Shown here one piece after another: positions 1-64,000 of a stretch of DNA of 64,000 nt. Positions within the stretch are counted from its first letter, which is position 1. The number at the start of each line of letters is the position of its first letter. The DNA comes from Eledone cirrhosa. Taxonomy: Eukaryota. The notes under the pieces are model-generated. The model worked only from the letters and a program-made list of their open reading frames with translations, ran no database searches and was not told the origin of the DNA. Both the position numbers and the translations under genes were made by a program. Location of the stretch: NCBI GenBank assembly GCA_964016885.1, contig OZ024743.1, positions 74,462,001 through 74,526,000 on the forward strand, written 5' to 3'.

Positions 1-830
1 TGTTGTATCAAGCACTTAATTGAAGCATAGTATAGGCCTACTATCAAATTATTGACTTTGTTGTGCACGGTGACTGATTGATAGTAGCCAATTGAGAATG
101 TGATATTTCCGTCTGCCGTAAAGGAATCATGCAGGAAAATAGCAGTTCCACCCTTCCTTCTGCCGACACGATCCGCGCGGATGGTTTTAAAATTCCTCAC
201 CTTCACTTCGGCTTTCAAGTGGGAGTTGTCGAAATGGATCTCAGTAAGGATAAAGAATGGATATGGTGTGGATGGTTGCCAAGCCAGTCCTCAACTGGAC
301 CTGCCATTTTCGTGTATTGATGGAAGGGCTGACACATTGGACATTGAGTAAAAATGTTAAGGCTAGAGTCATGGCTGATTTTGACTGTTGCAAGGGGCTT
401 GTTGTGTGTTTGTGTGTTAGTGACAGCAATAGGGGGAGTTGGTGCACGGGGGTAATAGCAGAAGTTGGTGTTGTGTGATAGCTAGAAGATGTTTTTGTAT
501 CACTTTTGGCAGGTCCATTATGGCTAAAAACGAGTTTTCTTGTTTAGGGAGCAGTTGCTGACTGGGGTGTGGTTGCACTGTTGGATAAGGTTATAGTTTC
601 CACTTTTGGTTGTGATTTTATACCTTCGTGAAAAGTCTGGACCAGCAATAATGCAGCAGGGAGTGTTTTTACCGTGGGTTACATATTGGAGTGAAGCTTC
701 ATTTCTGTTAGTGCATCGAGTCCCTGGAAGATGAGTGAAGGGATAAGATCTATGAGTTCAGTTTGACTCGTTTTGAGAAAAAGGCAAAGTTGACATTGAC
801 GGGATTTGAATTTGTAACATTAACAATCGA
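1..830 (-). mobile_element. Decayed APE-endonuclease LINE fragment (CR1/L2-like): probable end of ORF1 plus start of the endonuclease; runs off the window edge
   Basis: Minus-strand translation of ~110-260 gives FFILTEIHFDNSHLKAEVKVRNFKTIRADRVGRRKGGTAIFLHDSL, matching the APE motifs LTETW, R.DR and GGGVAIY; frameshifts and stops upstream. Confidence 0.6.
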
Positions 831-984
831 AAAAAGTACACTCATACACACACACATGCTCACAAACACACCCGAACACAGACACACTCACGCACACTCA
901 CACACACATACATTTACACATACACACACACAAGTCAAAACTTCAAGCGCAAGAGATGAACGAAGCATCCAAAATATGCTCTTT

Positions 985-1425
985 TTAGCTGTTGACCTGC
1001 TAGAAATAACAGCTAAACTTTCCCGATATCAGCCTTTCCTTTATAATATGATCTCTTCAGCTGTTGACCTGTTAGAAATAACAACCAAGCTTACCCGAAA
1101 GCACCCCTTCATCCATAATATGATCTCTTGACCTGCTAGAAATAACAGCCAAACTTGCCCGAAATCATCCTTTCATCCATTACATGATCTCTTGAACTGT
1201 TGACATGCTAGAAATAACAGCCAAACTTATCCGAAATCACCTCTTCATCCATACTATGATCTCTTGACCTGCTAGAAATAACAGCCAAACTTTCCCGAAA
1301 TTACCCCTTCATCCATACTATGATCTCTTGACCTGCTAGAAATAACAGCCAAACTTGCCCGAAATTACCCCTTCATCCATACTATGATCTCTTGACCTGC
1401 TAGAAATAACAGCCAAATTTGCCCC
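985..1425 (+). repeat. 64-73 bp minisatellite, 7 units (GACCTGCTAGAAATAACAGCCAAACTT...TATGATCTCTT); a solo unit near 2640-2690
   Basis: Units start near 993, 1066, 1130, 1202, 1266, 1330 and 1394. Confidence 0.9.
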
Positions 1426-1669
1426 TCCCAGGACACTCTCGATATATACTTGTAACACAAACAATTGAAATAACTACCGCAAGGTATTTTGTCTGCTATA
1501 CTAACGACTGTTACGTCCCTGTCATATAATATATGTTTATGTATTTGGGAATTTACCAACTTCCTCACTTCTCTTCTTACTCTTTGTTCTTTTCATTGAA
1601 ACTCTCACCCACATTTGCTGCTTCTACATATTTCACTCCCACGTCGATTACAGCTCGTATCGATATGTA

Positions 1670-2373
1670 GACACACATACACATACAGATACACACATAC
1701 ACATACAGATATACTGACATACACATACAGATACACACACATACACATACAGCTACACATACAGCTACACACACATACACATACACATACACATACACAT
1801 ACATAGACATACAGCTATACACATACACATACAGCTACACACACAGATCTATCTCATTTATATACGTATACACACACATACAGATATACACACATACACA
1901 TACAGCTACACACACAGATCTATCTCATTTATATACGTATACACACACATACAGATATACACACATACACATACAGCTACACACACGCACGCACAGATCG
2001 ATCTCATATATATAAATATACGTATACACACACACACACACAGATTGCTCTCACGTTTACACACAATACGTGTCTCATACACACATACAGTCTCATACAC
2101 ACAGATTGCTTTGATATTTACACACGATACATATACTTATATATACATACAACCACACACATATATTGCTCTCGCGTATACACACAATGTGTATACGCAC
2201 ACACATACAACAGATTGCTCCTGCGAATACACACAATGTGTATACGCACACACATACAGCCTATTTTCATGTTTACACACGATACTAATATATTCATAAT
2301 AATGAAATTACAAGATTTGCAGTCACACATACATACATACAGCTACATACACAGATACAGACAGTCAGTCGCA

Positions 2374-2409
<36 letters not shown>

Positions 2410-2580
2410 CTGTCACACATACACATCCAAACAGACACATACACTGATTTACTCACGCACACACAAACACATTCACACACGCGCGCAAACGCACACACAC
2501 ACACACAAACACATTCACCCCAACCCACCCCAACCCACCCCACACACACACACCCACACACATATACATACATACAAATC
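1670..2580. repeat. Degenerate CA/TACA-rich simple repeat
   Basis: Direct reading. Confidence 0.9.
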
Positions 2581-2869
2581 AAAACTTCAAGCCGGGGGAG
2601 GGGGGGGGGGATGATCGCATTATCCAAAACATGATCTCTTGAGCCGTTGACCTGCTAGAAATAACAGCCAAAGTTGCCCTAAATCAGCCCTCCCCCAGAC
2701 AGACTGGATGTAGTACTCCCTGTTATACGGGATGCTCACTGACTGAATATCTTTCATTGAGGGTTCAAATAGACTCACACACATACATCTACACACACAT
2801 ATACATGTATGCATGTGCACGACCTTGGGCGTAGAGACACAAACATATATTTACACATACATATACATT

Positions 2870-2919
<50 letters not shown>

Positions 2920-2990
2920 GTTTAAGAAGATCCCGTTAAGGGTGAAAGCAGAGATTCTTTGCTTAAACTTTAATCTGTTATTTAAATAAG

Positions 2991-3021
<31 letters not shown>

Positions 3022-3229
3022 CGTTTCTGAATTTGTTTAGTAAGATTCTTTATCTGAAAACGTGTGTTGAAACCGATATTGTTATACTTTGGGAGGGTCA
3101 TGTTGCCAATAAGAAACACACGCACCAGATGCTTTCACTTCAATTTATTATAATAAATTTATAAATTTAGGAATTTATAAATTTACGGTTGGTTGGTTGG
3201 TTCCACAACCAGATGGTTGTTTATATATT

Positions 3230-3272
3230 GTCAAAGTTCTTTCGTCACACATTCTGTGACCTCTTCAGTGAC
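3230..3272 (-). ncRNA. Minimal type I hammerhead ribozyme (PLE pLTR)
   Basis: Reverse complement of the 4658-4700 motif. Confidence 0.75.
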
Positions 3273-3540
3273 TGGGGATTCTTTTCTTTGTTTTTGTGCC
3301 TCTCCTTTGTTCTGTCCTACGCCATCTTGTTTCTATGTGTGTGTTGTGTGCTCAGTCTGCGCATGCGCCACATCCGGGTGTCTGTGTGTGTTTATATTCG
3401 TTTATTTATTTGTTTATTTTCATGTTACTGTAGGATTTGTTTTTTGTTATTAATGGTATCTAACCAGAGCTCTGTGTCTAGTACAGGTAATCGATGGTTT
3501 GGGGTGTTTGTTTGGGTAGTCTATAGTAATTCTAATACTC

Positions 3541-4456
3541 CATTCCCATTATGCCAAACCCATGACTTCCAAATATCTGATCCACCGAAACTCAGCTGTT
3601 TCGGACCATACCAAAATCAACATACTGATTGCGGATTTGGTACGGGTGATGAGAAACGTGTCCCGCATTTGCAACCCTGAAGAAGAACTAGAGAGACACA
3701 TACAACACTTCATCCACCGTATGCAGTTCTCTGGTTACAATCAGAGAGATAAAATCAGAGTGTATAGAGGAGCCAGAACCAAATGGGAAAAAATGGTAAA
3801 TAATGACACAAATGGAACCTGCCCCTTGTATAGGAGCAAATTTTGGAATAGAATAGAAAGAACTAGGAATGTGGCTAATAGAATAAACTCATGGTATGAT
3901 AGCAATAAATACCAGAGTATAATGTTCATAGATACAATCCCCTAGAGGTGAATTAGCTTACACATTTAGAAGGGCCCTAGATAAACATAAACTCAATATT
4001 AAGATAGTAGAAAGACCAGGTACCTCCATAAAAACACTTATTAGCAAGACATACCCTTTTCAAAGACCCACCTGTATAGATAAGAAATGTATAACCTGTA
4101 AATTAAGACCCCATATTAACTGTAAAACTAGAAATGTAGTATATAGCATAAGATGTACTGAAGGACAATGTAGAGATAAGAATATAGTGTACATAGGTGA
4201 GACAGCTCGTAGTGTAGGGGAACGGATAAATGAACACTGGCGAGACCTTCAAGATAGTAAAGAATCATCTGTACTCTACCAACATGCTAAAATAGAACAT
4301 AAGGGTAAATTAGAGAACATAGAAATAAAAATAGAATCTACACACAGTAAAGACGCAATGTTTAGACAAATCACAGAGGCAATAAACATAAAAGAATTAC
4401 AACCAAAATTAAATAGAAAACATGAGTGGAACAGCAACATCACAACTTACAATTAA
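3541..4456 (+). pseudogene. PLE polyprotein C-terminus: RT thumb, Cys-rich linker and GIY-YIG endonuclease (frameshift near 3943)
   Basis: HYAKPMTSKYLIHRNSA...; VERPGTSIKTLISKTYPF..C..C..C..C; NVVYSIRC...YIGETARSVGERINEH...RQITEAINI..LQPKLN. Confidence 0.88.
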
Positions 4457-4657
4457 GGACAAAATGAAAACACACACGCACATAGAACAAACAACCAACC
4501 AGTAACATGTAAATAAACAAATAAATAAACGAATATAAACAGACACAGACACCCGGATGTGGCGCATGCGCAGACTGAGCACACAACACACACACAGAAA
4601 CAAGATGGCGTAGGACAGAACAAAGGAGAGGCACAAAAACAAAGAAAAGAATCCCCA

Positions 4658-4700
4658 GTCACTGAAGAGGTCACAGAATGTGTGACGAAAGAACTTTGAC
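4658..4700 (+). ncRNA. Minimal type I hammerhead ribozyme (PLE pLTR)
   Basis: GTCA-CTGAAGA-G-GTCACA(gaatg)TGTGAC-GAAA-gaac-TT-TGAC. Confidence 0.75.
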
Positions 4701-4941
4701 AATATATAAACAACCATCTGGTTGTGGAACCAACCAACCGTAAATTTATAAATTCCTAAATTTATAAATTTATTATAATAAATTGAAGTGAAAGCATCTG
4801 GTGCGTGTGTTTCTTATTGGTCATGTTGCCAATAAGAAACACACGCACCAGATGCTTTCACTTCAATTTATTATAATAAATTTATAAATTTAGGAATTTA
4901 TAAATTTACGGTTGGTTGGTTGGTTCCACAACCAGATGGTT

Positions 4942-4989
<48 letters not shown>

Positions 4990-4993
<4 letters not shown>

Positions 4994-5315
4994 TAAAAAA
5001 ATGAAAAATCAGTGATGCATCTGGACTCAGTTTATAGCGTGTTACAATTTTTTTGCCGGCAGGTAGCTCGAGACATGATCACTGTATGGATCTGGCTGAT
5101 TCTCTACGGCTGCAGGTTCCTTCGGACACGGGCAATTCGTTTGGAGCAAATTTTCACACTGCCGGCGAGACAATTGTAACACGCAATAAACTGAGTCCAG
5201 ATGCATCACTGATTTTTCGTTTTTTTATACTATTCACACTCTGCTCTGTATAAATATTGAGTGCTAATTTTGGCATACCGCCTATGGAAGCACCATAGCT
5301 ACCATTATACACACG
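4990..5315. mobile_element. Fold-back PLE-derived unit in (TA)n with degenerate hammerhead and 3' tail
   Basis: Arms 4990-5062 and 5159-5231; minus strand CGTGT-CCGAAGG...TA-ACACG; tail 5232-5315 with ACTC...GAGTGCT. Confidence 0.7.
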
Positions 5316-5334
5316 TATATATATATATATATAA

Positions 5335-5615
5335 AGGAGTGTGGTAAGTAACCAGGTGGACCATAATGCACCAGAGTACTCAACAGCTAAGCTCCGGCCG
5401 TTTCGACAACTAGTTCTGAACTGAGCTAGCTTTCGAAACGGTTGGAGCTCAGCCGTCTATTTATGGACGGCTATTTCGTTCAGAAATAGGCGTCGAAACG
5501 GCTTGAGCTCTGCCGTCGGGGTCCTGACACTTTTCCTATTACCCACTCTACTACCCAAAGTATCGAGTACTCTGGTGCGTTATGGTCCACCTGGTTCCTT
5601 ACCACACTCCCTTAG
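5335..5615. mobile_element. Fold-back remnant of the 42488-45167 PLE family end
   Basis: GTC-GAAA-CGGC..GAGCTC..GCCG-TC-GGGGT at ~5490-5522; tail GGTCCACCTGGTTCCTTACCACAC present in both orientations; other pieces at ~14460-14500 and 14840-14925. Confidence 0.7.
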
Positions 5616-5695
5616 TTATTTATATATATATCAAGGGAGGTCGGACTATACTTGTATCCCTATGTGTATTATTTACATGTAGGAACACATACTTT

Positions 5696-5734
<39 letters not shown>

Positions 5735-5744
5735 GAAATACACA

Positions 5745-6050
5745 CACATATATTCATATGTATATGTGTGTGTGGTGTCCGCCTTAACAAGTTTTGCTCG
5801 ATGACCGAAAGAGCCAAAATAACTAAAATAATTAAAATAACTCAATAAACAGAACTATGATAATTAGTCCTGATTATTGAAGGGGTCGATAAAATAAAGT
5901 ACCAGTAATGCACTGTGTAATTGCTGGTCTTGTGCCAAAAGTAGAAATAATTATTGAATTATTTTGATTATTTTGATTATTTCATCTCTTTCGGTCATCG
6001 AGCAACGCTTAAGGCGGACACCACACACACACATATACATATGAATATAT
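5745..6050. repeat. ~100-bp inverted repeat enclosing a SINE 3' fragment (5881-5955)
   Basis: GTGGTGTCCGCCTTAA...GCTCGATGACCGAAAGAG versus CTCTTTCGGTCATCGAGC...TTAAGGCGGACACCAC. Confidence 0.8.
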
Positions 6051-6175
6051 ATATATGTATATATATATACACAAACGAAGACGGGTGAACTGCACTACCT
6101 TGAGTGCTCTCCACAATATTACACCAAGATTGACTATACGGAATTCTATCCAGTGGGGAACCAACAAACCTAAAG

Positions 6176-6236
<61 letters not shown>

Positions 6237-6292
6237 GAGGTTATATTTAATTTGTTGGGATACAACAAGCTTAAAAATATTGTATTGTATTG

Positions 6293-6358
6293 TATTTTAT
6301 CTGATGAAAGCGCACCATAATTTGCCTTGGTGGCCCTTGAAATATGTATAATAAAATA
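6293..6358 (+). ncRNA. Type I hammerhead ribozyme
   Basis: TATTTTAT-CTGATGA-helix II-GAAA-tatgta-TA-ATAAAATA; same family as the 22796 and 47434 motifs. Confidence 0.75.
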
Positions 6359-6396
6359 AATATGGTTTTATAAATATAGTTTCCATTTGTTAATAT

Positions 6397-6428
<32 letters not shown>

Positions 6429-6476
6429 TATATCAAAATGAAAATCCGAAGGAAAGGTAAAATTCCAATCATTTAA

Positions 6477-6550
6477 TCACGACACGTGTTTTAATAAGAG
6501 ATAGATCGATTGTGAATCCATGATCGATTATCACTGATCTCATCAGGTGA
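6477..6550 (-). ncRNA. Hammerhead-like motif with GAAA mutated to AAAA
   Basis: TCAC-CTGATGA-long helix II-AAAA-cacgtg-TC-GTGA. Confidence 0.55.
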
Positions 6551-7011
6551 AAATGGATTGTCTTCAAATTCTTGATATGAGGGAAGGGAGAAAAAATAAC
6601 GATGTTCTCTCATAGAATTCATTCCCTCATATAATAATTGGAGATATACAAAAGCGTGGAGAACTAATATTGCTAACATAAAGTTATTGGACCATTTTAC
6701 ACAACCAATAATGCACCTTACTATATATATATATATATATATAAGGTTAATATATATTTCCGGGGGTACATTGTACCCTCAGATATATATTAACCTTATT
6801 CAATAATCTCCAGTATGTAGAGATAAATCTTTGTCGTTCTATTTAGTTGCTAAAAATCTTTTTTAGTAGCGATCATAGACGGCTAGTCTACGATTTCCCG
6901 CCTTCACTATACACCAATGTATTTACGGGTCACTTTCAGACCTGTATTAGTTGGAGTGAGGTCATATATTTTGTCGTTCCTGGGGTTTTTAACCCTAGGA
7001 CAGGAAAATGC

Positions 7012-7089
7012 TTCTCTGATGATCGTTGCTTTTCCATTAATATCCTCGTGATATTTAATGTTTTGCACCGTGAAACTGTACAGTTAGGG
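7012..7089 (+). ncRNA. Type I hammerhead ribozyme
   Basis: TTCT-CTGATGA-extended helix II-GAAA-ctgtacag-TT-AGGG. Confidence 0.65.
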
Positions 7090-7204
7090 CCATTTGAATA
7101 GGTAAATATTTATATTATATTTTTTAATTTTGATTAATTTTAATTGTATATTAATTTTGATTTATTTTGAAAAATTGGTTGAATTTTACTTGTTCTGCTT
7201 ATCT

Positions 7205-7324
<120 letters not shown>

Positions 7325-7339
7325 CAAGATAAGCAGAAC

Positions 7340-7390
<51 letters not shown>

Positions 7391-7592
7391 TATAATTTCT
7401 TTACACGCCAGTCCAACATGGGCTGGCGCCATCTGAGGACGAAGAATTAAATTCTCTCCCCGCACGAAATCGTTTTTCTCACTATTAACGTATAAGTGTA
7501 CACTCTGCTTTCCTTTTTGGTTGGTATCCTAATGATGCTGGCTTAATTAAAGCATTGTTTGAATGACAGAACGGTCGGAGATACACCGTTTC

Positions 7593-7980
7593 AGGTGGAT
7601 TGGCAACATTGGTAGAGGGTCCGACGCTATGCTTTGACGCATAGAGTTACGGTCCTTGCCATTCTGAGTTCAAATCCCGCCGAGGTTAACTTTGACTTTC
7701 ATCCCTACCGGGTCGATAAAATAAAGTACCAGTAATGCACTGGGTAATTGCTGGCCTTGTGCCAAAAGTAGAAACAATTATTATTAAGGGTGGTGGTTTG
7801 GCAGTATCGGTGAAGCGTCAGACACCATGATTTGCAGCACGGAGTTATGGCCGTTTATGTTCTGAATTCAAATCCGCCAAGGTTAACTTTACATTTCCTC
7901 CTTACGGGGCCGATAAGGTAAAGTACCAGTAATGCACTGGGATCATTTCTGGTCTTGTGCCAGAAGTAGAAACAATTATT
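7593..7980 (+). mobile_element. Two tandem tRNA-derived SINEs (family A)
   Basis: A-box-like TGGCAG/TGGCAA, B-box GAGTTCAAATCC, body CTTTCATCC..GGGTCGATAAAATAAAGTACCAG, (ATT)n tail. Confidence 0.85.
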
Positions 7981-8015
7981 ATATATATAAATATAAATAT
8001 ATACAGAGAGAGAGA

Positions 8016-8161
<146 letters not shown>

Positions 8162-8589
8162 GTTCCACAACAAATTAGCACACCATACACAGAGGACTCG
8201 ACTTTCACCTTACACAATCCTACCCAACAACAAAATACAAGTTTGAACTAGCCAAAGACACACAACACCAAATATAATCCACCAGTTAAATATAAACTGG
8301 ATTAAAACCTGTGTCAGTTAAACAGTCATGGGTTTGCCCCAATATATATTATATATTATCAGCTCCACGTTCAGTATTGACACCTTGCTCCTCTCATTGC
8401 TGTAAGAATCACTGAGGGAACCATAGTATGGTAACTATAAGTTAAATCCCATCGATAGTAACTATGTTTAACTGCAGACATTAAAAATAACAACCAAATC
8501 TCTCTCAAATCACATTCTGATCTTAAGAAGTGGAACGTCATTTAGTTAGAAATAGTTGAACAGATTTTATCAGCTCTGCTCAAATGACG

Positions 8590-9220
8590 CTGACTTTCAC
8601 CTAGTTTCACTGCAGGAATGAAAATCAGTAGAGTGAAGACAGAGACATTCGTTCACTCAAAGAAACCTGCGCAGCGCACTCTACATGTGAATGGAGTTCC
8701 TACTGAAACAGGTGGGGAATTTCAAGTGTCTCGGGGTCGTGTTCATGAATCATGGAAGAGGGAAAGTTGAATTAAGTGCTAGAATTGCAGGAGCTAGTGC
8801 TGTAATACACTAGCATTCAGTAATCAGAAGAAGGGAGGTAGGTGTAAAAGCCAACCACACTATCTTCAATTTTATATTTGTGCCCACCCTTACATATGAT
8901 CAGGAAATTTGGGTAATGAATGAAAGAATACAAGCGGTCGAAATAGGGTTCCTTTGAAGGGACTTTGGAGTAACGCTACTCAATAGAGTGCGTAGCTCGG
9001 AGTTTAGAGAGTCACTTTAGATAGAGCCGCTACTTCCCAGAATTGAGAGATCTCAGCTCCGATAAAATGGGCATGTGGTTAGAATGTCTCAGGAATGAAT
9101 CGCTGGGCAGACTTTACGCGTAAAGGCAACCAGCAAAACTAGAAAGTAGACTCCGACTTGGCTGGTTTCGTTTAGGGATCCAACAAGATCAATTGTAGAC
9201 GGTTTCCTCTGACATGACCT
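8590..9220 (+). mobile_element. Decayed RTE-like LINE, RT C-terminal part
   Basis: GMKISRVKTE, FKCLG, ARIAGASA, FVPTLTY, RIQAVEIGFL*R, RSQLR*NGHVVRM. Confidence 0.75.
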
Positions 9221-9221
9221 G

Positions 9222-9299
<78 letters not shown>

Positions 9300-9316
9300 T
9301 TGAAATAACAGATTAA

Positions 9317-9367
9317 AGTTTAAGCAAAGAATCGCTGCTTTCACCCTTAACGGGATCTTCTGAAACT
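9317..9367 (-). ncRNA. Hammerhead-like motif with U4A core (CAGAAGA); family copies at ~2920, ~9590, ~9646, 39330 and 40939
   Basis: AGTTT-CAGAAGA-t-CCC(gttaa)GGG-t-GAAA-GCA...TGC-TT-AAACT. Confidence 0.6.
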
Positions 9368-9393
9368 AAAAAAGTCAATCTGTGAACGCAGAA

Positions 9394-9460
<67 letters not shown>

Positions 9461-9578
9461 ATATATTATAGATATATAGTAATAATAATAAATGTGAAGA
9501 CTAAAATCCGAAGAGGGCTCGATAAGGATAATAAATATATAAAAATATATAAAAACCGTAGAGCAAATATTTATTAAA

Positions 9579-9707
9579 ATAACAGATTAATGTTTAAACA
9601 AAGAATCGCTGCTTTCACCCTTAACGGGATCTTCTGAACCGTGCTTCAGAAGATCCCGTTAAGGGTGAAAGCAGCGAATCTTTGCTTAAACTTTAATCTG
9701 TTATTTA
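9579..9707. repeat. Fold-back of the CAGAAGA hammerhead family
   Basis: ~57-bp arms around a loop at ~9636-9648. Confidence 0.85.
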
Positions 9708-9737
9708 AATAATTATTATTATATAAATATATATATA

Positions 9738-10614
<877 letters not shown>

Positions 10615-11051
10615 TGTATGTATATGTGTGTGTGTGTGTGTATGTATGCATTTATATGTGTGTGTGTGTGTGCCTGTATGTATATAGAAGCATGTGTTTC
10701 TGTTTGTATTAATAGAAACATGTGTATGTGCGTAGAATATACTATGAAGTACGTATTATATTTGTATAGATACACATATAATACGTAGATTGTAATACAT
10801 TCTACGTGTGTAGGATGTTAACAAATTGAAACATCTACCGAGGGGTGACATCATAGTTCCTTAATCTAAACAGAATAAATGTAAAGTCTCCCTTTAATCT
10901 AAAACCAGCGTCTTAAAAAACGGGATGAAACATTAGATAGTGTAGTTGTAGATGTAAAAATTTGATGATAGTGAGTGGAACACTCTTGTGTCAACACTGA
11001 CTTTGGGCGAAGCTACAATAAAGATCAAAAACTCTATTCCTATACATTTTC

Positions 11052-11888
11052 TGTACATAACTTCATATACCCACATGTACATAACTTCATATACCCACAT
11101 GTACATAACTTCATATACCTACATGTACATAACTTCATATACCCACATGTACATAACTTCATATACCTACATGTACATAACTTCATATACCCACATGTAC
11201 ATAACTTCATATAATATACCCACATGTACATAACTTCATATACCTACATGTACATAACTTCATATACCTACATGTACATAACTTCATATACCCGCATGTA
11301 CATAACTTCATATACCCACATGTACATAACTTCATATAATATACCCACATGTACATAACTTCATATACCTACATGTACATAACTTCATATACCTACATGT
11401 ACATAACTTCATATACCCACATGTACATAACTTTATATACCTACATGTACATAACTTCATATACCCACATGTACATAACTTCATATACCCGCATGTACAT
11501 AACTTCATATACCCACATGTACATAACTTCATATACCTACATGTACATAACTTCATATACCTACATGTACATAACTTCATATACCCACATGTACATACCT
11601 TCATATACCCACATGTACATAACTTCATATTCCCACATGTACATAACTTCATATACCTACATGTACATAACTTCATATACCTACATTACATAACTTCATA
11701 TACCCACATGTACATAACTTCATATACCTACATTACATAACTTCATATACCCACATGTACATAACTTCATATACCTACATGTACATAACTTCATATACCT
11801 ACATGTACATAACTTCATATACCTACATGTACATAACTTCATATACCCACATGTACATAACTTCATATACCCACATGTACATAACTTC
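11052..11888 (+). repeat. 24-bp minisatellite ACATGTACATAACTTCATATACC(C/T), about 34 units
   Basis: Direct reading; 8-aa periodic pseudo-ORFs. Confidence 0.97.
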
Positions 11889-11986
11889 ATATACCCACAT
11901 GTACATAACGCAGAATGCTCACACAAACACTCGCACTTGCACAGCATACATGAATACACACACGCATATATGTATGTATATTTTCC

Positions 11987-12051
<65 letters not shown>

Positions 12052-12074
12052 AACTTGACTGTCACCACACATTA

Positions 12075-12113
12075 TGAACCTGAAGATTGCGAAAGCATGA
12101 AAGTACTTGTTCA
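12075..12113 (+). ncRNA. Minimal type I hammerhead within a solo arm (12048-12270) of the 18878 family
   Basis: TGAAC-CTGAAGA-t-TGC(gaaa)GCA-t-GAAA-gtac-TT-GTTCA. Confidence 0.82.
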
Positions 12114-12271
12114 ATTAACACTTAACATTTAATATTCTACCATACTATTTCATTATAATACAATTATAAATTTTAAAGGATTGTAAATAAAACGAGTAAA
12201 TCGGAGAAAGTTGGAATTCCTTTTATTAATATAATCTTCTATACACAATCATACACACCCGTGTATATTTA

Positions 12272-12357
<86 letters not shown>

Positions 12358-12401
12358 TATATACATATGTATGTATGTATATATATATATTCATATATAT
12401 A

Positions 12402-12835
12402 TATTATAAAGTGAAATTACAAGAGGCCAAAAAAGTTGAATTTCCTTAATTATTTATTAATGCAAACACTATGCACATTTCAGTGGCCAGCTTGCGTAAG
12501 AACCTGGTGACATCTTCAGGTGTAAATTGCGTAATAGATGTATACCAACGGAAGGAAGGTAAACTTTATGGAAAAAAGGAAAGAAAAAAGCAGGGAAGAG
12601 AAATGTGTGTTTATGTTTTTGACCAAGAGACGAATAAATAATCAAGGAAATTCAACATATTTAGCCTCCTGTAATTTCACTTTATAATACATTTACTCCG
12701 TTCCCGCACCACCACCATAATTCAACATCTAGGATGGATGAGTAGCATAAGGTCGAGTGCTTTTCTAATATTACGTTACGGTTAACATTGCAGAATGACC
12801 AATTCTAACCAGTGATAAACCACGAAATTTAAGCG
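12402..12835. mobile_element. Fold-back PLE-derived unit in (TA)n
   Basis: Arms 12402-12458 and 12633-12689, tail 12690-12835; related to ~39060-39300 and ~40665-40905. Confidence 0.72.
12466..12523 (-). ncRNA. Type I hammerhead ribozyme
   Basis: ACAC-CTGAAGA-helix II-GAAA-tgtgca-TA-GTGT. Confidence 0.72.
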
Positions 12836-12963
12836 CATATATATATATATATATATATATAAATTTCTCACCAATATACATATCAATGTAAAGAGATCGC
12901 CCTCAGTGATATATATATATATATATATATATTTCATTTTATTTATATATATATATATATATA

Positions 12964-13428
12964 GGGCGGGTAAAATTCCCGAGATCCATGGACGTGTTCT
13001 CTCCAGCCGTCTCTGTCGCTCATTATCGATGCCATGTCCTGCGTCTCCAAAAGGCCAGTGTCTGTCCTTAGGACATCAACATATATTAATCTCGGTCTTC
13101 CTCTTCCAAGTCCAAGGCATTACACCTGATGGGATTACAGAGTTCTTTGAGAGTGTTCCAGGGAGATACATTTGCTCCCTACCTTTTTATCATCGCAGTG
13201 AACTATTGTATGTGCCTTCTGCTGGAGAAACACCAGGATTCTGGCTTTACTGTAACACTGGCTCAGAGCAGGAGAATTAAAGCGAAAAAGATATTCGCTG
13301 GTGAATTTGCCGACGACATAGTTCTGGTGACAAACACAGTGAAGGAGGCAGAGGATTTGATGCAGTAGGTGGAGTCAGTGTCGATGAGTGTGGGGCTGAG
13401 AATGAATGAGATTAAGACGAAGTTTATT
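12964..13428. mobile_element. RTE-like LINE with internal inversion: 3' end on the minus strand (12964-13090), RT core on the plus strand (~13095-13428)
   Basis: FQGDTFAPYLFII..., EFADDIVL, VGLRMNEIKTK on +; GRGRPRLIYVD-type C-terminus on -, homologous to 41508-41660. Confidence 0.8.
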
Positions 13429-13961
13429 TATATATCTAAAATAAACATGTGAAACAATCACAGGGAATAATTTGTAAAAGTGTGTAAGCACACATATCAA
13501 GGTAGGTAACTAATTAAAGTTTAACTAGAACTTTAAATATAGATACTTTATAAATTGATTAATCTTCCTTGTATATATTTCATTAAAGAAATATATTTCA
13601 CCATCAATGGATCGGTAAACCACAGTAGCCAAACCCGTATTTTCAACAAGGGAGAAGATTTAACTATCTGTGTTTACACAGCAAATTCAAATCTGATAAT
13701 GACTAGCAGCACGTGTTGCATTTTTTTTAAATACACACATCGTACCAGCGTCATCCCAGTGGCGTGAATAGGGTTAACAACAATACGATGTCGGCCCCGA
13801 CGGAGGTGTGGCAACAAATATATTTATATATAATTTATACACACAAACATCACATACATATATCAGAAACCGTAGTGATCTCGAAGGGTTGGCTGTCGTC
13901 TTTCCGTTGTTTTTTTCATTGTCTCTTTCTGGTATATGTATTTTGAATACATATCTATCTA

Positions 13962-14105
<144 letters not shown>

Positions 14106-14377
14106 TAGATAGATGGCTTTCCTGATAATTTCTTTTGAAAGAAACAGAGAAACAGTTCTAAACCTGCAGAAGCCATTTTTATATTAAACATGATATATAC
14201 CTCTCTATATATAATAAAAGGACGATTTGTTAACCCTTCATTGCATTTATTGATTGGTGACGCGCGTTTCGCTATTGATCAGCTCAAGGTTCGATCTGTA
14301 TCAATCTGGCCCGACTCTGGAATAAAAAAACTCGTCGGACCTCTGTTGTAGTATCCTGATATATATATATATATAAA

Positions 14378-14427
<50 letters not shown>

Positions 14428-14921
14428 GATAGATCCAGTTTCAAACAAGTTAGACCACTACTCAACAGAGTACTCGATACTTGGGGTTGTTGAGTATGAC
14501 TATATTATAAAGAGTCGGAACCTGGTATATACAGATAGTTCCGGAACAACCTGTTGAGACGCCAATAGCTCGGCTGTTTGGTCCCGATTCATTATAATAT
14601 ATATTCGAATGAAACAGTTCTAGTCCTGTACAAGCTATTTCTATATTAAATTTTGTATATACTCTACTAATGTAATGCGCACCTTACTTTCTGGGGTTAA
14701 CCCCGATTGAACCCGGGACTCATATATACATATGTAAATATGTTATACCGTATTTCCCAGTGTCGAAGACGCTATTTGTTTTCCTAAAATAAGTCTCCAA
14801 AATCTACCATGCGTCCATATATATATAAGAAAATGTTTGAACCGACGGCAGAGCTTAAGCCGTTTCGACAGCTATTTCTGGTGGGTTATGGTTCATCTGG
14901 TTCCTTACCACACCCACTTCG

Positions 14922-16774
<1,853 letters not shown>

Positions 16775-16807
16775 TACATGAATCAAAGTTCTGTTTAAAT
16801 CATTTAT

Positions 16808-16856
16808 TTGCTTACAATTGTTTCTTCCAAACCGAGGTTTGGAGTCTTCGGAGCAA
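16808..16856 (-). ncRNA. Type I hammerhead, U4C core
   Basis: Mirror of 17955-18003. Confidence 0.75.
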
Positions 16857-17954
16857 TTATTCAGTGATTTTTTACATACTTGACTACCCTAGTGATATTT
16901 AACTTTGCCATGCAATCAGACATGCAATGACCCAGAGCTTACCAGGAGTCATATATAGAAGTTATTCTAATAAGACCCTGCCAGGTTCTGCGGGTGGACT
17001 ACACTTACAAAGATCATTGATTTGGAGATCTGACTCTTCATGTAGAATATTCGGTTGTGGCACTCTATGATAGAATGTAATCATCCTAATATGAACACCT
17101 TTAGTACTTCTTGATAGACTACACTGTAATTTATAGATAAGATACTTAAATTTAGAAATTGTTTATAACCTTATATGATAGGGACTCATTTGAGACACCA
17201 TTAATGTACTTTAGGATAATAAATTTAGCTATAGAAATCAGCTAGTTACCTCCCCTTACGCATTAACTACCCTTAATCACACACACACTTCCGGAATATA
17301 ATACGATGTCAACTCTCACAACAAAAACAACCTGCTCTATAGAATCGAATTAGAGAACGACAAGCTGTGATGTTCTAGCATGGTTCACCAGGCACCCAAT
17401 GTTGAATCATAGTGGATTGTGTGATGGACATGTAGTCTATAAATTGCGTTTCCTGGATTGTGAGAGTGGTGGTGTGTGCGAGGAGAGTGGTGCTGTTTTG
17501 CTTCTCATTTGTAATATTTTTGATATTTTTGGTGTTTCTCTACACACGGGCTTCTATATTGTACAGGTGTGTGTGAAAAATGCTTTACCAGTACATCCCC
17601 CATGATGCTCTTGATTGCCTGCTTTGACTGCTTGTTTTACATGTAACAATTTGCCGCACTATAATCTTGTATAAATAGGACACGCGTGCATGCCTCACGT
17701 GTGACTGTTGCATACACTGGCTACTCCAAACTTTCCTCTTGCTTTATCTCCGTAAACTGCCAATGTTTTATTTTAATTTTAATTTTAATTTTAACTTTAA
17801 TTTTGTCCTTTAATATGACTGTAATCTTTGTATGTAAATTGCCATGCTCTATTATTATAATGGATGTCAACCCACTGTGGGTCAATATATACATATGTTT
17901 CTATATGTCTCTTGTGTTGAAAAGGAGGTCAACTATGCAAAAATCACTGAATAA

Positions 17955-18003
17955 TTGCTCCGAAGACTCCAAACCTCGGTTTGGAAGAAACAATTGTAAG
18001 CAA
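17955..18003 (+). ncRNA. Type I hammerhead, U4C core
   Basis: TTGCT-CCGAAGA-c-TCCAAACC(tc)GGTTTGGA-a-GAAA-caattg-TA-AGCAA. Confidence 0.78.
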
Positions 18004-18511
18004 ATAAATTATTTAAACAGAACTTTGATTCATGTAATTTCTATATAACTGCTCTGTAAAACAACTGATGTTGTTACATTGAGCTATTTATCTTACTGGT
18101 AATAAGATAGTAATAAATTACTGTATTTCACTATTTAGGGTTTAAAATATATATAACTATAAAAGGTTTTAGTATATACATAACCATAAATAGTATCCTT
18201 AATACTATATATATATATATATAAAGTTTACGTGAAATAGTCTTTTTCAAGACTATACAGAGCATTTGTAGTTGTCCCAAATTGAAGGATGAGTATTTTA
18301 AACTTTATTTTATCATGAGTTAAGGCTCTATTGATTTTTCCCTGGATTTCACTAAATTCTGTTGGATAAATCTATATCCTGATTCTTTTGAATTGGGTTT
18401 GAATTATTTTTCCCACATCTTACGTTAACTATTTTCCCATTTTTACGCTATATTCACTTATATATTATGGAATACTGTTGGCTTCTTGCTACAATTCTTT
18501 CTATAACTTTC

Positions 18512-18646
<135 letters not shown>

Positions 18647-18667
18647 TATGTATATATATATATAAGT

Positions 18668-18846
18668 TTATCCCGGGTTCAATCGGAGGTAACCACAGTA
18701 AGTATGGTATTCAATACAAAGCAGAGTATAAATATTTAATATAGAAAAGGCTTCTACAGGACTAGAACTGTTTCATTCGGGAGAAATAATCAGGAAGCCT
18801 TCCTGATGATTTCTCCCGAATGAAACAGTTCTAGTCCTGTAGAAAC

Positions 18847-18852
<6 letters not shown>
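18668..18852. mobile_element. Small fold-back unit with hammerhead core; tail on the left; relative at ~14605-14720
   Basis: Arms 18745-18797 and 18799-18852; CTGATGA-tTTC(tccc)GAAt-GAAA at 18803. Confidence 0.65.
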
Positions 18853-18877
<25 letters not shown>

Positions 18878-18884
<7 letters not shown>

Positions 18885-19300
18885 GAATTCCAATTTTGTC
18901 TGATTTACTCGTTTTATTTACAATCCTTTAAAATGTATAATGGTATTATAATGAAATAGTATGATAGAATATTAAATGTTAAGTGTTAATTGAACAAGTA
19001 CTTTCATGCTTTCGCAATCTTCAGGTTCATAATGTGTGGTGACAGTCAAGTTTGCAATTTTCAACTGTTGAAAATTGCAAACTTGACTGTCACCACACAT
19101 TATGAACCTGAAGATTGCGAAAGCATGAAAGTACTTGTTCAATTAACACTTAACATTTAATATTCTATCATACTATTTCATTATAATACCATTATACATT
19201 TTAAAGGATTGTAAATAAAACGAGTAAATCAGACAAAATTGGAATTCCTTTTATTAATATAATCTTCTATACACAATCATACACACCCGTGTATATTTAT
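18878..19300. mobile_element. Near-perfect ~375-bp palindrome (centre 19066) plus 3' tail; hammerheads at 18991-19029 (-) and 19103-19141 (+)
   Basis: Arm-to-arm complementarity read directly; same motif as 12075. Confidence 0.88.
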
Positions 19301-19313
19301 CTATCTATCTCTC

Positions 19314-19420
<107 letters not shown>

Positions 19421-19551
19421 AATGGTAGCTATGATGCTTCCATAGGCGGTACGCCAGTTGACCACTCTATGTTCTTACATATATGTATATCTATATATAT
19501 ATAAATAAAATAACAGGAGGCTGGACTGGTGTAAATCCTTGAAGGTTTATT

Positions 19552-19609
19552 ATACTATGATCATTTCAATGACCGGGTTCCATATGAATCCGGTGATATC
19601 ATCAGGTAT
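19552..19609 (-). ncRNA. Type I hammerhead ribozyme
   Basis: ATAC-CTGATGA-helix II-GAAA-tgatca-TA-GTAT. Confidence 0.75.
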
Positions 19610-19824
19610 TGGAATATAACAAAGGAATATCTAAAAAAGCATGGCTCCGAAAAATCAGAGACAGAGACAAAGAGGACGACTGACCAACTAGCTGCTTTCA
19701 CCTCGGCCAGTCGCCCTCAAAATGATGGCAACTCAATCTACTAATGACCATCATTATGTCGATAAAATAAAGTACCAGTAATGCACTGGGTATTTGCTGG
19801 CCTTGTGCCTAAAGTAGAAACAAT

Positions 19825-19860
<36 letters not shown>

Positions 19861-20039
19861 ACAGACAAGGAAAAATACACATATGTTACTACGGAATATT
19901 AAAAAAGGATACATACACACATAGAAATAAATGGTGAGAGACGAACACACAGACACATGAAGTGATGTAGAGATAGTGAGTGTAAGAGACATACACATCT
20001 ATACGGTATAGAGAGTTAGAAGAGAGCGTAGTTTAGGTC

Positions 20040-20595
20040 TAGTGTGTTCTGGACGGGAAAGTGTTATAGTGTGTGGGCGAAAGTTGTGTTGGGTGTGTGT
20101 ATGTTGGGTGTGTGGGCGAAAGTTGTGTTGGGTGTGTGTTGTGTGTGTGTTGGGTGTGTGTTGGATGTGTGTTGGGTTTGTGTTGGATGTGTGTTGGGTG
20201 TGTGTTGCAGGTGTAAGGGGCGTGTAGGAGTGTGTAAGGCATGTGTAGGGTGTGTGTAGGAGTGTGTGTTGTGTGTGTGTTGGGTGTGTGTTGGGTGTGT
20301 GTTGCAGGTGTAAGGGGTGTGTAGTGTGTGTGTAGGAGTGTGTAAGGGATGTGTAGGGTGTGCGTAGGGTGTGTTGGGTGTGTGTTGGGTGTGAGTTGGA
20401 TTTGTGTTGTGTGTGTGTGTTGTGTATGTTGAGTGTGTGTTGGGTGTGTGTTGGGTGTGTGTAGGAGTGTGTAAGGGATGTGTAGGGTGTGCGTAGGGTG
20501 TGTGTTGGGTGTGTGTTGGGGATATGTGTAAGGGATGTGTGTATGAGTGTGTAGGAGTGTGGTGGGTGTGTAACGGATGTGTGGGATGTGTGTTA
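20040..20595. repeat. GT-rich degenerate tandem repeat (GTGTGTTGG-like)
   Basis: Direct reading. Confidence 0.9.
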
Positions 20596-20675
20596 TTACG
20601 TAGAATTCTGTTGTTTAGAATTGATTGTTTGTTCTGATTGTCATGACAGCCGTCATAACGAAGCAATATCACCGA

Positions 20676-20676
20676 T

Positions 20677-20714
<38 letters not shown>

Positions 20715-21000
20715 TATCATCACCATCACAATCGTAATCACCATCACCATCACCATGAGCAGCAGCAGCATCATTATCATTATCATCATCATCATCACCA
20801 CCATCATCATCATCACCATCATCATCATCACCATCATTATCATCAACATTATAACCACCACCACCACAAACTTTATCATCATCATCATGAACATCATGAT
20901 CAACATCATCATCCTCACCGCCACCACTATCATCATAATAATCGCCATCATCATCATCATTGTAACCACCAGCACAATCATTATTATCATCATCATCATT
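20676..21000. repeat. (CAT/CAC)n microsatellite; another at ~31205-31385
   Basis: Direct reading. Confidence 0.92.
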
Positions 21001-21126
21001 ATATATATCTTATAACTAGTATTTTATATAACCAATTAAGACTACTATAACACTAACCCTAACAATTATTCTCGTATCTTCACATTTATTAAACAATACA
21101 GACAGAAAGACACGCACAGATGTACT

Positions 21127-21159
<33 letters not shown>

Positions 21160-21264
21160 GTATGTATATATATATATATATATAAATGAAAGGTATAGAA
21201 AGTATTGAAGCAAGAAGCCAACAGTATTCCATAATATATGGAATATATATATATATATATAATA

Positions 21265-21790
21265 TAAAATAAAGTTAAATAAAAGTCAAATGATTAAAAT
21301 TTAGCTTCGTTTATTACTGCTACATATATTTCAGTGACAGCCATCTTTGGCTGTGATCTCTTCAGACAGTTTGAATCAGTATGGTATAGACAAGTACATA
21401 TGTTGTTTAGGTGTATGATATTGTCAATACTCTGATATGCCCAGTTCCTTGTTGGGTTGTTAATTCACTGAGGAACTGGAATCATATGACTCCAGTTCCT
21501 CAGTAAATTAACAACCCAACCAGGAACTGGGCATATCAGAGTATTGACAATATTATACACCTAAACAACATATGTACTTGTCTATACCATACTAATTCAA
21601 ACTGTCTGAAGAGATCACAGCCAAAGATGGCTGTCACTGAAATATATGTAGCAGTAATAAACGAAGCTAAATTTTAATCATTTAACTTTTATTTAACTTT
21701 ATTTTACACTACTCCGGAGTAGCCAAACCAACCTGAGCACTTCGTCGAGTGCTCCAGCCTGCATACTGAGGTGTTGGTATACAACCAACA
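21265..21790. mobile_element. 442-bp palindrome (centre ~21485) plus tail; hammerheads at 21316-21370 (-) and 21601-21655 (+)
   Basis: ACTGT-CTGAAGA-..ACAGCCA(aaga)TGGCTGT..-GAAA-tatatg-TA-GCAGT; flanked by (TA)n. Confidence 0.88.
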
Positions 21791-21794
21791 TATA

Positions 21795-21865
<71 letters not shown>

Positions 21866-22419
21866 TGGCTGCCAACTCGTTTTCGATTACGGCCACTACT
21901 TTATATCCATGTAGGAGAACCCCTACCGATGCGCTGAACGAATGTGACTTTTTAGTCCAGCCAGCGACTTGAAAACTCTGGTACAAAGACTACACTTGTG
22001 ACAATTATTGACACATAGTGCTGGGCTCATGGTACCATGTGATGACAAGTGCAGAGAGATCTCCAGATATAAAGCAATGCCTGTGCCGTGAAGCTTTTAT
22101 AGTGAGCAAAGGCACTGCACAAAGCCAGTCCCACTCTCTTAACCAAGATGATATTTACCAAAAAGAAGAACAAGTCAACATCATTGGATACCATCAGGGT
22201 TGCAGGTGTTATATCAGAGTTTTCCTTCTCCTAGAATTCTGACTTGACAAAGGCTAAGGGGTCATCTCTCCCGGTATATATATATATATACATATATATA
22301 TACATACATATAAATACATATATATGTATGTATATATATATATGTATGTACGTATATATATTTATATATATATTTATATATATATATATATAAATATATA
22401 CATATATATATATACATAC

Positions 22420-22557
<138 letters not shown>

Positions 22558-22558
22558 G

Positions 22559-23244
<686 letters not shown>

Positions 23245-23944
23245 TTACTATATATATATATGTATGTGTGTGTGTGTTTACTATATATATATATATATAT
23301 ATATAATTAGTCACAACAGTGACACATGCAGGTACTTATCTTACGTTGGGTTATAAACCCCAACTCATTCAGCCTGTTATAAAGAAAGATGGCTACTACC
23401 ACAGTTGAATGTTTATATATATGTATCTGTGTGTGTGTATGTGTGTGTGTGTGGGTGTGTGTGTGTATTGAATAATGAAAATAATATAGAATTCGGTTAA
23501 TTAGTTCATTATTTTACGCTCATTTCATACGGTTGATTGATCATGGTAGATCGATATATCGACAGGTAGCGGTTATGTTTCTACTCTCAAAATCACTGAT
23601 CACAATTGAGTTATAACAACGTTATCATTAAAAGGTGCGTGTGACAGGCAAGCAGAAAACAACACAGCAAAACGATGCACTATAATGAAGATATATATCA
23701 CCTTTACGTTTCATGTAGTAGGAAAAGAATGTTAACGTTTCGAACGTTAGTCCTTCATCAGAAGATAGAATGAGAAATAAAAGAAGAAATAAAGAGTGAG
23801 AAGAGTAAGAAACGGAAATAAAATGTTTGGAGAATATTCCTAAAACTATTTTTGAGAATATATATTTCTTCAATTTTCTATGGATTGTCGAAGTAGTTTG
23901 TTGAAAGAGATACATTTTATTATAGAAAGCATTATTTCTTCAAA

Positions 23945-24835
23945 GGGCGCTGGATTGGCAGTATCGGTAGAGAGTCGGACGCCATGCTTTAGAGCAAGAG
24001 TTACGGCCCTTTATCGTCTGAATTCAAATCCTGCCAAGGTTAACTTTGCCTTTCATCCTTACGGGATCGATAAAATAAAGTACCAGTAATACACTGGGAT
24101 AATTGCTGGCCATGTGTCAAAAGTAGAAACAATTATTTCTTCAAACATATTCCGTTCTGCTTTCAAATTCTCTTCTGGCCTAAATGTGCGATAGACTTAA
24201 TCCACCTCCTGGTTTAACACCATCATCTAACCATGGGTTACCCTTAGTTGTATCCGCCCTATTAAAAGTCTTCTGACCCAGTCTCCAGTTTGACGGGGAA
24301 TTACTTCCTGCTACTAGTCTTGCAGGTATATATGTATACAAACATATCCACACAGAGGCATATGTATTTTCATAGAGCAACATGTCTATGGTCAGGTAAA
24401 TTCACACACACACACACACACATACACACACACACACACACACACAGTAGAAATAGGGTCAGGAGGAATGAGCCAAGTTATTTCAGTTCTTCATTTTTTT
24501 TTTCACATACCGAACAAATAGTTTATTAATAATTGTTTCTACTATTGGCACAAGGCCAGCAATTACCCAGTACATTACTGGTACTTTATTTTATCGATCC
24601 CGTAAGGTTGAAAGGCAAAGTTAACATCGGCGGGATTTGAACTCAGAATAGCAAAGGACGTAACTCTATGCGTCAAAGCATGGCGTCCGACCGTCTACCG
24701 ATACTGGCACAATGCCAGTAATTTTGGTGGGAGGGGAAAGTTGATTAAATCAACGCCAGTACATTACTGGTACTTTATTTTATCGACCCCGTAAGAATGA
24801 AAAGCAAAGTTAACCTAGGCAGGATTTGAACTCAG
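23945..24835. mobile_element. SINE family A copies: 23945-24138 (+), 24528-24705 (-), 24703-24835 (-)
   Basis: Same consensus as the 7593 copies. Confidence 0.85.
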
Positions 24836-25099
24836 TCATACACAACACATTACAACACACAGCAAACCCCCAGTTTTACATATCAAAGTCAGCTTGGTGC
24901 AAGTAATTGCAAGTGAAAAGTTATACATATAGGTATTAAATTAAAAAAATCTAAACATCCTAGAACTAAAGTGCCCAGCAGAGGGCACAAATAAACCGGT
25001 ACGGCCGTCGCTGGTGCCCCCCCCCCCCCCCCACACACACACTATAGGGAACCCGGGGCGATTTCCTCCTTTGTGTGTGTGTGTATGTGTGTGTGTGTG

Positions 25100-25340
25100 T
25101 GACAGCTCACACCGATGCAGATTTAGCTGGCCTCCTCCAATGTATATCTCGTTGGCGTGTCTTGGGTAATTTAATGATAGGGATCCCAGTCCTATCATCT
25201 CATTTCTACAGCTGAGTAAACTGGAGCAATGTGAAATAAAGTGTCTTGCTCAAGGAAACAACACATCACCCCCTCCAAGAATTGAACTCCAAACCTTAGA
25301 TTGGAAGCCCAATGCTTTAACCACTAAGCCATGCGCCTTC
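25100..25340 (-). mobile_element. tRNA-derived SINE family B (also 33188-33428 +, 38745-38986 -, 40350-40591 -)
   Basis: GGCGCATGGCTTAGTGG A-box, GAGTTCAATTC B-box, CCTTGAGCAAGACACTTTATTTCAC body. Confidence 0.85.
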
Positions 25341-26689
25341 ACAATTTCCCCCTTTGCCCCTCATTAAATCCGGACCTGGGTAAAATGCTATTCCAGGATC
25401 GTAGTTATTTTTCTCTTATAATGTTTAACTTCGTTTTTATCCAACTCAGCAATTCTATGTGCCAACTATCTGAGCTGTTAATAGTTGTCAATCGGCATAC
25501 TTAACCCTTTCAAAGCTTTAAATTATTTATAGTTTATAAACTTTAGATTATACATTTATAAACATGATGTATATAGGAAAAGGTGAACAGAACCACATAC
25601 GGAATTCAAACCATGCATCTGTCGCAAACCTGACAACCACGTTATGCTTGTAAAAGTAAAATTTAAAGGTTGTATTCTATTTCGACGTCAACAATAAAAT
25701 GTTGTTTAGTTAATGGTATGAGATGAACGATATATCATGTTTTGTCCGAAATAATATTTTAATGTTTCGTCAATAGTGATATTGGATACGACGTTCCAAT
25801 ATACAAATTCTGAGCAACAAAGAGCAGAATGTTAATACATAACAAAGAAAATATTTCACTTGTAACAAAATACAGAATATTGGACATTTACAAAATCATG
25901 TTTGAAGTTATTCAGACAAATAATACATGATAACTATATATGTGAAAATATTTACATGAAAAGAAAACGTATGGAGTATATATATGTGTAAGTTTATGTT
26001 TGTATGTGTGCTCATTCAAATTATCTCACAGTGGGAGAGAAGGAAAGAGAGGAAAGACAGTGTACGAGACAATGTGAGGGAACTTAGCAATCGGCCACTT
26101 GAGGCCAGTTAAATTCCCTCTGCTTAAATCTTGATACGTTCAGCTTTGTATAGCTTCAATTTACCGCCTTTAAATCTGAAGACGCCAAAATGATTCAAAT
26201 AAGAGAATGTTGTGACGTCTATATAGGTTTGTATGTGGCATAAAGAGAAGGAAGAGATAAGGAATTCAGTTGGGAGAGGTAAATATCATAAATTCATAAC
26301 CGTTTACTTCATATGATTATGTTGCGGGGTAGTTTCTGTCATAAATACAAAGAAATTCCATTATGTTACACGACTATTTTAGACAACGCTGTTACGGTCA
26401 CTTCGTTTGTTGATTAAATGGCAACTAAAAGACTCGTGATATTCGTGAGAGACATGAGGAATTAATCAATGTTAACATAACAAGTATGACGTTTATCAGT
26501 ACTAATTTGTTAGCTGAATTATTTCAGTGCCGCTTTGCAGTAATCAGTAAAGCAGTCATCCGATCTATGACAGAGATGGTGATCGACTTCCGTAGGCAGT
26601 TCTCGTCATTTTTTCTATTTTCAACCTTGTTTATAAATATATCATTTCAAGCATATGCTATATCAGAAAATTGCAATTGTTTGCGTGTA

Positions 26690-27999
26690 CAGGGTGTCTA
26701 TACAGTCTCTTTACAATTTAAAACAAATTATTACAAAAACAAATGAAAAGACAAATATGTTAAAATTGTATTTAAACAAGGAGTAGATATTTAAGTATTT
26801 TTTAATTAATCTAATACACCTCTATATTGGCACCATTGGTTGCACGAAGGACATCAAGACGGTACTAGATTTCTTGCCATGTTTGCTGTAGCATGGCCTC
26901 ATCAATGGTGGCAATAGCATCAGTGATCTTTTACTTTAGATCAGTGATATATCGTATCTTTGTTCGATACACGATATCTTTAACATAACCCCATAGAAAG
27001 AAGTCCAGGGGAGTGATATCTGGTGAACTAGGTGGTCAGGGAAATGAGCCATCCCTTCCAATCCACCGGTCTGGAAATGTTTGATTTAGGAACGAACATG
27101 TAGTTCCCAATGTGGTGGTGCAGCAACTTGCTGGAAAATGATTGTTGGTTGAAGGTCATCTAGTTGTGGTGCCACATATTCAGTCAAACTGTCAAGGTAA
27201 ACATTTGCAGTAATTGATGTCTCGTTGAAGAAAAATGAATCAATGATTTGATTGAACATGATCCCACACCACACATTCACCTTTGGACTATCTCAGTGAA
27301 GTTCCCTAGTCACGTGGGGGTGTTCTGATCCCCTGATTCTCACATTAGTGGCGTTCAGTTTTCCTGAAACAGGAAAGCTTGCCTCATCACTAAAACATCC
27401 TCAGAAATTCGTTCCAGCATGTCAACTGCAAACTCTTTTCGTCTTGGTTTAACATTTCGCTCGATGGCCTGTAAGAGTTGTACTTTGTAAGCATACAATC
27501 ATAAGTTCTTGTGTAGGACTTTCTGTACTGTTGAACATGGCAGCTGTAATTGTCTGGCAGCAGTAAGGATGGACTTTGTAGGAGAACGCTGAAAGTCTTG
27601 TCTTACACGATCGATGTTTTCCTATATTTTTGGTCGTCCAGTCCTCCCTTTATCCAACACTGTCCTTGTCTCCATAAATTTCTTGTGCCATGCACAAATT
27701 GATGGACGTAGCGGTGGATCTCTTCCATACTTAGTTTTGTAGTTTCGCTGAGTCTGAGTATCCGATTTTGTTTCAATAATCCATGACACACATCGTGGCT
27801 TTTCTTGGCGAGTAGCCATTCTTAGGGGTTCATTTAACAGTACCTCTTTCATCAACAGGATATGCACAAATGCACAAATGCAATGTGATTAAAACCTTTG
27901 ATAACTACTGAGTAGATAAAACAAATCTGATTAAGATATCTCATCAATTGCTTTTGTAATATATTTTTTAAATTGTAAAGAGACTTTATGGACACTCTG
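26690..27999 (-). mobile_element. Full-length decayed Tc1/mariner-superfamily transposon, probably DD41D (rosa-like)
   Basis: TIRs CAGGGTGTC.AT..AGTCTCTTTACAATTT with TA on both sides. Confidence 0.9.
26811..27819 (-). pseudogene. Transposase pseudogene
   Basis: MATRQEKPRCVSW..HTH..GRTGRP; FSDEA; NVWCGI; FQQ(V)AAPPHW; RWIGRDG; SPDITPLDFFLWGYVKD; ends ATNGANIEVY*; about 41 residues between the 2nd and 3rd catalytic positions after frameshift repair. Confidence 0.88.
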
Positions 28000-28047
28000 T
28001 ATATTTAATACATGTTCTTCTATTCCTATGTGTATATATATTTCATT

Positions 28048-28675
28048 TGAGGACGAAGTATGGCCGAACGACTAAGAAGTTCTCTTTTCAATCACCAGGT
28101 CCCGAGTTCATTAGCACTGCATGTAATTTTGAGCAAGTGTCATCTACTACAACATTGACTCGATCCATCTCTTGTGACTGAAATTTGGAAGGTGGATGAA
28201 ATGTACTTGTACCTGGTCACACAATATGTCACGCTGAATCTTCCTGAGAGTTTCGTTCACGGTACACTTAACTCCTGCATGCTTAACCAACTACACGTTC
28301 ATTTTACGAGAAAGATGTTCCGTTGATCGAACATTTGCGTTTCCCATGTTCCTATTTGAGCGTGGCTTTGTTGTTAGGGTATCTGGCTTACAATCGTAAG
28401 GTTGTGAGTTCGATTCCCGGTGGTGCGTTGTGTCCTTGAGCCAGACACTTTATTTCACGTTGCTCCAGTCCATTCGGCTGGCAAAAAGGAGTTGTGCCTG
28501 AAGTTCGAATAACCAGCCTTGTCACATTCTGTGTCACGCTGAATCTCCCTGAGAACTACGTTAAGAGTACTCGTGTCTGTGGAATGCTCAGCCACATGCA
28601 CGTTAATTTCATGAGCAGGCTATTCCGTTGATCGGATCAACTGAACACTCGTCGTTGTAACTGACGGAGTGTCTC
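28048..28675 (+). mobile_element. Two tRNA-derived SINEs sharing a TGTCACGCTGAATCTCCCTGAGAAC 3' part
   Basis: B-boxes GAGTTCATT and GAGTTCGATTCC; 28225-28330 resembles 28530-28635. Confidence 0.75.
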
Positions 28676-28807
28676 CTGTTTGTTTTTCACAATTGTAACT
28701 GATTTCCTCATTATAACAAATGATCTATTGTGAAATAATACATAGTTGGCTCATATGGCGCCATTTTAAAACTAGACACTTTCTCTAATTTCAAATTGTT
28801 GTTAATA

Positions 28808-30270
28808 TTGGTTTCTGATTAAGGCCTTAGGCCAACTATTTTGGGGGAGAGTAATGTCGATTAAATCGACCCAGTGCATTACTGTTACTTTATTTTATCG
28901 ACCCAGTAAGGATGAAAGGCAAAGCTAACTTCAGCAGGATTTGAACTCAGATCGTAAAGGGCAGTAACCCTATGCTATAAAGCATGTTGTCCGGCGCTCT
29001 ACCGATACTGCTAATCCTCCACCCTAATGTTCACCATAATATTAATAAATATTTCTAACGCTAGAAATGTAGTGGGGAGGACTCAGCTGATTACACTAAC
29101 CTACGTATTTCACTGGTACTTTATGAAGTTTGGAAGGATGAAAGCCAAATAAAGAGCCAATGAGATTTGAAATCAGAATGATAAGAGCAATAACGGTTTC
29201 TACTTTTGGCACAAGGCCAGCAATTCCCCAGTGCATTACTGGTACTTTATTTTATCGACCCCGTAAGGATGAAAGGCAAAGTTAACCTCGGCAGAATTTG
29301 AATTCAGACCGTAAAGGGACGTAATTCTATGCTGCAAAGCTTAGATAAGAGCAATAACAAAAACAGTAAGGTGTTTATGCCCGAAATACAGTAATAATAA
29401 TAATGTTTTTTTAATAATAATGTCCGAAATACAACAATGGTTTCTTATATAGGCACGAGGCCAGCAATTTTTTTTTTTTGGGGGGGGGGGCGATTAAATC
29501 GACCCCAGTGCGTGACTAGTACTTTATTTCATCGACCCTGTAAGGATGAAAGGCAAAGTTAACCTCGGCGGGATTTGAACTCAGATCATAAAGGGTTGTA
29601 ACTCTATGCTGCAAAGCATGGCGTCCGACCTTCTATCCTAATAATAATTTGCCCAAATAATAATTGTTTCTACTTTTGGCACAAGGCCAGCAATTACCCA
29701 GTAGATTACTGGTACTTTATTTTATCGACCCCGTAAGGATGAAAGGCAAAGTTAACCTCGGCGGGATTTGAACTCAGAATGACAAGGGCCGTAATTTGCC
29801 CAAATAATAATAATGGTTATTATTGTTGTTATTATTATTATTAGGTCGGTAGATTGGCAGAATTAATAGAGCGTCGGACATTCTTTGATGCATAGAGTTA
29901 CAGCCCTTTACGGTCTGATTTCAAATCTCGCCGAGGTTAACTTTCCTTTTCATCCTTACGGGGTTCGATAAAGTAAAGTACCAGTCACGCACTGGGGTCG
30001 ATTTAATCGACTTCCCCTCCCCAAAAATTGCTGGCCTTGTGCCTACATAAGAAATTATTATTAGGGCGATAGATTTAGCGTCGGACATTCCTTAAGGCAT
30101 AGAGTTACAGCCTTTTACGTTCTGTGTTCAAATCCCGCCGAGGTTAACTTTCCCGTTCATCCTTACGGGAGGGGTCGATAAAATAAAGTACCAGTAATAC
30201 ACTGTGGTAGATCTAATCAACTTTCCCCTCGCCCAAATTTGTTGGTCTTGTGCCTAAATCCAAAAGCATT
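28808..30270. mobile_element. Cluster of at least 6 SINE family A copies (4 minus, then 2 plus)
   Basis: Repeated ACTGGTACTTTATTTTATCGACCCCGTAAGGATGAAAGGC and its reverse complement. Confidence 0.88.
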
Positions 30271-31265
30271 ATAGTTGATGTTATTACAATCCTATTCTCG
30301 TTCTATAACACAGCCAGTCAGTTTACCAAATTATACAAAAATCATATCTCCCCAGGAAACAGAAAATATTGCTTGCTGATGTTTTATAAAGTTTTATAAA
30401 GTTTTGTCGCTTTGATTGATTGTATCTGTGGGAAAACAGAAAAATGCAACAGTTTTATACTGCAGACCAAACATTTGTATGCATCGTGTATTTATATTTT
30501 ATACGTACGTGAATACAAAGTTTTCAATAAATGCTAGGAGATATCATTGAAATATATGAAAATATTTAATTTCCCTTGATATTTAAGCTTAAAAACAGTA
30601 TATCACGAGAAGAATCTGTATCGATTCTTCAGAAATATTAATATTAATCAACGGGCTGCCCAAAGTGAAAAGCTTGTTTTTCAAGAGCCGATAATTGTTG
30701 AAGAGTGTCTTTTAGGAAACGGCTGTTACTGACATATGGCATCACAGCAATCTCAGAACAGTGATCATCACAGATAACCCAAGGCCATTTTATACAGTGA
30801 TGGATGAGGTATAAAATACGTCAGCTATCTTGCAACATATAATATGGATTTACTGCTTAATCGAACCCAAGACAGTAATATTTTCTACGTGACTAAATTT
30901 TAAGATTTAACACTCCAATATAGTATTGTTTGGACTCGGGATAAAATTGTCTTGTGTTAATTTTAAATAGTTTAAGAAGAGGAACATTTTATTATTTTTG
31001 ACTTTTGTTATTCATTTTTCTATCATATTTTCTAAACTTTTTGTTTTAATTTTGATTTCCTTCCACACTTTTTCTTCGTCGCCATCTTCTTTCTTCCTTC
31101 ACCATGTCATCTGTGTGAAGATACTCATATTGTTATCATCGTTATCATTAGCATCCGTGTTAGATTCATATTCAAATTATAATAATTATTTATTATTATG
31201 TTTATTATCACAATCACCATCATCATAATCACCATCATCATCATCATCATCATCAGCAGCATCAT

Positions 31266-31309
<44 letters not shown>

Positions 31310-31590
31310 CCATCACCATCATCACCATCATCATCATCATTATCATAAGCACAATCATCATCATCATCATCATCATTGTCATTATATATAAATAATATAC
31401 GCCAGCATTCAAATTAATATTACAAATTGGTTTAGATGTTCTTTCGATAATCTGCAAAAGCTGTCGGAATTTTAAATGAATGAAAAAATAACCCAAAGAA
31501 ATTCCAAGAAAACGTTTAAACTCACATTGTTTTCTGTTACTGTCTATCAAATATAGTTATATATTCAAAAATATATAATTAAATACTTAA

Positions 31591-31713
<123 letters not shown>

Positions 31714-32109
31714 AATATATATACACATAGAAACACACAAACACACACACATATATATATATCACAAACTCATACATATATATATATATATTTATAGACA
31801 CACACATATGTGTGTGTATGTGTACACATACAGACACACACATGTATAGATCTGTGTGGGTGTGTGTGTGTGTGTATGCGTGTGTGTGTGTCAGTGTATG
31901 CGAGTGTATACATTCATTATACATATCAATGATAGACAAAAATATGCTACAAAGATATAAATATCAAAACTTTAGTTAATAATTCTAAGCTAAATAATAG
32001 AGAAAATAAAGAATGAGATGTTTTAGAATTAAATGGTTCTGTTGGTGATACATGTGTTTCAATGGACGTAAGTTCCAACTACTCCAGAGTTAACTGAAAC
32101 AAGAGATGA

Positions 32110-32960
32110 GAAGTACAGCCTTATCTACTATAGAAGTACAGCCTTATAGTACTATAGAACTACTAACCTTATAGTACTATAGAAGTACAGCCTTATAGTA
32201 CTATAGAAGTACTAGCCTTATAGTACTATAGAAGTACTAGCCTTATAGTACTATAGAAGTACAGGCCTTATAGTACTATAGAAGTACAGGCCTTATAGTA
32301 CTATAGAAGTACTAGCCTTATAGTACTATAGAAGTACAGCCTTATAGTACTATAGAAGTACTAGCCTTATAGTACTATAGAAGTACTAGCCTTATAGTAC
32401 TATAGAAGTACAGGCCTTATAGTACTATAGAAGTACAGGCCTTATAATACTATAGAAGTACAGCCTTATAGTACTATAGATGTAGTAGCCTTATATACTA
32501 TAGAAGTACTAGCCTTATAGTACTACAGAAGTACTAGCCTTATAGTACTATGGAAGTAGTAGCCTTATATACTATAGAAGTACTAGCCTTATAGTACTAT
32601 AGAAGTACAGCTTTATATACTCTAGAAGTACTAACCTTATAGTACTATAGAAGTACTAGCCTTATAGTACTAAGAAGTACTAACCTTATAGTACTATAGA
32701 ACTACTAGCCCTATAGTACTATAGAAGTACAGCCTTATATACAATAGAAGTACTAGCCTTATAGTACTATAGAAGTACAGCCTTATATACTATAGAAATA
32801 CTAACCTTATAGTACTATAGAAGTACTAGCCTTATAGTACTATAGAACTACTAACCTTATAGTACTATAGAACTACTAGCCTTATAGTACTATAGAAGTA
32901 CAGTCTTATATACAATAGAAGTACTAGCCTTATAGTACTATAGAAGTACTAACCTTATAG
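32110..32960 (+). repeat. ~25-bp minisatellite TAGCCTTATAGTACTATAGAAGTAC
   Basis: About 34 units, each containing the palindrome TATAGTACTATA. Confidence 0.96.
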
Positions 32961-32984
32961 GTTGTAATATATACTAAAGTATGT

Positions 32985-33185
32985 CTCGAATTCGGAGGCT
33001 CACCAGGCCGGTAGAGTTAAGTGGAGTTAAGCGACTGCGAGTACAGGACTCCCACCTGGCAATAACGCCAGTCAATCGCAGGGTTAAAGTTTGTCTCGAA
33101 CCCAGACTCCCTCATGGACAGGACAACAGTCCATTGCAAGGTTAAACCTCCAGCTATCGCTGGTGCTCAATTTCAGCTAAGTATA
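32985..33185 (-). mobile_element. SINE central/3' domain remnant (Deu/Nin/V-domain-like)
   Basis: Minus strand CCTGCGATTGACTGGCG..CCAGGTGGGAGT..AGTCGCTT..ACCGGCCTGGTGAGCC, partly duplicated; family assignment from memory only. Confidence 0.45.
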
Positions 33186-33425
33186 CAGGCGCATGGCTTA
33201 GTGGATAGAGCATTGGGCTTGCAATCGAAAGGTTGTGAGTTCAATTCTTGGACCGGGTGATGTGTTGTTTCCTTGAGCAAGAAACTTTATTTCACGTTGC
33301 TCCAGTTTACTCAGCTGTACAAATGAGATGTTAGGACTGGGATCCCTATCATTAAATCCCCCAAGACACCTCCAACGAGATATACCTTGGAGGAGGCCAG
33401 CTAAACCTGCATAGGTGTTAACTGT

Positions 33426-33508
<83 letters not shown>

Positions 33509-33595
33509 GAGTAACGTGAAATGAAGTGTTTTGCTCAAGAACACAATACACATCCCAGCCCTGGAACCGAACCTACGGCATTATTAACGTACGTC

Positions 33596-33822
33596 AGTGG
33601 CGGTGGATTGGCAGTGGCGATGGATTGGCAGTGGCGATGGATTGGCAGTATCGGTAGCGGGTCGGACGCCATGCTTTCCAGCATAGTTACGTCTCTTTAG
33701 GATCTGATTTCAAATCCCGCCGAGGTTGACTTTGCCTTTCATCCTTACGGGGTCGATAAAATAAAGTACCAGTAATGCACTGGATAATTGCTGGCCTTGT
33801 GCCTAAAGTACAAAACAATTAT
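33596..33822 (+). mobile_element. SINE family A with a triplicated 5' end
   Basis: (TGGATTGGCAGT) x3 followed by the consensus body. Confidence 0.85.
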
Positions 33823-34284
33823 TAACGTACGTTCAAACCCCTTACCACGGGGCTACACACCTCCACATTTGTAATATATACTACACAGAAAATACCTACT
33901 GACAGAAACAGGGAACGGTGTAAGTGTGATTTTACAATTCTTTCTTATCACTTCAGAGTCATTTCTTACATATTGTGTGTATATATATATATTTATCTAT
34001 ACACACACACACAATGTAAGAAATGACTCTGAAGTGATAAGAAAGAAGTGTATCAATCACATATATTTTCAATCACATATATTTTTATTGTTTGACCTGA
34101 ATTACTTGGTTGTTTCTTTGGCTGTGCGGATGTTTTGTTTAACCATCATCTCGGTGTGTTTGGCCTTTAACGTATGTTGTAGCTCTGATTCATTCTGAAT
34201 CATTGAGCGCTTGCCACACATCTCGGAAGTTGTTTTTCGTTAATTCCTAAGCCGAAATACGATTCTCGCTAATTTATATATATA

Positions 34285-34625
34285 TTCACGTTTAAAGATG
34301 GCCAAACTTTCACAGTGAACAACAACTTCACTTGCAGCTCGGAGAACCTGATCTATGTAATCACATGTGGTGGTTGTCGACATAACTATATAGGACAGAT
34401 GGAGTGTCATTAATCAAAAGAATGACCATCCATTGCCAACAAATCCGAGACGTAAACACAAGGAAAATCCCCTTAAGCAGCCACATTGCAGATTGTGCAG
34501 GAATGACTCTCTCAAACTTAAAAATCTTCCCCCTTTACAAGTGCTCCAATTCTTTCACTCAACAACAAAGAATAAATAAGGAAAATCTATTTATTAACAA
34601 ATTTAAACCAAAACTAAATATATAA
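34285..34625 (+). pseudogene. PLE GIY-YIG endonuclease fragment
   Basis: NFTCSSENLIYVITCGGCRHNYIGQ..KRMTIH..RINKENLFINKFKPKLN; adjoins TA on the left. Confidence 0.85.
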
Positions 34626-35444
34626 TCACCCTCATTAGTCCTCCCACACACACACACACTGCAAAGGGATCTGTGACAAATAGACTGTAAAAAATACACA
34701 CACGCGCACCACAACCCTTCCCACCCACACACATATGTACGCAGTTTTATATATGTGTGTTTATGTGTGTGTGTGTGTATGTATGGATCTATATATGTGT
34801 GTGTGTGTGTGTATGCACCACAAAATAAGAGGAAAAAATGACCCATTGCAGAAGCTACTGCAACTGATACTCTGGCCTTCTTTAAAGAATTTTTTTAAGA
34901 AAGAATTTTTTCCTAATGTTTAAACTTTGGAATTCTGAGAATCCTTTGTTTTTAGCCTTTAACTTTTGACAATTTTCTGTATTTTGTAGAAAAAAATGTT
35001 ACTTAAATCCCTCTGTGTGTGTATGTATTTATTTATTTATATATTCACGCACTGTGTCTCGTTTTAAAAAGATTTTTATAGTTTTTTTAAAGTTTTTTTT
35101 CAAAAATTTTTTTTAAGTTTTTGGAAAAGTTTTCTTAATTTTTTTAACTTCTTTAATTTTTAAATTTTGGGATTCTGGGAATCCTTTGGATTTTAGTTCT
35201 TAATTTTTGACAATTTTCTGAATTTTGAAGAGAAAACATTTTTTCTTAGTTCCTCTCCACAAAAGTAGCTGTGACAGACAGGCTGAAAAACATACACAAA
35301 TCCACACGCAACAAACCCACACATACACACACATGTGTTTATTGCTAAATAGACTGTGACAGACAAACTGGGAAAAAATCCACATACATACATATACACA
35401 CACACCCAGATGTGTGTACTGTTGTATATACACCCTCACCCTCA

Positions 35445-35528
<84 letters not shown>

Positions 35529-35799
35529 TTATATATGTACACATACCATCCTACTACAGAATTCAGCTCTCACAATCCCCTATCCCCTCTTGAGCTATTG
35601 ACCACTAGATTAACAATACATTCACAGGATATATTTCAAAACAATTTCCTCCCTGGCAGAAAAACAAGTAAAGTTCTCATTCCACCCAACCTTTCAGTAA
35701 GCAGGATGGAAGAAAATTTATTCAAACATTTGATTTTGATTTTAATTTTAAACCTTTCGTTTTTAACTCCTATCAACTTTTTTTTTTTTTTCACACTCT

Positions 35800-35842
35800 A
35801 GATTTGACAAGATGGATTTTAATACATCGAAACCGGTAATTT
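35800..35842 (+). ncRNA. Type I hammerhead, U3-A8 core variant
   Basis: AGAT-TTGACAA-GATG..CATC-GAAA-ccgg-TA-ATTT. Confidence 0.62.
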
Positions 35843-36140
35843 CTTCATATACTTTATATACATCATATAAACATTTTAAAAGGGAATAGTCCCTCTCATT
35901 TTTTAATAACATTATCTTTTCAATAATGTCACTTTGACGAATCAAAAAAGAAAAACAGACCCTTAAATATATCTCCCGTGCTATTTCCAACTTCATCTTT
36001 TCTCTACATCCACTGTTTTGTATAGAATCCTTACTTCCCTTAAGAGATGTCAACATGAATGGACCTGTTATTTTTATCTAAAGACATTTTTTCCAATTCC
36101 ATCCCGCCCGTCACCTCAATCTATTTTATTTCTCATTCTT

Positions 36141-36176
36141 TCTTCTGATGAAGGACTAGCGTCCGAAACGTTAAGA
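36141..36176 (+). ncRNA. 36-nt minimal type I hammerhead (relative at ~23733-23765, minus)
   Basis: TCTT-CTGATGA-a-GGAC(tagc)GTCC-GAAA-cg-TT-AAGA. Confidence 0.82.
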
Positions 36177-36279
36177 CCCTCCTCCTGCTATATCAAGCGT
36201 TAGCCTAATATATACCTTCCATATACTGTACCGATTGTGTTGTTATTTCTGTTTTCCTTTTACACACACACACACACAC

Positions 36280-36354
<75 letters not shown>

Positions 36355-36361
<7 letters not shown>

Positions 36362-36952
36362 ATACTTGGGGAGGGTCATATTTGTGTAATATTGCCAGAA
36401 TTAATAACAGAACACACTCACTGTTTGGTTGGTTTTCGCTTTTCGCTTCTGTGTCTTTTATATCGGTAATCTAATTTATTCGGTCCTCAATGTTGCCATT
36501 GACTGACCGGCGGTCAAAAATAATACAGATACAATATAGACACAAACACATATATATATAGTCTATCTAAATAAATAAATAGATAAATATATAGACAGAC
36601 TAAATAAAAATGGCGTAGACATACAATGCAGCGGGAGTAAACGATAGCACCACTGATGATGTTTCAGATGTGCAACGAAAGACTCTGATAGACTATATAT
36701 ATGTGTTTGTGTCTATATTGTATCTGTATTATTTTTGACCGCCGGTCAGTCAATGGCAACATTGAGGACCGAATAAATTAGATTACCGATATAAAAGACA
36801 CAGAAGCGAAAAGCGAAAACCAACCAAACAGTGAGTGTGTTCTGTTATTAATTCTGGCAATATTACACAAATATAACCCTCCCCAAGTATAACAATATTT
36901 GTTTCGACACACGATTTCATATAAAAAACCTCGCAAAACTAATTCGTCGCCG

Positions 36953-36955
<3 letters not shown>
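36355..36955. mobile_element. Non-coding fold-back of the 14987-16672 PLE family with tail on the right
   Basis: Arms 36355-36565 and 36688-36898; tail TTGTTTCGACACACGATTTC...; degenerate hammerhead at ~36651-36690. Confidence 0.88.
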
Positions 36956-36996
<41 letters not shown>

Positions 36997-37042
36997 AAGA
37001 TGAATATAAAATGAAAGTGCTTTTATAAAGGAATTTATTAGG

Positions 37043-37160
37043 TATTGACATATGTTTCTGTAACAGACGGAATACCTATGTATCGCTGCTTGCGTAATCA
37101 TATAATGTTAGCAAGTATTCGATAGAAAATGTATAATCAGTTGTCACTTCTTCAGAGATA
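37043..37160 (-). ncRNA. Hammerhead-like motif with a long helix II insert
   Basis: CTGAAGA...~90 nt...GAAA-catatg-TC; helix I imperfect. Confidence 0.5.
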
Positions 37161-37190
37161 TTGGATACATTCCATATATATATATATATT

Positions 37191-37247
<57 letters not shown>

Positions 37248-37327
37248 ACATTCCATATATATATATATATATATATATAGTGAAAGAGTGAAGAATAACT
37301 CGGCTGTACAAAAAGGGTTTTGTTTAC

Positions 37328-37440
37328 AGTATTAACGATTGTTTCATTGATCAGGTGAGTCTAAAGGCCGCTGATCACACGAAGTTGTGTCACTCGACCT
37401 TAAATACAGTGTGCGTCTCTGATTAGATCATCGGAATACT
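37328..37440 (-). ncRNA. Type I hammerhead, U4C core, long helix II
   Basis: AGTATT-CCGATGA-~80 nt-GAAA-caatcg-TT-AATACT. Confidence 0.65.
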
Positions 37441-37802
37441 GGAGGGTGTAACACATCGCATTGGTATTTATAGATACATCGGAGAATCAAGTGATTGAAA
37501 ACAGTAATACCAATAATAAAAGATAACAAACAGTAATAAAAGAATAAAGAAGTAAAAATGAAAATGATAAAGATGTAGAAAAAAAAAAATATATATATAT
37601 ACACATACACAGAAGTATCCACTGTAAGTTGTGGGGTCTATTCTGTATGAAGATCTCAATGTAATCCATATGTTGAAAATGTTGTTTTTTTTGTTGTTGT
37701 TTTTTTGTTTTTTTTTCATTGTTTTAACATATATATACACATATATATATATACATACATATATATATACATACATACATATATATATATATACATACAT
37801 AC

Positions 37803-37839
<37 letters not shown>

Positions 37840-37912
37840 CATATATATATACATATATATACATATATATATACATATATATACATACATACATATATAC
37901 ATATATATATAC

Positions 37913-41055
<3,143 letters not shown>

Positions 41056-41117
41056 ACTATATATATATATATTATTACTATATATATATATATTATTACT
41101 ATATATATATATATTAT

Positions 41118-41184
<67 letters not shown>

Positions 41185-41186
<2 letters not shown>

Positions 41187-41480
41187 AGAAAAAAAGAGAA
41201 TCAGTGTTGCGACCAATGGAATTTATTGGACATATTACAATCGTTTCTTTGGTGACCAGCTCGAGTCACGATCGATGTGATGATCGAACCTAACTTTCGA
41301 TCATCACATCGATCATGCCTCGAGCTAGTTGCCAGAAAAACGATTGTAATATGTCCAATAAATTCCATTCGTCGCAACACTGATTCTCTTTCTTTCTGTA
41401 ATATCATACTCTGCTCTATGAGAGCATCGAGTGCTCAAACGGCCTACCGCATACGGACGCTTTAAGCATCCAACACCAAT
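41185..41480. mobile_element. ~215-bp fold-back plus tail in (TA)n
   Basis: Centre ~41292; GAAA-cgattg-TA half-motif; tail with ACTC..GAGTGCT. Confidence 0.78.
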
Positions 41481-41507
41481 TATATATATATATATATATC
41501 TATCTAT

Positions 41508-41660
41508 GGCGGGTAAAATTTCCGAGATCCATGGACGAGTTCTCTCCCGCGGTCTCTGTCCCTCATTATCGCTGCCATGTCCTGCGTCTCCAACAGACCA
41601 GTGTCTGTCCTTAGGGCATCAACATACGTTAACCTTGGTCTTCCTCTTCTAGTGTGTCCA
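41508..41660 (-). mobile_element. 5'-truncated 3' end of an RTE-like LINE in (TA)n
   Basis: HGHTRRGRPRLTYVDAL..MRDRDRGR; homologous to 12964-13090. Confidence 0.75.
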
Positions 41661-41719
41661 TGTATATATATATAGTGACGAAACATAAGTCAATTGCATG
41701 AACTCATAATCCTTTATTT

Positions 41720-41775
41720 ACTGCTATATATATTTCGATGATAGCCATTGAATGGCTATGACCTCATCAGGCAGT
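41720..41775 (-). ncRNA. Type I hammerhead ribozyme
   Basis: ACTGC-CTGATGA-..ATAGCCAT..ATGGCTAT..-GAAA-tatata-TA-GCAGT. Confidence 0.78.
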
Positions 41776-42378
41776 TAGTCAGTTCTTAGATATGCCAGCT
41801 CTGTGTTTATAGTGTTGATCGTAAAGAGCCTTGGGACATATGAGCTTGTCAGGAATAATTTAATGTTGTCAGCAGGAATAGTCTTGATTCTTATTGGTCA
41901 GTTTGTAGATAGTAGTAGGGTTGGTATTTGACCTCAAAGAGGCAGGTGGTGTTGTAAAGTTCAAACCGTCAGGCAACATGACAATAGTTCCATATGACTG
42001 ATTTTCACAAAAAGCATTCCTGGTCAGATATATATTCAATTAAGGTTAATAGTATGAAATAGATACTACAGGTCATTCTTAAATTGAGGAATTTATGTGG
42101 AGTGGTGCTACTGAAATTTATGGTTAGAGTAGAAAATTTACAAATAAAAAGACTTATGTAGGTTGGCTTGCACGTACACTCACACCCACCTCCACAGACA
42201 CACACACACATCCACACATACAAAATGTGGGATGGTAATACTTAAAATATTAGTTAGAGTCCAGTATTTAGATAGTTTAGAAAATTTAGAAATAAAAGGT
42301 TTATGCTGGTTGACTTGCACATACACTCACACCTACCCCCTCCGAAACTCACACATCCACACACACAAATCCATACAG

Positions 42379-42435
<57 letters not shown>

Positions 42436-42452
42436 CATGTATGTACGCACAA

Positions 42453-42487
<35 letters not shown>

Positions 42488-42491
<4 letters not shown>

Positions 42492-45167
42492 CGAAGGAAA
42501 TATGGTAAGGAACCAGGTGGACCATAACGCACCAAAGTACTCAATACTTAGGGTAGTAGAGTGGGTAATAGGAACGAGTAGGACCGCGACGGCTGGGCTC
42601 AAGCCGTTTCGACGGTTAATTCTGGACTAAATGAAAATTTTTATCCTGGTATATGAATAGCCGAGCTTCTCAGGGGGTAATTCCATATATGGTAAAAGTG
42701 ATTGTCACAAGGATTGGTCAAAAGTTTGTTGTTGAGACACATAATTCTATCATGGCAATTTGTGGAAGGAAGGGGTAGCTGGACCTGCCAGTAGAAGAAA
42801 GAGGGAGAGGGAGTGGAGGAAACCCAGTCGTGCGTTGATAGTGCCAACTACAGCAGGGCAGGAGGTCAAGCAAGTTTACTAGGGAGGAGGAGGGGGAGGG
42901 GGAGGAAGTCGAAACAATAAGTAAATCAATATGGAGTAAATATATAGAAGAATATCAAGAATGTTAAAAATATAAAAAAACAATTTCTGGTTACTATTAC
43001 CTAACCACAGTCATGAAGTCTCTCACTGGTACTGCTAAACTATAGAAAAGTTTACTAGGTGGGACGGAATTGTAGTGAGACCCTTTTAAGAGTTAGTAGT
43101 AATCAACCGAGTATATCTTACGGTGACAGGTCAACAAGTGGGGGGGGGCAAAATACTAAAGAAACTACCACGAAATAATAATTCAGAGTCCCGAAACTAA
43201 TACAAAATAATTGTTTCTAACCTAGGCACAAGGCCAGCAACCACCCAGTGCAAAAAATAAACTAATACGAAATAATAATTCAGAATCCCGAAAATGAATA
43301 CTAATACTATCTCTAAGGGTGCCGCTACGATACAAAAATTCTAGTGCAAACTACATAAATGCTCGTACGAAGTATATGAAAAATTTGATACGGAAAATTA
43401 ATTCAGAATCCCCCCACCCCCCACCCCCCACTCCCCACTCCCCCCAAAAATAAATACTGATATACGAGAAATTAAAGCAGAAATACCACTAAGGAATGTA
43501 GAATGCACGGAAATGGGGCAGCCATCGGATAAGAAAGCAAGTATCTGGGGTCTATCACATCTGCTATAAAAAGTGGAGTCGGCCAATTCTATCATAGAAT
43601 AGGGGATGGGGTGGGGGTACTGAGGCTACAAAGTACCGAGGGGCTGCCGCGGGTGGGCGAGAAAGTGAAAAGGACGACGACAAAGAAGGAGGACTGGGGT
43701 GGAAAGACTAGGAAGGGATTGGGGAAAGAAGGAAATATAGAGGAAACGATAAAAAGATATAAAATAAGATCTTACGTCTACCTTTGCAAGCAGGGGTTAC
43801 CCATTACAAAGTCGGCAAGTGGGATGTTACAGCCCTTGTATGCCCCTCCCACGTCATTATGGGGTTTGAGGGCGAGGTAAGTCCTAAGCAATCTGTGTTT
43901 GCATGCAGTTACCAGTTCGTCTTTCTTGTTTAGGAGTTGGTCCGTCGAAAACAGCATTTGTAAAGTTTCCTCCGAGCATAAATTGCACGGACGGCGTCCT
44001 CCCGTGTAAGAGTTGGCTCTGGACAGGAGGTGCAACTGTCCTGATGGATCCATTTTCCCCCTCGACAACAGATGCAGATATCGTAATGTGATCTACCAGT
44101 GCAACGTGAGGACGGACACCTCCAACAAAGCTTATATAGAATTAACCGCATGTGACTTCAAGACCCGGTTATACCAACACAGACATACTTTCCGAAACCC
44201 GGCCGGCGTCACGCCACCACACTTTCGGTCCACATCTGGGACCTCAAAGATAACAATATTACCTATGATCTTACTTGGAGCTTACTGTTTTAAATATATT
44301 TAAAACTGAATTAATTTTCCGTATCAAATTTTTCATATACTTCGTACGGGCATTTATGTAGTTTGCACTAGAATTTTTGTATCGTAGCGGCACCCTTAGA
44401 GATAGTATTAGTATTCATTTTCGGGATTCTGAATTATTATTTCGTATTAGTTTATTTTTTGCACTGAGTGTTTGCTGGCCTTGTGCCTAGGTTAGAAACA
44501 ATTATTTCGTATTAGCTTCGGGACTCTGAATTATTATTTGGTGGTAGTTTCTTTAGTATTTTGTGCGCCGCCCCCCCCCCCCCCACACACACACACTTGT
44601 TGACCTGTCACCGTAAGATATACTCGGTTGATTACTACTAACTCTTAAAATGGTTTCACTACAATTCCGTCCCACCTAGTAAACTTTTCTATAGTTTAGC
44701 AGTACCAGTGAGAGACTTCATGACTGTGGTTAGGTAATAGTAACCAGAAATTGTTTTTTTATATTTTTAACATTCTTGGTATTCTTCTATATATTTACTC
44801 CATATTGATTTACTTATTGTTTCGACTTCCTCTCCCTTCCTCCTCCTCCTCCCTAGTATACTTGCTTGACCTCCTGCCCTGCTGTAGTTGGCACTATCAA
44901 CGCACGACTGGGTTTCCTCCACTCCCACTCCCTCTTTCTTCTACTGGCAGGTTCAGCTACCCCTTCCTTCCACAAATTGCCATGATAGAATTATGTGTCT
45001 CAACAACAAACTTTTGACCAATCCTTGTGACAATCACTTTTACCATATATGGAATTACCTCCTGAGAAGCTCGGCTATTCATATACCAGGATAAAAATGT
45101 TCATTTAGTCCAGAATTAGCCGTCGAAACGGCTTGAGCTCAGCCGTTGGGGTCCTACTCGTTCCTAT
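42488..45167. mobile_element. Penelope-like element with ~830-bp inverted arms and a split, inverted GIY-YIG domain
   Basis: 42568-43400 is the reverse complement of ~44307-45167; CNC..PLDNRC..NVIYQCNV..AYIELT..FKTRLYQH on +; PCNLCSEET..LLNKKDELVTACKH on -. Confidence 0.9.
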
Positions 45168-45856
45168 ATATATAATATATATATATATACACAGAACATA
45201 CATATATATAAAATATATACATATAATATATATATATATATACATAAAATACACACATACATAAAATATATACACACATAAAACATACATACATACATAT
45301 ATATAAAACACACATACATATACATATATATATAAAATATATACAGAAATATACATACGTATATATAAAATACACATACATAAACATATAAAATATATAC
45401 ATATATACACATGATATATATATATATACCATTTATGTTAGGCTGTTGAAAGAGTTATTCATGTATATAGGTATCGGTTTATATTAAGTTTAAGATCATG
45501 GCGAAAAAAATTCAGTGGTAAGGTTTGACCGACCACCGGGATGCAGGAGAAGGTTTATACGACCGAGTTGATTCAATATATGAAAATAAAGGAACATTTC
45601 TTAAGCGCAACCCAGATACTTAAACCAGTTAACAAAAGAATATATCGGTCATTTTTGTTCTGCATATGAAAAGGGGGTTTTTCCCTGAAATATTAAGTTG
45701 AAATATACCGGGTAAAAAACATTGCTTTGTTTTATCATATTTGTCATCCTTTGCGCTTTATATATTTCTGCTGCATTGTACTGGCTTTCTGAAGTAGTTA
45801 CCAATCAAGTATTACTGACACACAAACACTCCCAAAACACACACACGCATACATAC

Positions 45857-46001
<145 letters not shown>

Positions 46002-46091
46002 CACGTACGAGCATATACATGTTTATGTTTATATATATATATGTGTGTGTGTGTATGTGTGTGTAAAAGGTAAACGGAAATAACAACACAA

Positions 46092-46171
<80 letters not shown>

Positions 46172-46893
46172 GGTGTGTGTGTGTGTGTGTATGTGTGTAG
46201 TTCAAGTAATATTGACTTCACCCTACAGAAAAATAAGTATTTATTTCCAAGATAAGATCTGTTACCGTTTAATTAAAGAACTTAGTAATTAAGATTCGCT
46301 ATTTTAGTATCTATAAATCATAATAGTTCATTCGATCAGGGATGAATCAAATGAAATATATAACGAGATAATATGAGAAAGAATTGGTGGGCTGCTGTAT
46401 GAAATACTGACTTGAGTAACATTGATAACTGTCTAAACTCTATATTCAAAACATAAATTGTCGAGTTAACTATCATACACAGATAAATGACAAATATTGT
46501 AGAAATTATGAGCAGAAGGCTGACATGTGTCTTTAGTATAATTGCCGTAACTGTATAGTCAAAATATATATTTAGTGAAACATAGACAGAAAGTGAGGAA
46601 CATTGCATGAATTAAGAGGAAAGAGAGGATAATTGCTTAAATTATCACCTTTACATATGAACAATGTCCAGGTACAATAACTCTATCTTCTTAGTGTAAT
46701 AATTATCAGCTTTCAAAATTGGATGTTTCTGTTTCAATATAAACAATTTAGTGAAAAACAATCTATCGTGAATTAAACTTTAATACCTCACCTTAAATAT
46801 GTATATGGTGACGTTCTTATAAGCAAATGTCGGTCGAAATCTACACGTATTCACATGTTTGTGAGTTTATGTTTTGTGTGAGTGTGTATATAT

Positions 46894-47604
<711 letters not shown>

Positions 47605-47879
47605 GGGGAGAGAGGGGAGAGAGAGAGAGGGCGATGCGTTATGTCCTTGAGCAAGACACTTTATTTCACGTTGCTCCTTCTACTTGGAGTTGCGACCGAT
47701 AGATAGTATTAGCAATTGGAAAGACCAATGGAAACATTGTTTCCTCGGTCCGATTTGACGACAGTCGATCGACTGTCGATATATATATATATATATATAC
47801 ATTAGTCAGTAGTTTGCGGCCATGCTGTGGCACCACATTAATGTAGTCGATCATATCTCCCTAGTGATTATTTTATTGA

Positions 47880-48620
47880 TCAACATGCTTTGCAGCATAG
47901 AGTTATGGTCCTTTACGTTCTGAGTTCAAATCCCGCCGGTTAACTTTGCCATTCATCCTTACGGGGTCAATAAAATAAAGTACCAGTAATGCTCTGGACT
48001 CAATTTAATCGACCCCTCCCCCCCAAAAAAGTGTTATTCTTGTGGCTAAATCAGAAACCATTAGTTTTATCATCATCATCATTATTATTATTATCAGGGC
48101 AGTGGATTAACAGTAATCGGTGGAGCGTCGGACAACATGCTTTTCGACATATCGTTACGGCCCTTTACGGTCTGAGTTCAAATCTCGTTGAGGTCAACTT
48201 TATCTTTCATCCATTGAAAGTCGATAGAAAGTACCAGTCATGTACTGGCGTCGATTCTTCCTCTATATCTGTTTCTCACTCCCATCCTCTCACTCTCTCT
48301 CTATCCTTCCGATCTGGAGAGGAAATGGACTCCGGCAGGTTCAGAAATGCCCTAGAAACGCCGTGTGTCAATACGTTTCCCTTATGACTCCCTCAGGATT
48401 TATGGGACAAGAGGAAACACAATTCACTGGCTATCAATTGGCAGTATCGATAGAGGGTCGGACGCCATGCTTTGAAGCATGGAGTTACCTCCCTTTATGA
48501 TCTGAGTTCAAATCCCGCCGAGGTTAGATCGGCCTTTCATCCTTACAGGGTCGATAAAATAAAGTACCAGTAATACACTGGGATAATTGCTGGCCTGGTG
48601 CCAAAATAAGAAACAATTAT
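47880..48620 (+). mobile_element. Three SINE family A copies
   Basis: Consensus matches at ~47880, ~48096 and ~48438. Confidence 0.82.
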
Positions 48621-49802
48621 TGTGTGAGTGTATGTGTTTCTGTGTTTATATTTATTTATTCATATATATATATAAATGTATACATATACACACCACGATA
48701 TTATCTTGGTTAACTATGTTAGTAGTGGATAGTTTATCCACAAAAATGTTTGCAATAAAAGAATTAAACTAAAACCTTAGTTTTGTACCATGTTTATATA
48801 TAGAAAGCTACAATTAGCCCTCATTTTTGACGGCACTGGGGCAGCTAGTCATATATTATAGACTTAAGGACACAATTGCAAGAGAACTCTGAGTAAATAT
48901 GTTTGGAACGCGGTGAGCGAAGTTTAAAATTAAAATAGAAATGGAAGCTCGCCATAATATTTTTGACTGTAATACAGTCTAATAATGGGGCATATTAACC
49001 CACTGAACGGAAAAATTCTAGTTTGACATAAACCCTTCCTTCTCTTCGCCATGACATACAGCTGTATAATACACACGAGACAACGGCAGATCCTCTTCAA
49101 AATGACAGCCTAATTTATCCAATAACTAAATTTTATCTATTGTTTACAGTATTCAGAATTCATACATACGATTTCATAGATATACAAAGACGTTTAATAG
49201 AGAAAAATTCACTTATATGCCTTCACACACACATATATACACTTATGTATGCTTTTACACTCACACACTCTTTAGCGTGAATTAGCACCCTCTCATTCAC
49301 ACACACACACACACGGTCAATTAATGCACACATTTAAATGTATTTACGTGTAAAAAGAACATACACGTACGCATCTATAAAACGTTACAGGTACATTCAT
49401 ACATCGGCTCACCCTCCTTCACATACATGTATACACATACACATACACACACATACATACATGCATACATACATACATAAAATATGTAAAACATTCCAAA
49501 AATTTTGCAACTAATAACTGCATATACACATGTATAGATACAAAGCGTATACACATGCACACATACAACTCAAAACGTACATATCCATACCTACAATAAC
49601 ATCCACACCTACACATGCATAATCTACCTAGTTGATGTATAAATTCCAATGAGAGACTCTTGTGTCTATGTTAGAAACCGACTCTCTCTCTATTGGTAAA
49701 AATTTGTGAAATTATAAAACATACATACATACATACATACATACATACATACATACATACATACATACATACATACATACATACATACATACATACATAC
49801 AT

Positions 49803-51117
49803 CAAAGAAAATATGATCATCAGAACTGTCAGCGTACAACAAATACATTGCCCACAATACTTATGCTGTGCCAATTCTAACGCCAACATTTGGCCTGCTG
49901 AACTGGTCATTGCAAGAACTAAGTGAGATGGATGTTAGAACTCGAAAACTTCTCAGTGTTACTGGGAACTTTAACATCAATGGTGATGTGGATAGGCTAT
50001 ACTTCTCACGCAAGGAAGGTGGCCGGGTCTAAAATCAATATTAACAACATATGAGGCCCGGATAGTAACACTGAAGCAACACCTTCAACAGAGGAAAAAG
50101 GTTGGCAACCATCTTGCCCAGGTTTATGAGCATGAAAAAAAAAATATCATTAGAATAGCCACTGATCTGGAGGAGAGATATGGAATAAAGCCTGATATAA
50201 ATCTCTCACCCAGAGAAATCGGAAGATCCTATTCAATGTTCAAACAAGATTTTAAAAATGACCAATTTACAGAAAAAGTTGTGCATGGATACTTGAGGCG
50301 TAAAACACAGACCATAGAGGGGATAAACCACTCAAAAATCCTGGCATGGAGTTCCGACAAGTTTATGACATCACACCTTGAGGGATATCTCTATGCAATA
50401 CAGGAACAAGAACTCCCTACCAAATATCTGCTGCACAAAAGAGGAGGGTCAGCACCTGACAATAAATGTAGGCTATGTGAAACAAAGATCGAGGATGTAA
50501 GCCACATTGTTGCCAGCTGCGAAAGAATGTCATCTCGCTACTACCTCCCCATGAGACACGATGGGATAGCTAGAACCATCTGGAACGCACTTCGGAAAAC
50601 AAAATTAACAACAAGCTAGGAAGAATATATTGAGACAGATGGCACTAAGGAATACTGGTGGAACCTAAAAATAAAAACTGCCACCAAATTAAAGCACAAC
50701 CGGCCTGATATTGTTGTTTGGGACCACACATTGAAAACGTGTTCTGTTGTGGAGATCAGCTGCCCACTTGATGTAAACGTTGTCAGAAAAATACAGGAGA
50801 AGGAGGACATCTACAGACCATTGATGAGGAGTTTACAAATCCAGTATCCAGGATACACCTTTAGCTTCATACCCATCATTATTGGAGCTACGGGTTATAT
50901 ACCAACCCGCTTGGACCAAAGTATGACTGAACTTGGATTTGCGGACAAAAAGCGCAGCTCCCTAATTCATAGTCTACAAAGGGCTGCGATAGCTGGCACC
51001 TTCAAAATTTGCAAAACATTCTTGCGATTCAAGGGATGACAATTTCTTTTCTTTTACAACCTTGCCACCAGGAAGGTGGCCGGTTAAAAAAAATGTACTC
51101 GAAATTAAGAGAAAGAG
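49803..51117 (+). mobile_element. 5'-truncated R4/Dong-like RLE retrotransposon inserted in (TACA)n
   Basis: NTYAVPIL..VDRLY.SRKEGG (RT thumb); CRLC..EDVSHIVASC zinc knuckle; RHD; HNRPDIVV..VVEISCP..EKEDIY RLE motifs; (TACA)n on both flanks. Confidence 0.9.
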
Positions 51118-51341
51118 ATACATACATACATACATACATACATACATACATACATACATACATACATACATACATACATACATACATACATACATACATA
51201 CCAGGGGCGAAGGGTGCGTGCATGCAACGCATGCAGTTCATGCATTATAGAATCTTGAGTTGATCAATTATGTCGGTTGGAGCAAGCAGAATTTTGGCTG
51301 CTTACTAAATCGTAGACACATAAAAAGATAACACACACACC

Positions 51342-51399
<58 letters not shown>

Positions 51400-51852
51400 A
51401 TAACACTACATGCGGCTTTGACCGGGAGGGTCATTTAGAGGGAATGGGGGGGGGGGGGGTAAGGTTGCACAGCCCCACTTTCCGCCATGGCGATTGGACT
51501 GCATGCCCTGCTTTCCAGGTTACCCTTCCCCACTGATACATACATCTACATACATATATATATACATTGACCTTTCCACCACTGCTTTCTATCTTTACAC
51601 ACGGCACTAGACAAAATTGTTTCTTCATCATACGCTCTCATCCTGGAACAGTTCTGTATGGCGCCAGTTCGTGATTTGAACTCGGGAATTTTATATTCTC
51701 CGAGTAAGAAGAACCCTCTTGACGAAAGTCTTCTTCTCAATGGATTTCCGCATGGATTATCCATTTATTTTGAGACTTGAAACCGCGCGGAAAGGGTAAT
51801 TATAGCAGGTACAGTGAACTTTTTAAAACTTTTTCTTATTTGCTAAAGCTTG

Positions 51853-51908
<56 letters not shown>

Positions 51909-51911
<3 letters not shown>

Positions 51912-52248
51912 TAAAGAAAGACCCCCTTCGGTCACAAAAAACCATGGGGTTTGCACCTAGAAAATTCCCCTCCGAGGCACAAGTTCGGGCAGGTTGTTGT
52001 GGAAGACTAGCAGTCATCCATGCATACCAGTCTCCCCTCTCCACACCACCGATGTTGTCCAAGAGAAAGGTGATGACCGATACAGCTTGGCACCAGTGAC
52101 GTCGCAACTCATCTCTACAGCTGAGTAAACTGGAGCAACTGGAAATAAAGTGTCTTGCTCAAGAACACAACGCATCACTCGGTCCGAGAATCACTCACAA
52201 CTTTACGATTGCAACCCCAATGGTCTAACCACTAAGCCATGCGCCTTC
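51909..52248 (-). mobile_element. Long tRNA-derived SINE (family B head, different 3' part)
   Basis: GGCGCATGGCTTAGTGGTTAG head; CTTGAGCAAGACACTTTATTTC body. Confidence 0.8.
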
Positions 52249-53129
52249 ATTAGATACCGTCTTGAAGGATAGACGTGTTTTCTTGGGCTCTGCTAGAGTC
52301 AGCAGCAACACACACAACCCCGTGTTGCTACACACAGGGAAAACAAAATAACCCCCGAAATATATATAAATAACCCCCGAAATGTACATCTATATTTTCA
52401 TATCTAAATATCGTTATTATTATTTACTGATGTCCCTCTGTGTTTAACGTGAAATACAAGTTCATTAATATATGTAACTGCATATATACATATATGTATG
52501 TGTGTGCACTTTCCTGTGATTGCACTTTCCTGTGATTTGCCTGCTATTTCTAGCAACTTCAATGACCACATAATTGGTTTGTAATTTTGTTTTAAAGTGT
52601 AAGGGTTTACACAGCCATTTATAAATTTCTAAGAGATACGCTTACGATGAGATACACTTATTAAAAATACTTTCATTGCATAGTTCCGTTTGTAAAGGCT
52701 TTAATTTACTGTACTACTCGGGAACCTTTTAATAACATACAGGATTAAGTCCATGTTTTTTCAACCAATTAATGGTATCTGCTGTAGTAGCGGTAGCGAT
52801 GATTAATTCCATTTACGCTGGGGTATAATGTAGAATTCATATTTTTCAAGTTGCAAATACGTGTATTATCCCAAAGTGAAAAAACCAAGTTTTGCATCAA
52901 CGTGGTGATTTCAAAGTTTATTTATTTACACATGGTGGTGGTGGTGATACGGAAATAAACGAAGGTTGATGAATGACGTCAGATTGACGTCACATTCTTC
53001 TACTTTCACTTCTGACAGCCAATTCCGTTGTAGTGCCTCAACTTTTCCACATCTACTCTGTCTGAATGTTCTTAACGTAATATCTGCTCCAAACTCTATT
53101 TAAGATTTGTATACCATACATTGATAATC

Positions 53130-54345
53130 TTACGCTTGAATTACCCATTACTCAAATACTTTTGCGTTCCAAACATTCGCGGCATTAATTCCCTGTCTAA
53201 TACAAGATTCCTGGAATCAAAATGTGTTGCTATGATGGAATACATCCTAGAATGGAAACATAACCACAAATAATTGTTTCTACTTTTGGCACAAGACCAG
53301 CAATTAACCAGTGCATTACTGGTACTTTATTTTATCGACCCTGTAAGGATGAAAGCAAAGTTAACCTCGGCGGGATTTGAACTCAGAATGGCAAGGATGC
53401 TATAAACCATTGATAGGAACCTCACAAATATAACGCACCAAAATATACGCGAAGAGCGAGAGAAAGAAACAAAATAAAAGGAAGGGGGACAAAAAAAAAC
53501 GACCACCAATTCACTGCAAAATAAAATTTTTTGAATTGGATTAGAAAGTAAGAAGAAATACAAATTAAAAACAAACCAACACGTGTTGCTCCCCACACGG
53601 ATATACACACATATATGTGTGTATTTGACATACCAACACATATGTACGTGGGCATACATGTATGTATATATGTATGTGGTATGCTAATATTATGCCATTC
53701 CTTGGAGCAAGCATACCCATTTACAGGCTTTTTCATCCCATTGAATGAGAGCCGTACAGAGCTGTTATACTAGTCGCGAACTATTAAACATTATAGTTCG
53801 CCATACGTAACTCAACACGCGAAGCCCATAAAGATGTTGATCCTGACATCAATGAAGGAAATTTGCTGCATCAGATACCAACCCTCTTGAGTTAATGAAT
53901 TTTTATCTTAAACATTTACCACGCTGCTTCATCACTTCTAAGATATTCTCAAATCCACTAGACTCTATTCATATCTACATTGATGATTTTTACGCTTGGA
54001 TTATCTGATTACCCAATAGTCAAACATTCGCGGCATTAACTCACAGTTTAATCCGTGATGCTGGGAAGCAGTATATGCTGTTATGATGGAATACATCCTA
54101 GAATGGAAATATAACCTCAAATAATTGTTTCTACATTTGGCACAAGGCCATCAAATTACCCAGTACATTACTGGTACTTCTCAAATAATAACTGCTAGGA
54201 ACCTCACAAATTTAACGCACCGAAACATACGAGAAGAGCGAGAGAAATAAATAAAAACGAATGGAAACATAAAACAAAACAAAACAAAACCGACCACCAA
54301 TTCACTGCCAAAGAATTTGAATCGGATTAGACAGAGAGAAAGAAA
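53130..54345. repeat. Diverged ~400-bp direct duplication (53130-53560 and 53990-54345), each copy with a SINE A tail at the same site
   Basis: Shared CAAACATTCGCGGCATTAA, TATGATGGAATACATCCTAGAATGGAAA and GACCACCAATTCACTGC. Confidence 0.85.
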
Positions 54346-54659
54346 AGACCCCTCAAAAAATAGAGAATATATTTATTATTAACAACAACAACTCTACCCT
54401 CAAGAGGAAGCCAACCTCTGCATCAGTGACTCACCTCCAGCCACAAGGTCCTATGACAAACTGCTAATTTGCTCGCATGTGTGCGGGCTGAACTCTGGGT
54501 CTTTCCGCTGGGAACAACCCCCTGTTTTCTCCCCCCCCCACCTTTTTTTGTACATTCATCCATTCACTCATTCATTTGCTAACATTCTACCTTCCTCTGT
54601 GTCCCCCTCCATGCAGTTCCTTCTTTTCTCTCTTGTTTTTTGACACATCTATATATATA

Positions 54660-55690
54660 GGTGAGCTATGAGGCCCACTTACCAGCACTTTCCCTTCCAC
54701 CCACACACGCCAGCCACCCACACTTGATGCCGCTCGGTGCCCCAGTCCCCGACCCCACGCCCCGCCCCAACCCCCATCCTTCCAAGCCGACACCTGCAGT
54801 ACTTGCAGCACCACTAACAAACGAAAGAGGGGCCAGAACTGTTTGGGGTGCGGCTGCTTCCACCACCTCACCTGCGTTGGCTTGACTCGTCGAGCTTCCA
54901 ATGCCCCCGCACGTCTTTCAAGCCACGGTCGTCTGGCGCACCACCAGCTGACACAGCGAGCTTGCCTGACGCCCGAGCCTCGCTGGTCAACATCGCTCGG
55001 CTCAGGCGGCTCCGGAAGATCTCACTTAGGATCCCGAGAGCGGTACGGGTGTCGGTAGCCGATGCCCTCGCTTCCTCGATTGAGAGCGCCCTGGACTCCA
55101 ATCAAGCCAGTGACTGGGAGCGGCTGTTCTTTTTCGCCTCACTCGCACTCGGCCTCCCCAGCTCTGGCGGCCTCCAGCCGCTTTCCTGACACCACAGTGC
55201 CGCCCGCATTCCACGCCATGTTGCTCTCAACGAGGTCATTAAGCATGGCTTGGACGCTGCAGGCTTCCCTTCCCAGCTCGAGCCGGTAGGGCTGGATCGA
55301 GGGGACGGCAAAAGGCGAGATGGCATGACCATCTTCCCGTTCCACGGGGGCAAACCTCTCGTCTGGGATGCCACTTGCACCGACACTTTCTGCAGCCGCA
55401 ACCTGGTGCAGTCTGCGACTGACCCAGGTTCTGCTGCACGTCGGGCTGAGGGGGCCAAACTCTTCAAATACCGGTCGCTCTCCGACAGGTTTGCAGTCGT
55501 ATCCCTGGCAGTGGAGTCTTTTGGTATCCCCGGCCCCAGGGCTACCTCCTTACTCACCACCATAGGCGCTGAGCTGGCCAGCCGCTGGTGTGAGCCTCGC
55601 AAGTTGGAGTGGATCTTCCAGCGCGTCTCCCTCGCTCGCCGTCCTCCGGGGAAACGCCTTCTCCATCCTGTCCGCCGGGGCTGTGGGTGG
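54660..55690 (+). mobile_element. GC-rich, internally deleted CRE-like RLE retrotransposon (PHD finger, N-terminal region and RLE; no RT)
   Basis: CSTC..CLGC..HLTC..FQCPR; RIPRAVR..W.RLFFF; RHVALNEVI..LEPVGL..DGKR.DGMT..LVWDATC..K..KY..AVESFG. Confidence 0.8.
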
Positions 55691-56566
55691 GCCCCATCGC
55701 GTACCGTTGTAGTTGGTGTAGAAGAAACAGGAAGACAACATCTAAACTAAAACTTTACATTGTTACCTATTTTAATGATAGATAGATAGATAAATAGAGA
55801 CAGAGAGAGAGAGAGACTGGGGATGGAGGTGTATATCTAAATATGCATATAAATATATATATATATATATATGTATATATATTTACATGCATATTTAGAT
55901 ATATATATTAATATATATATTTATATTAATATATATATATATATATATATATAAAAACAAATAACGAAACGGTACATCTACATATGTATACGTGTGTGTA
56001 TTCATATACATACTAGTATTTCAGTATACATATATGGATGTACATCTTTAACTTAATTGTTTAAGCGTCAGTCATACAAAAGTGAGTTACAAACGAAACG
56101 AAATTTAATTTCGTTTCGTTATTTGTTTTTATCGTCTCCGTTGAACCGGTACTTACTCACACTCTATGCAAATTAGTCTGCCCACTACTAATTTTCATAG
56201 AAAAAGCATATAACGATATGTGCTTTTACGATTCTCTAGAAAGGCCGGAAGATAGGTAAATATTGCTGATGAGTTGTAACAACAACGAAACTAGTTCAAT
56301 GTTCCTTGTCTGGCTTTCTGGAGAATAGAGGAAAGGTGTTTCCTCAAAAACCAGTATGACTCTAAAAACCGGTTTGTCTGTGTGTTTACATACAGAATAG
56401 CTGGCCACTCACAGTAAAGTGACCAGTGAAAAAACTTGGTACATCTACATATGTATACGTGTGTGTATTCATATACATACTAGTATTTCAGTATACATAT
56501 ATGGATGTACATCTTTAACTTAATTGTTATATATATACATATATTAATATAAATATCTAAATACGC

Positions 56567-56625
<59 letters not shown>

Positions 56626-56630
<5 letters not shown>

Positions 56631-57362
56631 GAAGAGAGAAGAAACATTTAGATATAATTAGTAATAAAATGTATCATACCTAAACTGCTCCTAAATTCCT
56701 CGACTACGTAGTTTCGTGGCATAAACAAAAACAATATATCAAAGATATAGAGTCCCTGCGAGGTCTGCCGACTTATCAAGAGGATACCTCATTTTACTAG
56801 TCTCAAGAACGCGTCTACACGACGTGAGAAAGAATCCCAAAAGGCGGAGGGGGAGATAGTCACGCGATATAACGGTCGAGAAACAGAGCTAAGCCTCTTA
56901 TAACCACGAAGAAAATACCACGGAGGCGGAGGGGGTATTCATATCGAGGCCGTAGAAGAGGTAGTGAAGAAGGCGAGAAGTATGAGTAATGGAAGCTTTC
57001 CAGTTGTCCCCACACTTCAAAGATTGCTCGACCAGAGGGAGTTATTAATATATTTAGGAACACACAGATACATGCGGACACACACATATATACATGAATG
57101 CATCCGCACCCAACTGTGAGTTAAGGGTGCCAACTTCACCGATGTTGCTCAATGAATGACTGGGACAGACCAATTCAGTTTGAACCAGACTGAACCAGTA
57201 TCAGAGTTAAAAATACATTATGAAGAGAGAAGAAACATTTAGATATAATTAGTAATAAAATGTATCATACCTAAACTGCTCCTAAATTCCTCGACTACGT
57301 AGTTTCGTGGCATAAACAAAAACAATATATCAAAGATATAGAGTCCCTGCGAGGTCTGCCGA

Positions 57363-57367
<5 letters not shown>
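56626..57367 (-). mobile_element. Partial-tandem hammerhead unit, period 591 bp
   Basis: 56626-56776 matches 57217-57367; flanked by (TA)n. Confidence 0.8.
56697..56784 (-). ncRNA. Type I hammerhead, U3-A8 core variant
   Basis: TCCTC-TTGATAA-..GGCA..TGCC..-GAAA-ctacgtag-TC-GAGGA. Confidence 0.68.
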
Positions 57368-57457
<90 letters not shown>

Positions 57458-57958
57458 GGATTAACAAATAATAGTTAAATGCAGTCCACTTAGGTGAAGT
57501 CCAGTTATGGTATTCCAGGTAGTGGATGATATTAACGCTTGGCTTGGTTTGACTCAACAAGGCGTTTTCATAGTGATGCTGCGGGTATGCTGTAATTCCT
57601 ATGTTGTAAACACTTGGAGTAATAATAAATCAGGAAAGAAGGTTTACATGGTTTGCTATACAAAAAAGTTTTTAATCACATAGCTTACATTTGTTTCACT
57701 GAACTGGTATGTCTAGAGATCGCTATCCGCCTAATTTTGCGTCACTCGATCGCCAATACAGAATTATAACCAGTCAGATCTTCGGAGCATGCGAGAATGA
57801 AGAAAATACACAGGCAAGAAAATAAAAGAAAATATGGAGTGACGCAAAATTAGGCGGATAGCGATCTCTAGACATACCAGTTCAGTGAAACAAATGTAAG
57901 CTATGTGATTAAAAACTTTTTTGTATAGCAAACCATGTAAACCTTCTTTCCTGATTTA
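57458..57958. mobile_element. Fold-back unit with tail on the left; U4C hammerhead with long helix II at 57683-57788 (-)
   Basis: Arms ~57625-57748 and 57837-57958; GCT-CCGAAGA-..-GAAA-caaatg-TA-AGC. Confidence 0.8.
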
Positions 57959-58378
57959 TATATATATATATATATATTTATATGCATATTTAGATATATA
58001 CCCCACCCCCAGTCTCTCTCTCTGTCTCTATTTCTCTATCTATCTATAATTAAAATAGGTAACAATGTAAAGTTTTAGTTCAGATGTTGTCTTCCTGGCG
58101 GGCAGTACTTGATTTATGAGTCGCAAAAACCCAAATGCTGGATTTTACCAACCATCCAGGGATCCGGGTATATTTTTTCAATCACATATATTTTTATTTG
58201 TTTGACCCGAATTACTTGGTCGTTTTGTCGTTGTGCGGATGATTGTTTAACCATTGTCTCAGTGTGTTTGGTCTTTGACGTATGTTGTAGCTCTGGTTCA
58301 TCTGAATCATTGAGCGCTTGCCACACATCTCGGAAGTTGTTTTTCCTTAATTCCTAAGCCGAAATACGATTCTTGCTA

Positions 58379-58420
<42 letters not shown>

Positions 58421-58440
58421 TGTATATATATATATATATA

Positions 58441-58511
<71 letters not shown>

Positions 58512-60358
58512 GTAAATATATATATTAATATATATATATCTAAATATGCATATAAATATATATAGTATTAAGGGTACTATTTATGGTTATGTATGCAATA
58601 AGACCTTTGATGGTAATATATTATATATACACAAACCCTAAATAGTGAGAGATAGTCTTTAATTACTATCCTATTACCAGTAAGATAAATAGCTCAATGT
58701 AATAACATCAGTTGTTATACAGAGCAGTTATATAGAGATTACAGTAATCAAAGTTCAGTTTAAGTCATTTATTTGCTTACAATTGTTTCCTCCAAACCGA
58801 GGTTTGGATTCTTCGGAGCAGCTATTTATAACATACTTGACCTCCTTTTCAACCCAAGAGACACATAAAACATATGCGCATATTGATCAACAGTGGGGTG
58901 ACATTCATCAAATGAAATAGCATGGCAATTTACATATAAAGTGTTACATGATAAAAATAAAATAAAAACAAGAGTGAAAATAAGAGTGAAAATAAAGATA
59001 AACATGAAGCGTTGGCAGTCTATGATGATAAAGCAAGAGGAAAGCTTAGAGTAGTCAGTGTATGAAGCAATCTCCCGTGTAGCATGCACGCTTGTCTTAT
59101 CTATACATGATTAGAGTGCGTCAGAATGATATTTGCTGGGTCAGGCAGTTGAAGCAGGCGATCGATCTTATTATATAGGCTGAATTATTAAGTCATTTAT
59201 TCTCATACATCTGTATGATATACAGTCTCGGATGCGGGGAAACACCAAAATATCAAAAACCTTCAACATACTATAAACCTTATTGTATCGTAGGCAAGGT
59301 CGTACCACTGTCCTTGCTCACACCACCACTCACATAATCCACGAGACGCAATATATATATAGAGAACACGCGTCTATCGTATAATTCGCAGTGGTTCAGC
59401 ATATAGTCAAGCTATAAACCGTATCCAGTCGGTTCTTAATTAATATATCATGCTGTCCAAATTCCGGAAGTGCCTGAATGATTAAGGGGAATTAATGCGT
59501 AAGGGGAGGTAACTAGCTAGTTATTTTAGTTACATTACTATGCTAAACTACATTAATGGTGATTCAAATACGTGCCTATCAAGTGAAGTTATAACTAATA
59601 TCTAGAGTATGGTACCCATTTATAGGTTAGAGAGTTGTTCATTAAGAAGTACAAGGGTGTATATATTAGGATGATTACCAACCATTAATTAAGGGGTGTC
59701 ATATCTGAACGTTCTATAAGAGGAGTCAGACTCTCAAGTCACTGCTCCATGCAAATGTAATATAACAGTAGGCCCTGGTATGGTCCCACTATTATATATG
59801 CCACCCGGTAGGCTCCGGGTCATTGCTTGCCTGCATCTCCAGTAAATCTTCGGTATGGTCCGGAGATCCGATCTCTCATATAAATGCACTAGTCTGGCCA
59901 TCAGGTAATAGACAACCCCCGTCTCAAATATAAATCAATTATGTATCACATCTCCAAGCTAGAGTGGAGTCTATTAATAGGTATTAAAGGAGTCCACATC
60001 AAGATGATTACGTGCATAATTCAATGAACTGATCACTTACAGTATATAATCACTTAACAATACGATTATCTATCTAATCATCAGTCTATCTCTTGGTGGT
60101 AATCCGTGCACAGGACTATGCTATCACAGCCAGTACCGTGTCCCCAGTTTATACTAATCTTATATTTGTGCAATGCAGAATAAGTAGTCCACGGTCGAGA
60201 TATCAGTATTAGAGGTACAAGGGGGTGTTCCCAGGGTAGGTGGCACTAAAATGCTGTCAGTATTATCTTTAGAGTATAGAGATGGGTGTGGATGTGAGGT
60301 GTAAGGTGTGCTACTGATGTTAATTGCTATGGGTGGTGCCGGTTCCAGTCTGACATTA

Positions 60359-61861
60359 TTATATATAGGGTTTAAAGTTTTGGAACGAGTGTCGGAGGCG
60401 GTGTTGGCAATTTGCGAACACTTCTGATATTTTATTAAGGAGATTATGTTTAGAGAAGATGATAGTATGGGTCTCTAGTAGACAGAGGTTACAAAATTTA
60501 TCGGGTGGTTTGTACGATGTTGCACTACCTACCACTTCCCATTTAAGTGTATATATTTTATTTTTAGTTTTTAGATAGTGTATGTAGCTAGATAGTGAAG
60601 TGGAGTTGGCTAGACTGTGTTTTTTGAAAGAGTGGAGGTGCGAATTGTATCTAGTTTTGAAGCAGTTAGAAGTGGGGCCTATGTAGGTTTCAGAAGAGCT
60701 GTTAGTTGTGACTGTACATGAGTATATGATATCCTTGGTTAAGCATTTTTTATCTAAAGGGCAGGTTCTACTTGATCTACAGTTACAATTACTCTGGGTG
60801 CTAGTCTGCCGGTTACTATGCTGTGTAGAAGTTTGGAGGTTAGCTATAGGGTTATGGTTATGCGGGTTGTGGTACGCAGCGTTAATGTTTACACTAGTGC
60901 TATTACTATTATTTCCATTGATATTACGGTTATTTGTTATAATGTTACTTTGACTGTTATTTTGAATGTTATTTTGAAGGTTTATCGACCGTTGTGATTT
61001 AGTTTGTTGGAAGTAAGAATTAATTTTTCTTTTATTTGTACTAGCTATGTGGTATGCTAAGTTAGGCGTAGTAGAGTATGAGATCTTAATAGTGTTTTTG
61101 TTTAAAAGGCCGTGGTACCTGTGGCCGGATGGGAAGTGTTTATCTAGTAGTGAGAAGAAAGCCCTAGGAAGGTTGGTAGAGACGTTTAAGTTGAAAGGAG
61201 GGTTGAAAAATGTATTATTTCTTCTTCTATTTCTGTTTTTTATGTCTGGTGATTTGTTTCCTTTAATGTTCCTATGGTCATTTCTGTGGTGCGGGTTACT
61301 CTTGTTGTTACAATCCCTATTAGTGTGTGTGCAGTTGCTATTCTTATTATTAAATTTTCCCATGGACATGTTGTGTGAAATGATGTTGTAGCTATGTGTT
61401 TTTGTAGGTAGGAACTCTATCCCTGTATTATGGCCTGATCTAGCTAATGCCTGATTATAATACTGCGAGTTATTGTTAAATGTGTTTATGTCATAGGATA
61501 GATTAGAGATTCTATTAGATACTCCCTTAGAGATAGAGTTCAATATAGATTTAGGGTGGTTAGACTTGGTATCTACGTAAATGAGTTTTTCATTAGGTTT
61601 GTGGAAAGGTGCATATATCATTGAGTCTAAGTAGAGTGTGGCGTCTAGGAAGTTGACGTTTTTGGTGTTTTTGTCCATGGTAATACTAAGGTTAAAGTTT
61701 TTGAATGTTTTGTGCAATAGTTTTCTAGTCCTTTCTATATTGAATTTTTTATAGTCTATAAGTAGAAGTGCATCGTCGCGATACAAACCACCGCTGAGGT
61801 ACGGAAGCTCCCTGTGGATTAGGTTAAGTAAGTATAGGCCAACCAAGTCAGTGACCTGCGC
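60359..61861 (-). CDS. PLE polyprotein, 5'-truncated but uninterrupted: RT motifs 4-7, thumb, Cys-rich linker, GIY-YIG endonuclease
   Basis: AQVTDLVGLYLL, GLYRDDAL, VNFLDAT, SNHP, FFNPPF, CNC..CPLDKKC, IIY..TYIG..FKTRYNSH, CNLC..E, LLNK..CQH. Confidence 0.92.
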   Translation of the reverse strand, partial: AQVTDLVGLYLLNLIHRELPYLSGGLYRDDALLLIDYKKFNIERTRKLLHKTFKNFNLSITMDKNTKNVNFLDATLYLDSMIYAPFHKPNEKLIYVDTKSNHPKSILNSISKGVSNRISNLSYDINTFNNNSQYYNQALARSGHNTGIEFLPTKTHSYNIISHNMSMGKFNNKNSNCTHTNRDCNNKSNPHHRNDHRNIKGNKSPDIKNRNRRRNNTFFNPPFNLNVSTNLPRAFFSLLDKHFPSGHRYHGLLNKNTIKISYSTTPNLAYHIASTNKRKINSYFQQTKSQRSINLQNNIQNNSQSNIITNNRNINGNNSNSTSVNINAAYHNPHNHNPIANLQTSTQHSNRQTSTQSNCNCRSSRTCPLDKKCLTKDIIYSCTVTTNSSSETYIGPTSNCFKTRYNSHLHSFKKHSLANSTSLSSYIHYLKTKNKIYTLKWEVVGSATSYKPPDKFCNLCLLETHTIIFSKHNLLNKISEVFANCQHRLRHSFQNFKPYI

Positions 61862-62511
61862 CTTCCGGAATTTGGACAGCATGATATATTAATTAAGAAC
61901 CGACTGGATACGGTTTATAGCTTGACTATATGCTGAACCACTGCGAATTATACGATAGACGCATGTTCTCTATATATATATTGCGTCTCATGGATTATGT
62001 GAGTGGTGGTGTGAGCAAGGACAGTGGTACGACCTTGCCTACGATACAATAAGGTTTATAGTATGTTGAAGGTTTTTGATATTTTGGTGTTTCCCCGCAT
62101 CCGAGACTGTATATCATACAGATGTATGAGAATAAATGACTTAATAATTCAGCCTATATAATAAGATCGATCGCCTGCTTCAACTGCCTGACCCAGCAAA
62201 TATCATTCTGACGCACTCTAATCATGTATAGATAAGACAAGCGTGCATGCTACACGGGAGATTGCTTCATACACTGACTACTCTAAGCTTTCCTCTTGCT
62301 TTATCATCATAGACTGCCAACGCTTCATGTTTATCTTTATTTTCACTCTTATTTTCACTCTTGTTTTTATTTTATTTTTATCATGTAACACTTTATATGT
62401 AAATTGCCATGCTATTTCATTTGATGAATGTCACCCCACTGTTGATCAATATGCGCATATGTTTTATGTGTCTCTTGGGTTGAAAAGGAGGTCAAGTATG
62501 TTATAAATAGC

Positions 62512-62558
62512 TGCTCCGAAGAATCCAAACCTCGGTTTGGAGGAAACAATTGTAAGCA
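62512..62558 (+). ncRNA. Type I hammerhead, U4C core
   Basis: TGCT-CCGAAGA-a-TCCAAACC(tc)GGTTTGGA-g-GAAA-caattg-TA-AGCA. Confidence 0.78.
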
Positions 62559-62656
62559 AATAAATGACTTAAACTGAACTTTAATTACTGTAATCTCTAT
62601 ATAAATATATATATATATATATTAATATAAATATATATATATAAATATATATATTA

Positions 62657-62795
<139 letters not shown>

Positions 62796-63301
62796 TGAGA
62801 GTGTGTGTAGTCACAAGTAAATCCAGTTGCTTAAATGACATTAACTTTAGTGAAAAATCTATAAATCTATAAATATTATTGTAGATTATAATTATGTTGG
62901 TGAAATTAAATGACAATAAAATATTTTGAGGTGCATTTATAAATGATAAAAGATTTTGTGTTGCATTCATAAACAATAATTAGTTTCTCATTTATGTATT
63001 ATTTTTAATGTTTCTCCATTATTTTGCTACACTTTATATTACCTAGTAAATCGTTTAATAATACTGAAAATACCTCTAGCATCAGTGTAATCAATAGAAA
63101 CTATTGTAGAAGCTATAAGATGGTTGAGGGTTAATAAAGAATTATTAAAAACAGATTTCTTCTGAAATAATAACTTCTGAAACGTTTGATACGCCAAAGG
63201 TTCATCTAGATATTACTGAAGTGTGAGGAACAGCAGTCAGCTCCGACTCCGGGTGACATAGTTAATCCTATCACACAGACACCCCCTACACACACACACA
63301 C

Positions 63302-63448
<147 letters not shown>

Positions 63449-63492
63449 TTTAGGAATAACCAAAGCGTGCTTAGAAATACATTGTTTTATTT

Positions 63493-63537
63493 GCTAACAG
63501 TGTTTCATCCATACCCTTGGGCAGGAATCATCAGAGC
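63493..63537 (-). ncRNA. Type I hammerhead ribozyme
   Basis: GCT-CTGATGA-tTCCTGCCC(aa)GGGTAtGGAt-GAAA-cactg-TT-AGC. Confidence 0.68.
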
Positions 63538-64000
63538 CTATAAACAAAAGTATATGAAAGGTTGCAGGCTCCATCGAGTATAGTCACCAGAACAAGGAAG
63601 AAGGACACGTAAGGGGGCACACAATACATGATACATATAATGTCATAAGAAATTACATCATAAAAAATTACATCAAAAGTTTATCCATAAATGGTGCAAT
63701 AGATCGTAAGGAGGTTGAGAGAGGATAGCAAGAAATGAATGAGGGTGTTACTCAACATGATAAAAATTAAAAAAAACAAGCATAGATACATGAATTCACA
63801 AGCAGTGCAAGTACATGATTTACAGGCAGAGTATGAAAGCTTGTAAGCAGGAGTCAGTAAACAGAAAAGTTGGTTAGCTGTGGTGCAGCTTTACAGGCAG
63901 GATTGTTTATAGGAAAAATAGTACACTCCAGTGGTATCGCCTTGTAATAGGTTGATTTCTCCATATCCGGCCACCACCCTCTATCCATTGGTTCCAGTTC

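What the first reader, a model, noticed from the sequence alone, without database searches (positions are those of the whole stretch)
42488..45167. Contiguous inversion plus template jump inside a PLE endonuclease
Seen: the plus piece (~44026-44288) ends ...TYDLTWSLL and the minus piece (from ~44025) continues LSRANSY..., so the two are adjacent in the element with ~4-nt overlap (CTGT) but lie head-to-head. The plus piece then jumps to a 3' terminal arm (44307-45167). Established: L1 twin priming gives contiguous inversions joined to flanking DNA. Inference: here the second primer first copied the element's 3' end and then jumped internally, suggesting both target ends prime reverse transcription. 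That would also explain the small fold-backs.
Basis: partly seen in the sequence, partly recalled or inferred. Interest (0 to 1): 0.75.

Follow-up and report, generated by a model that had tools for sequence, protein, structure and literature searches.

The report
Two-ended Penelope insertion with coupled skip
This dead copy of a Penelope-type jumping gene has an internal piece flipped exactly where the opposite arm ends, a coincidence that recurs far above chance in other copies, likely because both cut DNA ends start copying the element's RNA and one copy then skips to where the other stopped.

Summary
Observation confirmed. The element is a truncated Hydra-like Penelope retroelement in a (TA)n tract: a 1.54-kb inverted piece ending in an 81-nt tail, a 265-nt endonuclease piece abutting it in element coordinates (overlap +4 to -1 once microhomology is allowed), a 20-nt palindrome and an 860-nt arm. 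Both junctions are unique in the genome. Two-ended priming is well supported: 84 of 95 two-armed insertions pair one tailed with one untailed end. The scan noted two-ended priming before on other DNA of this genome, and it fits published in vitro data. Whether the skip is a reverse-transcriptase hop on the RNA (about 50%) or hairpin processing of the joined cDNAs (about 40%) is unresolved: offsets are almost all small overlaps, unlike L1, and arm-less cases lack the (TA)n flank. Reads could not test the assembly. New variant of a known kind.

The parts
42455..42487 (.). (TA)n target tract, left
   Evidence: sequence; 274 of 302 family termini abut (TA)n
42488..42567 (-). 81-nt tail; outer end is the long (L) terminus
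   Evidence: in tandem copy L062 the tail runs on into the 5' leader of the ORF
42488..44026 (-). continuous piece, element 3578 to 2052 (3' UTR and endonuclease C-terminus); inferred cDNA 1
   Evidence: 94% to L062
42580..42680 (-). hammerhead-like motif with variant core (left copy)
   Evidence: not found by Rfam
44024..44026 (.). 3-nt microhomology at the head-to-head joint
44024..44288 (+). inverted internal piece, element 1790 to 2055 (CxCX5C linker and GIY-YIG core)
   Evidence: 97% to L062
44287..44306 (.). perfect 20-nt AT-rich palindrome at the skip junction (617 element nt skipped)
   Evidence: no 11-mer source in the flanks or references
44306..45167 (+). 3' arm, element 2673 to 3497, ending at the short (S) terminus; inferred first part of cDNA 2
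   Evidence: 20 substitutions in 839 aligned nt against the left arm
45057..45154 (+). hammerhead-like motif (right copy)
45168..45190 (.). (TA)n target tract, right
   Evidence: sequence

Best explanation
This is one insertion of a Hydra-like Penelope element in which both cut ends of a (TA)n target likely primed reverse transcription at two fixed sites 81 nt apart, and the second cDNA likely stalled and hopped to free RNA just beyond the end of the first. Shown: layout, two terminus types, their pairing, recurrence of coupled breakpoints. Inferred: the left end primed at L and copied 3578 to 2052; the right end primed at S, copied 3497 to 2673, added a short snap-back, re-annealed at 2053-2055 and copied on to 1790; the two cDNA 3' ends were joined by 3-nt microhomology. 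Small overlaps in other copies would come from cDNA 1 displacing 0-60 nt of cDNA 2 before it stalled.
For: 84 of 95 two-armed insertions have one L and one S end (43 with the short arm L, 41 with it S; P 5e-15 against independent choice). Arms of one insertion are closer than the subfamily median in 65 of 77. 8 of 99 breakpoints lie within 10 nt of the other strand's end (0.72 expected, P 5e-7) and 18 within 60 nt (4.3 expected). Counting only arm-then-jump events and leaving out the doubtful L121, 3 of 42 lie within 10 nt (0.29 expected, P 0.003). L147, L161 and L149 repeat the layout with offsets -1, +6, +8; L257 and L365 with +38. Coupled copies are not older than plain ones (4.0% vs 3.9%, P 0.30) and include very young ones. 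Stem length does not fall with age (rho -0.02). Intact long-stem, short-loop insertions are not depleted (9 of 20 vs 8.9 expected). L019 has offset 0 with a 2.5-kb loop and 0.29-kb stem. 4 of 42 jumps go backwards, which deletion cannot make. In vitro a Penelope protein cuts and extends both strands from two start sites (PMC11167929). L1 shows 'twin priming and 3' switching' (bioRxiv 10.1101/2024.08.27.596794).
Against: Offsets are one-sided: 0 at -60..-11 (1.85 expected) and 10 at +11..+60 (1.76 expected), whereas L1 twin priming gives 66% deletions and 17% duplications. Of 12 coupled cases with no terminal arm, none of the 11 flanks read has a (TA)n tract, although 91% of ordinary termini do. 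11 of 18 coupled cases imply a precursor with stem over 1.7 kb and loop under 320 nt or close to it, and almost no intact insertion has a loop under 150 nt, as hairpin instability would predict. If one RNA serves both primers, ordinary arms need displacement over kilobases, which sits uneasily with a stall after 0-60 nt. The replication sample alone is not significant at 10 nt. Events were curated by hand and the null is uniform.
Confidence: 0.5

Rival explanations
1. Both ends primed and both cDNAs were complete. After their 3' ends were joined, each strand carried a long inverted repeat in single-stranded form; it snapped into a hairpin during second-strand synthesis, was stalled or cut near the loop-stem border, and repair removed the inner part (or all) of one arm in the same insertion event.
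For: Explains offsets of 0 to +60 with none on the gap side, the lost (TA)n flank in arm-less cases, the lack of an age effect and the long-stem, short-loop geometry of most coupled cases.
Against: L019, L063 and L149 have stems of 0.3-0.6 kb with loops of 0.5-2.8 kb, poor hairpins; intact long-stem, short-loop insertions persist at about the expected rate; L161 needs two separate skips in one arm.
Confidence: 0.27
2. An ordinary two-armed insertion later lost 617 nt from one arm through a replication or repair event at the hairpin's loop-stem border.
For: Same final layout; microhomology and templated filler are typical of end-joining repair (recalled); L147 and L161 are old (arm divergence 6.7% and 6.1%).
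Against: No age effect and no erosion of stems with age; this copy is younger than the median (2.4% vs 3.8%) and keeps an 860-bp inverted repeat; no depletion of at-risk insertions with loops up to 550 nt.
Confidence: 0.14
3. The coincidence at this locus is chance, or the locus is misassembled.
For: About 0.7 of 99 events would fall within 10 nt by chance; the finding was picked for its coincidence; reads did not bridge either junction.
Against: The layout recurs in independent loci and subfamilies; the arms differ at 20 sites; both junctions have event-like microhomology or filler and are unique.
Confidence: 0.06
4. One primer only: a cDNA (or antisense RNA) folds back on itself to make the inverted arm, as proposed for rotifer Penelopes.
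For: PMC3846280 proposes self-priming from palindromes at inverted junctions; a few true fold-backs exist here (L133, L259, L258).
Against: A cDNA begun at S holds no tail, yet 43 of 95 insertions have a short tailed arm on a long untailed piece; here neither single cDNA would hold the template for the opposite piece.
Confidence: 0.03

Closest known systems
Hydra clade of C-terminal-endonuclease Penelope-like elements (Craig et al. 2021, PMC8557442; passages read)
   Same: RT followed by GIY-YIG, DKT, CxCX5C linker, CxxC and CxH beside the conserved E and N, no CCHH, (TA)n targets, inverted 5'-truncated arm, tail at one end
   Different: Tail is 81 nt, not 30-40; unit 3.1-3.6 kb; RWR for RWK; hammerhead core is a variant; coupled internal inversions are not mentioned in the passages read
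[quoted passage not shown]
   Same: Both target ends extend on element RNA, head-to-head joint by microhomology, inversion point close to the other cDNA's end, rare switches of one cDNA to uncopied RNA
   Different: Here both primers start at fixed 3'-terminal sites and normally give overlapping arms; two-ended products are the majority; offsets are overlaps, not mainly gaps; no poly(A), no definable target duplication
Poseidon of Anolis in vitro (Frangieh et al. 2024, PMC11167929; main text parts 1-2 of 4 read)
   Same: Two start sites bounding a tail, AT-rich target, both strands cut and extended, predicted dimer
   Different: Other clade; the paper found no difference in start site between strands and did not study pairing of the two ends or internal skips
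Adineta vaga Penelopes (Arkhipova et al. 2013, PMC3846280; parts 1-4 of 5 read)
   Same: Head-to-head inverted pLTRs, optional tail on one of them, palindromes at junctions, microhomology deletions
   Different: Explained there by self-priming on an antisense template; too few copies for breakpoint statistics

Membership tests
Hydra-clade PLE | Single ORF, RT then C-terminal GIY-YIG endonuclease | tested here: met
   Translations of L062, L063, L067 show YRDD RT core followed by VIY...YIG; Pfam gave no hit
Hydra-clade PLE | DKT in place of DKG | tested here: met
   HSDKTGN in L062 and L063
Hydra-clade PLE | N-terminal RWK motif | tested here: inconclusive
   RWR in L062, RWS in L063
Hydra-clade PLE | CxCX5C linker; no CCHH inside GIY-YIG; CxxC and CxH beside E and N | tested here: met
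   CNCPDGSIC, one Cys only between VIY and YIG, CNLC, CKH
Hydra-clade PLE | Insertion into (TA)n | tested here: met
   274 of 302 termini
Hydra-clade PLE | Canonical hammerhead ribozyme in the terminal repeat | tested here: inconclusive
   Three stems and GUC can be drawn, 88% of cells paired but no covariation above shuffles; canonical core in 1 of 230 motif hits, U3-A8 type in 79, C3-A8 in 150 (hits include repeated loci); Rfam none
Hydra-clade PLE | Groups with Hydra RTs in a phylogeny | not tested
   No reference Hydra proteins were fetched
L1-type twin priming | Inverted piece abuts the other cDNA's end in element coordinates | tested here: met
   Offset +4 to -1 here; enrichment in family
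L1-type twin priming | Second primer is the bare target end annealing internally | tested here: not met
   An 860-nt terminal arm lies between target and inverted piece; arm-less cases lack the (TA)n flank
L1-type twin priming | Mostly short deletions at the inversion point | tested here: not met
   0 events at -60..-11, 10 at +11..+60
L1-type twin priming | Microhomology between the two cDNA ends | tested here: met
   3 nt here; 108 of 189 head-to-head joints overlap by 1 nt or more
L1-type twin priming | One RNA molecule serves both primers | not testable with these tools
   L+S pairing and arm similarity fit but two RNAs from one source locus are not excluded
L1-type twin priming | Target-site duplication flanking the insertion | tested here: inconclusive
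   Both ends lie in (TA)n, so none can be defined

The most novel reading that the evidence does not exclude
Penelope-like elements insert by a programmed two-headed reverse transcription: one protein dimer on one RNA primes both ends of a double-strand cut at two fixed sites, the two polymerases race along the same template, and collisions leave a footprint in which one cDNA hops to exactly where the other stopped. Twin priming, an accident in L1, would be the normal pathway of this class and would explain tail, inverted arms, mini-palindromes and coupled inversions together.
Probability: 0.4. Interest if true: 0.72.

Novelty: new variant of a known kind. Interest (0 to 1): 0.52.

Why it matters
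How Penelope-like elements, the sister group of telomerase, make their inverted and tailed insertions is named as open in PMC8557442 and PMC11167929. Strict pairing of the two terminus types rules out simple fold-back on a sense template, and the coupling of internal breakpoints to the other strand's end is the kind of footprint expected if both strands work on a shared template. It gives concrete predictions for the existing in vitro system. The locus itself is a dead transposon fragment with no evident host function.

Tried and rejected
Reads: three contig sets of one sample, one of another organism and one RAD run were laid on the junctions; none bridged them in the listed rows, but these may be other individuals and the lists were cut, so this is no evidence either way. 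An amplified sub-lineage carrying the rearrangement: rejected, each junction occurs once. L002 seemed to share the junction but its arm stops about 20 nt earlier and it is another subfamily. L150 first looked like direct priming from a TA end, but only two letters of TA remain, so it does not discriminate. L121 may be a separate mini-element 113 nt away, so tests were run with and without it. A template for the palindromic filler was not found. Pfam and Rfam gave nothing relevant. Single folds of the two hairpins past S and L were not better than shuffles (z -0.4 and -0.9). A sequence-based duplicate filter wrongly dropped 14 new loci and was replaced by coordinates. Four more kb of flank at five coupled loci held no further arm. 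[quoted passage not shown]

Full report
What is there. The window lies in a 3.0-Gb animal assembly rich in (AT)n. A near-complete copy of the family, L062, gave a 3578-nt unit with an RT-endonuclease ORF. In its coordinates the finding reads: minus strand 42488-44026 = 3578 to 2052; plus strand 44024-44288 = 1790 to 2055; a 20-nt palindrome; plus strand 44306-45167 = 2673 to 3497. The two endonuclease pieces are colinear in 29 of 30 loci fetched with a junction query. The stated 4-nt overlap shrinks to between +4 and -1 because 3 nt are shared with the start of the plus piece and 2 nt with the palindrome. Each junction is present once in the genome, so this is a single event.

The family. Protein motifs match the Hydra clade as described in PMC8557442 (passages): DKT, CxCX5C linker, no CCHH, CxxC and CxH, and (TA)n targets (274 of 302 termini). 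No phylogeny was run. A 25-mer of the tail has 23,393 exact matches; three variants of a 26-mer in the endonuclease have 617, 182 and 25. Copies end at one of two fixed places, S (3497) or L (3578), 81 nt apart. Of 68 tailed ends in the tail sample, 42 are about 200-nt head-to-head minis with an S partner, 2 have an L partner, 23 are lone short pieces and 1 is long; most arms stop at 3433-3446 and a smaller group near 3475-3487, by a predicted hammerhead cut. Earlier notes of this scan reached the same reading on other DNA; they are leads, not independent support.

Do both ends prime? Among 95 long two-armed insertions with both ends visible, 84 have one L and one S end, 6 are S+S and 5 L+L (P 5e-15 against independent choice at one half). 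In 43 the short arm carries the tail and the long piece does not, which a cDNA folding back on itself cannot make. Arms of one insertion differ by a median 3.8%, against 6.5% for the same-reference group and 4.1% for the nearest other copy, consistent with one source. In vitro a Poseidon protein cuts and extends both strands from two start sites that define the tail (PMC11167929). I put two-ended priming at about 0.9.

Are breakpoints coupled? Discovery sample: 217 distinct insertions, 148 with a head-to-head joint, 103 discontinuity rows. I dropped 17 rows cut by the locus edge and 15 judged alignment artefacts or inherited indels, and added 2 by hand, leaving 73 events; the window itself was excluded. 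For each, the offset is the 3' end of the piece minus the 5' end of the opposite strand, with a null of uniform landing inside the possible range. 7 of 73 fell within 10 nt (0.59 expected, P 1e-6). Replication: 71 new insertions, 46 two-armed, 37 non-edge rows, 12 dropped, 25 events: 1 within 10 nt (0.13 expected, P 0.13), 4 within 50 nt (0.64, P 0.003). Combined, with one wrongly dropped row restored and L303 corrected for a later insertion that split it: 8 of 99 within 10 nt (0.72 expected), 18 within 60 nt (4.3). For arm-then-jump events only, without L121, 3 of 42 lie within 10 nt (0.29 expected). L147, L161 and L149 copy the window's layout; L257 and L365 do so with 38-nt overlaps. Most events (81 of 99) are not coupled.

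What makes the skip? The layout has two readings. [quoted passage not shown] As a deletion, a plain two-armed insertion lost the inner part of one arm from the loop-stem border. Against a later deletion: coupled copies are no older than plain ones (P 0.30), stems do not shorten with age, and long-stem insertions with loops up to 550 nt are intact at the expected rate (9 of 20 vs 8.9). Backward jumps (4 of 42) show that template switching occurs, and L019 is coupled exactly although its hairpin would be poor. Against a pure hop: offsets are overlaps (10 at +11..+60, none at -60..-11), opposite to L1; none of 11 flanks read at arm-less coupled cases has (TA)n, versus 16 of 57 for plain arm-less copies and 91% for ordinary termini; and most coupled cases imply long stems with short loops, while almost no intact insertion has a loop under 150 nt. 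These points fit hairpin processing of the freshly joined cDNAs in the same insertion event. I give the hop 0.5, processing at insertion 0.27, later deletion 0.14, chance or misassembly 0.06, single-primer fold-back 0.03.

Small fold-backs. Of 189 head-to-head joints, 108 show microhomology, 12 are blunt, 37 have 1-7 nt and 32 have 8 nt or more of filler; only L133 and L259 hold long palindromic stems. The common small palindromes are two short cDNAs, so two-ended priming explains them, but not as fold-backs. The window's 20-nt palindrome is a real snap-back-like filler whose direction of synthesis cannot be read from the sequence.

Novelty. Inverted arms and a one-sided tail are known (PMC3846280, PMC8557442), as are two-strand extension in vitro and L1 twin priming. 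Five searches listed no paper on twin priming or coupled breakpoints in Penelope elements; key subscription reviews could not be read. Four look-ups in the scan's notes showed two-ended priming several times but no count of coupled skips in long coding copies. Verdict: real feature, new variant of a known kind, interest 0.52.

Noticed in passing
window 58560-62604: A second, very young two-armed element of another family: arms 58728-59470 and 61862-62604 are 99.6% identical, with a 509-aa RT-plus-endonuclease frame at 60359-61888 (minus) that has the CxCX5C linker and an asparagine-rich insert; the left arm runs about 170 nt further out than the right.
   Followed up: partly
window 5316-5631 and 14818-14959: Two mini-copies of the same family, head-to-head with tail pieces, one with extra internal rearrangement.
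   Followed up: partly
window 3106-4820 and 14933-16733: Two-armed fragments of a Penelope/Poseidon-type family (GIY-YIG with two cysteines inside...YSIRCTEGQC...YIGET).
   Followed up: no
element 3395-3483 in L-series loci: Hammerhead-like core differs by subfamily: CUGAGAAG (147 hits), UUGANAAG (78), canonical CUGAGGAG once; the commonest form lacks the 3-8 pair yet some cDNAs end at the predicted cut.
   Followed up: partly
L240, L241, L242 (G000:C6:36.41-36.45 Mb); L393, L394 (G000:C4:352.0-352.3 Mb): The same insertion structure repeated at nearby places, likely segmental duplications; counted once.
   Followed up: no
L248, L208, L163: Backward jumps that duplicate upstream-copied parts inside one arm.
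   Followed up: partly
L062:3440-3518; L071 flank: Palindromes in non-element DNA directly at the 5' junction of arm-less copies, possibly snap-back of the unprimed target end.
   Followed up: no
window 37628-41280: A roughly 1.6-kb unit is repeated in tandem (same ORF start at 39330 and 40939; same flank at 38503 and 40100).
   Followed up: no
window 49996-51140 and 55190-55750: Fragments of non-LTR elements with restriction-like endonuclease motifs (family names not tested).
   Followed up: no
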